NCBI GenBank assembly: GCA_963820525.1
Contig: CAWGAA010000001.1
Coordinates: forward strand, 960,001-1,024,000
Length of the DNA stretch: 64,000 bases
Source: an uncultured Spirochaetota bacterium
Lineage (GTDB): Bacteria > Spirochaetota > Spirochaetia > SZUA-6 > Fen-1364
Direction of reading: 5' to 3'
A program made the position numbers and the translations under genes. A model generated the notes under the pieces. The model ran no database searches, had not been told where the DNA came from, and worked only from the letters and a program-made list of their open reading frames with translations. Positions 1 through 64,000 of this stretch are shown here, piece after piece. How positions within the stretch are numbered: the stretch's first letter is position 1; every line of letters starts with the position of its first letter.

Positions 1-1
1 T

Positions 2-496
2 GGCCGCGGTTTCTTCATCGAAAGCTACAAGGAAAGCGAGTTCCATGAGGCGGGCATCACCGGCCGTTTCGTGCAGGACAATCACTCCTTCTCGGTTCGG
101 GGCGTGCTCAGGGGGCTGCATTATCAGCTACCCCCCTTCGCGCAGGGCAAGCTCGTGGGGGTATTCGAAGGGCGTGTGTGGGACGTCACAGTCGACATCC
201 GCCCTGATTCTCCCGCCTTTTGCAAGTGGTATGGGATCGAGCTTTCAGCGCAGGATCACCGGATGCTTTACATCCCGCCAGGCTTCGCGCACGGGTTCGT
301 CGCTTTGACCAATCAAGCGCAGCTCTTCTACAAGTGCACTGCTGAATACCGCAAGGAGTGCGAAGCCGGGATTCGGTGGAATGATCCTACCATAGGAATT
401 ACCTGGCCCCTCAACGACGTGATCGTATCCGAGCGCGATCGCACGCTGCCCCTCATTTCGCAAGCCTCCATCTTTCCGCCCGGGTGCTCGACATGA
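2..496 (+). CDS. rfbC: dTDP-4-dehydrorhamnose 3,5-epimerase (5' end lies outside the window)
   Basis: Frame is open from base 2 (GRGFFIESYK...FVQDNHSFS..GVLRGLHYQ...YIPPGFAHGF...IRWNDP), all RmlC motifs; adjacent to rfbD and rfbB. Confidence 0.95.
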   Translation, partial: GRGFFIESYKESEFHEAGITGRFVQDNHSFSVRGVLRGLHYQLPPFAQGKLVGVFEGRVWDVTVDIRPDSPAFCKWYGIELSAQDHRMLYIPPGFAHGFVALTNQAQLFYKCTAEYRKECEAGIRWNDPTIGITWPLNDVIVSERDRTLPLISQASIFPPGCST

Positions 497-1368
497 TATG
501 GGTTGTCGGCGCCCGGGGGATGCTCGGGCACGACGTTGCTCGGCGGTTCGATGCGCGCGGGCTCGCACACGTCGACAGCGACCTCGACTGCGACGTTACC
601 GATCCCGCGTCCGTGAGCCGCTTTCCCGTCGGTCGGCCGATAGAGTGGATCGTCAACTGCTCGGCGTATGCCGCGGTAGACATGGCCGAAGAGGAAGAAG
701 CAAAAGCGGATGCGGTTAACGCGCTTGGCCCCGCGAACCTCGGCCGCGTGGCCGCAGAGCTCAGCGCTCGCATCATCCACATTTCAACCGACTACGTTTT
801 CGACGGCGGGGAAACATCCCCCTATACCGAAGAGCACCCGCCTGCTCCGCTGGGGGCGTACGGCAGGACCAAGGCGCGGGGCGAGAAGCTTCTCGCGGAT
901 GCTGCGCCCGCGCATTTCATCGTCAGGACGGCATGGCTCTACGGCGTTCGCGGCCATAACTTCGTCCTCACCATGCTCCGCCTGATGAACGAACGCGACG
1001 AGGTGTCAATCGTCGACGACCAGCGCGGTTGTCCAACCTACACCCGGGACCTCGCCGCTGCCCTTTGCGCGATTATCGACGCGGACTCTCGCGCCTACGG
1101 CATATACCATTACGCCAATGAAGGCGAGACGACCTGGTACCAATTCGCTCGCGCAATCTATGAGGTGGGACGAACCCACGGGCGCATTACCCACGCCTGC
1201 GAACTTCGCCCCATCACGACCGATCGCTACCCGACGAGGGCGGTCCGTCCGATGTATTCAGTGCTCTCGAAGGCCAAAATCAAGCAGACCTTTGGCATCT
1301 CTGTCCCCATCTGGCAGGACGCTCTTGAGCGCTTCTTCGCCGAACTCGAGGGGGAGGATTCGACGTGA
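493..1368 (+). CDS. rfbD: dTDP-4-dehydrorhamnose reductase
   Basis: GARGMLG, HISTDYVFDG, YGRTK and DQRGCPT motifs; ATG at 493 overlaps the rfbC stop. Confidence 0.95.
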   Translation: MIWVVGARGMLGHDVARRFDARGLAHVDSDLDCDVTDPASVSRFPVGRPIEWIVNCSAYAAVDMAEEEEAKADAVNALGPANLGRVAAELSARIIHISTDYVFDGGETSPYTEEHPPAPLGAYGRTKARGEKLLADAAPAHFIVRTAWLYGVRGHNFVLTMLRLMNERDEVSIVDDQRGCPTYTRDLAAALCAIIDADSRAYGIYHYANEGETTWYQFARAIYEVGRTHGRITHACELRPITTDRYPTRAVRPMYSVLSKAKIKQTFGISVPIWQDALERFFAELEGEDST

Positions 1369-2450
1369 GCCAAAACCGCGTCTTCCACAACCTGCTGGTC
1401 ACCGGGGGAGCCGGCTTCATTGGAACCAACTTCATACGCTACCTCTTCAGGCGGACCGGGTTCAGCGGCCGGATCATCAATCTCGACAAGCTCACCTATG
1501 CGGGCAACCCCGCGAACCTCACCGATATCGCGGCGGAGCTAGGCGAGCGGTACAGGTTCGCTCAGGCGGATATCTGCGACACCGATGCGGTGCGCACGAT
1601 CTTTGAAAGCCATGAAATCGACGCCGTCGTTCACTTCGCTGCCGAAAGCCATGTGGACCGCTCGATACTCGGGCCACGGGAGTTCATGAATACGAACGCC
1701 CTTGGCACCTTCACGCTTCTCGAGGCGGCTCGCGCGGCCTGGAAAGGGCGGCGCGACGTGCTTTTCCATCACGTGAGCACCGATGAAGTTTACGGCTCGC
1801 TCGGTCTGGAAGGGCGCTTCATCGAAACCAGCCCGTACGCCCCGCGCAGCCCTTACGCCGCCTCCAAGGCGGCCTCCGACCATCTCGTGCGCGCGTTCCA
1901 TCACACCTACGGCCTCCCATTCACGCTTTCCAACTGCTCGAACAACTATGGCCCCTATCAATTCCCCGAAAAGCTCATACCGCTCATGATTCTCAATATG
2001 CTTGAAGAAAAGAGCCTCCCGGTCTACGGCGAGGGAAAGAACGTCCGCGACTGGCTCCATGTCGAGGATCACGCCTCCGCCATATGGACCATCATGACGC
2101 GGGCAGACATCGGACAGACGTACAATGTCGGCGGGGAGACCGAGCGGCGGAACATCGACCTCGTTCGTCAGCTCTGCGAGATTGTCGCCGAGGAGACCGG
2201 CAAGGCTGCTTCGACCTTCACGGCCCTCATACGGTTCGTCGCCGATCGCCCGGGCCATGACCTGCGGTATTCAATAGACTGCTCAAAGCTCAAGCGCGAT
2301 CTGGGCTGGTCGCACGCGCTTGGAATCGATGAGGGCCTGAGGCACACCGTTCGATGGTACCTCGCGCACCGCGACTGGGCAGAAAGTGTGCGAACGGGCG
2401 AATACCGCCGGTGGATCGACAAGAACTATACGGGCATGAGACGGACGTAG
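1365..2450 (+). CDS. rfbB: dTDP-glucose 4,6-dehydratase
   Basis: VTGGAGFIG, DKLTYAGN, HFAAESHVDRSI, STDEVYG, YAASK and DRPGHDLRY motifs. Confidence 0.97.
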   Translation: MSQNRVFHNLLVTGGAGFIGTNFIRYLFRRTGFSGRIINLDKLTYAGNPANLTDIAAELGERYRFAQADICDTDAVRTIFESHEIDAVVHFAAESHVDRSILGPREFMNTNALGTFTLLEAARAAWKGRRDVLFHHVSTDEVYGSLGLEGRFIETSPYAPRSPYAASKAASDHLVRAFHHTYGLPFTLSNCSNNYGPYQFPEKLIPLMILNMLEEKSLPVYGEGKNVRDWLHVEDHASAIWTIMTRADIGQTYNVGGETERRNIDLVRQLCEIVAEETGKAASTFTALIRFVADRPGHDLRYSIDCSKLKRDLGWSHALGIDEGLRHTVRWYLAHRDWAESVRTGEYRRWIDKNYTGMRRT

Positions 2451-2499
2451 ACGAGAGCGGCTGCGCAGATACCGGGCATTCGGCAGGCGAAGGCATACA

Positions 2500-3564
2500 A
2501 TGAGAAAACCCAAGATCAGCGTTCTCATGCCGGTCTACAACTGCGAAAAGTACCTTCGGCAGGCGATGGAGAGTGTCCTAAGACAGTCGTATCGCGACTT
2601 CGAGCTTATCGTTGTGAGCGATGGCTCACGGGATTCAAGCCTGAGCATCGCTCGGTCGTTCACGGACGCCCGCATACGGATAGTCGAGAACCCCAGGAAC
2701 ATGGGGATATCGGCCTCCAGAAATCGCGCTCTTGCCGAGTCCAGGGGGCGCTACATCGCCTGGCTGGACAGCGACGACATCGCCCTGGAAAACCGGCTTG
2801 AAAGACAGGCGGAGGCGCTGGATTCCAATCCCGATGCGGGGCTGTGTCATTCGAATTTCGCGGAAATAGACGAGACGGGCAAGGTCGTCAAGAATCCATG
2901 GAACACGGGCCCGACTCTGCCCACGGAATGGTTGATGCTGTGGACGAATCCGATAGCGCAGTCAACCGTGATGCTGAGGAAATCCCTCCTCGAAGGCGGG
3001 GCGTCTCCCTACAACGGGGAGTGCGATCCGGCCGAGGACTACGATCTCTGGACGCGCCTTTGCATGCGTACGAACATATCCTATATGCATGACGTGCTCG
3101 TTTGCTATCGCAGCGTTCAGACAAGCGCGTTCCACAAAAACTCAAAAAGAGCGCTCCTGAAGTCAATACAATCAAATGAAAGATATGTACAACTCCTGAT
3201 GGGCGAAGCCGTGCCATCCTTTCATAAATACCTCACCTCTTTCGGAGGGGCTCTCGAGTCGGCCATGGAAAGCGTCAGTGCGGGAGCGCTCAAAGAGTGG
3301 TATGTTTCCGCCGGTGCCGCCCTGGCGAAGAGAAAGAACTGGAGCGGGGATACGGCTGCGCAGATAGCGCGGGATATCCAGAGAAGAATGGTGGGGCTGT
3401 TGAGTGAAGAGCCCCGGATCTACTACGCTTCGGGGACGAGAGCAAGCGTTTTCAAAGAAAGCCCTCTCCTGTTCATGAAGCTGCAAATGGGATGGTGGCA
3501 AAAGGGGCTGCGCCATGCGGCGAAGGCCGTACTCAAACCTCGTTCGCGGCGGAACAAAGACTGA
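2500..3564 (+). CDS. GT2 family glycosyltransferase
   Basis: ISVLMPVYN..DGSRD..YIAWLDSDD..AEDYDLW. Confidence 0.92.
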   Translation: MRKPKISVLMPVYNCEKYLRQAMESVLRQSYRDFELIVVSDGSRDSSLSIARSFTDARIRIVENPRNMGISASRNRALAESRGRYIAWLDSDDIALENRLERQAEALDSNPDAGLCHSNFAEIDETGKVVKNPWNTGPTLPTEWLMLWTNPIAQSTVMLRKSLLEGGASPYNGECDPAEDYDLWTRLCMRTNISYMHDVLVCYRSVQTSAFHKNSKRALLKSIQSNERYVQLLMGEAVPSFHKYLTSFGGALESAMESVSAGALKEWYVSAGAALAKRKNWSGDTAAQIARDIQRRMVGLLSEEPRIYYASGTRASVFKESPLLFMKLQMGWWQKGLRHAAKAVLKPRSRRNKD

Positions 3565-3587
3565 ATACGTCTTGTGCATCCTTTCAT

Positions 3588-4790
3588 ATGGTGATTCTTC
3601 GAAAAGCCAAATGGGTGCTCTATTGGGCCAAAATCTTGAGCTTCTATCTGCTTGGCCGCCTTGTCCGGATGGTCCCCAGGGAGAACAAGAGCATCGTCCT
3701 CATGGGGGATGTAAACTATACCGGGGGAACCTTTGTCTATTTCGTGAACCTCATCGATCTCCTTGGCTCGGAAGGATTCAGCGTCTCGATTCTGATTCCA
3801 CGAAGATGCTATGCAAAACCCATAGCGAGCATCGCCCGACAAAAGAGCGCGAAACTGTTTGTGATCCCGGACCGGTACCCCTTTTACGAATATCTTGCCG
3901 CTCTTTGGCGGGTCTGCGTGCTTCGAGCGGCGCGTGTCATCGTATCCGCCAGCGGACCTGGCACACACACGATGGCAATCCTTTGGAGCATCCCCACCAT
4001 CCACATACTGCATTCCGTTACCGGGCTGAGCCTCGGAGCAAGGTCTCGACGGCTGATTGAATGGTTTTTCCGGGAACCGCATCGGATGGTGGGGGTCTCA
4101 AGGATGACGCGAGACTCAATCATACGGTATTTCACTATTCCGCGCGAACGGCAGCACCTGGTCTCCCTTATCTACAACGGAGTGCCCGACTTCCGGCGGG
4201 ATTCTGAAAGAGAAGCCGCAGATCAGGATACAATTGTGACCGTTGGGCACGTCGTCGACTACAAGAATCCTTCAACGTGGCTGCGCACTGCTCGGTATGT
4301 CATCAGTCGGGCCAAGAAAAAGACGACGTTCATTTGGGCAGGCGATGGTCCGGAATTGGCTCACTATCGCAGCGAGGCTGAAGGGTGCGAACAGATCTCC
4401 TTCATCGGCCATTCGAATGATGTGGCGTCTCTCCTGAGGGGAGCGCGGGTGTACTACCAACCATCCCACATGGAAAGCTTCGGGCTCGTTGTGGCGCAGG
4501 CGATGAGCATTGGGATGCCGTGCGTGGTGAGCGATCGCGGAGGGCTGCCGGAACTGGTCATGGACGGAAAAAATGGATTTGTCTTCAAGAGCGACGATTT
4601 CATTGCCCATGGCAATGCCATCATCCGCCTCCTGGAGAACGAGAAGCTCAGAGCGGCCATGTCCCGCCAATCGAGAAGGCTCTATCTGGAGAAATTCACC
4701 CTCACGAGGTGGAGACGCGAGATATTGAGCGTGATCGCAGGAAACGCGCGGCGGTCTCCCCCATTGCGAGCGAAAGGGGCAACGAGTTGA
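3588..4790 (+). CDS. GT4 family glycosyltransferase
   Basis: IYNGV, ESFGLVVAQAMSIGMPCVVSDRGGLPELV (ExxxxxxxE-type motif with Q in second position); ATG 3588 chosen as start. Confidence 0.88.
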   Translation: MVILRKAKWVLYWAKILSFYLLGRLVRMVPRENKSIVLMGDVNYTGGTFVYFVNLIDLLGSEGFSVSILIPRRCYAKPIASIARQKSAKLFVIPDRYPFYEYLAALWRVCVLRAARVIVSASGPGTHTMAILWSIPTIHILHSVTGLSLGARSRRLIEWFFREPHRMVGVSRMTRDSIIRYFTIPRERQHLVSLIYNGVPDFRRDSEREAADQDTIVTVGHVVDYKNPSTWLRTARYVISRAKKKTTFIWAGDGPELAHYRSEAEGCEQISFIGHSNDVASLLRGARVYYQPSHMESFGLVVAQAMSIGMPCVVSDRGGLPELVMDGKNGFVFKSDDFIAHGNAIIRLLENEKLRAAMSRQSRRLYLEKFTLTRWRREILSVIAGNARRSPPLRAKGATS

Positions 4791-5689
4791 GCGCCACCGG
4801 TTTTCTCATCAGGAGCCTTCCTTTTGCGGTCGAAAACGATATTGCATGGAGACTCAACCTCCGGCTCCACAGACGGCCGTCGAGCGCGCCGTTCCTGAGC
4901 GGTGACACGTTTCGCTGCAAGGCCGATCTGGTCATCGAGGAGGACGAGGAGTTCTCATATCGAAGCGCGGATGGACAGCAGCTTGTGTTCTGCGCCTCGG
5001 AGCTCGCCGCCGATTTTCTCACCTCCAAGAGGCTTTCTCGGGACTTCGTTCTCATCGTTCACCACGGAGACAAAAACATAGGCGATGACTTTCTCGCAAA
5101 GCTCGATACGAGCAGCTGCAGCCATTGTTTCGCCCAGAATTGCCTCGTGAAAGACCCGCGGATCACTCCCCTACCGATAGGTCTGGAAGATCAGTGGCAT
5201 CACCAGCATGGGCACGTAAAAGACTTCACGAGACTCAGGAAAAAAACGGCGGATAAAATCCCTCGAATTGCATGGGGCTTCAGCCTGCACACGAACCCGG
5301 ACGGGCGCTGGCCCTGTTACCGAGCTCTGTGGAAGAATCCCGTTGCGGTGAGCTTGCCCGAGGGCCTCAACAGCAGGCTCTACCACAAGTCCATATACCC
5401 ATACATGTTCATGGCGTCTCCCCCGGGAAATGGCGAAGACTGCTATCGCACATGGGAAGCCCTGTACCTTCGAATCGTTCCCATCGTGAAGCGATCCGTG
5501 ATGACTGAGTTCTTCGCATCTCTCGGATTGCCAATGGTTCTTGTCGACGATTGGAGAGAGATCACGTCCTGGGATGAAAGCTATTTGGTGGAAATATACC
5601 AGAGACTTGCCCCCGGCTTCGACTCGGCGGCGCTCTGGCTTCCGTATTGGGAAACGCTGTTCCGCAGACATCTGGAAAGCGCATGGTAA
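4787..5689 (+). CDS. Putative exostosin/GT47-like glycosyltransferase, paralog A
   Basis: TTG start overlapping the previous stop; PIGLE and ASPPGNGEDCYRTWEALYL..VPIV motifs. Confidence 0.6.
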   Translation: MSATGFLIRSLPFAVENDIAWRLNLRLHRRPSSAPFLSGDTFRCKADLVIEEDEEFSYRSADGQQLVFCASELAADFLTSKRLSRDFVLIVHHGDKNIGDDFLAKLDTSSCSHCFAQNCLVKDPRITPLPIGLEDQWHHQHGHVKDFTRLRKKTADKIPRIAWGFSLHTNPDGRWPCYRALWKNPVAVSLPEGLNSRLYHKSIYPYMFMASPPGNGEDCYRTWEALYLRIVPIVKRSVMTEFFASLGLPMVLVDDWREITSWDESYLVEIYQRLAPGFDSAALWLPYWETLFRRHLESAW

Positions 5690-6507
5690 GAGCATCCCGG
5701 TATCACCTAAAAAAGAAAGCCATACTCGATCATCTCGGGGATGGATGGCGCCGCCGCAGCATGGACATCGATGTGCTCATTCCGACCACGGGGAAGGACT
5801 CGACGTGCTTGAGAAATACAATAGAGGCGGCGCGGAAATATTTGAGGCATCGGATTCAGGGAATCTATCTCGTCTACGATGAGCGTCCAAAACTGGCGGC
5901 TTTGCCGAGTCCGAATGATCTCATCCTGCTGAACGAGCGTGAGATAGCGCCGATAGACAGATCCCGCGTCATCTACAAGCCCCGGGGGGTTGATCGTTCC
6001 GGATGGCTCTATCAGCAGCTCATCAAGCTCTCGTGCGACGAGATTTGCAGAACAGAGCATATACTGGCGCTGGACGCGGATACAGTCTTGACGCGCCCGC
6101 AGCGCTTGATCGTGGAAGGGAAAGTTGTTTTTAGCGTCTCGGATGAAAGATATCAGCCGTACTACGCCATGATCGAAAGGCTTCTGCCAGGGACTCCCAT
6201 ATTTCCCTTTTCATTCGTCTCCCACCACATGATGTTCAAGAAGGAGCATCTCCGCGAGCTGAAAGAGACAATTCAGCTCTGCGGAAAGAAATGGTTCGAG
6301 GCAATCCTGGAAAAGATCGACCCGGACGAAGTGTCGGGCTTTTCCGAATACGAGCTCTACGGGAATTATGTGATGTCACGTCATCCGGACGGTGTCAGCG
6401 TTGAACATTCGCTCAATCAGGGCTTTTCCGCCAGGCGAATCGCCCGGCTCTGGTACATCAAGCTTCGCCACCCTCTCATCAAGTCGGCGTCTTTCCATAA
6501 GAGGTGA
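5683..6507 (+). CDS. DUF6492-like putative GT-A glycosyltransferase
   Basis: RSGWLYQQLIKL, LDADT (DxD), SFVSHHMMF, FSEYELYG; alternative start at 5761. Confidence 0.7.
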   Translation: MVRASRYHLKKKAILDHLGDGWRRRSMDIDVLIPTTGKDSTCLRNTIEAARKYLRHRIQGIYLVYDERPKLAALPSPNDLILLNEREIAPIDRSRVIYKPRGVDRSGWLYQQLIKLSCDEICRTEHILALDADTVLTRPQRLIVEGKVVFSVSDERYQPYYAMIERLLPGTPIFPFSFVSHHMMFKKEHLRELKETIQLCGKKWFEAILEKIDPDEVSGFSEYELYGNYVMSRHPDGVSVEHSLNQGFSARRIARLWYIKLRHPLIKSASFHKR

Positions 6508-7406
6508 TGAGACAGGTGCGTCTCAAGAACATTCCCTTCCGGGTCGAGTCGTCATGCGTTCGGGCTTGGTATAGGGCGACAGGACTGCGGCCCGGAAGCG
6601 CTCCCTTTGTCAGCGGAGATTCCTTTCGCGCTATCTCGGACCATGTCGTAGAAAAGCGGCACGGGCTCGATCCAACCCGCGTTCGAAAAGGGGATGTGGT
6701 TTTTGTCGAAGCGTGGCAGCTCTCTTCATTTGCGGAGTCCTGCCTTCCCAGAATCCGTGAACCGTTCGTGCTCATTACCCATAATGGAGACCTCAACATC
6801 GACAAATCCTTTCTTCCCGTGGCAGAGGATAGAAGAATTATGCGCTGGTTCGCGCAGAACGCGCTCCTCAGACATCCAAAAGTGATTGCCGTACCGATCG
6901 GGCTAGAGAACCGGTTCCACCATTGCAACGGAGTTGTCAACGATTACGAAAAGGTCGCCCGAGGGCGCTCTCAAAAATCCATGCGGATACTCTATGGATT
7001 CACCGTCGGTACGAACGAAAAAGAGAGGAAGCCTGCTTTCGAAGCACTTCGAGCTTCCTCCCTGACGGACCATGGGGAACGAACCAACAGCCGGGAGTAT
7101 CGATTCCGCCTCGAGCGCTACGCGTTCGTTGCCTCGCCGCCAGGCAACGGTGAAGACTGCCATCGCACCTGGGAAGGGCTCTATTTGCGCGTCGTTCCCA
7201 TCGTCAAGCGCTCCGTTCTGTATGAATCCTTCCCCGGGCTCCCCGTTCTTGAGATTGGTGACTGGGCTGAGATCAAGGCCTGGGATGCATCTTTTCTCTC
7301 CACAATCTATGGAGAATTGTCGCATCGGATAGAGTCGACCCCGTATCTCCGGTTTGACTATTGGGCGGACCTGATACATCGCGCCCGTTCGGGCGATCCG
7401 TCGTGA
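6504..7406 (+). CDS. Putative exostosin/GT47-like glycosyltransferase, paralog B
   Basis: Shares SAPFxSGDxFR, LITHNGD, PIGLE and ASPPGNGEDCHRTWEGLYL with 4787-5689. Confidence 0.6.
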   Translation: MMRQVRLKNIPFRVESSCVRAWYRATGLRPGSAPFVSGDSFRAISDHVVEKRHGLDPTRVRKGDVVFVEAWQLSSFAESCLPRIREPFVLITHNGDLNIDKSFLPVAEDRRIMRWFAQNALLRHPKVIAVPIGLENRFHHCNGVVNDYEKVARGRSQKSMRILYGFTVGTNEKERKPAFEALRASSLTDHGERTNSREYRFRLERYAFVASPPGNGEDCHRTWEGLYLRVVPIVKRSVLYESFPGLPVLEIGDWAEIKAWDASFLSTIYGELSHRIESTPYLRFDYWADLIHRARSGDPS

Positions 7407-8281
7407 ACCCCACAAAGCTTGTCAAGGCGATTCTCCCGCCTCGTGTGAGAGAACTCCTTCGTCGTGCCGTGGAGAGAGGCAGCGCCAGGAGTGATCGGGT
7501 GCTTGAATTCTTTGGCCGGCGCAGCCTGATGGCATTGCGTTCTCTCCACCGAAGCCGGCGGGGGCCCGGGATGGATATCGCGATGCTTTGCATCAGAAAG
7601 CCCGTGTATGTCGGGCTCGCGATTCAAAGCATCAACTCCCTTCACTACCACAGCCATAAACACCGCGTGCTCCTGCATCTCGACGGGGTTTGTTTCCGAG
7701 CCTTCGAGAAGCGGAAGCACAAGCTTGATTATCCCGGCAAGGTGGAGCCGATACTGATCGATGACGATTCATCGGCACCTTGGCAGTTCACGAAGCTCGA
7801 CGTTGTTCTTGCGGTGTCATCAAAAGGCATCCCTTTCGTGGATGCCGACTCCCGATGGCATGCGGACCCCGCGCCTCTCATCGCGGCGGATCGAGCCATG
7901 TTTCTTGTCGAAGTGAACAGAATCCGGGCGGTCGACTCTGAGCATCTGCTGGTAAAGAACGCGCTTTGTCGCCCGGAGTGGATCGACTTCGTACATTTCA
8001 ATACCGGCTTTATTTCGATACCGGCGCCCCTGTTTTCAGAGAGCTTCGCCGCAGAATGCAGATCCCTTGCGAGAAAGATCTATGAAGCCTCCCTCGACGC
8101 GCGGTTCAGTTCGGAGCAGAGCAGGCTCCTGAAACATACCAGCGAAGAGCTTGCCCTCAGCCTTGCCGCGCAGGCGGTAATCGGGAGCAAGAACATCTGT
8201 ACCTTGAAAGAAGAAGACGGACCGGGGAACCGAACGCGCCTCGAATCATATTACTATGGCGCTCTTAACAGGATCAATTGA
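7403..8281 (+). CDS. Hypothetical protein, possibly a GT-A fold transferase
   Basis: GTG start overlapping the previous stop; FVDADS (DxD) and FNTGF motifs; operon context. Confidence 0.55.
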   Translation: MNPTKLVKAILPPRVRELLRRAVERGSARSDRVLEFFGRRSLMALRSLHRSRRGPGMDIAMLCIRKPVYVGLAIQSINSLHYHSHKHRVLLHLDGVCFRAFEKRKHKLDYPGKVEPILIDDDSSAPWQFTKLDVVLAVSSKGIPFVDADSRWHADPAPLIAADRAMFLVEVNRIRAVDSEHLLVKNALCRPEWIDFVHFNTGFISIPAPLFSESFAAECRSLARKIYEASLDARFSSEQSRLLKHTSEELALSLAAQAVIGSKNICTLKEEDGPGNRTRLESYYYGALNRIN

Positions 8282-9145
8282 GTGACTATCCAGGACCTGC
8301 GAGCGCGGAGGTTTTTTCAACTTTCCAATTTTTCAGACGGCTTTTTCGAGAGAGCACGAGACTTCGAGCGTTGGCGCGTCCTTGCCGACCGCTTCGACGG
8401 CTTTGAGGGAATGAAAACCGAGCTGGAAACCGCCCTGATTCCAAGGCGTATCCACCAGATATGGCTCGGCGGACGGCTGCCTTCCCGCTACAAAGCCTGG
8501 GCAGAGAGCTGGCGGCGCGTCAACAAGGATTGGGAGTACCGGCTGTGGGACGAAGAATCGATCCTCGATTTCGGCCTTGAGAATGAACGCGCATTTCGAA
8601 AGTCCGCGAGCTTTGGGGCCAAATCCGACATTGCCCGCTATGAGATTCTGGAGCGTCTTGGAGGAGTGTACGCCGATACGGATTTCGAATGCCTCGGTGC
8701 GTTCGACACAATCGCGCAGCGCTGCGCTTTTTTCGCCGGTACTATCTTCAACGACACACCGGAAATCAACAATGGCCTCATGGGAAGCATTCCGGGCCAC
8801 CCGCTGCTCCGCCGACTGATCGAAGCTCTCTCGGAGCCGATCATGACAAAGGACACCGGGGTGATACTCGAGAAAAGCGGGCCGCAGTTCTTGACGAAGC
8901 ATTTTTATGCAAGCCTCGAATCCCTCGGGGCGAAGGATGTCGTTTTCCCAAGCTCGTATTTTTATCCTCTGCCGAATTATGTGAAGAAGGGGACGGTGCC
9001 TCCCGAGGCGATGAAGGAGTATGCACGAGAGTGGTCACTGGCGATTCATTACTGGGAAACGAGCTGGGCCCGACCGCACCCAATCCGGGTATTCTTGAGC
9101 CGGGCAAAGCGTGTTCTGCTTCGACGCCGCGTCCTGAGAGCATAA
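8282..9145 (+). CDS. GT32 (OCH1/DxD sugar-binding) glycosyltransferase
   Basis: IPRRIHQIWLG, SDIARYEIL..GGVYADTD, SGP and AIHYW motifs. Confidence 0.9.
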   Translation: MTIQDLRARRFFQLSNFSDGFFERARDFERWRVLADRFDGFEGMKTELETALIPRRIHQIWLGGRLPSRYKAWAESWRRVNKDWEYRLWDEESILDFGLENERAFRKSASFGAKSDIARYEILERLGGVYADTDFECLGAFDTIAQRCAFFAGTIFNDTPEINNGLMGSIPGHPLLRRLIEALSEPIMTKDTGVILEKSGPQFLTKHFYASLESLGAKDVVFPSSYFYPLPNYVKKGTVPPEAMKEYAREWSLAIHYWETSWARPHPIRVFLSRAKRVLLRRRVLRA

Positions 9146-9148
9146 AAA

Positions 9149-10231
9149 GTGAACAGCCCCCGCCGTCCCATTTTCTATTTTTATCTCCGTCCGCAGGGGA
9201 GTCCGACGGAAGCGGGTTATCAACACTGCACCATCGCGATTGCGGAAGGTCTTCGTACCCTCGGGATACCTTTCTATTCAAATATCAACTATTGGAACGA
9301 GGGAGGGGAGTACCTGTTTCAAGCCGGGCGCGATGTCAGGCCGGAAGACTGCGATGTGCTCCTGACGAGCGACGACCATGAGACCGTGGGCAGAATCAAG
9401 GAGGAGTTGTTCGGCGGAGGCCGAAAAACCGTCTATATCGATTCCTCGGATGGATGGCGTACGCGAACGGAGGCAGAATATTATCGGCGATTCGACGTCG
9501 TTTTGCGCACGCATTGCAGCACGCGGTACAGGTATCCGGATAACGTGCATCCTTGGGCATTCGGCTTGACACGGAGAATACTCTCGGCATGCTCGCATCC
9601 TCAACCCTTCCTTGAAAGAAAACCACGCGCGCTCGTGAACTTTCGCGCATCGCATCCGGTGCGCCGCGCGGCGGCCGATCTTGTAATTCCTGCCCTTGAA
9701 ACCCGTTTCCCTCCAGATCTGACCATCGATGAGCCGCCGGCACGGGAATCGGGCCAGGAGCGAATCTACTGGGAAGCCACCGGGCGCCGGCACTATCCGA
9801 CATTTTTCAACCGGCTCCAGAGGACCATGGCTTGCGCCGCCTTTGGAGGCTATTTCGCTCCAGGAGTTTTCCGCAGCACGGAGAGCCTTCCCGAGCGCGC
9901 TCTCTACGCTCTGGCATGGAGGCTTGGAAAAAGAACGCGCACCATTCTTCAATTCGACAGCTGGCGTTTCTGGGAATCCATGGCGGCGGGATGCTTAACC
10001 CTCCAGGCCAACTACGAGCGCTACGGGTGCAGCCTGCCCGTCGAGCCGGAAAGCGAAACGCAGTATATCGGCATCGACTTCGGCGAGCGCGATTGCGCGC
10101 GGTTTATCCGGGAGTCCGACCTGAACTCGCTATCGATAATGGCGCAGGAAGGGAGGCGGTGGGCGATCGAGCATTACTCACCGCAGGCGGCCGCCGGGAG
10201 ATTGCTGCGCCTGCTGGGAAACCTCAATTAG
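9149..10231 (+). CDS. Putative GT-B glycosyltransferase (CgeB-like C-terminus)
   Basis: DSWRFWESMAAGCL and AQEGRRWAIEHYS; operon context. Confidence 0.6.
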   Translation: MNSPRRPIFYFYLRPQGSPTEAGYQHCTIAIAEGLRTLGIPFYSNINYWNEGGEYLFQAGRDVRPEDCDVLLTSDDHETVGRIKEELFGGGRKTVYIDSSDGWRTRTEAEYYRRFDVVLRTHCSTRYRYPDNVHPWAFGLTRRILSACSHPQPFLERKPRALVNFRASHPVRRAAADLVIPALETRFPPDLTIDEPPARESGQERIYWEATGRRHYPTFFNRLQRTMACAAFGGYFAPGVFRSTESLPERALYALAWRLGKRTRTILQFDSWRFWESMAAGCLTLQANYERYGCSLPVEPESETQYIGIDFGERDCARFIRESDLNSLSIMAQEGRRWAIEHYSPQAAAGRLLRLLGNLN

Positions 10232-10240
10232 GAAGCATCG

Positions 10241-11304
10241 GTGAGAGTCCTGTACGATTACCAGGCTTTTCTGCAGCGCCAGGGAGGCATTCCCCGCTAT
10301 TTCGTTGAACTGATAGGAGCGTTGGAGGAAATAGGCGTTGATGCGCGCCTGCCGAAGCTTTTCTCCGACAGCGAATACCTCGAATACGGGATGACATTCC
10401 TTACCCGGCGTCATTTCAAGGGAAAGGAAAAGATCTTGAATGCTTTGAACAGGATCCGGGCAGCTCGGGCGCTCAAGGGCGATTTCGATCTCTTTCACCC
10501 GACGTATTACAGCCCGTACTTCCTGAAAGCCTTGAAACGGCCGTTCGTGATCACGGTACACGACATGATTCACGAGCTATTCCCTTCCGACTATATCCGC
10601 GACGACGGCACCGCGAGAAACAAGCGCATTGTGTGCGAGAAGGCTTCAAGAATCATCGCCGTAAGCACGAACACAAAGAACGACCTCTGCCGGCTGCTGA
10701 ACGTGCCGGAGGCAAAGGTCACCGTCATCCCTCACGCCACGAGCCTGCGTTATGATGGCGGCCCCCGCGTTTTCGAGAGACCGTACATTCTGTACGTCGG
10801 TGCGCGCTCCGGATACAAGAACTTCGCGACCATGCTCGAAGCCGCTGCGACGATACTCCCCCGGCATGGAGTTGACCTTGTATGCGCTGGGGGGGAGACC
10901 TCTCACGCGAAGAGAAGGAGGCCGTTCGCGCGTATGGGCTCTCCGGTCGCGTCTCTCATTTCCCATCGCCTTCGCCTCAGCAGCTGTCGAGCCTGTACCA
11001 TTTCTCTTCCGTGTTCTGCTACCCGTCTCTCTACGAGGGGTTCGGCTTCCCGCTCCTGGAAGCATTCGCCTGCGGGTGCCCCGTTGCCGCCAGCTCAACG
11101 TCTTCCATCCCCGAGGTGGCGGGCGAAGCAGCCGAGTACTTCGAGCCCCTGTCCGCCGACTCGATCCGGATCGCGATCGAGAGAGTCCTTACCGATCAAT
11201 CTCACGCAAGGAAGCTATCATCGGCCGGAACATCTCGATTGAGCTCTTTTTCATGGAAGGATTCGGCCCTGAAAACGCTCGAAGTGTATCGCGAAGCATC
11301 ATGA
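10241..11304 (+). CDS. GT4 (MtfB-like) glycosyltransferase, frameshifted at G7 10889-10895
   Basis: N-half (QRQGGIPRYF, FHPTYY, TVHDMIHE, YVGARSGYKNF) and C-half (YPSLYEGFGFPLLEAFACGCP) lie in different frames; one extra G joins them. Confidence 0.85.
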
Positions 11305-12260
11305 AACCTCCTGTCTTTGCCACACCAGTCCTCTTCCTTGTTTTCAATCGGCCCGAGACGACGCGGCGGGTGCTGGAGGCGATACGGCGTGTCCAGCCGG
11401 GAAGGCTTTACGTGGCCGCAGACGGCGTCCGCGCGGATCACGCAGAAGACAAGGAGCGTTGCGAGAAGGTGCTCGACCTGATTCGCAGTGGAATTGACTG
11501 GGACTGCGATGTCAAATACCTTTCGCGGTCGAGGAACCTTGGATGTAAACATGCGGTCAGCTCCGCTATCACTTGGTTTTTTCAGAATGTCGATGAGGGG
11601 ATCATTATCGAGGACGATTGTCTTCCTGCTCCGCAGTTCTTTCACTTCTGCACCGCTCTTCTTGCCCGATACCGCGATGTGCCGCGGGTGGCGCATGTCT
11701 GCGGCTTTAATTGCCAGCGGGGAAGGGTCCGGGGCGACGGATCGTACTATTTTTCCCGCTACTTCCACGTATGGGGCTGGGCGAGCTGGCGGCGCGCGTG
11801 GAGCGGCTATGACGTCGAGATGCGCGATTACCGGGCGTTCCTCGAGTCGGGCTGTCTCGACAACCTCTTTGAACGACGATCCCTGCGTGAATACTGGAGA
11901 GAAATCTTCGATGCGACGGCAGCAGGGAAGGTGAACACCTGGGACTACCAGTGGGTCTACCGGAATTTCAAGGAAGACCGACTGGCGGTTGTGCCGAATT
12001 TCAATATGATGGAGAACATTGGCTTTGGAGCGAGCGCTACACACACGTCGTCCGGCAGCCGGCGTGCGCCACCCGTTGCAAGTGCGATACCCGATGTGTT
12101 CGTCCCTCCCAGCTTCACGGTGCCAAGCAGGGCCGCGGATGACTTCACCTACCGGAATCATCTCAAGCTCGGCCGCTTTTACGATATGAAACACGCCGTC
12201 AAGAGGGTCCTGGGGATCGGGCCCGCGGCAGAAAGCCCGGCTGGCGCGGTGCTCCCATGA
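11301..12260 (+). CDS. Nucleotide-diphospho-sugar transferase (HlpA-like, GT-A)
   Basis: PVLFLVFNRP, YVAADG, IIIEDDC, HVWGWASWRRAW, TWDYQW and NIGFG..ATHT motifs. Confidence 0.85.
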   Translation: MKPPVFATPVLFLVFNRPETTRRVLEAIRRVQPGRLYVAADGVRADHAEDKERCEKVLDLIRSGIDWDCDVKYLSRSRNLGCKHAVSSAITWFFQNVDEGIIIEDDCLPAPQFFHFCTALLARYRDVPRVAHVCGFNCQRGRVRGDGSYYFSRYFHVWGWASWRRAWSGYDVEMRDYRAFLESGCLDNLFERRSLREYWREIFDATAAGKVNTWDYQWVYRNFKEDRLAVVPNFNMMENIGFGASATHTSSGSRRAPPVASAIPDVFVPPSFTVPSRAADDFTYRNHLKLGRFYDMKHAVKRVLGIGPAAESPAGAVLP

Positions 12261-12994
12261 TTCCCAAGATCATTCACCAGACATCGCGGTCCGCCGAGAT
12301 CCCGGAGCGATGGCGGAGGTTTCAAGAAAAAGTGAAGACGCTGCATCCCGGCTGGGACTACAGGCTGTGGACGGACGCAAGCAACATCGCTCTTGTCAAA
12401 AGGGCTGCGCCGCACCTGCTTGCGCTCTACCGGTCTCTTGCGAAAAACATAATGAGAGCGGACATGATCCGCTACATACTCATGGATGTCTTCGGAGGGC
12501 TCTACGTGGATTTCGACTACGAATTCCTTAAGCCTTTCGACATGCTGGACAAGCGCATCGTTCTTCCAAGAGAAACCAACGACACGGCGGGGTTGGTTCT
12601 GGGCAACTCGATCATGGCATCCGAACCGGGTCACCCATTCTGGAAAAGGGTTCTGAGAGAGCTCGAAAGAAGCGTTAGCGCATTGCACCGGAATCCGATT
12701 GAAGACGAAGTCAACGGGCTGACTGGCCCGGGCCTGGTCACCCGCACCTACTTGAAAGATCCATCGCTCAATGACGGGATCCATATTCCCTCTCGGGTTC
12801 AATTCAATCCGATAATCCCCACGAACGAGGCCGAGTACGCCGCTCTCGCGGCTGCGGGCGAAGCCTATGGAATCCACTTTTGCGACGGTACCTGGACGGC
12901 GAAAAAGTACCCGCAACGGCTCCTTCGAAAGACTGAGTACCTGTGGAGCCGATTCAGAGACGCGCGGAGCAAAGAGAGAGGAGACCGTGAATGA
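12257..12994 (+). CDS. GT32 glycosyltransferase
   Basis: MIPKIIHQT, RADMIRY..GGLYVDFD, NSIMASEPGHPFW, TGPG. Confidence 0.9.
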   Translation: MIPKIIHQTSRSAEIPERWRRFQEKVKTLHPGWDYRLWTDASNIALVKRAAPHLLALYRSLAKNIMRADMIRYILMDVFGGLYVDFDYEFLKPFDMLDKRIVLPRETNDTAGLVLGNSIMASEPGHPFWKRVLRELERSVSALHRNPIEDEVNGLTGPGLVTRTYLKDPSLNDGIHIPSRVQFNPIIPTNEAEYAALAAAGEAYGIHFCDGTWTAKKYPQRLLRKTEYLWSRFRDARSKERGDRE

Positions 12995-13776
12995 CAGGAA
13001 TCGTGGTCCCGGTGGCGACACGATATGAAACGATTGCTCTGCGAAACCTGAAGCGACTACGCCATCTCTATGGCATCGACCTCCCGATCGAGATCTGGGA
13101 AGTGGAAAACGAGATCTCCCCTGAGCGCCGGGGGGAATTCTCACAGCTTGGCAGCGTTACCTACAGGAACGTCAGAGACCACTCCACCGTTACCGGACAT
13201 TGGAAAGGTGTCCAGGTGAAGGCCTTTGCCGCCCGCCACACTTCTTTCGAGGAGTTTCTTCTCTGCGACGCCGATGTGACGTTCCTGCGCAACCCCCTTG
13301 TTGTACTCGGGGACAGGGGCTACAAGGACACGGGTTCGTACTTCTTCCGGGACTTGGCAGCCTGGAAGTTCAAGGGATTGAGCCCCTCGAGCGCTGATAA
13401 GTTTTCAAGTCTCCCCTTCTTCTCTGCCCGGCGCGCCTGGATACTCGGCCTGCTGCCGCAGAAAGTGGAGATGTTCCCCCAGGAATGGAGCTATATCTAC
13501 GAAGCCGACTATCCGAGGAAACCTGTGCACGAGGCGTACATGGAAGCAGGTGCGCTCTATTTCGATCGCACTCGCCATCGGGATACCCTCGACATCGTGT
13601 ACCGCCTTAATGAAAACCACGAAGAGACCTACCGATACGTGTTGGGTGACAAGGAAACGTGGTGGATCGCATGCTGCATGTGCCGCAAAACGTTCACCAT
13701 GAACCCCCGCTTCCCCGTGATGGTCAGGAAACTGACGCAATTCTACGGGATGCTGCCCTTCTACGTTCAGAAATGA
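12991..13776 (+). CDS. GT71/MNN-like alpha-mannosyltransferase family protein
   Basis: LPIEIW, KAFA...SFEEFLLCDAD, YKDTGSYFFRD, MEAG and GDKETWW resemble the Mannosyl_trans3 motif series. Confidence 0.65.
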   Translation: MTGIVVPVATRYETIALRNLKRLRHLYGIDLPIEIWEVENEISPERRGEFSQLGSVTYRNVRDHSTVTGHWKGVQVKAFAARHTSFEEFLLCDADVTFLRNPLVVLGDRGYKDTGSYFFRDLAAWKFKGLSPSSADKFSSLPFFSARRAWILGLLPQKVEMFPQEWSYIYEADYPRKPVHEAYMEAGALYFDRTRHRDTLDIVYRLNENHEETYRYVLGDKETWWIACCMCRKTFTMNPRFPVMVRKLTQFYGMLPFYVQK

Positions 13777-13809
13777 CGTCCATTTCTCTGCCGAAAACGG
13801 GGGGAAGAC

Positions 13810-14595
13810 GTGAGCACGCCGATCAAGACGTATGTCATCAATCTTGCCGAGGCGACCGAGCGAAGACGGTTCATGGAGGCCCACCTGGCCCTGTTTCCGT
13901 TCCTGGACGTCGAGTTCGTTTCGGCAATCCGAGGCGGAGATCTCTCGGCGGAGGAACTGTCTCGGTGCGTGGACGTGAATGCTTGCCGCGACCTTGTCGG
14001 ACGTGAGCTATACCCCGGAGAGCTCGGATGCGCGCTTTCCCACCTCGAAGCCATGAAGAGAATGGAGGCGGAAAAGGAAGCCCGGGCGCTCATTTTGGAA
14101 GACGACGCGCTTGTCAGCGGCATGCTGCATCGAATCGTTGACGAGCTGGACGAGGCGATCCGATTCGATGGGCCCAGCGTGATCCTTATGACGCCCTGCG
14201 AATATGTCGCGGCGGGCGGACGAGCATTAAGCAACGACTACGCGATTCGGCCGGTATTCGAGGCGTTCTACGCAACGGGGTACCTCATCAATGGCGAGGC
14301 GGCGCGCGTCCTCAGGAGAGAGCTTCTGCCTCTGAAGATGCCCATAGACTGGTGGAAGGCAATCCGAAGCTTGACGGGAATCAATCTGGCGGCTCTCGTG
14401 CCCTATTGCGTGGGCCTGTCGCTGTCTGAGAATATGCATTCTTCCACGGCCGCACGGAACGGCAATGGGACCGATGCGCAAACTGAAAAACCGGCCACGG
14501 GCCTCCTGGCCGCCTTTTTGGATTTTTTAAAAAGAGCGAGACGCGGCATCAATGCTCGCATGCGCCGCATCAAGGCGCAACGAATCGTCTTTTAG
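13810..14595 (+). CDS. GT25 (Lex2B/LgtB-like) glycosyltransferase
   Basis: YVINL...RR, GELGCALSH, LILEDD, GYLI...A, PID. Confidence 0.9.
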   Translation: MSTPIKTYVINLAEATERRRFMEAHLALFPFLDVEFVSAIRGGDLSAEELSRCVDVNACRDLVGRELYPGELGCALSHLEAMKRMEAEKEARALILEDDALVSGMLHRIVDELDEAIRFDGPSVILMTPCEYVAAGGRALSNDYAIRPVFEAFYATGYLINGEAARVLRRELLPLKMPIDWWKAIRSLTGINLAALVPYCVGLSLSENMHSSTAARNGNGTDAQTEKPATGLLAAFLDFLKRARRGINARMRRIKAQRIVF

Positions 14596-14601
14596 CTCGC
14601 G

Positions 14602-15513
14602 ATGATTCTGCTTTTCACCATCGGCGGCCGTACGGGAAATCAACTTTTCCAGCTCGCGTATGCGATGAGCAGGAGAAGAAAAGGAGAATGGCTTGTCAGC
14701 GCGGGCTACGGAGATACGAGATCGTTTCTCGCGGGCGCGTGCAAAAAACGCTGGGTGAACATTGAGGCGCTGTCTCTGCGCTTCGTCATCGAGCGACTCG
14801 TGTACCCCGTGATTTACCGCGTGCTTGTCACCACGGGTCTCGTAGCATCGCATTATGAAAACTGCGACATCTATTCCATCCGGCGCGGGAAGATCAGATG
14901 CATAAGAATAATGAAAGGATACTTCCAGTCTTCCCAGCGGCAGGCGGCGGATCTTTCACATCAGATGCGTATCAGTGAATCCCTCCGGGCAAAGGTCAGG
15001 CCAATACTGGCATCCATGACAAACGGACTGCCGCCGGTATTCGTTCACGTTCGCAGGTCGGATTTCAGCGGGGTGATCATTGGAGGGCAGAGCGCTCAAC
15101 TGCCGGACCGCTACTACCTGACCGCAGTGAGCCGGCTCCGTCAACGCCATCCCTGGCTCTTTTTCTTGATTGTGGGAGACGACCCCGACTATGGGGAGCA
15201 TCTCTTCAAAGACATCACACCGAAATACGTTTCTCGCCTTTCCGCCCGGGAAGAGCTTGCGCTCATGTCCCTCTGCGAGGGAGGAGTGCTTTCGAGCAGC
15301 ACGTTCGCCTGGTGGGGGGCTTTTTTCAGCAGGCCCGCGATAGGCTACATCGCGCCGAAGTACTGGTCGGGATGGAATGTGAAGAAATGGCTTCCGCCCG
15401 AGCTTCCGGGGCGCCTTCGTAACCGAATATATCGACATCTAAGGGATGCAGAATGGTGTTTTTTCACGCAACAGGGGGGCGGTTGGGGAACCAGCTGTTT
15501 CAGACCGCGGTGA
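14602..15513 (+). CDS. GT11 alpha-1,2-fucosyltransferase family; true stop may be 15442 via an indel near 15405
   Basis: GRTGNQLFQ, GYFQS, VHVRRSD, SSSTFAWWGAF, APKYW. Confidence 0.88.
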   Translation: MILLFTIGGRTGNQLFQLAYAMSRRRKGEWLVSAGYGDTRSFLAGACKKRWVNIEALSLRFVIERLVYPVIYRVLVTTGLVASHYENCDIYSIRRGKIRCIRIMKGYFQSSQRQAADLSHQMRISESLRAKVRPILASMTNGLPPVFVHVRRSDFSGVIIGGQSAQLPDRYYLTAVSRLRQRHPWLFFLIVGDDPDYGEHLFKDITPKYVSRLSAREELALMSLCEGGVLSSSTFAWWGAFFSRPAIGYIAPKYWSGWNVKKWLPPELPGRLRNRIYRHLRDAEWCFFTQQGGGWGTSCFRPR

Positions 15514-16307
15514 TAGAACGCAGAAGAAGACCGCGGGAACTTGTCGTCACGACACAGATGCCCGAGTCGCGCGTGTTCCTCGGCCGTCTTCGACGGTACA
15601 GGGATTTTTCCAACCCCTTCCTGGTGAATCTTGTCGACCATGCGGTAAGCCGATTCATCGTGTGGCCCTTGATCAACCTGCGGCTCATCTCTTCCGTTGT
15701 CCAGGACGGCGGCAATGGGGTTCGAGAGACCAGAGGCGTCCTGCCGATCACCTATTTCCGCGGATATTTCCAGGCGCCGAAATACTTCCAGCCCACCTGC
15801 ATATCGAAAGACTGGATACGGCGGTCCTTCCGGGATTCGGCGCTGCATCGTATTCACGACGCAGAGGGAAGACTTCCTCTATTCATCCATGTCAGGCGCA
15901 GCGACTACGGCAATTACCGGGCGGACGGCCGTTCATCGGCGCTTCTCCCTCTCAGCTACTACAGGTCCGCGGTTTCCATTCTCCGCGGTTCGGTTCGGGA
16001 TCCCCATTTCTTCCTTCTGGGCGACGACCCTTCCTGGTGCGAAGAGCAGTTCGCCGAGCTGCCTCACAAGACGATCTCGAGGGGCTCGAGCTACGAGGAT
16101 CTCGCCTTGATGAGCCTCTGCGCAGGAGGGGTGACGTCCAACAGCAGCTTTGCCTGGTGGGGAGCCTTTCTCTGCGCACGGACAGCGCCCATCATCGCTC
16201 CGAGGTACTGGTTCGGCTGGAGGAAGAAAGAGTGGCTGCCCCAGGGCATCGAGGAGAGCGATTTTCAGTTCATAGAAGTCGTCGACGAAGAGAGGAAAAA
16301 TCTATGA
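15453..16307 (+). CDS. GT11 alpha-1,2-fucosyltransferase family, tandem paralog
   Basis: GRLGNQLFQ, GYFQ, IHVRRSDY, SNSSFAWWGAFL. Confidence 0.9.
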   Translation: MVFFHATGGRLGNQLFQTAVIERRRRPRELVVTTQMPESRVFLGRLRRYRDFSNPFLVNLVDHAVSRFIVWPLINLRLISSVVQDGGNGVRETRGVLPITYFRGYFQAPKYFQPTCISKDWIRRSFRDSALHRIHDAEGRLPLFIHVRRSDYGNYRADGRSSALLPLSYYRSAVSILRGSVRDPHFFLLGDDPSWCEEQFAELPHKTISRGSSYEDLALMSLCAGGVTSNSSFAWWGAFLCARTAPIIAPRYWFGWRKKEWLPQGIEESDFQFIEVVDEERKNL

Positions 16308-17098
16308 GACCATGGCTGAAGAAAGTGTCGATCCGGCTCGCCAATTCACTCTACAACGCCACGGCAAGGGAGATCCCTCCGGTCTGCAGCCTGCCGCCAG
16401 AGCCGCTTCGCGCCCTCAATGAGTACTTCGACGCGATCTGGGTGTTGACGATCAACCGCAACGCAGACAGATGCGAGCACATACGGCGTCAGTTCGAGGG
16501 ATTGCGCTTCGACTTCTACCAAGGAATAGACGGCAGAACCCTGGACGAAAGCGACGCGCGAATCGATCTCCGGCGCGCTTCTGAAAACAACGGACGGCCA
16601 GTTCACATAAACGAAACGGCGTGCACGCTGTCGCATATCACCATGTTCCAGCAGATTCTGGCCAAGGGTTTTCAGAGGACGCTCATTTTCGAGGATGATG
16701 CCGCCCTGGTTCACGACGCGGCGCACTGGATACAGTACTGCCTGGAAAGAATGCCTGAGGATTGGGAGCTTCTCTACCTGGGCTACGGCGACGGCGAGCT
16801 CCGGGGATACCTTCGTGAGTTTCAGGAACGCTTTGGGCGTCACCGAGATCCAGTAGAGGTGGTCTCACGCTCGGTGGGCCGCGGAATCAGAACAGCTGCC
16901 GGCCACGACTTCACCCATGCATATGCAGTGACCTTCCAGGGTGCTGGAAAGCTGCTCGAAGACGCATATCCTGTGCGGTACACGGCCGACGGCTGGCTGG
17001 AGCAGAAAGTGCTGCAGGGAAAGATAACCGCTTACATAACGATTCCAAAGCTCTTCGTTCAGCAGTCAGATCTGGGATCCTCAATCCATAGAACGTGA
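16304..17098 (+). CDS. GT25 glycosyltransferase
   Basis: ATG 16304 overlaps the previous stop; ETACTLSH, LIFEDD, WELLYLG, THAYAV. Confidence 0.85.
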   Translation: MRPWLKKVSIRLANSLYNATAREIPPVCSLPPEPLRALNEYFDAIWVLTINRNADRCEHIRRQFEGLRFDFYQGIDGRTLDESDARIDLRRASENNGRPVHINETACTLSHITMFQQILAKGFQRTLIFEDDAALVHDAAHWIQYCLERMPEDWELLYLGYGDGELRGYLREFQERFGRHRDPVEVVSRSVGRGIRTAAGHDFTHAYAVTFQGAGKLLEDAYPVRYTADGWLEQKVLQGKITAYITIPKLFVQQSDLGSSIHRT

Positions 17099-17105
17099 GC
17101 GTTTC

Positions 17106-18143
17106 ATGAAAACACTGAAGATCCGATTTCTCGATTTCTGGCCTGGGTTCGATCCCGAGAACAACCCGTTCATGGAGGTTCTCAGGGCGCATTTCCAGGT
17201 GGATCGTACCGGAGAGCCGCAATTCATCGTATACTCGACATACGGGTACTCCCATCTCGATTACGATGTTCCGCGAGTCTTCTACACCGCCGAAAACGTC
17301 CGCCCGGATTTCAACATTTGCGATTACGCGCTCGGATACGACCGCATGAGTTTCGGGGATCGATACCGCAGATTCCCACTCTACCTGTTTGAAAGACAGA
17401 AAGATCTCCACGAGATAAGCGCGAGAAAGTTTGAGCCGGGCCCCCGGAAGTTCTGCAGTTTCGTCTATTCGAACCCGGACGCCGACCCGGCGAGGGACAT
17501 TTTCTTTCATCTTCTCTCGCGCTACAAGCCCGTTGACTCGGCGGGAAGGCACCTGAACAACACCGGGTACAAGGTGATGGACAAGGTCTCCTTCCAGCGC
17601 AATTACAAGTTCTCGATCGCCTTCGAAAACAGCTCCACTCCCGGGTACTCGACTGAGAAGATCCTGGACGCGTATTGCGCGGGAACAATACCCATCTACT
17701 GGGGAGATCCGGATATCGCCCAGGATTTCGACTCCGCATCTTTCATCAACTGCCACGAGTACAAGAGTTTCGAGGAAGTCATGGAACGGGTCGTCGCCCT
17801 GGACACCGTTGACAGCGAGTACGCGCGAGTTTATGAAGCGCCATTCTTTCGCCGGCGGATCTCGGGGTACACTTTCGAACCGGGGTTCGAAGAGTTCTTC
17901 GTCCATATTTTCCAACAGGACAGGGAGGCGGCATTCAGGCGCAACCGGCAGTTCTGGGGCAAGGCATATGAGACCCAGAGAAGGAAGTTCGCCAGCTACA
18001 TCGCCCGATTGGAAAGAAGGCCGCTCTTCAACCTCATGGAGCATATACGAATGATCGGGATTCCCGCTACAGTCAGGAAGCTCGCGCAAAAGCTCGACGC
18101 GAAAAAGCGGGAGAGAAAGGAAGCGAGGCTACGGGACGCATAA
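17106..18143 (+). CDS. GT10 alpha-1,3-fucosyltransferase family
   Basis: FYTAENVRPDFN.CDYA.G.D, KFCSFVYSN, YKFSIAFENS...GYSTEKI..A....IPIYWG. Confidence 0.92.
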   Translation: MKTLKIRFLDFWPGFDPENNPFMEVLRAHFQVDRTGEPQFIVYSTYGYSHLDYDVPRVFYTAENVRPDFNICDYALGYDRMSFGDRYRRFPLYLFERQKDLHEISARKFEPGPRKFCSFVYSNPDADPARDIFFHLLSRYKPVDSAGRHLNNTGYKVMDKVSFQRNYKFSIAFENSSTPGYSTEKILDAYCAGTIPIYWGDPDIAQDFDSASFINCHEYKSFEEVMERVVALDTVDSEYARVYEAPFFRRRISGYTFEPGFEEFFVHIFQQDREAAFRRNRQFWGKAYETQRRKFASYIARLERRPLFNLMEHIRMIGIPATVRKLAQKLDAKKRERKEARLRDA

Positions 18144-18169
18144 GAGAAAACACCGGGCGCCGCGCGCTC

Positions 18170-19057
18170 TTGAGGGTGTATCGGTTCTTGTGGAAGCCCA
18201 GGCGATGGTCGTATCCGGCCCGGATAGAGAGCGCGGAAGAGGGCAACGCATCTCTGGCGGCCGCAATCGAAAGCGGCAAGCCGTTTCTCGCGGGCCGTTT
18301 CGGCAGCGTTGAACTCAACAGCCTGGAGAGATTCATCAGAGCTCGCAACCCATCGAAGAGATACAGCCAAAAATTGAAGAGCGACATATCAAAGAACGCC
18401 GGCTTCTTCCCCACCGACGATCTATCGATGGATGGGTTCGGCCGCATCTACGCACAGTCCATCGCTGCGCTTGATTTTGCCGGAGTATGGTTCAACCGAT
18501 ACGAGGATCTGGCAGTGAGGAGGCTCTGCCCGCTGGCCCGGCTCGTTCCCCTCATCTCGCTGGAGCCCTACTTTTTTTTAGAGCCATGGAGCCGCGCCCT
18601 GGAAGGCAGGCGTGTTCTTGTCGTGCACCCTTTTGCCGCCAGCATCCAGGGAAGCTTTCGCGAAGCGAGGGCCCGTCTCTTCGAGAACCCGCGGGTCCTT
18701 CCCTCCTTCCATCTTCTCACGCTCAAGGCCGTTCAGTCGCACGCCGGCGCCTCATGCGGCTTTGCATCGTGGTTCGACGCGTTGAGCTTCATGAAGGATC
18801 GGATAAGAGCTCTTGATTTCGATGTCTGTATTGTCGGGGCCGGTGCATACGGGCTTCCCCTTGCGGCATTCGCGAAGAACCTGGGAAAGCAGGCAATTCA
18901 CATGGGAGGCGCTTCCCAGGTCCTCTTCGGCATCATCGGCAGGCGTTGGGAAGAGCACCCCATCATCAAGACCTTCATCAATTCAGCCTGGCGGAGGCCG
19001 ACCGCGGACGAAACGCCTCCGGATGCTCGCCTGGTCGAGAATGGGTGCTACTGGTAG
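18170..19057 (+). CDS. Conserved hypothetical protein of polysaccharide loci
   Basis: [38 protein letters not shown]...VENGCYW; TTG start is uncertain. Confidence 0.7.
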
Positions 19058-19083
19058 AGCCACGGAAGGCTCAAGGAGCAGCT

Positions 19084-20052
19084 ATGTACGAAAACCTTCC
19101 CCGATCCTTAAACACGCGGGTCCTGGTCACCGGCGGAGCCGGATTCTTGGGCAGCCACCTCTGTGAAAGGCTTCTCAAAGAGGGCTGCGACGTCATCTGC
19201 CTGGACAATTTCTTCACGGGGCAGAAACGGCACATCGCTCACCTCGTGGGGAACCCCTTCTTCGAGGTTGTCCGCCATGACGTGACCTTCCCGTACTACG
19301 CGGAGGTCGACCGTATCTTCAATCTTGCCTGCCCGGCCAGTCCGCCTCATTACCAGTTCGACCCGGTCCAAACAACGAAGACCTCCGTCCACGGGGCCAT
19401 CAACATGCTCGGCCTGGCCAAGCGGGTTCGCGCGCGCATCCTGCAGGCCTCAACAAGCGAGGTATATGGAGACCCCGAAGTGCACCCGCAGGTTGAGAGC
19501 TACTGGGGCCGTGTGAATCCCATTGGTGTGCGCTCCTGCTACGACGAGGGCAAGCGGTGCGCGGAGACCCTTTTCTTCGATTACTGGCGCCAGAACAGGG
19601 TGGACATCAAGGTTGTGCGCATCTTCAACACGTACGGTCCCCGGATGCATCCCTATGACGGCCGAGTGGTGAGCAACTTCATCGTCCAGGCGCTCAAAGG
19701 GGAGAACATCACAATCTTCGGAGACGGCTCGCAGACCCGCTCCTTCTGCTACGTCGACGATCTCATCGATGCCATGATTCTGATGATGGATGCTCCGGAG
19801 GATTTCACCGGCCCCGTGAACATCGGCAACCCCTCGGAGTTCACCATGCTGGAGCTTGCGAAGGTGGTCATTGAGCTTACCGGCTCCCGCTCCCGGCTGG
19901 AGTTCCAGCCTCTCCCGCAAGATGATCCCCGCCAGCGGAAACCCGACATCTCTCTGGCAGAGGAAAAGCTGGGCTGGAAGCCGAAGATCGAGCTCCGGAA
20001 GGGAATTGCAAGGACAATCGAATATTTCAAAAAGCTGTTGGCGGAATCGTGA
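19084..20052 (+). CDS. uxs: UDP-glucuronate decarboxylase (UDP-xylose synthase)
   Basis: [65 protein letters not shown]. Confidence 0.93.
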
Positions 20053-20068
20053 GGCAATTCCGTAACGA

Positions 20069-20854
20069 ATGCGGGGCTTGCACGGGGTCGGGATGGGCCG
20101 CTTCCCGCTGAACACTCTTCCCGTCTCAATCATCACCGTGGTCCGCAACGACATCGCGGGGCTCGAACGGACCATGGACAGCGTCGCGTCCCAGGATTAT
20201 CCGCGGATCGAATATATCGTGGTGGACGGCGCCTCGACCGACGGCACCCGCGAGCTCCTCGAGCGGCGCGCCGTTGAAATGCATCGCTGGATCAGCGAGC
20301 CGGACGGCGGCATCTATGAAGCGATGAACAAGGGGGCCCGGCTTGCATCCGGAGAGTACCTGCTCTTCATGAACGCGGGGGATTGCTTCGCGTCCCCGGA
20401 TGCGGTCTCCCGCATGTTCGTTCCGCGCCCGGACGCCGAGCTTCTCTGGGGTGACTGCATCATCCAGGGCACGCGGGGCGAGGAATACGACCCTGCACGG
20501 GACGTTGTCGGGAGACTTCACAGGCAAATGACGGTCTGCCACCAGAGCCTCTTCATACGGCGGGCCGCGCTCCTGGAAAGGCCCTACGACGAATCGCTGC
20601 GCATTGCCGCCGACTACGATTTTCTCTGCGAGCGGATCCTCGCAGGCGCATCCTGGGAACACCGTCCGCTGCCCGTGAGCAGGATAGATGACCAGGGTGT
20701 CTCTGTGCAGATCTTTCGCACGAGCATCAGCGAAAAGCGGCGAGTAGCCCTGGCGCGATTCCCCAAGAGGCGCGTCTCTATTCTTTTCCATTACTTTCTG
20801 CTGGAACTGTATATGAACGCGAAAGCCTTTCTGAAGGCGCTTCGTGCGCGCTGA
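20069..20854 (+). CDS. GT2 (WcaE/WfgS-like) glycosyltransferase
   Basis: SIITVV, VDGASTDGT, SEPDGGIYEAMNKG, FMNAGD, CHQS. Confidence 0.9.
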   Translation: MRGLHGVGMGRFPLNTLPVSIITVVRNDIAGLERTMDSVASQDYPRIEYIVVDGASTDGTRELLERRAVEMHRWISEPDGGIYEAMNKGARLASGEYLLFMNAGDCFASPDAVSRMFVPRPDAELLWGDCIIQGTRGEEYDPARDVVGRLHRQMTVCHQSLFIRRAALLERPYDESLRIAADYDFLCERILAGASWEHRPLPVSRIDDQGVSVQIFRTSISEKRRVALARFPKRRVSILFHYFLLELYMNAKAFLKALRAR

Positions 20855-21590
20855 ATATATTCTCCGCCTGGATGATGCATGCCCGACCTGGGACAGGCAC
20901 CGCTGGGATGAGGTGGAAGGCCTCGTCAAACGACACGGCGTAAGGCCCATTGTCGCGGTTGTTCCGGCGAACGTGGATACGGCGCTTGTGAGAGGGCCCG
21001 TAGATGAGGGATTCTGGGAGCGCGCCAGCTCCTGGCAGAAAGCGGGATGGATGATCGCGCTGCATGGGTTTTCTCACGCCCTCAGGCGGTCGGGAGGGGG
21101 CCTTGTGCCCGTGAATCGCTACAGCGAGTTCGTCGGCCTGCCGGCGGAAGAGCAGAAGCGCCGAATCCGCGATGGGATAAGCGTGCTGGAGACCAGGGGG
21201 CTTGTCCCGGAGGCGTGGGTGGCCCCGGCGCATGGCATGGATTGGCTGACGCTCGGAGCCCTGAAGACGGAAAGCCGCATCCGGGTGATCAGCGACTCGT
21301 TTTACAGGCGGCCCGTGCGGCGTTGGGGTTTCACATGGATTCCTCAACAGCTCTGGCATCCACGCGTGATGGCGAGCGGGCTCTGGACGATTTGCATCCA
21401 CCCGAACCAGATGGACAGTGCCGGGATGGGCCTGCTGGATGCTTTCCTTTCAGGGCACCGGGAATCTTTCCCGGACCCGAAAGATGTTGCATTCCGGGCC
21501 ATGCCGTATGGGCTTGTGGACGCGGTCTTCAGCGTCGCGTTCCTGGCCGCGCTCCGGATCAAGAGAAAAACGGCAGAAAGGAAGGCGTGA
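20844..21590 (+). CDS. DUF2334/CE4-like polysaccharide deacetylase
   Basis: RLDDACP, LHGFSH, SEFVGL, APAH, TICIHPN. Confidence 0.8.
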   Translation: MRAEYILRLDDACPTWDRHRWDEVEGLVKRHGVRPIVAVVPANVDTALVRGPVDEGFWERASSWQKAGWMIALHGFSHALRRSGGGLVPVNRYSEFVGLPAEEQKRRIRDGISVLETRGLVPEAWVAPAHGMDWLTLGALKTESRIRVISDSFYRRPVRRWGFTWIPQQLWHPRVMASGLWTICIHPNQMDSAGMGLLDAFLSGHRESFPDPKDVAFRAMPYGLVDAVFSVAFLAALRIKRKTAERKA

Positions 21591-23539
21591 TGGGAGAAAG
21601 TGAATTCGAAGTCTTCGTTCCGGGCCGAGTCTGCCTTTTCGGCGAACATTCGGATTGGGCGGGAGGGTACCGGAGGATCAACTCCTCCATCATGCCCGGC
21701 TGCGCAATCATCTGCGGAACCAACCAGGGCCTTCGGGCCCGGGTCCATCCCCACGCCGACCGGTTGATATTCCATTCCTCGCTCATCGCGGACGGCGTGC
21801 GCCAGGATTTCGACATCCCCATGCAGGCAGATGCCCTGCTCGCGGAGGCGCGAAAGGGCGGCTTTTTCAGCTACGTGGCGGGAGTGGCCTACCAGGTTCT
21901 CACGCACAACACCGTGAAAGGGCTGGTCATCGATAACTACGTCACGGACCTTCCCGTGAAAAAGGGGTTGTCGTCCAGCGCCGCGGTCTGCGTGCTTACG
22001 GCCCGGGCTTTCAACCTGGCCTATGACCTGAAGATGACCGTGCGCGGCGAGATGGACTACGCGTATCGCGGTGAAATCACGACGCCTTCCCGCTGCGGGA
22101 GGATGGACCAGGGCTGCGCGTACGGATCCCGTCCCGTCATGATGAGCTTCGACGGCGACTCCCTGGATGTGTCGGAGCTTGCCTGCGGTGCGGATCTGCA
22201 TTTCATTGTCGCGGACCTCAAGGCCACCAAGGACACGGTCAAGATCCTGGCGGACCTGAACAAGGCATTTCCTTTCGCGGAGAACGAGATTGAAAAGGGA
22301 GTGCAGGAATACCTGGGGCCCATCAACTGCCGCATAATTACGGAGGCCGCGGACGCGCTGCGTGCCGGGAATGCCGAGCGGCTCGGCACGCTCTTGAGCG
22401 AGGCTCAGTCCAATTTCGACCGCTATGCAGCCCCAGCATGCCCCGAGCAGCTTACGGCGCCGGTCCTGCATCGGGTGCTCTCCTTCCCCTCTCTGGCCCC
22501 GCACGTGCTCGGCGGCAAGGGCGTGGGCAGCCAGGGCGACGGCTCCGTGCAGTTTCTCTGCAGGGACGAGCAGAGCAGGGAAGCCGCCATTCGCATTCTC
22601 GAGAACGACCTGGGGCTCTCCTGCCTGAGGCTTACGGTTCCCCGGAGCAAGAAGATCAGGAAAGCCGTCATCACGGCCGCTGGCTACGGAACTCGCCTGT
22701 TTCCCATGACAGCAGCAGTGCGCAAGGAATTCCTGCCGGTTGTAGACAACAAGGGACGCATGCTTCCCCTCATCCTCGCCAACGTGGAAGAGGCCGTGGA
22801 AGCCGGAATCGAGGAAATCTGCATCATCATCCAGGAGCAGGATCGCGCCTTCTTCCAGGACTTCTTCGGGCAGAACATCCCCGCGGCGCTCTACGATAAG
22901 TTGTCCGCTCATGCGCGGGAAAGCCTTTCCGCAATCAGGGACATCGGCAAGCGGGTCGTCCTGCGCGCCCAAGAGGAGCAGAAGGGGCTCGGCCATGCAG
23001 TGTACCAGGTGCGGGACTGGGTGGGGAACGAGCCTTTCATGCTGGTGCTTGGAGACCACCTCTTCGTTCGGCGGGCCGCAAAGGCGTGCGCCAGGCAGCT
23101 GGTGGACCGGTTCGAGGGGCTGGAAACAGCCCTCATCGGCCTGCAGCCCACGCCGGAATCCGAAGTGGGGCGTTTTGGAACGGTTGGCGGCGCATGGGTG
23201 GACGGCGATGACAAACGGGATCTCATCGACATTTCCATGTTCAAGGAAAAGCCGGACAAAGAGTTCGCCGCAGAGTACCTGGGCGTGGAAGGACTGCCCG
23301 ATCGGACGTACCTGACCGTCTTCGGACTCTACCTGCTGACACCCGGGATTTTCGATGTGCTTCAAAGAAGCATTCAGGAGTGCGGAGGCGACGGGCGCGA
23401 AATTCAGCTCACCGATGCGCTGGATGACCTGCGCAGAAAGGAACGCGTCCTGGGCCTCCTTATCCAAGGGGAGAAGATCGATATTGGCCTTCCTATGGGA
23501 TACATCGACGGCCTCCTCAAGTTCTCGGGACGCGCATGA
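21590..23539 (+). CDS. Fusion of a GHMP sugar kinase and a GalU-like sugar-1-phosphate nucleotidyltransferase
   Basis: N-terminus PGRVCLFGEHSD, PVKKGLSSSAA, GRMDQ, GGKGVGSQGDG; C-terminus KAVITAAGYGTRLFP...KE, QKGLGHAV, LGD, EKP, EIQLTDAL. Confidence 0.88.
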   Translation: MGESEFEVFVPGRVCLFGEHSDWAGGYRRINSSIMPGCAIICGTNQGLRARVHPHADRLIFHSSLIADGVRQDFDIPMQADALLAEARKGGFFSYVAGVAYQVLTHNTVKGLVIDNYVTDLPVKKGLSSSAAVCVLTARAFNLAYDLKMTVRGEMDYAYRGEITTPSRCGRMDQGCAYGSRPVMMSFDGDSLDVSELACGADLHFIVADLKATKDTVKILADLNKAFPFAENEIEKGVQEYLGPINCRIITEAADALRAGNAERLGTLLSEAQSNFDRYAAPACPEQLTAPVLHRVLSFPSLAPHVLGGKGVGSQGDGSVQFLCRDEQSREAAIRILENDLGLSCLRLTVPRSKKIRKAVITAAGYGTRLFPMTAAVRKEFLPVVDNKGRMLPLILANVEEAVEAGIEEICIIIQEQDRAFFQDFFGQNIPAALYDKLSAHARESLSAIRDIGKRVVLRAQEEQKGLGHAVYQVRDWVGNEPFMLVLGDHLFVRRAAKACARQLVDRFEGLETALIGLQPTPESEVGRFGTVGGAWVDGDDKRDLIDISMFKEKPDKEFAAEYLGVEGLPDRTYLTVFGLYLLTPGIFDVLQRSIQECGGDGREIQLTDALDDLRRKERVLGLLIQGEKIDIGLPMGYIDGLLKFSGRA

Positions 23540-24252
23540 TCGATGTCAGGCGCCGCAGGCACGGGATACCGTACGCGCAGAAGTGGTTCGCGCGTTCGGT
23601 GCGCCGCGCCGATCTGTTTGGATTTATTGCGTACTACCAGTATCTGGGCGACCGGGCGCCCGCGCTTTTCACCCGGCGCACCTTTTCAACCATCCTGATC
23701 GATATCTGTCGGGAACCCGAAGCCATCCTGGGGGATATGCATAGAAACGTCCGCTATGAAATCCGCCGGGCTGACACCGAAAACCTGGAATGGGAGGCCG
23801 GCGTTGACCTCGCCGTGTTCGCTTCTTTCCATGAAGCGTTCGTGAGCAAGCGGGCGATCCATGGCGTGGATGAAGAACGCCTCCTGTCGTTCGGCTCGTC
23901 GCTTTTGCTCTCGCGCTCGAGCCGTGACGGCAGGACACTGGCCCAGCACGCCTACATTGTGGACCCTGCCGAAAGCAGGGCTCGCTTCCTCTATTCCTCC
24001 TCGGGCCGCTTTCTTGACGGCGATTCCGCCCTGGCGGGGCGCGCCAACCGCTGGTGTCATTGGAAGGACATGCTGCACCTGCGTGGACTGGGCGTTCGCA
24101 CCTACGACCTGGGCGGAATAGCGACAGGCTCGGTGGACCCTGCCCTCGCCGGGATCAATGAGTTCAAGCTTCGCTTTGGCGGGACGGTTGTGCGTGAGGA
24201 CCACTGGCTGTCGCCCCTGTACCTGCTTGCATCCCTACTGGGGTCTCCATGA
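23536..24252 (+). CDS. FemAB/GNAT-like acyltransferase
   Basis: VRYEIRRA, YDLGG, GINEFKLRFGG. Confidence 0.7.
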   Translation: MIDVRRRRHGIPYAQKWFARSVRRADLFGFIAYYQYLGDRAPALFTRRTFSTILIDICREPEAILGDMHRNVRYEIRRADTENLEWEAGVDLAVFASFHEAFVSKRAIHGVDEERLLSFGSSLLLSRSSRDGRTLAQHAYIVDPAESRARFLYSSSGRFLDGDSALAGRANRWCHWKDMLHLRGLGVRTYDLGGIATGSVDPALAGINEFKLRFGGTVVREDHWLSPLYLLASLLGSP

Positions 24253-25418
24253 GCGAAGCCCCGGCAGTTCTCCTTATCAACAGCCCGGGAACGGGCGGCG
24301 CCGAGCGCGCGGTGGCCGCGGCCGCGGCGCGCCTCAAAGAGATGGGACGCGATGTGCGGCTTCTGTGCCTCGAGCGCGCCCCCTTAAGCGGAGCTTTGTC
24401 CGCACATGTCCCGGTCGAATACCTCTCCAGCCTGAGTGCCCACGCAAACCCTGCCCTCAAGCTCCTTGCGCTTCCCTTTCTTGCCCTCCGTCTTTCAGCC
24501 TACCTGTCAGCCGAAAGCATCCCCGTTGTCATGAGCCACCTTTTCAGGGCCAATTTCGTCAATGTCCTGGCCCGTGTGCTCGCTCGCTCCCGGCATAGGG
24601 CTGTGCTCGTGAATCACACGCGGGTGAGCCGCCTTGCCGGCGAAGGTCTTGCGGGCCGGATCAACTGGGCGCTCTGCCAAATGCTGTACCCTCGGGCTGA
24701 TTGCGTGGCGAGCGTTTCCACAGGGGCGGCGCGTGAGTGTGCTCGCCTTCTTCGATTGCCTGCTTCACGGTCGATCACGCTCTACGATCCGATCAACACC
24801 TCTTTGGCGGCCTCCGCGGCAGCCGGAGCGCGACCGGCTCATGCCATTGCGGCTGTCGGCAGGCTTGTCGGCTTGAAGAGGTTCCCGGACCTCATCGATG
24901 CCTTCTCCAGGGTGGCGCCGGACTTCCCGGGCCTCCAGCTGCGCCTTGTCGGCGGGGGCCCCGAGCAGTCACGGCTCGAGCGCCGAGCCGCCGCCACGGG
25001 AGTCTCGGCACGGATCCGCTTTCTGGGTCAATCCGCCGAACCGGCTGCGGCAATGGCCGGGTGCGCCGTCTTTGTATCGACATCCGAAACCGAAGGCTTT
25101 GGCATGGCGATTGTCGAGGCTCTGGCCGCGGGCGTCCCCGTTATCGCCTCGGATTGTGCCTATGGACCTCGGGAGATTCTGGCTCCATCCACAGATCAAA
25201 CGCGTCTCCTTCCGTTTGGTGCCGATATTGAAATTGCGCGCTATGGAATCCTGTATCCCGTTGGATCGGTGGATGCTCTGGAAAAGGCGCTGCGGAGGGT
25301 CCTGGCGGATTCCGCTCTGCGGGCGGAGCTTGCGCGGAGAGGGCCCGAGCGGGCGGCGGACTTCTCCGTGGATCGCTCGACGGCCCAGTACGACAGACTG
25401 CTCTTTCCCGGACAATGA
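24249..25418 (+). CDS. GT4 (PglJ/WabH-like) glycosyltransferase
   Basis: GGAER, VGRL...K, EGFGMAIVEALAAGVPVIASDC..GP.EI. Confidence 0.9.
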   Translation: MSEAPAVLLINSPGTGGAERAVAAAAARLKEMGRDVRLLCLERAPLSGALSAHVPVEYLSSLSAHANPALKLLALPFLALRLSAYLSAESIPVVMSHLFRANFVNVLARVLARSRHRAVLVNHTRVSRLAGEGLAGRINWALCQMLYPRADCVASVSTGAARECARLLRLPASRSITLYDPINTSLAASAAAGARPAHAIAAVGRLVGLKRFPDLIDAFSRVAPDFPGLQLRLVGGGPEQSRLERRAAATGVSARIRFLGQSAEPAAAMAGCAVFVSTSETEGFGMAIVEALAAGVPVIASDCAYGPREILAPSTDQTRLLPFGADIEIARYGILYPVGSVDALEKALRRVLADSALRAELARRGPERAADFSVDRSTAQYDRLLFPGQ

Positions 25419-26557
25419 GGAACGCGGTGCATAACGATCACGTCGTCATATCCTACAACACCAGCTGGTACGTCTATAACTTCCGGCTGCCCCTCATCCG
25501 GGCGCTTTCACAAGCGGGGTGGAGGGTCACCGTGCTCTCTCCCCGTGACGAATACACGGACCGCGTGCTGGAGTCCGGTGCCGCGCATCGCGCAATAGAG
25601 CTGGAGCCAAAGGGGATCAATCCAATCCGCGAGCTCAAGGCCATCCGCAATTTCAAGACCGCCTACCGCGAGCTTGCCCCGGCCGTGGCCTTGCAGTACA
25701 CGATCAAGCCCAATATCTATGGCTCCCTCGCCGCTCGGGCCGTCGGCGTTCCCGTCATCAACACCATCACGGGACTGGGAGTCATGTTCAGCGGCGGGCC
25801 CAAGGAGCTGTTGGTCCGCATGCTCTATCGATTTGCCTTTGCGCGGGCCGAGCTCACCCTCTTTCAGAACCCCGACGACATGAGGCTTTTTCTGGCTAAC
25901 GGCATGGTGAAGACGGGACGAATCGGACTGCTTCAGGGATCCGGCGTGGACTGCGAGCGCTTTTCTCCGCGGCCTCGAGGTTCCGGGCCCTTCACGTTCC
26001 TTCTGGCGGCGCGTCTCCTGCGAGCCAAGGGCGTCGAAGATTTCGTGGCCGCCGCGCGGCACGTGAAGTCACGACATCCGGATTCCCGATTCGTGCTTCT
26101 GGGCAGCCATGATGCGGCGGATCCCGAATACGCGGATTCCGTCCTTCTGTCCCGCGCGGCTTCCGACGGCACGGTGGAGCATCACGGACATGTGGATGAT
26201 GTCAGGCCGTTCATTGCGTCGGCTGACTGCGTGGTGCTTCCATCCTACTACCGGGAGGGAGTGCCGCGCTCCCTCCTGGAGGCGGCCAGCATGGGCAAGC
26301 CCCTGATCGCCGCGAACTCCGTGGGCACGCGGGAGCCGGTGCGGGATGGGGAAAACGGCTTTCTCTGCCGTCCACGCGACCCCGCGGACCTTGCGGCGAA
26401 GATGGAAGCGCTGATCAGGATGCCCAAGGACAGGCGCGCCGCCATGGGCGCTTCATCGCGTCGATATGTCATTGAACGCTTCCAAGAGCGCTCCGTCATC
26501 GACACGTACCTGGAAGCGGTGCAACGCCTTGCCGAGCGCAAGGGGCGGATGCCGTGA
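25415..26557 (+). CDS. GT4 (CapM/PglA-like) glycosyltransferase
   Basis: NFRLPLI, TIKPNIYG, TITGLG, FQNPDD, GSGVD, REGVPRSLLEA. Confidence 0.92.
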   Translation: MRNAVHNDHVVISYNTSWYVYNFRLPLIRALSQAGWRVTVLSPRDEYTDRVLESGAAHRAIELEPKGINPIRELKAIRNFKTAYRELAPAVALQYTIKPNIYGSLAARAVGVPVINTITGLGVMFSGGPKELLVRMLYRFAFARAELTLFQNPDDMRLFLANGMVKTGRIGLLQGSGVDCERFSPRPRGSGPFTFLLAARLLRAKGVEDFVAAARHVKSRHPDSRFVLLGSHDAADPEYADSVLLSRAASDGTVEHHGHVDDVRPFIASADCVVLPSYYREGVPRSLLEAASMGKPLIAANSVGTREPVRDGENGFLCRPRDPADLAAKMEALIRMPKDRRAAMGASSRRYVIERFQERSVIDTYLEAVQRLAERKGRMP

Positions 26558-27621
26558 AAATCCTCGTGACGGGCGCCGCCGGCTTTATCGGCTTTCATCT
26601 CTGCCGAAGAATCTCACGGGAGGGCAATGAGGTTATCGGCATCGACTCCATCAGCGACTACTACGATCCTGCGCTCAAGTACGCGCGCCTCGCGGAGCTT
26701 GGCATCGCCCGGGCGGCCGCGGATTCCGGCGGTTTGTCGCACAGCGACGGGCTCCCCGCCTTCAGTTTCCTTCGCCTGGCCCTGGAGGACAGGGCCGGCA
26801 TGGAGCGGCTCTTCAGCGAGCAGCGCTTTGCGCGTGTATTCCACATTGCGGCTCAGGCCGGTGTACGCTACAGCATCCAGAATCCGCGCGCCTATGTCGA
26901 GACGAACATCGGGGGCTTCCTGAATGTCCTGGAAGGATGCCGCGCGCTTTCCGTGAGCCACCTCGTTTTCGCATCCAGCTCTTCCGTCTATGGGCTTTCC
27001 CGTCGCATCCCCTTCAGCGAGCATGACCCCGCAGATCACCCGGTGAGCCTCTACGCGGCCACGAAAAAATCCAACGAGATGATGGCGCACGCCTACAGCC
27101 ACCTCTACGGAATTCCTTCAACGGGCTTGAGGTTTTTCACGGTGTATGGGCCGTGGGGCAGGCCCGATATGGCGTATTATAAATTTGCCCGGGCCATCGC
27201 GGAAGGCGCGCCGATAGACCTTTACAACTCCGGGGACATGATGCGCGACTTCACCTACATAGACGACGTTGTGGACGGCGTCGTGCGCGTCATGGACCAT
27301 CCTCCGGTTCCGGATCGGGGATGGAATCCCGAGCACCCGGATCCCGCGGCATCCGCTGCCCCCTTCCGGATCTACAATATCGGAAACAACCGGGCCGAGC
27401 CGCTCATCAACCTGGTGTCGGCGCTGGAGCGGTGCATGGGGCGCACAGCACGGCGTCGTCTCCTGCCCATGCAGCCGGGAGACGTCTACGCAACCGAGGC
27501 CGACGTGTCGGACATGGAGCGCGACTTCGGCTGGAAGCCCTCGACCTCCCTCGATGAAGGAGTGGCGCGTTTTGTCCGGTGGTTCACGGCGTATCACGGG
27601 AGCGGGGCCGGCCCCGCCTGA
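26554..27621 (+). CDS. UDP-glucuronate 4-epimerase (NAD-dependent)
   Basis: GAAGFIG, AQAGVRYS, ASSSSVYG, SLYAATKK, GLRFFTVYGPWGRPDMA, MQPGDV. Confidence 0.93.
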   Translation: MKILVTGAAGFIGFHLCRRISREGNEVIGIDSISDYYDPALKYARLAELGIARAAADSGGLSHSDGLPAFSFLRLALEDRAGMERLFSEQRFARVFHIAAQAGVRYSIQNPRAYVETNIGGFLNVLEGCRALSVSHLVFASSSSVYGLSRRIPFSEHDPADHPVSLYAATKKSNEMMAHAYSHLYGIPSTGLRFFTVYGPWGRPDMAYYKFARAIAEGAPIDLYNSGDMMRDFTYIDDVVDGVVRVMDHPPVPDRGWNPEHPDPAASAAPFRIYNIGNNRAEPLINLVSALERCMGRTARRRLLPMQPGDVYATEADVSDMERDFGWKPSTSLDEGVARFVRWFTAYHGSGAGPA

Positions 27622-27630
27622 CCGCGGTTC

Positions 27631-27659
27631 TTGAAAGAGGACGGGGGCCACGGTATGCT
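27631..27659 (+). promoter_or_regulatory. Putative sigma70 promoter for the permease operon
   Basis: TTGAAA-17 nt-TATGCT upstream of ATG 27718. Confidence 0.5.
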
Positions 27660-27717
27660 TTGGAGAGACGATGAGCAGTGCAGAAAACCCTCCGCGTCGC
27701 GCGGATCAGGGGCTTGA

Positions 27718-29217
27718 ATGATCCTCTTCCGCATTGCGCTGCGAAATCTCGGACGCCGCGGGCGTAAAAACCTGGTCGTGGCGGCCCTCATCGCAGTCGG
27801 CATCGCGGTGTTTCTCTTCGCAAACGCGGTGCTTGAAAGCTCGATCGGCGGGATACAGCACGCATTCTCCGATAATTTCACGGCGGACCTGTCCGTGAGC
27901 GAGACGAGCGACCAGTCCTTCAGCCTCCTCGGCCCGGACATTCCCGTGATCGGCGAGTACGAGTCCGAGCCGGTGCTCTTGAACGCCGCGGATATCGGCG
28001 CGCGCATTGCCCGCTTTCCCGGTGTGGCGGGCATGGCCTATGTTCTTTCATCTCCGCTCCTGGTGGAGGCGGGCGGCGCCCGCGACAACGCACTGGGGCT
28101 CGGCGTGATCGGATCCGAGTACTTTTCCCTCTTCCGTGGGCTTCTCTTCACGGCAGGCGCTCCGCCGGCTCCCGGAAGCTCAGGATGGGTGGTGATCTCC
28201 CAGGAATGGGCGCGGAAGATCGAGGCTGCGCAGGGCCGGCCCCCGATCCCGGGAGACACGGTGCAGCTGTCGTTCTTCCAAAACCAGTCCTTCAGCATCC
28301 GGGAGGCAACGCTGGCAGGTGTGGTCAGCTACCAGCCCAGCAACGAAGCCCTCGGCCGCGTGGTCATTGTGGACGCCCGAATACTTCGGGCCCTCTGCGG
28401 GTATTCGCAAACGGATAAACCGCCGGAAAGGGCGTTGTCTTCGTCAGCCTCGAACGATCGGGGTGCGACGCAAGACATAGACTCGCTCTTCCAAGCAGGC
28501 GCGAGCCCTCCCTCCAGCGGCGGCCATGAAGCCGACTCTTCGTCCCCGGTCAGCGTGAATGAGCTTGAAAAAATCATGCGCGAGGCGCACCGCAAAGGCG
28601 CGGCCTCCGATGCGTCCCCCCTCGGCCACGACGGAGCATGGCACTTCATTCTTGTCAGGACCGCGCCGGGGGCCGACAGGGGCCGCATTGCCGCGATGCT
28701 GCGCAGGGACCTTGCCGCCGCGGGCATGTCGATCCAGGTCAGAGACTGGCGCGGGACGGCGGGCGCCGTTGCCCTCTACGTCTCTCTCATGCAATTCGTC
28801 CTCTACGTCGGCATGTTCATGGTCGGGGGTATCGTTCTCATTCTGACCATGAACTCCCTGGTCATGTCGGTTTTCGAGCGAACCTCGGAGATCGGCACCA
28901 TGCGCGCCATCGGCGCCCAGCAGGCATTCATTCGCGGGCTGTTTATCGTTGAGACCACATCGCTCACCCTGTTCTCCGGCGCCGCGGGGATTCTCCTCGG
29001 CTCGGCGGCCGTGGTGGTCCTTGACCGGGCTTCCCTCCAATTCACCAATCAGATTCTCATCCTCCTTTTCGGCGGAACGTCCCTTCACCCCGTCGTCTCC
29101 AGCGGCAATATCGCGCTCTCCGCCATCGCCTCGCTGGTCCTTGGAACCGTGGCCTGGGTGTACCCCGTCCGGCTGGCTCTGCGGATTGCCCCCATCCGCG
29201 CCATTCATTCAACCTGA
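27718..29217 (+). CDS. ABC permease, FtsX/LolE/MacB type
   Basis: IALRNL..R, one TM plus periplasmic domain plus three TMs, SVFERTSEIGTMRAIGA. Confidence 0.9.
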   Translation: MILFRIALRNLGRRGRKNLVVAALIAVGIAVFLFANAVLESSIGGIQHAFSDNFTADLSVSETSDQSFSLLGPDIPVIGEYESEPVLLNAADIGARIARFPGVAGMAYVLSSPLLVEAGGARDNALGLGVIGSEYFSLFRGLLFTAGAPPAPGSSGWVVISQEWARKIEAAQGRPPIPGDTVQLSFFQNQSFSIREATLAGVVSYQPSNEALGRVVIVDARILRALCGYSQTDKPPERALSSSASNDRGATQDIDSLFQAGASPPSSGGHEADSSSPVSVNELEKIMREAHRKGAASDASPLGHDGAWHFILVRTAPGADRGRIAAMLRRDLAAAGMSIQVRDWRGTAGAVALYVSLMQFVLYVGMFMVGGIVLILTMNSLVMSVFERTSEIGTMRAIGAQQAFIRGLFIVETTSLTLFSGAAGILLGSAAVVVLDRASLQFTNQILILLFGGTSLHPVVSSGNIALSAIASLVLGTVAWVYPVRLALRIAPIRAIHST

Positions 29218-29224
29218 GGGACGG

Positions 29225-30436
29225 ATGATAGCGCGGGTCGCTTTTCGGAACTTCACCCGGAACAGCCGCCGGTTCCTTCTGCTGGGCCTGGCGGTGACGG
29301 CGGGCTTCTTCTTCGTGTGCACGGTTCAGGCGCTTGTCGCGGGACTCTCGTATCAGATCAGCACGCGCGGGGCCCGCTTCTACGGGGGGCATGTCATTGT
29401 CGGAAGGGCCGGGGATACCCCGCCGGACATGACGCCCAACCAGGAGGACCGCTTCATCCTGGATGCCATCTCCCGCGCGGGAATCCGACCTGCCGCCATT
29501 TCACACCGGACGCACTTCGGAGTCGACGGGATCGTGTTCTTCAACGGGGAAGCCGTGAGGATACGCCGGGTCATCGGCATGGACTGGTCCACGGAAGGGC
29601 CCAAGATCAAAGGGCTTCAGTTCGTCTCAGGGAAGCCCGACCAGATGACCGACCCCACCGGCGTCCTGATCTCGGAAGTGACCGCGCGGAACTTGGGGGC
29701 GCGCGTCGGAGATCAGATCACCCTTCAGGTGAATCGGGAGGGCGGCGCGATAAACACCATCCCACTGTGGGTGAAGGCCATATTCCGGGAAGTGAGCATC
29801 TTCGGCTATTACACCGTGTACATGGACCGAAGCGTCCTGGATCAGGCCCTCGGCTTTGACCCGAACTACAGCGCCACCGTGGGCATCTACCTGGACGATT
29901 ACAGAAAGGCGGACAGGGTGGCGGCCCGGCTTCACAAGATGCTGGACGGCCGATACACCGCCTCGCCCGTGGTGAGCTTGATGGAGGAGATCAGGACGAT
30001 GCTCGAAGCGCTCTCGGCTATCAGCTTCGGCATTCTGGCGCTCCTTGCCATTGTCATTGCGGTGGGAATACTCAACCTGTACCGGGTGATCATCTACGAG
30101 CGAACCCGGGAGATAGGCACAATGCGCGCCATCGGGGTCCAGAGGGCCCAGGTGCGCAACATCGTTCTCTGCGAGGCATTCTTCCTCGCGCTGTGCAGCG
30201 TGGCCGCCGGCCTCGCCTTAAGCGTTCTGGCCCTGTGGGCGCTGTCCCGGATCCCGCTCAGCGGCGCGGCGGGTTTCGACATCTTCCTGGACCGCGGGCA
30301 CCTGAGCTGGTTTCTGCATCCCGACAACGTGGGAACAGATGCGGTGTTCATCATCCTGATCACCCTCTTGGGCGCCCTGAGCCCTGCCCATTCTGCGCAA
30401 TCCATCGAGCCCGTGGTTGCCATCAGGGCTGAATGA
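29225..30436 (+). CDS. ABC permease, FtsX/LolE/MacB type
   Basis: AFRNF.RN.RR, LGARVGD, ERTREIGTMRAIG. Confidence 0.9.
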   Translation: MIARVAFRNFTRNSRRFLLLGLAVTAGFFFVCTVQALVAGLSYQISTRGARFYGGHVIVGRAGDTPPDMTPNQEDRFILDAISRAGIRPAAISHRTHFGVDGIVFFNGEAVRIRRVIGMDWSTEGPKIKGLQFVSGKPDQMTDPTGVLISEVTARNLGARVGDQITLQVNREGGAINTIPLWVKAIFREVSIFGYYTVYMDRSVLDQALGFDPNYSATVGIYLDDYRKADRVAARLHKMLDGRYTASPVVSLMEEIRTMLEALSAISFGILALLAIVIAVGILNLYRVIIYERTREIGTMRAIGVQRAQVRNIVLCEAFFLALCSVAAGLALSVLALWALSRIPLSGAAGFDIFLDRGHLSWFLHPDNVGTDAVFIILITLLGALSPAHSAQSIEPVVAIRAE

Positions 30437-30447
30437 AGAGGAGCTGT

Positions 30448-31257
30448 ATGAGAATCCCACGTCGGGAATCCATCCTGCGGTTGTTCATCTTTTTGTCAGG
30501 GGGGATCCTGCTGACGCCCTCATCCGCGGGGGCAGAGACGGCGGCCGGTGGAACAGATTTCGTGCAGATGCTCAAGAAGGCGGACGCCCTGGTGACTTTC
30601 CCCGACTCCGATTTTTCCGCGCTGTACACCTTCGAGCAGGAAACCCCGGGCCAGGGGAAGAGCACCAAGCAGGCCATGGTGTTCAGGCGGGACAAGGACA
30701 ATACGTATCTCATCGTCGTAACGAAGCCGGAAGAGGACAAGGGAAAGGGGTATCTGAAGTCGGGAGACAACCTCTGGTTCTACGATCCCGTGTCGCGCCG
30801 GTTCACTTTCACCAGCGCCAAGGACCGGTTCCAGAACATGAACGCGCGCAACTCGGACTTCACGCGCTCGAATCTCGCGGGAGATTACACGGTGGCCGGA
30901 TCCGCCCGCCAGAAGCTCGGCAGGTTCGACTGTTGGATGATGGACCTCCAGGCCGTCAGTGACTCCATCACCTTCCCGAAAATGAGAATCTGGATCAGCG
31001 ACGACGGCCTCGTGCGCAAGACCGAGGATTACAGCTACTCGGGCCAGCACGTGCGCACCGTGGCCTTTCCCCAGTATCAGCAGGCCGGCGACCGCTATAT
31101 CCCGCACGTCGTCGTCATTGTGGACGAGCTTCGCGGCGCGACCATCAACGGCACGTTCGTCAAGGAGAGGACAACCTATACCATCTCCCGACCGTCGCTC
31201 CAGCGCCTGCCGGACGCGACCTTCACGAAAACCTGGCTGGAAAAGCTCAGTGAGTAA
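30448..31257 (+). CDS. LolA-like outer-membrane lipoprotein-sorting protein
   Basis: Signal peptide, P..DKGKGYL..GDNLW.YDP; follows LolE-like permeases. Confidence 0.8.
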   Translation: MRIPRRESILRLFIFLSGGILLTPSSAGAETAAGGTDFVQMLKKADALVTFPDSDFSALYTFEQETPGQGKSTKQAMVFRRDKDNTYLIVVTKPEEDKGKGYLKSGDNLWFYDPVSRRFTFTSAKDRFQNMNARNSDFTRSNLAGDYTVAGSARQKLGRFDCWMMDLQAVSDSITFPKMRIWISDDGLVRKTEDYSYSGQHVRTVAFPQYQQAGDRYIPHVVVIVDELRGATINGTFVKERTTYTISRPSLQRLPDATFTKTWLEKLSE

Positions 31258-31267
31258 GAAGGCATAC

Positions 31268-32653
31268 ATGAGGAGCGCTCGTCGGGCCCGGTTTTTTCTT
31301 GCGGCCGCCTTATGCCTGGCAGGCGCGGGCTTGTGGGCGCAATCTCAGGGCCAGACGGATTCGAGTGACGACGATCTGAACGGCCTGTTCAACGACGGCG
31401 AGCCCTCCCCTTCACCTCCCTCCACAGGCCCGCAGGCCCCCACCCAGCCGTCCGCCCCCGCGGAGGTGCGGCCCGACGACCTGACGAGGGACGACAAGAT
31501 CCACGTGTTCGGATCCCTCGACATCTTCGGCGATCTGGGAGGCGGCTGGTCCCCGCTTCCGGATCCGAACCGGCTGTTCGAGAATCTCCGCGCCGAAGGC
31601 GGCGGCAGCCTTGCCGTTAGTTTCGGGTTCGAAGTGAGGCCTGTGACCGAGCTCAGGATCCGCGCCAAGCTGAGCTACAATTTCCCGGGTCCCGCTCCCT
31701 TGTTTTCAGAGATGATCGTCGATTATTCCCTCTGGAACAGCGTGTTCTTCCGGGTGGGGATATTCGATTACACCTGGGGCAACTCCCAGTTCTTCCAGTT
31801 CGGGAATCTCCCAACCCGCGGCCTTCCCGGCTGGTCCACCAGCAATCTGCCGTACTGGGAGCAGACCAATCTCATCACCACAATAACAACGCCGACGGTG
31901 CCGGTCTCCGCGAAGATGAACATACCTTTCGGGCTGGGCGGGCTCACCTTCATTGCGCGATTCGACATGGCGAACTACGGATTCCCCGACCAATACACGC
32001 CCAATCCACGGTACGCGGGCTACGGCCTTCAGTATGACCTTGTCACGGGCCCCATCGAATGGAGCCTTGCCGGATTCTACCAGTACCTCCTCACTCCTCG
32101 ATGCCTGCTGGCAATGAAGACCAGCATGTTCGGTTTCGACCTCTCCGCCGAAACGACCATGGCCTTCCCGGTGACGTTTTCGCCTTCCGGGATCAAGCCG
32201 ATCGGCACAAGCGGCGGCGGCATCTCCGTAGGCGGCACACTCGAGCGCATCTACCCCACTGCGGTCATCGGACTGTCCAGGGAGTGGGAGGACGTCCATA
32301 TCAAGCTCCATGCGGAATACGGGTACAATGGCGAACGCGACCCCGGCACCTCCTGGCTTCAAGACCAGACCGGGCCCGGCGGCCACAGCTCCGCGCTCGC
32401 TGTCCGTTTTGGGAACCTGGGCCCTTCCGGCCTTGCCCTCAACCTGCTCTGGCAGCAGAGCTGGTCGGACTGGTCGTGCCTCCTCGCGCCTTTCCTGGAG
32501 CTTTCACCGGTGCCGTTGACCACGATACAGATCGGGCTCCCCGTGATTATCGGCTCCGAGGGCAGCGAGGTCTTGAACAATCGTCTGGTGCCGGGGGGAA
32601 AGCAGCTCGAGCTCCTCATTCTTGTCAAGGTCTCAAGCAGTTTCAGGCAATAG
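31268..32653 (+). CDS. Secreted protein, probable outer-membrane beta-barrel
   Basis: Signal peptide (..GLWAQ), Pro/Ser-rich linker, alternating beta pattern, C-terminal ..KVSSSF. Confidence 0.6.
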   Translation: MRSARRARFFLAAALCLAGAGLWAQSQGQTDSSDDDLNGLFNDGEPSPSPPSTGPQAPTQPSAPAEVRPDDLTRDDKIHVFGSLDIFGDLGGGWSPLPDPNRLFENLRAEGGGSLAVSFGFEVRPVTELRIRAKLSYNFPGPAPLFSEMIVDYSLWNSVFFRVGIFDYTWGNSQFFQFGNLPTRGLPGWSTSNLPYWEQTNLITTITTPTVPVSAKMNIPFGLGGLTFIARFDMANYGFPDQYTPNPRYAGYGLQYDLVTGPIEWSLAGFYQYLLTPRCLLAMKTSMFGFDLSAETTMAFPVTFSPSGIKPIGTSGGGISVGGTLERIYPTAVIGLSREWEDVHIKLHAEYGYNGERDPGTSWLQDQTGPGGHSSALAVRFGNLGPSGLALNLLWQQSWSDWSCLLAPFLELSPVPLTTIQIGLPVIIGSEGSEVLNNRLVPGGKQLELLILVKVSSSFRQ

Positions 32654-32703
32654 GATGCCGCGCGAGACGCTTATGAGCCTGGACATCGGGACAAAACCTC
32701 GGG

Positions 32704-33147
32704 ATGAGGCCGAAAGGATCCGCTGAAGCTCTGCGGGCGCGCCGGCAAAAAGCCGTCGCGCTGCTCTCTCAGGGGATTTCTCTGCGCGAGATCGCGCGCC
32801 GCATCGGCTGCAACGCCAGCTCCGTCATGAGATGGCGTGACAAGTGGAACGCCCTCGGGGAGGAGGGCCTCGAGGTGCTGACTTCAACGGGCCGGCCTGC
32901 AAAGTTGAACACGCGGCAGAAGACACAGCTGTTGGGATTCCTGCGTCAAGGACCCAAAGCCTTCGGATTGAATTCGGATGCTTGGACCCTGAAGCGGGTC
33001 ACTACCCTGATTCAGAGGAAGTTCTCCGTCGATTATCACTTCACCCATGTCGGACGGCTTTTGCATTCCCTGGGGTGGCGCCCGCTCAAGTCCGAGCCGC
33101 TCGACTCCGGCCGCACCAAGGCTCCGCGAGGCTGGGCGCCCGGCTAG
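32704..33147 (+). mobile_element. IS630-type transposase DNA-binding part (two HTH domains) with no DDE domain
   Basis: RRQKAVALL..G.S.REIARRIGC...SV.RW, GRPAKL, WTL.RV..LI...F.V.YH..HV.RLL..LGW; no catalytic ORF follows. Confidence 0.75.
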
Positions 33148-33160
33148 AGCCGATTTTTTT
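33141..33160 (+). terminator. Possible intrinsic terminator over the IS630-HTH stop codon
   Basis: CGGCT-AG-AGCCG followed by ATTTTTTT; stem is short. Confidence 0.4.
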
Positions 33161-33292
33161 GCCCTGAATGTTGCATTTATTTTGCTAACTTCCGCACATC
33201 TGCGATGGCAATCCCGGTCTTACGCCCGCCGCAGCATCGACTACCGATTGATCGACCTGGACGATCTCTTCAAATTCGCTACAATAGCGGTC

Positions 33293-33814
33293 ATGAATAA
33301 ACCATGGTTGTTCCTCGTGGCCGTTGTTGCCCTGATTTCGCAGGCGCCTGGGCTTTACGCCGCCGGCTTCGATGCGCTTCTTCCCCTGATGGTCGATCTT
33401 CCCGGCTGGGAGGCTGAGAAGGCCGATGGCGCCGACATGAGCGCCTCGGGGATGCGTGCCGTAACCGTCTACCGCAGCTACCAAAGCGGTGATCGCACCT
33501 TCGAGGCCACCATCCTCATCGGCACGCAAGCGACGTCGACCTGGATGCCCGACTACAAGGAGGGCTACAGGATGGAGACGCCGGAAGGTCTTCTGGAGGT
33601 GAAGAAGATCAACGGCTTCCTCGTGTTCTCCAGCTTCGAGAATGAGGGTGGGTCCGGCGGAATCGTCGTGCTTTTACAGAACGCGGCGAGCACGTCCGAC
33701 ACCGGGGCCGTGTTGGCGATCAGCTTCGAAGGCCTCGCCCGGGAGGAAGCCTTGAAGATGGCGCAACGCTTCAACTGGGCGAAGATGAAGGAACAGGTTG
33801 CCAGGCTGAAGTAG
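33293..33814 (+). CDS. Secreted hypothetical protein
   Basis: Signal peptide MNKPWLFLVAVVALISQAPGLYA; typical codon usage. Confidence 0.75.
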   Translation: MNKPWLFLVAVVALISQAPGLYAAGFDALLPLMVDLPGWEAEKADGADMSASGMRAVTVYRSYQSGDRTFEATILIGTQATSTWMPDYKEGYRMETPEGLLEVKKINGFLVFSSFENEGGSGGIVVLLQNAASTSDTGAVLAISFEGLAREEALKMAQRFNWAKMKEQVARLK

Positions 33815-33920
33815 CCGGTGCGCTCGGGGCCGCACGCTTTTCGATTTGATGAGAAGTGCGACAACGCCTCATGTGAGGCTTGCAGCGCAGCAGGCCATGT
33901 TTGCCGACAAGGAGGACGGG

Positions 33921-34304
33921 ATGGAAAAGAAAGCAGTCGTTCCCAAACGCGGCCCGAAGCCGGTCGGGCCTTACTCTCCGGCAATCTCGTACGGCGATCT
34001 CGTATTCGTCTCGGGCCAGGGTCCGATGAACCCGGACACCGGCCAGGTCGAAAAGGGCGACGTGGAAACCGAAATGAAGATCGCCATGGAAAACGTGCGC
34101 CTGCTTCTCGAGGCGGCGGGGAGCAGCCTTGACAGAGTCCTGAAGACCACGGTCTATCTCGCCGATATAGACGATTTCACCCGGATGAACACGCTGTACA
34201 GCGCCTACTTTGCGAAGCCCTACCCCGCCCGAACGACCATCCAGGCCGCACAGCTTCCCCTGGGGATCAGGATTGAGATAGATGTAATAGCGTCGCTTCG
34301 CTGA
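33921..34304 (+). CDS. ridA: RidA/YjgF family imine deaminase
   Basis: P.PVGPYS.AI, FVSGQ, KTTVYL.DI.DF..MN, PARTT, IEID; AGGAGG RBS. Confidence 0.92.
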   Translation: MEKKAVVPKRGPKPVGPYSPAISYGDLVFVSGQGPMNPDTGQVEKGDVETEMKIAMENVRLLLEAAGSSLDRVLKTTVYLADIDDFTRMNTLYSAYFAKPYPARTTIQAAQLPLGIRIEIDVIASLR

Positions 34305-34349
34305 GGCTTGCGTAACCACGGCGGGGCCGCGAGGCAGCCGGCGGGCGGG

Positions 34350-36344
34350 TCACGCCCTCAGCCAGACCGTCATTTCGCCGTTCGGCTCGCGGTTGCCCCA
34401 TTGGTGGTAGGGGATCGCGGTTATCCTGATAGGCTTGCGGGATTGCCGTGGATCGGCCGCTCTGTAGAGGCTCGATTCCTGGCCCCGCGGGGCGTGCGCC
34501 GCGCTTCGATATCCGCGGGTATGGATCACGCACGTGCCTCCCATCAGGTCCGGCCGGTATTCGGCCTTTGCCTCGGCGCCGGGCTCGAGGGTCAATGCGT
34601 TCAGGCCGGGGCCATTGTCGCATGACTCGACGCAGTAGACGAGGGGCCCGCGTCGAATCGCCAACTTTCCCGCCAGCTCCCTTACCTGAGGATTGGCCTG
34701 GATGAAAAGGATTGGCATGGAGAGGTCCAGGACGACCTTGTCCGACCCCGACCAGGCTCGCGTGATTTCAAGATACCCTTTCTCGACCGTGCTTTTCTCC
34801 AATGGTTTCCCGTTGACGGAACAGGTGAAGGACGTGCACCAGGACGGGATGCGCAGAGCGAGGGTGAATGCGGCGCCTTCCCCCTTGACGGTCAATTCGA
34901 TCTTCCCCAGCCAGGGGTAATCGGTGACCTGCGTGATTGTAACGCGCGAAGAGCCCAGGGTGAGCGACGTTTCGCTTCCCCCGTACTGCTGAACCCAGAC
35001 GGTATGCTCGTTCCTCGTGTAAAAATTATGGGAAATGGAAGCGATCAGGCGGGCGATATTGGGAGGGCAACAGGCGCATCCGAACCAGCGGATCCTGCTC
35101 GTCTCCACGTGCGCGTGGTCGTGCCGATACCGAGCGACATCGGGCTGTACTTCGAGGGGATTCACGTAGAAGTAGCGGGACCCATCGAGAGAAACCCCGG
35201 AGAGGATTCCGTTGAACACCGCCGTCTCGATGACATCGGCGTATTCGGAGCGGGGATCGCAGAGAAGCATTCTCTGCGCCCAAAAAACGAGGCCGATCGA
35301 GGCGCAGGTTTCCGCGTAGGCCGTATCGCTGGGCAGATCGTACCCGATGGAGAATCTTTCTCCGAAGGATTGGGAGCCCAGCCCGCCGGTGATGTACATC
35401 TTCTTCCCGACCAGGTCGTTCCACAGCGCGTGGAGCGCCTTGCCCAGCGCTTCATCCCCGGTTTCCAGGAACTGATCCGTCATGGCTGAATACAGGTACA
35501 TGGCTCGAACGGCGTGACCCGTTACCTCGGATTGCTCACGCACGGGTTTGTGGGCAAGATAATAGTCCGCCCGCTGCCAGCGATTTTCCACGATCGCAAA
35601 GCCGTACGGGTGGGGGGTGGACCTCAAATCCCGTTCGAAAACGCTCGGATCCCTCCCCCGCTCATCGATGAAATAGACTGCCAGATCGCGGTAGCCCTGA
35701 TTTTCCGTGACGCGATACAGGCGGAAGAGGGCCAGCTCGATTTCGGGATGGCCGCAATACCCCCGCCGCTGGCCAGGTCCGGTCCCAAACTCCCGCGCAA
35801 TCAGATCCGCGTAGCGGCAGATGATGTCCAGGAGAGATCTCTTGCCGGTGACCTGGTAGTGCGCCACGGCGGCTTCGATGAGATGCCCCGCACAATACAG
35901 CTCGTGGGCCCAAACGAGGTCCGTCCACCGTTTCTCCGGTTCCTTCACGATGAAATAGGTATTGAGGTAACCATCGGGCCGCTGAGCCCTGCCGATGCAC
36001 TCGATCAGCCGATCGAGCCTCTCGTCCAGGTCCTGGTCGTAGTGCGTGGCCAGGCTGTAGGAGGCGGCCTCGATCCACTTGGCGACGTCGCTGTCCTGAA
36101 ACACCGTACCGGCGAAGTTCCCTTGTGAATCGCCCGAAGCGATGCGGAAGTTTTCCACCGCGTGACTGGGAGCCGCATCAGGGATCCTGTCGTTCAAGGC
36201 GTCCCATTGGTAGGGGATCAGCCTGTCATTGACCATGTCGATCTTCATCTTCCAGAAGCCGGACTGGATCGTGACGTCCCGATCAACGCGCTGCGCCGCC
36301 ATCCGTCGGGAGCTCTTTCTGGGCTGCCGGGCCTTTCCGCTCAT
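34350..36344 (-). CDS. GH127 beta-L-arabinofuranosidase family
   Basis: FQDSDVAKW, HELYCAGHLIEA, GHAVRAMY, YAETCAS, YVNPLE, CACCPPN. Confidence 0.95.
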   Translation of the reverse strand: MSGKARQPRKSSRRMAAQRVDRDVTIQSGFWKMKIDMVNDRLIPYQWDALNDRIPDAAPSHAVENFRIASGDSQGNFAGTVFQDSDVAKWIEAASYSLATHYDQDLDERLDRLIECIGRAQRPDGYLNTYFIVKEPEKRWTDLVWAHELYCAGHLIEAAVAHYQVTGKRSLLDIICRYADLIAREFGTGPGQRRGYCGHPEIELALFRLYRVTENQGYRDLAVYFIDERGRDPSVFERDLRSTPHPYGFAIVENRWQRADYYLAHKPVREQSEVTGHAVRAMYLYSAMTDQFLETGDEALGKALHALWNDLVGKKMYITGGLGSQSFGERFSIGYDLPSDTAYAETCASIGLVFWAQRMLLCDPRSEYADVIETAVFNGILSGVSLDGSRYFYVNPLEVQPDVARYRHDHAHVETSRIRWFGCACCPPNIARLIASISHNFYTRNEHTVWVQQYGGSETSLTLGSSRVTITQVTDYPWLGKIELTVKGEGAAFTLALRIPSWCTSFTCSVNGKPLEKSTVEKGYLEITRAWSGSDKVVLDLSMPILFIQANPQVRELAGKLAIRRGPLVYCVESCDNGPGLNALTLEPGAEAKAEYRPDLMGGTCVIHTRGYRSAAHAPRGQESSLYRAADPRQSRKPIRITAIPYHQWGNREPNGEMTVWLRA

Positions 36345-37174
36345 GCCTTGATCCCGCCCATCGTGAGGCCCTCGACGAACGATTTTTGAGCCAGGAAAAA
36401 GAGGATAATGAGAGGGGCCGTGACGAGAGTCGCGGCGGCCATGAGAAGGTGCCAGTCCGAGGTGTACTGGGACAGCATGGACTGCAGCCCGAGGGCGAGG
36501 GTGTACATCTTGCGCTCGTTCAGGTAGAGCAGCGGGCCCAGGTAGTCGTTCCAGCTCCCCAGGAAGGTAAAGATCGCCACGACCGCAAGCGCGGGCCGCG
36601 TCATCGGAACAATGATATGGATGAGGATCTGCGGGTACGTCGCGCCATCGATGAATGCCGCTTCATCGAAATCGGGTGGGATGGTCCTGAAGAATTGCAC
36701 AAGCATGAAAATGAACAGCGCATTGCCGAAGAAGGAGAGAACGGTCAATGGGAGAAAGGTGTTGATGCCATGGAAAAAATGCCACTCGATGAATAACGGG
36801 ATCAGGGTGATGGATGTCGGCATCATCAGCGTTCCTATGCTCAGGGAGAACATGAGCTTGCGTCCCCGGAACTTGAGGCGTGCCAGGCCGTACGCGATGA
36901 TCGTGTTGGAAAAAAGCGCGCCGATGATGTTGACCATGACGATGAACAGCGAATTGAAGTAGTACCTCGCGAAGGGCATGATGGAAAAGACCTCCACGTA
37001 GTTCCGCCATTGGGGCGCATGCGGAAAAACGCGGGGGGGCGATGCGAAAATCTCTGATATGGTCATCACGGAGCTTCGAAGCTGCCACAGGAAGGGGAGC
37101 AGGAACAGGGCCGACAACAGCACGAGGAGCGCCGTAACCTGGGCATGAAAGACAGCTGCCCGCGGGAATTTCAT
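36341..37174 (-). CDS. Carbohydrate ABC permease (MalG-like)
   Basis: DEAAFIDGA (EAA motif), WNDYLGPL. Confidence 0.93.
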   Translation of the reverse strand: MKFPRAAVFHAQVTALLVLLSALFLLPFLWQLRSSVMTISEIFASPPRVFPHAPQWRNYVEVFSIMPFARYYFNSLFIVMVNIIGALFSNTIIAYGLARLKFRGRKLMFSLSIGTLMMPTSITLIPLFIEWHFFHGINTFLPLTVLSFFGNALFIFMLVQFFRTIPPDFDEAAFIDGATYPQILIHIIVPMTRPALAVVAIFTFLGSWNDYLGPLLYLNERKMYTLALGLQSMLSQYTSDWHLLMAAATLVTAPLIILFFLAQKSFVEGLTMGGIKA

Positions 37175-38088
37175 CTCTTGTCTCCCTCATAGTAGACCCA
37201 CCGGCCCGAGCTCTTGAAAAGCACCGCGGACAGAAAGACCGTCACGACGATGAACACCCACGCCATGGCGCAGGCGTAGCCCATCTTGCTGAACTGGAAC
37301 GCCTGCTGGTATATGTCCAGCAGGTAGGTGAGGGAAGCGTTCGAAGGCCCGCCATGAGTCATGATGTAGGGCTGCGTGAATATCTGCAGGCTGTTGATCA
37401 GCCCGATCACGAGGTTATAGAAGATCACGGGGCTCATGAAGGGAACGATGACATGCCGAAACTCATCCCAGGCGTTCCCGCCGTCGATGGAAACAGCCTC
37501 ACGGAGCTGTCGCGGTATGCCTTGAAGACCGGCGAGGAAAATGACCACGACGTTTCCGACGGTCCAAAGATTCATGAACACCAGGCTCGGGATCACCTGC
37601 TCGGAGCTGAAGATCCACATCTGCGCCGGCAACCCGAGCTGCTCCAGGATGATGTTCAACAAGCCGAAGTTCGGGTCGAAAAGCCAGAGCCACATGGCCG
37701 AGGTGACCACGACAGGAATCAGGGACGGGATGTAAAAGATGGTGCGGTAAATCCCGATCCCCCTTATCCTGGAAGTCAACAGCATCGCCAACCCAAAGGC
37801 GATCAAGAGCTGGAGCGGGACGGCGAGCAGGGTGTACTGCAGGGTGACGATGACGGACTGCAGAAAAAGGGGATCCGTTGTGAACATCGTGATGAAGTTT
37901 CCGAGGCCTACGAAGCGCGGCGGGCTTATCATATTCCACCGCCAGGTGCTGGCAACGAGGCTGATCCCCAGCGGGAACGCAACCCAGATGGTCAGGCCAA
38001 GAGACAGGGGCATGATGAAGATCCAGCCCCAGAAACTCTGGCTCCTCTCCATGGATCCTTTTCTCGTAGCTCTCTTGCGTGTTTCCAC
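37171..38088 (-). CDS. Carbohydrate ABC permease (MalF-like); start uncertain (38088, 38052 or 38181)
   Basis: FVGLGNF, FLAGLQGIP..L.EA..IDG. Confidence 0.92.
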   Translation of the reverse strand: METRKRATRKGSMERSQSFWGWIFIMPLSLGLTIWVAFPLGISLVASTWRWNMISPPRFVGLGNFITMFTTDPLFLQSVIVTLQYTLLAVPLQLLIAFGLAMLLTSRIRGIGIYRTIFYIPSLIPVVVTSAMWLWLFDPNFGLLNIILEQLGLPAQMWIFSSEQVIPSLVFMNLWTVGNVVVIFLAGLQGIPRQLREAVSIDGGNAWDEFRHVIVPFMSPVIFYNLVIGLINSLQIFTQPYIMTHGGPSNASLTYLLDIYQQAFQFSKMGYACAMAWVFIVVTVFLSAVLFKSSGRWVYYEGDKR

Positions 38089-38208
38089 CTGGTGCCCGCC
38101 TTGGTCGTTTGTTATCGGCGTCTTCGGGTAAGACTCCAATGCGCGGGGCGAGGGAGGGCCCGGATTCGGCATCCGGGACACACCCTCGCTCCCGCAAAGG
38201 AAAAGATC

Positions 38209-39537
38209 CTAGTTGTATGCGCCCTGCAGCAATCCGGATTTCCGGATCTGAGCGGCTGCCTTGGTGAGCGCTTCCTTCGCCGTTGCCTTTCCCGTCCAGA
38301 CCGAGTCCAGCGCCGGCGTGACATACGTCGTGATGAGCTCCGCGTTGTTGACCAGGCGCGGTTCCAGCTGCGCGACCTTCATCGAATCAACGACCGCTCC
38401 CTTGAAGCCCTCGGGGTGGACCGGGTTTGAGATCCACTTTGCCAGGTCTGCCGGGTTGGTGTACCACGAGGCTTTCGTGGGCATCCACAGGCCCTCCGAG
38501 TACAAGGCCAGAGTCGCATCGGGGGTCATCATCCACTTCTGAAGCTCCCAGGCCTCCGCGGGATGCTTGGTCGAGGCGAAAATAACGTTCGCTCCGCTGA
38601 GGTAGACCTGGGCTGGCGTCTTATGGATGGGCAATGCGCCGACCCCATACGGGAAATTCTTCTTGCCGAAGTCCAGCAGCTCCCACTGTCCGCTAACATA
38701 GAAGGCGATCTGACCGGTCTGAAGCTGGGTCTGCGCGGCAGCCATGCTGGTGGTCGAGGCGGTCTGCGGCATAACGTGGTGCTTGTTCATCAGGTCCGCC
38801 AATCTCTGGATTGCCTCGATGGTCTCGGGCTTGTCGAGCAGGACCTGCTTCCCGTCACGGGAGAAGAAGCCGCCTCCGTTGCCCCAGACCGTGGGATAGA
38901 GCATGAACGTCCACAGCTCGTACCGGATGCCCCATTGCAATACTCTTTGTGCGTTGAAGCCCGGATCGTCCGGGTGTTTTCCATTCCTGTCCGTGGTGAT
39001 CTTTTTCAGGTACGTGACGAATTGGTTCCAGCTCCAGCCCTTCGTGTAGTCCGTGGGGGGCTGGGGAACGCCGGCATCTTGAAGAACATTCTTGTTGTAG
39101 TAGAGGACCTGGCACTCTGCCGCCGTGTAGGCGCCGTAGATCTTGCCGCCGTTGGAAAGCCACGTTGTCGGCAGATAGTCCTTGATCATCCCGTCCCGGT
39201 TGGCCAGCTGCGTCAGGTCGAGGAAAAACCCGTTCTTTGCATAGTTGTCGAACTCTTCGGGGCGGAAATACCCGAGATCCGGCAGCGTGTCCGAGGCAGC
39301 CATTGCCTGCATCTTTGCATTGTATTCCGTTCCCGTGCCCGTGACGGCGAGATACATCGGCTCCGCCGTGATCCCGGGATGCGCCGCCTCGAAATCCTTG
39401 AGCGCAACTCGAATGGCCTCGTCTTCCGCCGGGCTGCCCCAGTAGATGTAGGAAATCTTGACGGGCGCAGCGAAGCACATACCGGCCAGCACGAGGCCTA
39501 TGGCCAACGCTGCGGTGAAAATGATGAGCTTCTTCAT
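38209..39537 (-). CDS. Sugar ABC substrate-binding protein
   Basis: AGGAG RBS, signal peptide MKKLIIF..., LYYNK, G+IA...GQW. Confidence 0.92.
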   Translation of the reverse strand: MKKLIIFTAALAIGLVLAGMCFAAPVKISYIYWGSPAEDEAIRVALKDFEAAHPGITAEPMYLAVTGTGTEYNAKMQAMAASDTLPDLGYFRPEEFDNYAKNGFFLDLTQLANRDGMIKDYLPTTWLSNGGKIYGAYTAAECQVLYYNKNVLQDAGVPQPPTDYTKGWSWNQFVTYLKKITTDRNGKHPDDPGFNAQRVLQWGIRYELWTFMLYPTVWGNGGGFFSRDGKQVLLDKPETIEAIQRLADLMNKHHVMPQTASTTSMAAAQTQLQTGQIAFYVSGQWELLDFGKKNFPYGVGALPIHKTPAQVYLSGANVIFASTKHPAEAWELQKWMMTPDATLALYSEGLWMPTKASWYTNPADLAKWISNPVHPEGFKGAVVDSMKVAQLEPRLVNNAELITTYVTPALDSVWTGKATAKEALTKAAAQIRKSGLLQGAYN

Positions 39538-39934
39538 CCTCTCCTCCTTCGTTTTGAGTTTTGCCACCTGGGTGACTCAACCACTTTACAGCCACACTGC
39601 GAACCTGCAACCTACCAACTCCTGAGCATACGTGACGTTTTCCGACTTCACCTGAATCAGTCACATACCCGGGGTTCTATCCCGCATCCCGAAGGCCGCC
39701 CATCAGCCTCAAGAGGTATTCGCCCTCTTTTCATGGAGTATCCCGGCAGGGAATTAGCCAAAACGACACAGCGGCTGAGTTCTTTTGATACACTTTTGGT
39801 ACGATTTCTCGACATTCCATTTAATCCATGCCCTGTTGTGGAGGCCGCAATGAATTGATATACTGTTCAAGACGCTTCGCGCCTGGTTTTTTTGCGGTCC
39901 GGCACAGGCGATCGAGCCTGTCCCGGTATCGATT

Positions 39935-39950
39935 TTTGACACATGTCAAA
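39935..39950. promoter_or_regulatory. Palindrome TTTGACA-CA-TGTCAAA, a putative operator
   Basis: Perfect 7-bp arms in the divergent SBP/AraC intergenic region. Confidence 0.45.
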
Positions 39951-40072
39951 TTCCGTCCTTCAGTGACGGGTTCCGACTTTCCCTGGTGTCAGGGGGCCTG
40001 ACGGTTCCAACGGCAGGAGCAACGCGATAGTATGGTTTCTGCAAAGGCCGCGGGCCTGACAGGAGGTCGCGA

Positions 40073-40963
40073 CTGAGCTACTTTCTCTTCCCCGAGCTTC
40101 CCGGAATCCACTCTGACGATTGCGGCTGCGCCATGCTCAATCCCGGTTGGATCCACATGAAGAGGAGACTCGCGCAGACGGTCATCATCCTTGGCCGGAA
40201 GAACTCGGCATTCCTCGAAGACGAGGGGGAGCAGATCGAAATACGGCCCAATCGCATCTGCATACTCGCTGCCGGGCGAATGCACCAGGGTACGAAAGCA
40301 ATTGCGGTGCCGGTATCCTACTACTGGCTGCACTTTGCCACTCCCGCCCTTCCGGTCCTGCTCTCCGACGACGAGGCGGACACGATCCTCAACAACAGGG
40401 ATGTCATCAAGCAGCGTCTCAGCAGGGCCGCCCTTGTCAAACAGCAACTTGACCTGAAGGACCCCGAGCCCTTCAACAGGCTTTTCCATGATCTGCTCTA
40501 CGAGCAGGAGCGTCCCTCCTATACCACCTGGAAGTTCAAGCTGCTCGTGCAGCAACTGCTGATCAAGGCGACCGAGGCGACTATCGCGGAGCATGCCGTG
40601 CCCCGAACCCTGCCCACGGACTCAGACATTGTCTACGCGATCCTTTCGCTCATCGCCGAGCGGCTTTCCGACCCAAACATTTCCATCAAGTACATCGCCG
40701 ATGTCCTGCGCCACAACCCTGACTACATCGGCAGAAAATTCAAACGCGTTATGGGGCTCTCCATAGGAGATTACGTTCTGCAGAAGCGCATCGAAGTGGC
40801 CACGCTGCGGCTGCAGGAAACCTATGGATCCGTTGCCGAGATTTCGGCCCAATGCGGTTTTGGATCCGTGCGGCATTTTCTGCGCCAGTTCAAAGCGGTC
40901 CAGGGTATCACCCCGACGGAGTTGCGGGCGCGTTACAGGACGATGTACATCAACAGCCTCTGA
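40073..40963 (+). CDS. AraC family regulator; probable CTG start at 40073 (first ATG at 40133)
   Basis: Cupin-like N-terminus (YYWLHF) and C-terminal HTH (IS.QCGF...HF.RQFK...G.TP.E.R); AGGAGG lies 6 nt before an in-frame CTG. Confidence 0.9.
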   Translation: MSYFLFPELPGIHSDDCGCAMLNPGWIHMKRRLAQTVIILGRKNSAFLEDEGEQIEIRPNRICILAAGRMHQGTKAIAVPVSYYWLHFATPALPVLLSDDEADTILNNRDVIKQRLSRAALVKQQLDLKDPEPFNRLFHDLLYEQERPSYTTWKFKLLVQQLLIKATEATIAEHAVPRTLPTDSDIVYAILSLIAERLSDPNISIKYIADVLRHNPDYIGRKFKRVMGLSIGDYVLQKRIEVATLRLQETYGSVAEISAQCGFGSVRHFLRQFKAVQGITPTELRARYRTMYINSL

Positions 40964-40984
40964 GACTGCCCCAAGCTCCCGGTT

Positions 40985-42387
40985 TCACGAGGCGGGCAGG
41001 CACCGCTTCAGGATTGCGATCCCCGTATTGATGCGTCGGGCATCCAGCATCCCAAAGCCGAGGACGAGGGCATCCTCCCATCGTCCCTTCCTGACGGCGT
41101 GGTCTTCCACCGGATATACCCCGACCCCCGCCAGGTCGATCCTGTTCAACAGGGTCGGGGTGAACCTGATGCCGGGGAAGCGCACGCATACGTGAAGGCC
41201 CGAGGCCGTACCCAGGATCCGCACCTCCTCGTTGAAATGGCGATTGAGAGCATCGAGGAGAAGCTCACGTGATTCCCGGTATGCCTTTTTCATCACGGCG
41301 AGATGCCGGGCAAAATGCCCGTCCATGATGAAGCGTGCCAGGACGAGCTGCTCAATGGCGGGAGCATGGAAATCAGCACGCCGCTTGGCGTTGCGCATGC
41401 CCGCGATCAGGGCCGGCGGCACGACGATGAACCCGACTCTCAATGAGGGGAAGAGAGTCATGCTGAAAGTGCCGATGTAAATCACCCGGGGAGGGCAGAG
41501 TCCCTGGATCGAGCTGACGGGAGGAGAATCGTAGCGGAAATCACCGTCGTAGTCCTCCTCCACGACGAAAGAAGAATGCCTCCGCGCATAGCTCAGGAGC
41601 TGCACCCGTCTCTGCACAGGCATGGTTCCGCCCAGGGGAAACTGGTGAGAGGGGGTGATGTGGATAAACGCGGGCTTCGCCCGCTGCGGCAGCGCATCGG
41701 TCACAAGCCCCTGTTCGTCCGCGGGCACGGGGATGATCCGCCCCCCCAGGCCGGCGACGATTTGCCGGCTGTCCGCCGAGCCCGGATCTTCCATGATGCA
41801 TGCCGGCCGGGCGCTTTTAAGGAGCAGCCTGCTCACAATCCCCATGGCCTGCGTCGACCCGCTGGTGATCAGGATCTGCTCTGGATGGCAACACACCGCA
41901 CGATGAGAGGCGAGATACCGGGCAATCTCCCGCCGCAGCTCCGATCTTCCCTCCGGCTGTCCGTAGGAAAGATCGAGCGGCGTCACATGACGCCATACGT
42001 CCCCCGCGATCCGCTGCCAGAGCCTGGTCGGGAACCGGCTGAGATCCGGTACGCCGGGGCGAAAATCGATGAGATCGAAACGGAAGGGCATGAACTTGCC
42101 GGGAGCGGGGGGACGGCATCCGGCACCGCCTGAGTCCTGAATACCGCGCCGGCGGCCACGAGAAGGGAATTCGGGGGCTCCGCCTCAAGATACCCCTCCG
42201 CGATGAGCTGGTCGAGAGCGTCCCTCACGGCGGTTGGCGAAACATTCATTTCCCGTGCAATCTGCCGGGCGGAACTCATCCGTGCACCGGGGGGGAGCGC
42301 CTCGGAAAGAATTCGGCCCCTGATGAGGGCAAAGATCCGGGAAGCTGCCGGCTCCCCAGATCCACGGCTGGTTTCAGGAAACGACAT
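40985..42387 (-). pseudogene. MocR/GntR PLP-dependent regulator, frameshifted near 42107-42112 and with PLP Lys replaced by Met
   Basis: wHTH (PGARMSSARQIA...V..A.DQLIAEGYL) and aminotransferase domain (DFRPG.PD, TPSHQFP.G, EEDYD, GTFSMTLFPSLRVG) lie in different frames. Confidence 0.75.
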
Positions 42388-42579
42388 TCCTATCCTTTTC
42401 CCCTTGGCGCTCTTTATTTTTCCATGAATGCAGGGGAATTGTAAATGAGCCAATCTCGCCACCCATTCGCACCTTCCCCGAACCGCGCTCCCCGAAGGCC
42501 GCAGAGCCCGCATGGGCGCGGCTGATATCCAGAGTCTACAAAGTCGCGATGCCGGACCCGGCGAAGGCACCCGACCGAA

Positions 42580-43107
42580 TCACCGCTGGTCTTCCATCAT
42601 GATCTCCCGCACCATGGAATCGATCTCGTCCTGCGCGACGTCGGATTTGCGCTCGAACGCGAGCTCCATGTCGGTATCTCTGAGCTTTTTCAGCAGAGTG
42701 TACACCACGATCATGAGGAACTTGACCCCGTCTGCCGGACGTTCCTTGATGAACTGCATGAGCTGGCTGCGGTGATTCCGCAATAAAACAGTGTCGGTAG
42801 CGGCTTCAACGTTCGCGGTTCTCTTCACGTTCATGAAGATCCCCGCTTCACCGAATATCGAGCCCTCCCCGATGGTGGACAGGAACACCGTCTTGGTACC
42901 GTCCCGCGCGGTGACGTTCACCGATCCCTCCAAAACGGCGTAGAGGTAGGGGCTCGCCTCTCCCTCGTGGATGATCGTTTCGCCTTCCGTGAACGAATGT
43001 ACCTCCGCCCTGCTGAAAAAATCTCCCAGTGCCTCGTCGTCGAAGTACTTGAACAGGGGGATCTTTTTCAACGTGGGCAGGTATTTTTCCTTATTGGGAA
43101 CGAGCAT
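42580..43107 (-). CDS. Stand-alone cyclic-nucleotide-binding protein (no HTH)
   Basis: IPLF, I.HEGE, L.GSV.V, FGEAGIF...RTANV.A; AGGAGG RBS. Confidence 0.9.
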   Translation of the reverse strand: MLVPNKEKYLPTLKKIPLFKYFDDEALGDFFSRAEVHSFTEGETIIHEGEASPYLYAVLEGSVNVTARDGTKTVFLSTIGEGSIFGEAGIFMNVKRTANVEAATDTVLLRNHRSQLMQFIKERPADGVKFLMIVVYTLLKKLRDTDMELAFERKSDVAQDEIDSMVREIMMEDQR

Positions 43108-43121
43108 GGGCCCTCCTTTTC

Positions 43122-43170
43122 ACATTACACAAATTACAATAAATTATACGGAGTTTTCCTTCGGGCGCAA
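43122..43170 (-). promoter_or_regulatory. Putative sigma70 promoter with three phased direct repeats
   Basis: TTGCGC-16 nt-TATAAT on the minus strand; + strand ACATTACA, AAATTACA, AAATTATA at 9-10 bp spacing. Confidence 0.5.
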
Positions 43171-43240
43171 GCGTGATACGAGCCGGCACCAAACGCGCCG
43201 GCTCCGCGTATACAGGTGTAAGGTTCAAAGTGAGGTATGT

Positions 43241-44038
43241 ATGACCGTGACTGACCTCAAACCCGAACAGCACGCCGCCTATTTTCAGTGTCTGGAGGAC
43301 TGGTCCGATGAGATAAAAGAGGCGGGAGAGCACAAGGAAAACTGGTTCAATTTCATGAAGGAGAGAGGACTGCGCGTAAAGATCGCGATCGACGATGCCG
43401 GCACTCCCGGCGGAATGATCCAATACGCGCCGATCGAGCACTCCTATTCAGCTCTAGCGCAAAGCAGTGGATTGTATTTTATCTACTGCGTCTTGGTGCA
43501 TGGACACACCAAGGGAAGGGGGAACTTCCAAAAGAAAGGCTTCGGGTCCGCATTGCTTCAGGCCGCGGAGCGCGATGTTATGGATCTGGGCGGAATGGGA
43601 TTGATCGCATGGGGAATGTCGATACCCGTCTTCATGAGGGCTTCCTGGTTCAAGAAGCACGGATATAAAAGAATAGATCGAATAGGGATCCAGGAGCTGC
43701 TGTGGAAACCCTTCTTTGGAAATGCATGTCCCCCGAAATGGGTGCGGCCGAAGAAAACTCCCGCCGCCGTCAAGGACAAGGTATCCGTCGTGTGCTTCAA
43801 GACCGGATGGTGTCCGGCGCAGAATATCGTCTACGAGCGCGCGAAAAGGGCCGTCTGCAAGTTTCCCTCGGATGTCGTTTTCAACGCAGTGGACACCCTC
43901 GACGAGCGCACCCGGCGGGAATGGGGCATATCGGACGCCCTGTACATAGACGGGAAGCAGATACGAACGGGACCCCCGCCCAGCTATGAGAAAATCACAT
44001 CGCTCATCAGGAAAAGGCTGAAACGTCTGAAAAGATGA
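43241..44038 (+). CDS. GNAT acetyltransferase with thioredoxin-like C-terminus (YoaP-like)
   Basis: GMIQY.PIE, IYCV.V, QKKGFGSALL, WFKKHGY, GWCP; GAGGT RBS. Confidence 0.85.
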   Translation: MTVTDLKPEQHAAYFQCLEDWSDEIKEAGEHKENWFNFMKERGLRVKIAIDDAGTPGGMIQYAPIEHSYSALAQSSGLYFIYCVLVHGHTKGRGNFQKKGFGSALLQAAERDVMDLGGMGLIAWGMSIPVFMRASWFKKHGYKRIDRIGIQELLWKPFFGNACPPKWVRPKKTPAAVKDKVSVVCFKTGWCPAQNIVYERAKRAVCKFPSDVVFNAVDTLDERTRREWGISDALYIDGKQIRTGPPPSYEKITSLIRKRLKRLKR

Positions 44039-44113
44039 ATGCAGCGAAGCCGCACGACTTCCATGAGCCCCGTGGCCACCGTCAAACGGCGGGTTGTCGG
44101 GTTTCGGCTACGC

Positions 44114-47100
44114 TCACTCTCCCGGCCGCTCCGCCGACTCTTCGCGGGCCGGCCATCCGAGCGAGGAGAAAGAGGGTTTCAGCTCACGCCAGATGCGGTC
44201 GAACTCCTCGTCAATGAGCGACGCGTCCTCTGCCGTTCGCGCGCTCTGGCGGCACACCTCGTGGAGCCTCTGGAACGCCTGCCCAAGATTCCGAATGAAG
44301 GTCTCGACGGCCGCGCGCTCGATCGTCACATCGGTTGGAGCCGGGGTGGGCGCGGCCGCATCCGGCTGCCTGCTTCTTTTGAGGGGATCCCGATCGGCCG
44401 GGATACCGAGGACGATTTCCATCGGCTCCCATGCCTTGATGGGCTCCCGCATGCCCTTGACGTCTATCATTCCGAGATCGTTTGCGTGGATCCAGTCGCT
44501 CACCTTCGCGAAGATCTCCTGGGAGATGCAGGTCGATCCGCCCCGGGCGACGGTCTGAAGGCGGGAGGCGATGTTCACCGTGTTGCCGAGCGCGTCCCCG
44601 CCTTTTTCCACCACATCACCCCAGTGGATCCCGATTCTCACCACTACCCGCATCTTCTCGGGACGGAAGCGGTTGAACCGTCTCAGAGCTTTCTGCACGC
44701 GGATTGCGGCAAGCACTGCGAACAACGGCTCCGAAAAGAGGAAGAGATGGCCGTCCCCCATTCTCTTGACCAGCGCCCCTTCATGGGCGCCGACGATCGG
44801 AAGGAGAATCCCCTCGTACTCCTGAAGCAGGGTGGTGATTTCCAGCGGGGACAGCTCCTGTGACTTGCTCGAGTAGTCTTGGATATCGGAGAAAAGGACG
44901 GCGCACATGCGCACGTGCTCGCGTTCGAACCTGTAGGTGTCCTTCTCCGTGGAGAAGCGCACCTCCTGCTCGTCCACGGGTTCCACCTCAGCCGGCTCGG
45001 CGTCGATAGCGGGCATCCGCAGAACGCGGACCATGCTGACGAGCAGTTGCTGCGCGCGGGGGTCGCTCGTCATGGGAAGCACGTCCCTGAGGGTCTCCTG
45101 CAGCCATTTGTCATGCTCTCTCAGCAGGGACCAGACGACGGCGATGACGGCGGGGGAAAGCTCATCGCGGAGGTCGCGGACGAGCATGATCCGGTCCGTC
45201 GAGGCCAGCCGGGAGAGCACGTCGGAGAGCACGCGCACGGCATAGTCGTCCCCCAGGGTGATGAGGGTGGCGGGGACCCGCGCGATCACAGCGGGAGAGC
45301 CGCTGCGAAGAACCCGGTAGAGGAACTCCGTGAGTGCGGGCACCCTCACGGGAGAGCACCGGTGCGCGATGCGGTGGATGAAGGAGACGGTGAGGATCTT
45401 TTTCCACTCGTCGAAGCGATCATAGACGTCGATGACGGCGCAGGCGATGTCGACGTCGGCCTTGGCGCCGAGCAGGTCCGCGAGCCGGGAGGCAGCTTCC
45501 CTGTCCGACTCAACGGAGAACAGCTGGAGGATGACGCGCTGCAGGTTTTCCCGCAGCGCCCTGGCGGAGGAGAGGGCATCGAGCAGCGCGATGCGGATGT
45601 AGCGGTCGTTCTCGTGCAGAAGGTTTATGAGAGTGGGTTCCATCGCCGCGAGGTCGAGATCCTTAATCAGCTCGATGGCGGCGATTGCGAGCATCTTGTT
45701 CGTCACGGGAGGCCTCATGCAGTCCTGGCAGGCCACGAGCGCGGATGCGGGGTCAGCCCGGTTGAGCGCAAACAGGGCACGCTCCGCCAGCCGATGCAGC
45801 TTCATCTTCCGCGCCCAGTCCAAAAGGGGGCCGAGCAGCTCCTTCATGTCCGCAAAGTCCGCGAGCCGCAAAATCGAGAGGGCCCGCTTGAGGCGGCAGA
45901 GGATCCGCCTCTTCTCGGTCTTCGCGACGGCAAGGTGGCGGATGAAGAGGGCGATGCCTGATCTGGTGGGATCCGCCAAGAGCTCGTGCAGGATCCCATA
46001 CCCTTCGAAGTGGCATGCTTCCAGCTTTACGGCGGATCGTTTCAGGAGCTGCACCGAACGCTGTCTCTCCACAGAGCTGCCGCCGCTCTTTATGGACCGG
46101 AGAAAGGTCCTCTTCGCTTCTTCGTCGAAGTAGAACTCCATGTACTCCTTGGCCTTCGCGATCTGCATACCCATTTCATGGGACGTGTCGATGTCCCTCT
46201 CGCAGGCTTTTTGTAGGTCGTCAAAAAGCCCGGCGATCCTCGCGGGCAGATCGGCAAGGCTCGGCAGCGCGGGCGCGGATTTCGCGGCGCGCGCGATCGA
46301 CTCCATTCCATCGATGGCCTGCAGCGCCTCCTCTTCGAGTGAGGGGTCCGCCTCCACCGCTTCCGCGAGCAGGGCGCACAGCGCATCGAAAGAGGTGAGC
46401 TGCGAGGGCAAGGACCCGAGTTGCCTGTAGCATTCCCGCCGGATCCCCGGGTCCTCGTCCGCGAGGGACTGGAGGAAGATGTCGCGTGCCGCTTCCGTTG
46501 CCAGTGGTGCGGCGAGCCCTATGAGCTTGACGCGCAGAGGCACGGGCAGCCGCACATGCGTCTCCCGGCAGGAGGCGAGCACCGCCTGGGAGAGACGCTC
46601 GTCTTTCTTGGCGATTTGCAGCAGGGGAGCAAGACCGCCGTGTTCCTGTACGGCCAACGAAAGCGCGTTTTCCGCCCCGTCCCGCGACTCCAGTTGGATG
46701 AGTACTTCCAGGGAAGCGGCGCGTGTTTCCGGCTGTACCGTGGGAGAATGCGCGAGTGAGGAGGCAATCTGGCGCGCATCGGGGGAATCGGGGAATGTGG
46801 AGGCGAGGGTGCGGAGAACCTCGAGCTGCACGGTTTCTTCCCTCCGGGCGGCCGCGAGCTTGAGCAGGAAAGGGAGAGTCTTGGGCGCTCGGATCTTGCC
46901 CGAGGTACGAACGGCCGCGCAGACGATCTCAGGGTCCGGATGGCTGAAGAGCCGCGCAATGTGAGTGAAGCTGCGGATATCCGCAAGGGTCCCGAGCGCC
47001 CGAAGCGCGGAAACGGCCACTTGCGGGCGGGAGTCGAAGATGTCGGCATGGAGGATGTCGAAGGTCCTGTCATCCCGGCCGAACTCACCCAGAATCAGGT

Positions 47101-47185
47101 GCGTGGTCAGGATAGCCTCCACGTTCAGCTCTCCGGAGGGAGGACGGGCTTTCGAGTGCAGTGCCGTGTCCGTGCCGCTCACCAC
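44114..47185 (-). CDS. HEAT-repeat protein with C-terminal class III adenylate cyclase
   Basis: Many HEAT-like units (VAVSALRALG, LADEDPGIRRECY, ENDRYIRIALLDAL); cyclase motifs FSDI, KRMGDG, RIGIHWG, DALGNTVNIASRL. Confidence 0.9.
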   Translation of the reverse strand: MVSGTDTALHSKARPPSGELNVEAILTTHLILGEFGRDDRTFDILHADIFDSRPQVAVSALRALGTLADIRSFTHIARLFSHPDPEIVCAAVRTSGKIRAPKTLPFLLKLAAARREETVQLEVLRTLASTFPDSPDARQIASSLAHSPTVQPETRAASLEVLIQLESRDGAENALSLAVQEHGGLAPLLQIAKKDERLSQAVLASCRETHVRLPVPLRVKLIGLAAPLATEAARDIFLQSLADEDPGIRRECYRQLGSLPSQLTSFDALCALLAEAVEADPSLEEEALQAIDGMESIARAAKSAPALPSLADLPARIAGLFDDLQKACERDIDTSHEMGMQIAKAKEYMEFYFDEEAKRTFLRSIKSGGSSVERQRSVQLLKRSAVKLEACHFEGYGILHELLADPTRSGIALFIRHLAVAKTEKRRILCRLKRALSILRLADFADMKELLGPLLDWARKMKLHRLAERALFALNRADPASALVACQDCMRPPVTNKMLAIAAIELIKDLDLAAMEPTLINLLHENDRYIRIALLDALSSARALRENLQRVILQLFSVESDREAASRLADLLGAKADVDIACAVIDVYDRFDEWKKILTVSFIHRIAHRCSPVRVPALTEFLYRVLRSGSPAVIARVPATLITLGDDYAVRVLSDVLSRLASTDRIMLVRDLRDELSPAVIAVVWSLLREHDKWLQETLRDVLPMTSDPRAQQLLVSMVRVLRMPAIDAEPAEVEPVDEQEVRFSTEKDTYRFEREHVRMCAVLFSDIQDYSSKSQELSPLEITTLLQEYEGILLPIVGAHEGALVKRMGDGHLFLFSEPLFAVLAAIRVQKALRRFNRFRPEKMRVVVRIGIHWGDVVEKGGDALGNTVNIASRLQTVARGGSTCISQEIFAKVSDWIHANDLGMIDVKGMREPIKAWEPMEIVLGIPADRDPLKRSRQPDAAAPTPAPTDVTIERAAVETFIRNLGQAFQRLHEVCRQSARTAEDASLIDEEFDRIWRELKPSFSSLGWPAREESAERPGE

Positions 47186-47381
47186 GTGCTCCTGCCTGCG
47201 GTGAAAGATTTCCCCTTCCGTGCGTTACGGGCTTCTCGCATCGCATATGGAGGCATAGCTTCGGGTCCTTTCCTGAAGCTTAGCGAGAAACGATAGAACG
47301 ATCAATCAGCGTATGGAGAAGCGTTCAGGCTCATACGGCCCGAAGATTGGATCCTTCAGGGGAAAATTATCGTGCGGCTTG

Positions 47382-48854
47382 TCATTTTGGCTGCCTGGAT
47401 TGCCCCACAAGTTCGGGGAAATCGTAGCTGCGTTCAACAAAGTAGCGGAGGTCGAAATCCTCATGGGTAACGACGATCAGGATGGTGGCGTTTTCCGCCA
47501 TATAGTCCGAAATGGCCTGCATCACCTTGGTCCGTGTCTCGAAGTCGATATGGGCGAAGGGCTCGTCCAGAAGCAGGACCTCAGGCTTTGCGGCCAGGGC
47601 CCGGGCTATGTCCATGCGCTTCATTTCACCGGAGGAAAGCGAACGCGGGTGAGAATCGAGATGGACGCCTGCAAGTCCCACTTTCGCCAGGTAATTCAGC
47701 AGCTCCTCACAGTTGAAACTGCCCGGCCCGCCCTGGGCTTCGGCGATATGCCTGATGGAGTCCCGGATACGCTGGTCCGGAAAGAAGGCGAAGCGCGAAT
47801 CCTGCTGGACCACGGCCATCTTCCGCCTGAAGGGGAGGAATGCGCTCGGGTCGTTTCCGCGTTCGCGCGGCTTGATCGCCACCAGGTCCTCCCCGTCTAA
47901 AAAGATATTCCCCTTCGTCCCGTCGAGGAGGCGCAGGATGGCCTTGATCATGCTCGACTTGCCGCAGCCGGAGGGACCGGTGATCCCGTAGATCGTGGAG
48001 CGGTCGAACGTGATGGAGAGCTCGGTGAACGCCTTGAAAGTACGCTCTCCGAAAATGCCCCGCTTGAAGTAGCTCTGGGACAGATTATCGATCGAAAGAC
48101 CCGCGGCTTGCGATTTCTTGGCCTCGGGCTTCTCGAAGCCGTTTGCATGAGGAATCTCCTTGAGGCGCACGAGGCGGGCGTTTTCCAGGGCATAGGCGTG
48201 ATTCAATTTCAGGGCCCGGATGAAATCCAGATCGTGGCTGGCCATCAGCACCGTCTTGTCCTTGGCTGAAAGGATTTCCGTGTTGAGGAAGTCGATGAAT
48301 CGCTTGCGAAGATTGCGGTCCAGGTTCACGGTCGGTTCGTCCAGCACTACGAGATCGCCCTGCCGGGAAAGAAGGATCATCAGGGTGATGCGCTGGAGCT
48401 CGCCGCCGGAGACCTCATCCGGATACAGGCGGGCGAAGGATCCGAAATCGAGCCCGAAATGCGCTTTGAGCCTGCGCTCGATGGTAGCGCGCGATTCGGG
48501 CGCAAGGAGCTTCAGGTTTTGTTCGAGGGTGAGGGCCGGGTTCATGGCCTGGGCGCTTTCGGCCGGAACGAATACCAGACCGCGCACCATGATTTCCGAC
48601 CAGAGCTTCTGACCGGTCTTGCGACCATTCACATAGGCATCGATTCCGTTCACCTGCATGGAACCGCCAAGCCTGAAGGTTCGGGTCGGAAGAAGTCCGG
48701 CAATAGTCTTCAGGAACACGGATTTTCCGACGCCGGTTGGCCCGATGATGACCGAGGAGCTGCCTTGCGCGGGAGCGAAATCGCCGTCCTTTACCAGAGG
48801 GCGGTCGTCGAGGGTTATGGAAAAGCCGTTGAGCGAGATGGGGGGCGCTTTCAT
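47382..48854 (-). CDS. Double-domain ABC ATPase (fused OppD/OppF-like)
   Basis: GPTGVGKS / VSGGE / LDEP / H, then GPSGCGKS / LSSGE / LDEP / H. Confidence 0.92.
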   Translation of the reverse strand: MKAPPISLNGFSITLDDRPLVKDGDFAPAQGSSSVIIGPTGVGKSVFLKTIAGLLPTRTFRLGGSMQVNGIDAYVNGRKTGQKLWSEIMVRGLVFVPAESAQAMNPALTLEQNLKLLAPESRATIERRLKAHFGLDFGSFARLYPDEVSGGELQRITLMILLSRQGDLVVLDEPTVNLDRNLRKRFIDFLNTEILSAKDKTVLMASHDLDFIRALKLNHAYALENARLVRLKEIPHANGFEKPEAKKSQAAGLSIDNLSQSYFKRGIFGERTFKAFTELSITFDRSTIYGITGPSGCGKSSMIKAILRLLDGTKGNIFLDGEDLVAIKPRERGNDPSAFLPFRRKMAVVQQDSRFAFFPDQRIRDSIRHIAEAQGGPGSFNCEELLNYLAKVGLAGVHLDSHPRSLSSGEMKRMDIARALAAKPEVLLLDEPFAHIDFETRTKVMQAISDYMAENATILIVVTHEDFDLRYFVERSYDFPELVGQSRQPK

Positions 48855-49642
48855 GCGGTGATTTCCTTCTGATCGCCCAGCGTGAGGAGAAAGGAGATGC
48901 TGATCACCACCAGGAGCAGGGATGGCAGCCAGAAAAGGATGGGCGTTCCTCCATCGAACAGGGCATCCCGATTGGCTGCGATCAGGGCGCCGGGACTGGC
49001 GTGCGCCGGGGTGCCGTAGCTCCCGAAGCCGAGCTGGATGATGAAGCCGAAGGAGCAGTCGAGCACGAGGGTCTTCAACAATATGCCCGCCGACACGCGT
49101 TTCAGGGTGTTGCGCATGGCGTGCGAACCCATCAGGACGGCCAGAATCCGCCGTTTGGTGAAGCCGTAGGAGCGGAACGACAGGCTGTATTTCCGGTGGT
49201 ACAGATCTGCGAGAGGGATCGCAATACCGCGTACCGCTTCCGGCAGGGCCGTCAGGGTTGCGGCCAGGATAAATACGATCAACGACATCATCTGCGAGGC
49301 CCCGACCGTATGGCTGGCAAGGTAGCCCGAAACAGGGGCGTAGCAGAAGAGGGCCACGAGGATGGCCGGAACAGATTCGACCGCGTTCAGGATGCTCGCG
49401 CCCGTCCTGCCGAAGCGCTGGGCCAGGACGCTCGCGTAGCCCAGGACCACGGTGAGAAGGGTCGCCAGGCCAAGGGTCGCGGCGAGGGTGATCGACAATT
49501 GCCTGAAGGAGGATTGGAGGGCCGCCTCAAAGGCCGGAGCCAGGTAGCCCGGCAGCCATTCAGCCGGCAGCCAAGCCAGGGCGAGCGGCGATGCCAGGAC
49601 GAGCAGGCAGATCGCCCTGGCAATTTTATAGAGCTTTCTCAT
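48851..49642 (-). CDS. Divergent OppC/DppC-like permease
   Basis: About six TMs, ES.PAIL, degenerate EAA region, SFGF..QLGFG....P; position in operon. Confidence 0.75.
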   Translation of the reverse strand: MRKLYKIARAICLLVLASPLALAWLPAEWLPGYLAPAFEAALQSSFRQLSITLAATLGLATLLTVVLGYASVLAQRFGRTGASILNAVESVPAILVALFCYAPVSGYLASHTVGASQMMSLIVFILAATLTALPEAVRGIAIPLADLYHRKYSLSFRSYGFTKRRILAVLMGSHAMRNTLKRVSAGILLKTLVLDCSFGFIIQLGFGSYGTPAHASPGALIAANRDALFDGGTPILFWLPSLLLVVISISFLLTLGDQKEITA

Positions 49643-50510
49643 ACCACCTCGGATAGATGAGGAACAGGAAAGATTTGACCATGAAGGCGACAATCGCGTT
49701 CACGCATAGCAGGATGAATACCGAAGCCACGAGGAGATCCGTGTTTGCAGCCAGCAGGGCTTCCAGCAGCGTGCTCCCGAGGCCGGGGAAGGAGAAGACG
49801 ATTTCCGCGATCGTCACCGCGCCTATGATGGCGGAGACTTTGCCCGCGAGGTAAGGGATGAAGCGCGGCAGGCTCGAGGAGAACAGATAGCCGGAAAAGG
49901 TGCCGGGCAGCGGCAAAAAGTAGCCCAGGGGTCTGCCCAGGGTGGTGAAGACGGTGGCATGGGTGGCTTCAACCTGGCGCAGCATGTCTGACATGAGGAA
50001 GCGGGTGGCGTCCCAGGCCAGTCCTCCGAGGGCGATCGTGGCTGCGGCGATCATGAGGAACGGCGCCCGGCTTCCGAAGCCGGTGGCAAGCGTCCAGAAG
50101 CCGACGAAAATGGGAACCGCCGCCAGCACGGACGCAAGGAAGTCGGCGAAATGTCTGAAGATTTCGGTGCCGTGCTGGCCGTGCTTGCTGGCGAGATAGC
50201 GGGCCGTGGTGGCGAAGGCGGAGCCGAAGAGGGCCGCCAGGGTCAGCAGGATGAGGGAAGCCAGGGCCAGCGGGAGGGTGACGGCCGCCCCGCTTGAGAT
50301 GATCTGCCCGGCGCTGAAGCCGGGATGTTCGATCGAGAAATCCTTGGAACCCGAGATCAGGAGGAGGAAGGATCTTCCGGTTTTGGCAAAGCTCTCCACC
50401 GGCGCGCCGATGGAGAGCAGGTAGAGACAGGCGAGGATCGCGGTTCCCGCCACGGTAAAAACGATGCCGTGGATCAGGAGCTCGCGCATCAAAAATCGCA
50501 GGAATCGCAT
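49626..50510 (-). CDS. Divergent OppB/DppB-like permease
   Basis: TLPLA, AVPIF, GAVTIAEIVFSFPGLG.LL.A. Confidence 0.85.
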   Translation of the reverse strand: MRFLRFLMRELLIHGIVFTVAGTAILACLYLLSIGAPVESFAKTGRSFLLLISGSKDFSIEHPGFSAGQIISSGAAVTLPLALASLILLTLAALFGSAFATTARYLASKHGQHGTEIFRHFADFLASVLAAVPIFVGFWTLATGFGSRAPFLMIAAATIALGGLAWDATRFLMSDMLRQVEATHATVFTTLGRPLGYFLPLPGTFSGYLFSSSLPRFIPYLAGKVSAIIGAVTIAEIVFSFPGLGSTLLEALLAANTDLLVASVFILLCVNAIVAFMVKSFLFLIYPRWYEKAL

Positions 50511-50514
50511 CAGC

Positions 50515-52110
50515 TCAACCCCCTATCGACCAGTCTTCGATCGATAGGAACGGATTGTCCGTCGCGATGGCCACGTCCTTGAGTCCGCGGGAATATACGT
50601 CCTTCTGAAGTTTGAAGAGGAAAATGGCCGGAGCAAGCTCGGAAATCCTCTCGTTGATCTTGAGGGTGAGCTCCACCCAGTCGGCGGTGACCACCGCCTT
50701 GTCCCACTGATCGAACAGCTTGTCCAGTTTGCTGTCCCTGATGCCGGAGACATTGTAAGCCCCGTTCGAGCGGTACCATTGACCCAGGCTCGAATAGAGG
50801 TTGTCGAAACCGTCGCAGTAGACAAGGGCCAGCTCATAGGACTTTTCGGTGAACACCATGCGCTTGTAGACCTGGTCTCCGGTGCGCTTGGCCTCGACCG
50901 TGAGCCCGATCCGGGCGAGCTGGGCGACAATGCTCTGCGCCATCCGGGTTCCGAATTCGCCGAGGGAATCCGGGTAGAGGAGTATGGCGGCCTGTCCTTT
51001 GATGCCGTCGGTTTCCGCGAGTTTCTCCGCTTCCGAGAGATCCTGAGGCAGCAGGTTCGGAAGGGGTTTGTTGACGTATTCCGGAATATTGCTGGAGAAG
51101 ATATCCGAGGGGAACGGGCCGTAGTTCAGCACCACTCCTTGCTTCCGATCGGTGATCTGGGGCACGAGGCTGGCGCGGTCGAGGGCCATGGACATGACCT
51201 TGCGGACCTCGGCGTTGGGGAAGAGCCTGGTGTTGATGGCAACCTGATAGAAGGCGTATGGCTGGAACGATTCGATATTGATCCTCGACATCTTCTCCAC
51301 CTGGGGGCGGTCCGTGGGCGAGGTCTCAAGAACCAGGTTGACCTGGTTCTTGGCGAGCTCGTTCATCCGGATGATGGGATCGATTACCCTCTTGATGACG
51401 AGGGAGGAGGCCTCTGGGCGTTTCTTGAAATAGGCGCCATTCGCGTCGAAACTGACCCATTTTCCGATTTCCCATCCGGTGAGCTTGAAGGGGCCCGTTC
51501 CGACCGGTTCGACGGCGAAGTTCCGTTCGTTCTCGCCCGAGCGCATGTTGACTTCCATCTTCTGGCCGCGGTAGTTGGCGGGAATGATCTTGAAGGTCAG
51601 CACAGGGTAGGCGCGGAAGGGAGGGATGGGTTTGGTGAACTCGATCTCCACGTTCCGCTCGTCTATTGCCTTTACGCTCTTGATGAAGGACATGAGATCG
51701 TCGCGTTTGGGAGAATCGTTTTTAGGGTCGGTATAGGCGGCGAAGGAGTAGACGACGTCCTCAGAGGTGAGCTCCGTCCCATCGTGCCAGTAGACCTGCC
51801 TGAGGAGGGCTGTATACGTCTTCTTGGTGGCGGGATCCTGATCGATGCTCTCCGCCAGGGCGAGCTCGGGGTAGAGCTTGCCGCTCTGCTGATCTACCTC
51901 GAAGTTGACCAGGCCGTCGAAGACGAGCTCATCGGCATTGAGGCCGGAGACGTTCTGTTCGAGCACCGGATTGAGGGAGTCGGGCAGGTTTGAAACGGCA
52001 ACGACGATACCCTTGGGCTCGGGTTTCCAAAGGAGAAAAACTCCAACCGCGGCCGCTATGGCGACGGCTGCGATGCCAATAATGACGATAGCCCGTTTGT
52101 TGCTTCTCAT
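50515..52110 (-). CDS. Family 5 (peptide/nickel) substrate-binding protein, anchored by an N-terminal TM
   Basis: DSLNP, VFDGLV, PELALAES, YWHDG.ELTSEDVVYS, PVGTGPF. Confidence 0.93.
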   Translation of the reverse strand: MRSNKRAIVIIGIAAVAIAAAVGVFLLWKPEPKGIVVAVSNLPDSLNPVLEQNVSGLNADELVFDGLVNFEVDQQSGKLYPELALAESIDQDPATKKTYTALLRQVYWHDGTELTSEDVVYSFAAYTDPKNDSPKRDDLMSFIKSVKAIDERNVEIEFTKPIPPFRAYPVLTFKIIPANYRGQKMEVNMRSGENERNFAVEPVGTGPFKLTGWEIGKWVSFDANGAYFKKRPEASSLVIKRVIDPIIRMNELAKNQVNLVLETSPTDRPQVEKMSRINIESFQPYAFYQVAINTRLFPNAEVRKVMSMALDRASLVPQITDRKQGVVLNYGPFPSDIFSSNIPEYVNKPLPNLLPQDLSEAEKLAETDGIKGQAAILLYPDSLGEFGTRMAQSIVAQLARIGLTVEAKRTGDQVYKRMVFTEKSYELALVYCDGFDNLYSSLGQWYRSNGAYNVSGIRDSKLDKLFDQWDKAVVTADWVELTLKINERISELAPAIFLFKLQKDVYSRGLKDVAIATDNPFLSIEDWSIGG

Positions 52111-53570
52111 TAGCGCATCCTCATGATGAACGAGCTGTAGACGACGACTTCGCCTTCGTAATCGGCGGTTTTGCCCCCTTGTATCTCAAAGAAGTATTTG
52201 TCGGATGCGAGCTGGCTGCCGGCGTTCAGAACCGGCCAGGAATTGCCGACCTTATAGCCCCGGTTGACCAGGTCTTTCATCTTGTTTTTTTCGATGAGGG
52301 TTCCGGACTTGGTGTTTTCCGCGAAGACGCGCACCGTTCGGCTGTCTTTGACCGTGACCACCAGGTCGTTCATCGTTGCCTTGGGGATGGAGACCATGCC
52401 CCACCAGTATTCGTTCTTCTTGGCTCCCGAGGCCTGGAAAACTGCGGGGCGGCTCTTTTTGGATTCCGCCGTACTTCCGGGCTGTGGATTGAACAGGCCG
52501 ATCATTATCGGCATGACGACCTTGCCCCTGCGTGCGATCTCCTTGGCGGTCCGGATCTCGGCATTGACCTGGGCGATCTTTGCGTCGAGGTCATTTTTCT
52601 GATCCTCGACTTCCTTGATCATGTCAGGGTCCATGGCCTGGGGATAGCGGGCGGCGAACCGGGTCATCTCGTTGTAGGCCGCCTCGACGTTGGCCTTTAC
52701 GGATTCCTGGTGCTTGGCGAGCTCATCGAGGGTCATGGTGCCGACCTTGCTCTTCTCCGGCACGCGGGCGAATTCCTCGCCGATGCGGTCCTTGAAGGAG
52801 TAGGCCTGCTCGCGCAGGAGTTTTTCCCTCTCGATGGCCACATCCTGACGTTTCTTGCGGAGCCTGGAGGCCTCCCTGGCGACGCCCTGATTCTTGGATA
52901 CCTTGGCACGGCCGGCTTCGTCCGCCAGGATGGTTTCCGCCTTGGCGTAGGCGCTGGAAGCCGCATCCAAGCCATTGATCTTCTCGTCGAAGGATACGGC
53001 TTCCCGGGCTTTCTGCAGGGTCGCGTCGGCGTCGACGTCGCGCTTACGGGAACTTCCGATCACGTCGATCTCCGCGCTCATCGAGGCGATCGCGTCCGTT
53101 CCGCCGAAGGTCTCGACGGCTCCTTTCCCCAGCTCTCGGGCGTAGGACAGCCTGTCCGCCGTGATGAGGGAACGCATCCTCCCCTCTGCCAGGGCGTTGC
53201 CGCTCGCGCGGATATCCTCGGGGAGCGCGAGATCTTTTGGAAGGCCCGCGAGGGCCTTCCGGGCCTTTTCATACGAGGCCAGGATTCGCGCCTCGTCACC
53301 CGGCTTCGCGGCCGCCGCATCGGCCAGGGACTTTGCACTGGAATCGAACGTGCCCACGTACCCGGTGTATTTATCGCGGGTGGGCTTGTCCTTGATCGTG
53401 CTCCAATACGGCGTCGCAGCCGAAGGATCTTTCTCGATCCAGGCGGCCGCACCCTTGGCGATTGCTTTTTCGTCCGGCGTGCCCTTTGAGCCGGGACCTT
53501 GAAGCGTCTCGCATGAAGCGAGAAGCATCAGGAGAATGGCGGCTGCCGCGGTGTATATCTTCCTATTCAT
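52110..53570 (-). CDS. Uncharacterised lipoprotein with long helical/coiled-coil region and a C-terminal beta domain
   Basis: Lipobox LLASC; Ala/Lys/Glu heptads; stop overlaps the SBP start. Confidence 0.8.
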   Translation of the reverse strand: MNRKIYTAAAAILLMLLASCETLQGPGSKGTPDEKAIAKGAAAWIEKDPSAATPYWSTIKDKPTRDKYTGYVGTFDSSAKSLADAAAAKPGDEARILASYEKARKALAGLPKDLALPEDIRASGNALAEGRMRSLITADRLSYARELGKGAVETFGGTDAIASMSAEIDVIGSSRKRDVDADATLQKAREAVSFDEKINGLDAASSAYAKAETILADEAGRAKVSKNQGVAREASRLRKKRQDVAIEREKLLREQAYSFKDRIGEEFARVPEKSKVGTMTLDELAKHQESVKANVEAAYNEMTRFAARYPQAMDPDMIKEVEDQKNDLDAKIAQVNAEIRTAKEIARRGKVVMPIMIGLFNPQPGSTAESKKSRPAVFQASGAKKNEYWWGMVSIPKATMNDLVVTVKDSRTVRVFAENTKSGTLIEKNKMKDLVNRGYKVGNSWPVLNAGSQLASDKYFFEIQGGKTADYEGEVVVYSSFIMRMR

Positions 53571-55176
53571 GTAAAGCCTCCCTTACGAGCCGGAATCCGA
53601 CATCGACGTATCCCTTCGAAGGATCGAGATCGCGGCGGTTGGAAACGCGGAGATCCGTGGGGCCATCCATCCAGGATCCGCCCTTGACGATCATATTTGC
53701 GGTTCCCGCGTCCTTGCCCGCGTCTTTCGGGGTGGACGTCCACTGCCAGACATTACCGGCCATGTCGAACAGGCCGTATACATTCCTGCCCGCTTCGAAA
53801 CTGCCCACCGGCGAGGTGGCGCTGAAGCGGCCGTTTCCATTGTAATTTGCCCGTGCTCCGTCGGCGGGGCTCTGATCGCCCCAGGGGTAGACCACGTCCC
53901 GTCCTCCGCGGGCGGCCTTCTCCCATTCATCCTCGGTGGGCAGGCGTTTCACCACGCCAAGCTGCCGGGATAGCCAGGACGCGAAACGGTTCGCGTCCTC
54001 GAAGGAGACGCCGATAACCGGCTGATCGGGTTGGTTGTATTCGGGGTTGTCCCAGTAATCCGGGAAGGTTTCGGCTCTCGTGTCCTCGAGGAACATCTCA
54101 TACAGGGCATTGGTGACAGGGTAGACGTCGATAGTGAAATCCGACGTCTTTGCCTGACGCGGGGCTTCCTTCCTGGCTGCCCGTTTGTCCCGGGCCAGGG
54201 AGCCGGCGGTAAAGGAGCCGCCGGGAACGCGGACTTCGGCGCTGAAGAATTTCGCGACGTCATCGAAGTGGCGGTAGCGGAGCTCTGCTCGCGCGGCATC
54301 GTCGATACTCTTCAGTTCCGCCGAGTGGGGGGCCGACTGGGCGAAGTCGGTTGTTATCGTGACGCGGATGCCGCGGTTGCGGAAGGACTCTCCCGGCGGG
54401 TACTCGAGGACGGCCCTGCCGTCCGGTCCCGCGGTCGCGGGCGAGATGGAGGGTTCGATCTCTTTGGCCGTCCACTCGACGCGGAGCGGAAGGGAACCGG
54501 CCGGTTTGCCGTCGCGGGTCTGGACCTGGGCCGTTAGCGCCGTATCCTTGCCGATAAAGCCGCCCTCCGGGGTCGCCGTGATCGATAGTCCGGCCGTGAT
54601 CTCGCGGCAGAACGACTCGATTGTCGAAAATACGAGGGGAGATCCGGGGCCCTTTCCGGTCAACAGATCCGCGAGCCCTTCCTTGCTCAGGCGATCGAGC
54701 AACTCGCCCGCCTCGAGCATACGCTGCGCCAGGGGCAGACCCGATCCATCATTCAAAGCGGCGAGTTTTTGCATGATTCCCGTTCTGATCGCGGTCTCTC
54801 GGGCTTCCTCGTATTTTTCCCATTCCGTTGCTTTGATGCGGTATACGATGGTCGCGGAACCGGCGGCTTTTTCCTGTGCGACGGGCTTGAGCTCGGGAAG
54901 CTTGAAGACTTTCGCCGCCTCGGCGCTGATCTCGATGCGCCCTTTGCGGATTCCGTCACGCTTTGCCGACTCGGTAAGGGCGTTGGAGATCAGATCTCGC
55001 TTGGCTTCATCCGCCGCTTCGGAGGCCGATGATCCCGAGCCGAAACCGTAATAAAAGCCGTTTTCCTGTCTGACTTCTGCTGGGCTGACCGAGGCGCAGG
55101 AAAGCATGGTGAACACGGCTAGGCAGAGAGAAACTGTGCACGCCACGAAGAGGGTTCGTTGTGCTTTGGATTGCAT
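53563..55176 (-). CDS. Lipoprotein with LPP20-like N-terminus and FGE-sulfatase (SUMF1) C-terminal domain
   Basis: Lipobox MLSC; YYGFGSG...A...A; PVTN..Y, PV.GVS, RLPTEDEWEKAARGG, YPWG, GLFDMAGNVWQW, KGGSW, GFR. Confidence 0.9.
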   Translation of the reverse strand: MQSKAQRTLFVACTVSLCLAVFTMLSCASVSPAEVRQENGFYYGFGSGSSASEAADEAKRDLISNALTESAKRDGIRKGRIEISAEAAKVFKLPELKPVAQEKAAGSATIVYRIKATEWEKYEEARETAIRTGIMQKLAALNDGSGLPLAQRMLEAGELLDRLSKEGLADLLTGKGPGSPLVFSTIESFCREITAGLSITATPEGGFIGKDTALTAQVQTRDGKPAGSLPLRVEWTAKEIEPSISPATAGPDGRAVLEYPPGESFRNRGIRVTITTDFAQSAPHSAELKSIDDAARAELRYRHFDDVAKFFSAEVRVPGGSFTAGSLARDKRAARKEAPRQAKTSDFTIDVYPVTNALYEMFLEDTRAETFPDYWDNPEYNQPDQPVIGVSFEDANRFASWLSRQLGVVKRLPTEDEWEKAARGGRDVVYPWGDQSPADGARANYNGNGRFSATSPVGSFEAGRNVYGLFDMAGNVWQWTSTPKDAGKDAGTANMIVKGGSWMDGPTDLRVSNRRDLDPSKGYVDVGFRLVREALHE

Positions 55177-55751
55177 AGTTCAATACTCCATCTAGGTTGT
55201 GGTGAATCCTATGAAAGGATTTATGCAAAAAGCATGCCCGAAATCCCCTTCCCCCAAAAAAACTATCAGTATGAAAAACGAGCTATATGGTTGAAACCCT
55301 TCGTTTTCTGAAGAATTTTGTCCCTGTTGAGAAAAAATGTCCCATTAGCAAGCCGTAGAAATTACCAATTTGAAATTGTGTATTACGAATTAAGAGAATG
55401 GAGCTCGAAGAACTCTATTACGTGGGTTGGACGGACGGCATCGGCATCAGGGTGCTGGTCGACACCATGGCTTCCGCCTTCGACCGAACATGGCGGCAGC
55501 CAAGGCAAAACGGAAATATAATGGCGAACCAGATGAGCTTGAGACGCGCGAGTTCTGGCATTGCATTTCCTTCCACTATTTAAAGATGGAATTCATTCCG
55601 CAAAAGAGTCAAGGCAGGCTGCGTGTACGCGGGGCTCGGTCTGCTCCGGAGGCGCTCGAAAAATGGAAAATCGTCCTTTTGACTATCATTTGGCTGCTGG
55701 GGCGCGGGAGTCAGACCCGAAGGTGATCGGGGAGATGGAAAGGGCGCTTTC

Positions 55752-56105
55752 TCAAATCTTCACGTAATTGAGCACTTTCTGCAATTTTCTTTCCACGACA
55801 CCCTCGATGGCATGCGTGTAGCAGCCCTCTTTCAGCTGCCTCTTGAACTCCATTTCCACAAAAGCGTAAAGCTCCTCCAGGGTCTCGAACCGATCCAACT
55901 CGATATGCATTGTTAGTTGTGCGAAATTCTTCAAGCAGGATATCTCGTTTTTAAGAAGCGCATTGTTCTCGAGGTAAACGTAGTTCGAGATCTCTCCTTT
56001 TTCGTATCTCTCCTTATATGTGCCCATCAACTGCTCGATATCCTCCGCCAGATCATCGAGCTCGCTGTTTAGGATGCGGATGAACTTCAGCTTTTTTTCT
56101 TTCAC
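55752..56105 (-). CDS. Hypothetical helical protein (117 aa)
   Basis: Clean ORF with protein-like composition (ELDDL.EDI, GEISNYVYLEN); TATAAT upstream. Confidence 0.75.
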   Translation of the reverse strand: MKEKKLKFIRILNSELDDLAEDIEQLMGTYKERYEKGEISNYVYLENNALLKNEISCLKNFAQLTMHIELDRFETLEELYAFVEMEFKRQLKEGCYTHAIEGVVERKLQKVLNYVKI

Positions 56106-56150
56106 GGCATATCCGGCCTACAGCCGGCTCTTTATATGAGATTATAGTTG

Positions 56151-56167
56151 GGAAAAATGATTTTTCC
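56151..56167. promoter_or_regulatory. Palindrome GGAAAAAT-G-ATTTTTCC next to a minus-strand TATAAT
   Basis: Perfect 8-bp arms just upstream of the -10 element at 56141-56146. Confidence 0.45.
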
Positions 56168-56237
56168 AGTGCCGCGCGCGAACAATGCCTCGGATCGCGA
56201 GCGTAAGGACGTCGCGCAGGCGGTGCGCAAAAAAAAG

Positions 56238-56319
56238 CCCGGCAACGACCTACTCTCCCACCCCTAAAGGGCAGTACCATCGGCGCGGCAGGGCTTAACT
56301 TCCGTGTTCGGAATGGGAA
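56238..56319 (-). rRNA. rrf: 5S rRNA, 3' portion only (5'-truncated orphan or pseudogene)
   Basis: Reverse complement reads TTCCCATTCCGAACACGGAAGTTAAGCCCTGCCGCGCCGATGGTACTGC...GTGGGAGAGTAGGTCGTTGCCGGG, then T8; no 5' helix-I strand and no 23S nearby. Confidence 0.88.
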
Positions 56320-56347
56320 GTGGTCCCCTCTGCGCCATTCTTCTTTT

Positions 56348-56490
56348 GGGCGTGCCCCCGCGAGCCGGCTGCATTATGCGGTGGGTGTCCGCTCTCCAAA
56401 TCCCCGGCTCACGGGGTCGGGCTGCTTCGGGCTACGCTTCGCTTCGGCCCTTCGGGCCGCCTTCGGCGCCCTCCGCATCCCTCACGCGGA
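56348..56490 (+). ncRNA. Flavo-1-like structured RNA or dispersed repeat
   Basis: GGGCGTGCCCCCG...CGGGGTCGGGCT...ATCCCTCACGC; terminal GCGTG/CACGC pairing; internal GGCCC-TTCG-GGCC and CGCC-TTCG-GCG hairpins; family recalled from memory. Confidence 0.6.
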
Positions 56491-56729
56491 AGAAGCTTGA
56501 CCCGTAGCGCATTCCCCCTCTGCTCCATTCTTCTGGACAAGCCCCGCAGGGCCACTGATGCCGCGCCGAAGGCTGGTTGGCCAATCCGGCCTTCAGCCCC
56601 CGATCAGCTCTTCCCATCCCTTTTGGTCAGCCTCCATGACTGCCTTGCCGCCATCCCGGATGGCGGGCCTCTGGGAAGCGCATACCTGCACGGGAATTCC
56701 AGACGCCCGTAATGGAAGGGCGGCAGCCC

Positions 56730-57649
56730 TCATTTCACCCCCCTGCTCCCCAGGGGGATGCACAGATCCATTTCGCAATAATCGTCCCGGGCTATGGCGA
56801 AGTTGATGGCTTCCAGGTGATAGTCCCCGCATATCGTATGATTCGTGCGCTTTGACCATTGGTTGAATATGTATGTATACGTCTCACCCAGCGCCTCAGC
56901 CTGATCGTACTGGCGCTGTGGCGCCCAATATACTTGAAAACTGCGTATGTATTCGTCGGTATCGTGATGCCTGTCAGTCCGGGAGGTATGTCATCCGTTT
57001 TCCATACTTCAACTCCAGCGATATAGGAGAAAAAATCGGGAGATGGTTCCTTTTTCGCCACTCCCATGTACGTGAGGGGACTTTTCGCGTTGTGGACCAG
57101 ATGAGCGCTTGTCTCAAAAAAGCGATTCGCCAATGCAGAGACCGAGTTTGAACCGCTCAATTTGCCAGATTTGAACCTCTTCTTCAATCCAATCACGGAA
57201 AATGACGGCTTCACGATGAGTATGGGCTCGATGATAATCCCTTCAATCCCCGCTGCGTGGACGTTGCCTACATTGAGTTTGTCCGTTATGGCCACGGACT
57301 GCTTCCCGCAACGGAATCTGCCGGGGCTGACGCCGAATGCGCTTTTAAACGCCCGGATATAGGACTGTTCATGCTCGAAGCCGTACTGGAAAGCGACGTC
57401 GATTACTCTCAAATCCGAATCCAAAAGCTCACTGATGCTTTTTGTCAATTTCCGATTTCTGACATACTCCATCATCGAATGGCCGGTGATGGATTTGAAC
57501 ATCCGGTGCAGATGGAACTTCGAGAGTCCCGCATGATGGGACACGTCATCCAGGGTCTTTCTTTCATTGATGTTCCGCTCAACATATTCAACCACCGTCG
57601 TTATGACGTCGATGTATTTCTTTGTCTTCCTTACATTCGATCCTCCCAT
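56730..57649 (-). CDS. AraC (Rob/SoxS-type HTH) regulator with GyrI-like effector domain, frameshifted near 56900
   Basis: LSKFHLHRMF, R.RKL, YGFEHEQSYIRAFK..FGVSP; the shifted frame gives EALGETYTYIFNQW...CEMDLCIPL, ending at 56730. Confidence 0.85.
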
Positions 57650-57705
57650 GTTTTTAGTATGGCACCGCCAAATGCCTCGCGCAAACTTTAAAAAGCAAGA
57701 ACTGT

Positions 57706-58175
57706 TCACTGGCTTTCCGGCATCCGGGTGTCTTCAGCGCCACCTACGCTTCTTGTCCCGGGCTCCTGGCTCCCGGCAGTCTTCCCAAGGCGTTCAAGAC
57801 GTGGGATGACACCTTCAAGCGGGCCTATGCAGCGGCTTTCGCGCCTGATCCGGCAGCGGCCCAAAAAGGCAGGATACCTGCATTTGGAGGCACGCCGGAG
57901 GACAACAAGATAATCAGCGCCTGGGAAAAAGGGTTTGGGGATCTGGAAGGCAAGATCGACAACTATCTCGCCCTGCACACCCCCTAAAGGCCATCCGCAT
58001 CCGTCTGGGGATGGCGGATGGCTACAGCTGGATCCCCGAGGGTTGCATGTATTTCTCTGGCCTGCTGTATTCCCACCGGATCCCGCATGAGATGGACGTT
58101 ACACCGGTCGGGCACAGCTCTGGTCCGGCCAACGAGATAGCGCTGTTCTTCTCAAAAAGCCTCTCATTCGAGTAG
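57706..58175 (+). pseudogene. 5'-truncated alpha/beta-hydrolase (esterase) remnant, not in the ORF track
   Basis: LAFRHPGVFSATYASCPGLL...YAAAFAPDP...W, then after C5 (57980-57984) LKAIRI..G..D...IPHE....GH...FFSKSLSFE*; no start and no GxSxG. Confidence 0.6.
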
Positions 58176-58315
58176 GAGATCAGCGCATACGGCACGGCGC
58201 AAGGCCGCCCACGGCAGCGCCGTGCCGAGGGCAGTAATTCTAATCTTGGCGAAGGGAGACGGGGCGCGGCGGTCCGTGAGCTTGACCAGAGGCTTTCCCA
58301 GTGAAAAGATGGGGC

Positions 58316-58828
58316 ATGCCTACCCCAATTTCTCCGGACACCTTGAAGGAGTTATACAACTACGCCTGTTGGGCCAGGGACCGTCAGCTTCAGGCCTGCG
58401 CCTCCCTGACGCAGGAGCAGCTCCTGCGCCCGCTGGGGGGAAGCTTTACGTGCCTCCGAGATACGATCATGCACCTTTTGGGAGTCGAGTGGCTGTGGCT
58501 TGAGCGATGGCGGGGCAACTCTCCTCGTGCGCTTCCCTCTTCGGAAGAGCTTCCAACCTTGGATGCCATCCGCGAAAGATGGAAAGAAGTTGAGCGGAAC
58601 ATGAGGGCGTATTTGTCCGAGCTTGATGAAGATGCGCTTGTCAAAGTGGTGACGTACACCGGCACACGCGGAAACACATGGACCTACCAACAGTGGCGCA
58701 TGATCATGCACCTGCTCAACCACCAGAGCTACCACAGGGGCCAGGTAACCTCACTCTTGAGGCAGCTCGGGGAGAAACCTCCGGCTGTGGACTTTCTGGC
58801 CGGGCTGGATGCGGGCTTCAGGAGCTGA
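58316..58828 (+). CDS. DinB family protein
   Basis: YNYACWA, LRDTIMHL..VE..W..RW, HLLNHQSYHRGQ. Confidence 0.92.
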   Translation: MPTPISPDTLKELYNYACWARDRQLQACASLTQEQLLRPLGGSFTCLRDTIMHLLGVEWLWLERWRGNSPRALPSSEELPTLDAIRERWKEVERNMRAYLSELDEDALVKVVTYTGTRGNTWTYQQWRMIMHLLNHQSYHRGQVTSLLRQLGEKPPAVDFLAGLDAGFRS

Positions 58829-58837
58829 GGGGCTCAT

Positions 58838-59782
58838 ATGATCATCGCATGCGGCGAGGCTCTCATCGACATGGTGCCTCTTGCCGAAGACCCTACCACC
58901 TTCCAGGCGCGGGCCGGCGGCTGCCCGCTCAACACGGCGGTCGCGGCGGCCAGACTCGGCGCGAAGGTCGCTTTCCTTGGCCGCATCGGGGGCGACTTCC
59001 TTGGCGACAGGCTTGTGCAAACCCTCATGGACAACTCCATAGACTGCCGATACGTCGTTCGGTCCAGCCAGCCGACCACCCTCGCCTTCGTCCAGTATGG
59101 GCATGACGGCGAGCGTTATGCGTTCTACTCGATCGGAGCCGCCGATCGTTCGCTCGTGGCATCAGACCTCCCCGCCGATCTCGGCGCCGATGTATCGTTC
59201 CTGATGGTCGGCTCGATCTCTCTTTTACAGGAGCCCGCGGCTTCCACGATCGTATCCCTCGTGGAGCGGGAGTCGGCGCGGGTCTCGGTCTCGCTTGACC
59301 CGAACGTTCGTCCATCGGTCGTCTCCGACAGGAAGGCCTATCTTGAGAGACTCGAGCGGGTGGCCGCGGCATCTACTGTGATCAAGACGAGCGCAACCGA
59401 CCTCGCATGGCTCTTCCCCGGAGCGAGCGAGGAGGCTGCGGTCCAGCGCCTCCTCTCCCTCGGCCCGGCGCTCGTTGTCATGACGAGGGGCGGCATGGGT
59501 TCGGTCGCGCGGACACGCAGGGCCGAGGCCTTCGCGCCCGCCCCCCGGGTCAGCGTGGTCGACACCATCGGCGCCGGGGACAGCTTCCATGGCGCCATGC
59601 TCCATGCCCTTGAAGCCGCGGACCATCGCACCCGAGAGAAAATCGCCTCGATGGATGAGTCCGCTCTATTGAAGATGCTCTCGTTCGCTTCAGCCGCCGC
59701 AGCTCTCACCTGCACGAAGCGCGGCTCCGATCCGCCCACCCTCACCGAGGTCCGGTACTTCATGGATCAAGCCAGCGCGTGA
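58838..59782 (+). CDS. PfkB family carbohydrate kinase (fructokinase-like)
   Basis: GEALID, GGCPLNTAVAAARLG, DPNVRP, VDTIGAGDSF. Confidence 0.95.
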   Translation: MIIACGEALIDMVPLAEDPTTFQARAGGCPLNTAVAAARLGAKVAFLGRIGGDFLGDRLVQTLMDNSIDCRYVVRSSQPTTLAFVQYGHDGERYAFYSIGAADRSLVASDLPADLGADVSFLMVGSISLLQEPAASTIVSLVERESARVSVSLDPNVRPSVVSDRKAYLERLERVAAASTVIKTSATDLAWLFPGASEEAAVQRLLSLGPALVVMTRGGMGSVARTRRAEAFAPAPRVSVVDTIGAGDSFHGAMLHALEAADHRTREKIASMDESALLKMLSFASAAAALTCTKRGSDPPTLTEVRYFMDQASA

Positions 59783-60014
59783 TGGATGAAACCAGGTGAT
59801 TCCTGTCTTGCTCTGCAGCTTCGAAATCTCATGATGTGCGCGTGCACAAAAAAAGAGCCACGGCCGGTGTTTCTCACAGCCGCATTTCGTATCACTCGCA
59901 CATATTTACCATCGGGTGAGCCTTCAATAGAATACAGAGGATCATACCAAACTAAAGCGGCGAGCCGCACATTGCGAATCCGCCGCCACACAAAGGATTG
60001 ATTACGCAGCACAG

Positions 60015-60110
60015 TCATGCCCATTGCCGGTATGGCGGGCCCCTGCCTTGCTTGGTCAGGCAGGCGATGATCTTCTCAGCCGGATCGTGGATGACGGCGA
60101 TCACCGACAT
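60015..60110 (-). mobile_element. Possible C-terminal remnant of an IS91/ISCR-type transposase
   Basis: (GG)MSVIAVIHDPAEKIIACLTKQGRGPP resembles the M..IA.I.D...I..IL.HL...R.PP tail of IS91-family proteins. Confidence 0.4.
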
Positions 60111-60267
60111 TCCTCCAACTCAACAACGTGCGGGCAAAGTTGATATTCAACAAGCCCTTCTCATACCATGGCGGTGCGGATGTTTCTGCCGGCAGCGAAA
60201 AAGCGACAAAGGGAGAACCATATGCACCATTGACCGGCACGCGGTCATCCGGTAGGCTTGCGCCAAC

Positions 60268-61407
60268 ATGAAAACTTTTCACGCCGCACGCCTGTTCGCT
60301 TGCTCGCTGGCTTTTTCTTGTCTCCTATCAGCATGCGCGGTGATAGACCAGGCCGTTATGGCCTATGTGACGGCGCCGGATGACCCCGGCGCGCCCGTTC
60401 TTGAGACAGAGCCTGAAGTGCTGCCCTTCTCCAATTCAGGAATTGCCGGAGTGTACCCGCCGGATTCTCCGGTTGCCGTCCATGGAAAGCTGAAGGTTGT
60501 TGGAACCCAGCTCTGTGACGAGAAGGGGAGCCCAGTCCAGCTTCGAGGCGTGATGTTTCGCGGGCTGAACTACGAGGCCAAGTTCATAAACCGCGAGACG
60601 ATCGGATATTTTGCCCGAGAGTGGAAAATTGAAGTGATGCGGGTTGCCATATGGCCTCAAGGAGCCCGCTGGGGAAATGTCGAAGAGCCGGGATACGTGA
60701 AGAATCCGGGGCTTGAAAAATACGTGGAAGATGCCGTTCGCATCACGGAAGAATACGGGATCTACTGCATCATAGACTGGCACAACCTCCTTGACGGAGA
60801 TCCCAACGCCTATAGGGAAGAGTCCAGGGCGTTTTTCAAGAGGATGACATTCCAGTATGGCGCCAAGAAGCACGTCCTCTACGAGATCTGCAATGAGCCC
60901 AACGGCGAGCGCGTGACGTGGGCCAGATTCATCAAACCGTACGCCCTCTATGTCATTCCGGTCATCCGGGCCGGGGATCCGGATTCCATCATCATCGTGG
61001 GCACGGAGCGCTGGAGCGCAGATACCCATCACGCCGCGGCGGATCCCCTGAAATATAAGAACATCATGTACACGTTCCACTTCTATGCGGGAACGTATCC
61101 CCTCCAGCTCACGGAGCGCCTCAGCGCTTCCCTGAAGACCATCCCGATATTCTGCACGGAATGGGGCCCCACGACATCAACGGATGTATGCGGAGCCGCA
61201 TTCCTGGACAGGACGACACCATGGATGGATTTTCTGGATAAGAAAAAGATCAGCTGGTGCAGCTATTCCCTGTCCGATATCCGTGAAACCACGTCGCTCT
61301 TCAGGCCTGACACCAAGCCCTCCGGAGAATGGGATGACTCCGCCTTCACGCCTTACGGAAAATACGTCAGGGACAGGATAAGGCTGCACCGCCTGAGCCT
61401 CAGATAG
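60268..61407 (+). CDS. GH5 endoglucanase-like lipoprotein
   Basis: Lipobox LLSAC; G.L.V.G.QL, IIDWH, YEICNEP, FHFYAG, TEWG. Confidence 0.93.
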   Translation: MKTFHAARLFACSLAFSCLLSACAVIDQAVMAYVTAPDDPGAPVLETEPEVLPFSNSGIAGVYPPDSPVAVHGKLKVVGTQLCDEKGSPVQLRGVMFRGLNYEAKFINRETIGYFAREWKIEVMRVAIWPQGARWGNVEEPGYVKNPGLEKYVEDAVRITEEYGIYCIIDWHNLLDGDPNAYREESRAFFKRMTFQYGAKKHVLYEICNEPNGERVTWARFIKPYALYVIPVIRAGDPDSIIIVGTERWSADTHHAAADPLKYKNIMYTFHFYAGTYPLQLTERLSASLKTIPIFCTEWGPTTSTDVCGAAFLDRTTPWMDFLDKKKISWCSYSLSDIRETTSLFRPDTKPSGEWDDSAFTPYGKYVRDRIRLHRLSLR

Positions 61408-61436
61408 ATTTTTCCGTGAAGCGGCAATGCGCGCTC

Positions 61437-61464
61437 TTGAATTCCTTCCCCGCTCTGATATAAT
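61437..61464 (+). promoter_or_regulatory. Putative sigma70 promoter with extended -10
   Basis: TTGAAT-16 nt-TATAAT with TGn; GGAGG RBS at 61532. Confidence 0.6.
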
Positions 61465-61545
61465 ACCGTCGAACGTCGATAGCCTTGCCCTAATTTTAGC
61501 GGAACAACCACGATGTAACATTCAAAAAAAGGGAGGATGAAAGGT

Positions 61546-63530
61546 ATGAATAAACGGTTTTCCCTTTGCGCTTTCCTGATCGTTTTGGGGGTTCAATCGA
61601 CTCTCGGCCAGGATCTCACGGCGGGCCTGCTCCATTACTGGAGGTTCGACGGCAACACGGCGGACTCGATTCAGGGCGCGAACGCTTCCCTCACAGGGAG
61701 AGTGGATTGGGTAGGAGGGGTCGAGGGAGCCGCGATCAAGCTCCTCGATAGGGCCTATCTCACCGTGAGTGATTACGATTTCCCGTTCGGCAACTCGCAA
61801 CGGACCATCTCTGTGGCGGCAAAGCTGGAGGGGAAGAATCATCCGGAGATCGTCTTTTCCTACGGGGAGCCGCGGAGAGCCGGACACGGCCTCTCGATCG
61901 TTCAGAAAAATTCAGGCATCGGGGTCGAGTTCGGGGACAATACATTTTGGGGGAGCGAAGAATCGTACACGGGGTGGGTACAAATCGTCGTCGTGGTTCC
62001 CGACTGGTCCCAGTTCACAACAGATGCCTCTGTGTACATCAATGGTTACAAGGTGAACTGCTCGTACCTGAGCGGCCGTCAGCAGCTGCTCGGCACATCC
62101 TTCACGGGAAGCGCGTACGTGGGCACCAACGAGAGGCATCACGACTATCTCAGCAGCAGCGTCGATGAGCTTCGGATATACAACCGGGCCTTGAGCGATG
62201 CGGAGATCGCCTCCCTATATCAGCAATACAAGTCCGTGATCGAACGGCGGGGCGACAAGGGATGGTCCCCACTTCTGTCCGTCGTGCCTGACGGGGAGAG
62301 AAGGGTGCTGAAAATCGTGGACTGGGCGGGGGGCGAAGGGGAAAAGCCGGAGATCCCCGCGGACAGCTATCTGGGTGCGAGCGGCTTCACGACCCTTGAG
62401 AATGCGATCGACATCCGCGGGAGCATGGGAGAATCAGGGCCGATCGGCCCCCAGGGACCCAAAGGCGATACCGGAGCCACAGGCGCAACGGGGCCAGAGG
62501 GGCCACAGGGACCTGTCGGCCTCCAGGGCATAGCAGGTCTTCAAGGCCCTGCGGGCGAAGCGGGGCCCTCGGGCCCTGCGGGCCCTGCGGGCCCCACCGG
62601 TCCCCAGGCCCTGCGGGCCCTCAAGGCCCCGCAGGGACCAGCCTCAACCCCCTGCAGATCGCCACGCTGCGGTGGTACCAGGCAAACCAGACATTCGGCA
62701 CCGACCTCGCCGGGAACGGCCCGAACAATCTGGCATTCGACGGCACCAACATCTGGGCCACCCTCACCACCACCAATAGCATCGCAAAGCTGCGGGCCAG
62801 CGACGGGGCGCTGCTCGGGACGTATTCGGCCGGAAACCGGCCCCAAGGCCTGGCCTTTGACGGCACCCACATCTGGGTCGCATGCTACAACAGCAACGTC
62901 GTTACCAAGATCAGGGCCAGCGACGGAGTGACGGTAGGCAGCTATGCGGCCGGCGCATCTCCCACCGACGTAGCCTTCGATGGCGTCAGCATCTGGGTCG
63001 CGGACTGGACCGGCGCCAGCGTGACCAAGCTCAACCCGGCGGACGGGTCGCTCATCGCAACCATTGCGGTCGGGCCGAGCCCCGGAGCCATCGCTTTCGA
63101 CGGTGCGGCCATCTGGGTTATCAACGCTGGGGACAATACGGTCACCAAGATCCGCGCAAGCGACGGCACTGTGTTGGGGACCTACAGCACGGGAAGCTCG
63201 GTTCCTTCGGGCATAGCCTTTGATGGAGTCGGTATCTGGATTACCCACAGCGCCTGGAACAGCTCCACCGGGCTCAGCACTGTCTGCAGGCTGAGCGTGA
63301 GTGACGGCTCCATCATCGGTAGGGGTTATGTCGAAAAAGCCGCCCACGGAGTCGTCTTCGATGGAACGAGCATCTGGATCGCGGGTCAATCCGCTTACCA
63401 AGTCACCAAGTTGCGGGTGAGCGACGGCGCAACACTCGGCACCTACCCGGTCGCCTCATACGCCTACCACCTGGCGTTTGACGGAATAAACGTCTGGGTC
63501 TCGCACGGCGGAGGCGTCACGCGGTTTTAG
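61546..63530 (+). CDS. Secreted LamG + collagen-like + 7-bladed YncE-type beta-propeller protein, frameshifted at 62607-62608
   Basis: Signal peptide; LLHYWRFDG...VDELRIYNRALSDAEI; Gly-X-Y run; one extra G continues GPAGPQGPAGTSLNPLQIATLRWY in frame with ORF 62928-63530. Confidence 0.85.
62419..62642 (+). repeat. Collagen-like (Gly-X-Y) coding repeat, about 25 triplets
   Basis: 21 triplets before the frameshift and 4 after; GGCCCTGCG 9-mers. Confidence 0.9.
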
Positions 63531-63791
63531 CCGGCCCGGGGCCTGTCACGCCGCCGCAGCGCGGCCGCGAGCGTGCGGGAGTGGTCGCGTAAGTCGCGCC
63601 TCTGAAGGAGCGGCCTTACTGCGAGAGTGCTCGTCCTAAGCTCTAGATTGAGCGGCTGGGCATGCCCCGCTCCAAGTTCCTCCGCGTGCAGTCTGGCCGG
63701 CGGCCAGCGCGCTGCGCATCCGTTCTTGACTGCTCATTTTCTTCCCCAACTGCGTGGAGCGATATTAAAGTTGAAATCAGGAGGCGATAGG

Positions 63792-64000
63792 TTGATTGAT
63801 CACAACAACCTCGAAGAGTTCGCGGACGCGGTTGACTACAATATAATGGATCATTCAGATACGGGAGTAGCCTTCTACAGCGAATTGGCTCGGGAGACCG
63901 GCGGTCCCGTGCTGGAGATCGGCTGTGGCACCTGTCGGGTAAGCACCGGATTGGACATGTCCCTCTTCTACAATGGCTTTGAGGTCATTCGGGAGTACGG
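63792..64000 (+). pseudogene. Class I SAM methyltransferase with apparent internal deletions, running off the window
   Basis: AGGAGG RBS and TTG; MIDHNNLEEF...FY.ELARETGGPVLEIGCGTCRVS-TGLDMS-LFYNGFEVIREYG. Confidence 0.6.

Follow-up and report, generated by a model that had tools for sequence, protein, structure and literature searches.

A conserved six-gene spirochaete cassette pairs a divergent Opp/Dpp-family ABC transporter with two exported proteins: a possible importer with helpers

Results

Gene content of the locus

In this work, we have analysed a window of 64,000 nucleotides from an uncultured Spirochaetota bacterium, in which seven open reading frames were confirmed, all on the minus strand (Table 1). 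As the sequence-only reading of this DNA had described, six of them overlap or abut within a few nucleotides: the FGE-fold and LP486 genes overlap by 8 nt, LP486 and the solute-binding protein (SBP) gene by 1 nt, PermB and PermC by 17 nt (the PermC ATG at 49642 is a start backed by homologues), and PermC and the ATPase gene by 4 nt, with a gap of 4 nt between SBP and PermB. The cyclase gene follows the ATPase gene on the same strand after 196 nt. Promoter and terminator scans performed at chance level, and no terminator-like site was called in this 196-nt gap. The gene identities given in that reading (FGE-sulfatase, SBP, permeases, double ATPase and HEAT cyclase) are consistent with Pfam, PermC having no match there.

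Table 1. Genes of the locus, with positions counted from the first letter of the window
Feature	Coordinates	Strand	Remarks
Exported FGE-fold protein	53563..55176	-	537 aa; Pfam, AlphaFold model, fold matches
LP486, orphan lipoprotein	52110..53570	-	lipobox Cys20; no Pfam match
Family-5 SBP	50515..52110	-	531 aa; PF00496
PermB, DppB-like permease	49626..50510	-	294 aa; PF00528
PermC, second permease, DppC position	48851..49642	-	263 aa; too divergent for Pfam
Fused double ABC ATPase	47382..48854	-	490 aa; two ABC_tran stretches
HEAT-repeat class III adenylate cyclase	44114..47185	-	1023 aa; HEAT_2 and Guanylate_cyc; outside the conserved cassette

The two exported proteins

The FGE-fold protein, whose AlphaFold model has a pLDDT of 89.6, consists of an LPP20/HP1454-like domain (residues 38-193), an Ig/MG-like domain (194-304) and an FGE/C-type-lectin-fold domain (307-537), the last matching FGE-sulfatase in Pfam at 313-532. 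In the model, residues 38-193 resemble Helicobacter pylori HP1454 (Z 9.5, rmsd 4.4, 137 aligned), and this fold match, together with weak LPP20 matches in 4 of 46 homologues, bears out the LPP20 assignment first made from the sequence. The Ig/MG-like domain resembles an MG domain of complement C5 (Z 11.3), and the top fold match of the FGE domain is PvdO (Z 27.9). The protein had also been called a lipoprotein; it does carry a lipobox at this locus, but many Treponema homologues, judging from their N-termini by eye, have a plain cleaved signal instead. A catalytic formylglycine-generating enzyme has two copper-binding active-site cysteines. No cysteine at all is found in the FGE domain of 42 of 68 homologues, nor in the commonest aligned forms, and we rejected a catalytic role because conserved cysteines are absent from this domain. 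Residues 307-537 are instead like the non-catalytic FGE/CLec-fold proteins PvdO, SUMF2, TvpA and PorK/GldK (Z 26-28), likewise without conserved cysteines, from which the protein differs in the LPP20-like and Ig-like domains that precede the fold and in its partner, a putative ABC importer. In contrast to hypervariable relatives with this fold, it is conserved, with a median identity of 56% among homologues.

LP486 is modelled (pLDDT 81.3) as a TPR-like and helical-bundle N-terminal half, a long coiled coil and a C-terminal PPC/PliG-like beta-sandwich (residues ~348-486), and a lipobox-like cysteine is present in 72 of 74 homologues. The beta-sandwich is the most conserved among the segments and genes measured, with a median identity of 73% against 61-67% for the ABC genes. 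PliG, a lysozyme inhibitor, matches it best (Z 8.0, rmsd 3.3, 102 aligned), and a PPC domain from a collagenase is also similar (Z 7.6, rmsd 3.5); the helical part gave fold matches up to Z ~11, all of them generic. We found no match to LP486 in Pfam, nothing credible in NCBIfam, no Foldseek match at E<=0.001, no match among plasmids and no usable match of the whole protein in the Atlas, where the C-terminal part hit unnamed clusters (0.90-0.91) and PPC clusters (0.87-0.88) that serve as leads only. The family is unannotated and comprises at least 305 sequence clusters.

The transporter components

The SBP is a clear member of PF00496 (SBP_bac_5; E 6e-54, 184 bits against a cut-off of 32.4), although its nearest solved relatives (Lmo0135, C. 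difficile 6i3g and DppA) are all distant, and SapA, YejA-like and MppA chains are among its weakest PDB matches. By hydropathy its N-terminus bears a hydrophobic segment without a lipobox, and a lipobox-like cysteine occurs in just 4 of 66 homologues; this segment is predicted to be an uncleaved inner-membrane anchor. Position 433 is Asp or Glu in 65 of 66 homologues and lies one position off the amine-binding D436 of DppA, DppA R383 has no aligned counterpart, the profile alignment having a 4-residue deletion at this point, and the sole conserved histidine, H109, belongs to the N-terminal WHD motif of the family. As a weak indication, the aligned pocket points to a ligand that bears an amine but is not a dipeptide.

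PermB belongs to PF00528 (BPD_transp_1; E 2e-8, 34.5 bits against a cut-off of 26.4) and matches E. coli DppB weakly (E 0.09). The distance from its start to TM2 is 75-77 aa in 52 of 56 homologues, whereas a DppB-like protein encoded in the same genome has 100, and its TM1-TM2 region is 23-25 aa shorter than in one such protein, the placement of the gap by the aligner being ambiguous; we predict that the periplasmic loops are shortened and the DppB scoop motif lost. PermC, for which neither Pfam nor NCBIfam gave a match, is a putative permease by its DppC position and its several hydrophobic segments in hydropathy, and has a median identity of 61%. In the ATPase, whose top PDB match is M. tuberculosis DppD (fused NBDs, E 5e-31), both Walker A motifs, both Walker B Asp-Glu pairs and both H-loops are kept in nearly all of 61 homologues. 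The Q-loop Gln of NBD1 is replaced by Ala in 61 of 61, the NBD2 signature reads LSSGE in 60 of 61, and no cysteine follows the second H-loop in any of the 61, the tail being ~24 aa without a C-terminal Fe-S domain. The fused ATPase is thus predicted to be asymmetric.

Conservation of the cassette and a two-gene variant

The order FGE, LP486, SBP, PermB, PermC, ATPase is strict, and all six genes are present at 59 of 78 genome loci. The FGE gene lies directly upstream of LP486 at 71 of 72 genome loci and 49 of 54 metagenome loci, the SBP gene directly downstream at 74 of 74 and 68 of 69, and the ATPase at its expected place at 60 of the 60 genome loci long enough to show it and at 30 of 35 metagenome loci. 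This conservation is far beyond chance, and it upholds the earlier view of a single unit made up of both exported proteins and the divergent ABC transporter. The cassette was found in ~4% of the spirochaete genomes sampled (11/301; 17/401), LP486 and this SBP subfamily being adjacent and in the same 11 of the 301. Among the 15 gene pairs compared, the partial distance correlation is highest for the two permeases (0.76) and second for LP486-SBP (0.61), a value that is a hint only, since sequence pairs are not independent. According to database records, cultured oral and rumen treponemes (T. socranskii, T. parvum, T. pectinovorum and T. zioleckii) carry the cassette, which makes it directly testable.

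Each flanking gene family is found at 7 loci at most, and a scan of 92 of the 96 neighbouring genes picked (12 near-redundant loci were skipped) revealed unrelated genes and no seventh cassette member, regulator or catabolic enzyme that is conserved; nor does a kinase, cyclase or other signalling gene recur beside the six-gene form in the flanks examined. Three MCP genes were seen among 46 downstream neighbours, which we take as chance. The earlier observation that no peptidase or catabolic gene accompanies the transporter therefore extends to the flanking genes of the other loci. That reading had also recognised the gene combination from no described system, and we found no description of the cassette in the open-access literature searched.

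One lineage has LP486 and SBP alone, behind a diguanylate cyclase gene. None of the 4 variant genomes, whose completeness is unstated, yielded the cognate permeases, the ATPase or a full-length FGE protein. In all four, as at 5 of the 6 metagenome loci, a dCache-like/PAS/GGDEF gene directly precedes the pair; the remaining metagenome locus begins inside the lipoprotein gene. The entire neighbourhood of these loci is syntenic (FecR-like gene, pyrH, Mla-like genes); because they represent one lineage, the adjacency of the diguanylate cyclase counts once. Since LP486 and SBP are kept without the other four genes, they are the tightest pair of the cassette and can act independently of a cognate transporter. 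The variant genomes have other family-5 systems, which the variant SBP might borrow.

The neighbouring adenylate cyclase

The cyclase keeps the class III residues D767, K807, D811, D864, N871 and R875, which we take to be the metal-binding Asp pair, the ATP-specifying Lys and Asp, and the catalytic Asn and Arg. It is predicted to make cAMP; hydropathy shows no membrane segment. The sequence-only reading had proposed it as the output of the cassette, but no cyclase match was found after the ATPase gene at any of the 57 genome loci and 28 metagenome loci whose sequence runs on for 1 kb or more. The 8 closest cyclase orthologues (56-70% identity) occur in a genus with LP486 in 0 of 21 genomes, and their fetched flanks contain no cassette genes. 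Among 18 other full-cassette genomes, 11 lack a cyclase match at E<=1e-20, and in just 3 does a match, always on another contig and of 27-36% identity, extend past the catalytic domain. A divergent upstream gene at 6 of the 8 close orthologues implies that these have their own promoter. The gene-neighbourhood check suggested with that reading thus went against it, the cyclase not being syntenic with the ABC genes elsewhere, and we rejected the cyclase as output; it is likely a chance neighbour and a bystander to the cassette.

Discussion

The cassette resembles the Opp/Dpp/Nik (PepT) importers, such as E. coli DppABCDF and M. tuberculosis DppABCD, in its family-5 SBP, two permeases, of which PermC is putative, and two NBDs, which are fused in M. 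tuberculosis DppD as they are here. It differs from them in having two obligate accessory exported proteins, an SBP with a predicted uncleaved anchor and no aligned counterpart of DppA R383, a PermB scoop region ~23-25 aa shorter by sequence comparison, and an ATPase that has lost the Fe-S tail and the NBD1 Q-loop Gln. To our knowledge, known family-5 importers work without accessory proteins. The C-terminal [4Fe-4S] domain of E. coli DppD and DppF, a subtype feature (PMC12136057), is absent from the cassette ATPase in 61 of 61 homologues. With TPAT of Treponema pallidum (TatT-TatP-TatQM) the cassette shares the layout of a spirochaete transporter operon in which the gene of a TPR-like helical lipoprotein adjoins the SBP gene, as it does at all 74 genome loci, and the available text of PMC5812351 reports that the lipoprotein TatT binds the SBP TatP. 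Unlike TPAT, the cassette has an ABC rather than a TRAP (DctQM) translocator, a family-5 SBP and a second accessory protein, and LP486 has a coiled coil and a beta-sandwich tip; sequence similarity to TatT was not detected, and TatT is absent from the fold matches listed. The comparison made earlier with Pseudomonas TagQRST-PpkA is a loose one: a lipoprotein, a periplasmic FGE-domain protein and an ABC-like complex are encoded together in both, according to the available text of PMC13713981, but the cassette has its own SBP and DppB-like permeases, and no kinase (PpkA), other receiver, cyclase or T6SS gene is conserved with it.

We propose, giving it about an even chance, that the cassette encodes a divergent Opp/Dpp-family ABC importer in which two accessory proteins would assist the membrane-tethered SBP: the elongated lipoprotein LP486 and the FGE-fold protein, the latter acting without catalysis. 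The uncleaved helix would tether the SBP to the inner membrane, so that it could not roam the periplasm. LP486 would form a rod, anchored by its lipid and tipped with the strongly conserved beta-sandwich, and would probably bind the SBP and hand over or gate the cargo, the way TatT serves TatP; the cysteine-free FGE-fold protein would be a binding or scaffold partner and not an enzyme. Permeases with shortened periplasmic loops would need helpers for docking or sealing, and the fused ATPase would drive uptake chiefly through one consensus site. A complete set of type I importer parts, the fixed order, tight packing and LP486-SBP co-occurrence, and the retention of the Walker A motifs, Walker B Asp-Glu pairs, H-loops and acidic SBP position 433 argue for import. 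Against it, the lost Q-loop Gln, the LSSGE signature, the short DppB loop and the lack of an aligned R383 equivalent fit a non-transporting device as well, the cassette has no catabolic enzyme or regulator as a constant companion, and the LP486-SBP pair persists in a lineage in which no cognate transporter was found.

Such a device could be a trans-envelope sensor, in which LP486 and SBP sense a ligand or the envelope state, the ABC transporter is an ATP-driven switch and the receiver is encoded elsewhere, the dCache-PAS-GGDEF cyclase playing this part in the variant lineage. The degenerate NBD1 site, the short permease loops, the lack of a catabolic gene beside the cassette and the position of the dCache-like gene directly before the pair are consistent with this, as are reports, in the available texts, that SBPs stimulate dCache-type receptors (PMC8050422) and that the FGE domain of TagR mediates protein contacts (PMC13713981). 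However, the six-gene form has no conserved adjoining signalling gene, the variant counts as a single lineage and both catalytic glutamates of the ATPase are kept, and we consider a sensor fairly unlikely. We give no greater credence to the bolder proposal that LP486 and SBP form a new portable periplasm-spanning relay, in which the conserved beta-sandwich tip of the rod lipoprotein would capture a signal and load the tethered SBP. In most spirochaetes this relay would be coupled to an asymmetric ABC switch that does not transport, together with an FGE-fold adaptor, and one lineage would have recoupled it to a diguanylate cyclase.

Two other kinds of importer were weighed. An envelope-maintenance or defence importer of the Sap/Yej/Mpp type would rid the periplasm of cationic peptides or pieces of the cell wall, with the PliG-like tip of LP486 binding a hydrolase or peptide. 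Its ATPase would be fused, as is YejF; the conserved acidic pocket residues of the SBP, the lack of an aligned carboxylate-binding Arg and of neighbouring catabolic genes, and the likeness of the tip to a lysozyme inhibitor would also fit. We judge it quite improbable: SapA, YejA-like and MppA chains match the SBP poorly, a Z of 8 at 12% identity speaks for fold and not function, and so small a share of the sampled spirochaetes carries the cassette. If anything less probable is an importer of nickel or of a metallophore (Nik/Cnt-like), in which the FGE-fold protein would handle a metallophore as PvdO, its top fold match, does for pyoverdine. The best NCBIfam scores are of nickel type (Opp5A/NikA for the SBP, Opp2B for PermB) but all far below cut-off, the ATPase is short and without an Fe-S tail, and Lar_N matches at E<1e-20 occur in 13 of 19 cassette-bearing against 1 of 15 other genomes, an enrichment confounded by kinship and genome size. 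Nickel importers of the Nik/Cnt type have one or more pocket histidines, whereas the only conserved histidine of this SBP is the one in the WHD motif; moreover, none of 10 near-complete cassette genomes of the same class (G148-G331) gave a NiFe-hydrogenase, and 6 of these also lack a strong Lar_N match. Signalling through the adjacent cyclase, which its strand, the 196-nt gap with no terminator-like site called and its intact catalytic residues had made attractive, is refuted as a general mechanism by its absence downstream at all of the 57 genome and 28 metagenome loci, the near-disjoint distributions of cyclase and cassette and the divergent genes upstream of most of its close orthologues, and we hold it to be very improbable even at this locus.

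What would an importer with helpers mean? If our proposal is right, a family-5 importer that has two invariant partners in the periplasm would carry the TPAT idea of a helper lipoprotein that loads its SBP over to ABC systems, and the unannotated LP486 lipoprotein family would gain a function. The tempting link of the cassette to cAMP is removed as unsupported, and the two-gene variant that occurs naturally provides a ready comparison by which transport could be told from sensing.

A conserved six-gene cassette, probably an importer

Conserved linkage shows that the genes for the FGE-fold protein, the orphan lipoprotein LP486, the family-5 solute-binding protein (SBP), the permeases PermB (DppB-like) and PermC (in the DppC position) and the fused double ATPase form one unit. 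The sequence-only reading had placed and annotated seven ORFs here, the last being a HEAT-repeat adenylate cyclase, and both its coordinates and its domain calls were borne out; the first six genes do overlap or abut, with junctions of -8, -1, +4, -17 and -4 nt, and the cyclase gene does begin 196 nt after the ATPase gene. The GC content of the cassette equals that of the genome (0.603 vs 0.604), where each cassette gene is represented by one close full-length copy.

Two locus sets, which overlap partially and hold many kin among their members, were compared: of 85 stretches confirmed when genome contigs were scanned using the LP486 alignment, the best 80 gave 78 loci, and a broader alignment run against metagenomes yielded 77. 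Where the contig was long enough for the test, the FGE gene lies directly 5' of LP486 in 71/72 genome and 49/54 metagenome loci, the SBP gene directly 3' in 74/74 and 68/69, and the ATPase at its expected place in 60/60 and 30/35. The FGE and ATPase misses represent a divergent two-gene LP-SBP variant, and the single SBP miss is apparently a contig of 1.5 kb (L177). LP486 and the SBP subfamily occur side by side in the same 11 of 301 genomes across the phylum, and PermC in 17/401 genomes of the class. No further gene family recurs beside the cassette in more than seven genome loci, its neighbours (92 sampled) being a miscellany. By record title, almost all homologous loci belong to Spirochaetota, with two unassigned and one Aminicenantes (L065), where the FGE and LP486 genes stand at the end of a contig; either transfer or misbinning may account for this record.

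Features in the window and in retrieved loci (L, locus; G, genome; G000 holds the window)
Feature	Location	Strand	Remarks
LP486	window 52110-53570	-	
HEAT-repeat class III adenylate cyclase	window 44114-47185	-	
Stand-alone cNMP-binding protein	window 42580-43107	-	175 aa; 1 kb 3' of cyclase; gene overlaps start region of divergent GNAT-like ORF
5S rRNA gene	window 56242-56348	-	sole Rfam match in window; no 16S or 23S beside it
HEAT-cyclase paralogue	L009:8057-11104 (G000:C1, about 1036056-1039103)		1015 aa; about 30 kb from cyclase
Second FGE-sulfatase gene directly 5' of cassette	L059:6254-7804; L067:3958-5025		two Treponema loci
SBP and ATPase matches split over frames	L007:9323-13961		G001, 60%-complete genome; probably assembly errors
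LP-SBP variant behind dCache-like/PAS/GGDEF gene	L176:7743-12489; L114:7716-12462; L181-L184		without cognate transporter

Helper proteins and transporter

The FGE protein is modelled with a confident fold of LPP20/HP1454-like, Ig/MG-like and FGE/C-type-lectin-fold domains, the last closest to PvdO, SUMF2, TvpA and PorK; among its homologues no cysteine is conserved, nor is the lipid anchor. LP486 is a lipoprotein in 72/74 homologues, and its model runs from a TPR-like and bundle region through a long coiled coil to a beta-sandwich, in a domain arrangement left uncertain by a pTM of 0.57. The beta-sandwich has a modest resemblance, in fold only, to PliG (Z 8.0) and collagenase PPC domains (Z 7.6), and at 73% median identity it is better conserved than any other segment or gene measured. 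When 1.84 billion representatives were searched with an LP486 profile, 60 matches came back, nearly all family members or fragments.

Every solved SBP is only distantly related to the cassette SBP. Because its N-terminus carries a hydrophobic segment and just 4/66 sequences have a lipobox-like Cys there, this segment is predicted to be an uncleaved anchor. According to PMC12136057, DppA R383 and D436 bind the termini of the dipeptide; in the SBP-DppA profile alignment the R383 region is deleted and an acidic residue is retained one position from D436. Around the scoop motif PermB is 23-25 residues shorter than a DppB-like protein of the same genome, as is, by a smaller or larger margin, its TM3-TM4 loop. 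Both NBDs of the ATPase, which has no Fe-S tail, retain the Walker A, Walker B and H-loop motifs; the NBD1 Q-loop has Ala in place of Gln in 61/61 and NBD2 has LSSGE in 60/61, and by standard ABC geometry these two would share one composite site.

The variant, which shows LP and SBP to be the tightest pair, consists of a shorter LP (34-39% identity) with most of the conserved beta-sandwich residues retained, and a lipidated SBP (38-47%) retaining 79/131 near-invariant residues. It is carried by six loci from metagenomes (L104-L107, L114 and L176, of which two are nearly identical) and by four genomes (G393, G394, G396 and G399) among the 69 of the family of G341, and is counted as a single event because it is confined to one lineage with a syntenic neighbourhood. 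The pair lies 3' of the GGDEF gene, with pyrH next where the contig reaches, an arrangement that does not establish coupling to the diguanylate cyclase. PermB, PermC, ATPase and full-length FGE orthologues were not found in these four genomes, of unstated completeness, by a search that recovered all of them in the control genome G341; the four carry other family-5 systems.

We propose, with about even confidence, that the cassette is an importer, in which LP486 would load or gate the tethered SBP and the FGE protein may serve as a binding or scaffold partner; the linkage and anatomy are established, and binding, localisation, transport and cargo are points that we infer. The working analogy is the Treponema pallidum TatT-TatP-TatQM (TPAT) system (PMC5812351), of which the cassette is not a member. 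That it is instead a sensory ABC module, comparable to TagQRST (PMC13713981) and to SBP-stimulated receptors (PMC8050422), seems unlikely. Clearance of envelope peptides is less probable, and uptake of nickel or a metallophore slightly less so again.

The HEAT-repeat cyclase is not part of the cassette

Signalling through cAMP by the adjacent cyclase, as the sequence-only reading had proposed, is highly improbable: in loci that extend 1 kb or more past the ATPase (at least 3.3 kb in 51 of 57 and 23 of 28), a cyclase match follows it in 0/57 from genomes and 0/28 from metagenomes. The only cyclase match in any locus (L021, 32%) covers the catalytic domain and lies upstream on the opposite strand. 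Among 41 relatives, searches found LP486 in 4 genomes and matches resembling the HEAT cyclase in 36. The cyclase's eight closest orthologues (56-70%) all belong to one genus, g3, in which LP486 was found in 0/21 genomes, several of them incomplete; their flanks hold no cassette genes, and a divergent gene lies 5' of the cyclase in 6/8. As for the 18 other full-cassette genomes, three have a long but distant cyclase match on another contig, four match in the catalytic domain alone, and the remaining 11 give no match at E<=1e-20. Judged by its sequence, which keeps the class III catalytic residues, the cyclase is probably soluble and intact, and its position downstream here looks like chance.

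Distant homologues of the L009-type paralogue occur in most genomes sampled from the order. The stand-alone cNMP-binding protein of the window was not found beside the cyclase orthologues. Four of the eight close orthologues (L089, L090, L092, L094) are paired divergently with another gene for a class III cyclase. A second HEAT-cyclase subfamily (L096, L097, L099-L102; 35-38%) comes last in a conserved cluster resembling a chemotaxis operon, with CheA-like and CheX-like ORFs and remaining members assessed by eye. This cluster suggests that spirochaetes have a chemosensory pathway whose output is cAMP, and may be the more interesting setting for HEAT cyclases.

Searches of the open-access literature found no description of this gene combination, and we file the cassette as a new family-5 ABC importer variant with an unannotated accessory lipoprotein family. 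The claim of cAMP signalling fails, but conservation of the cassette is real and the cassette can be tested.
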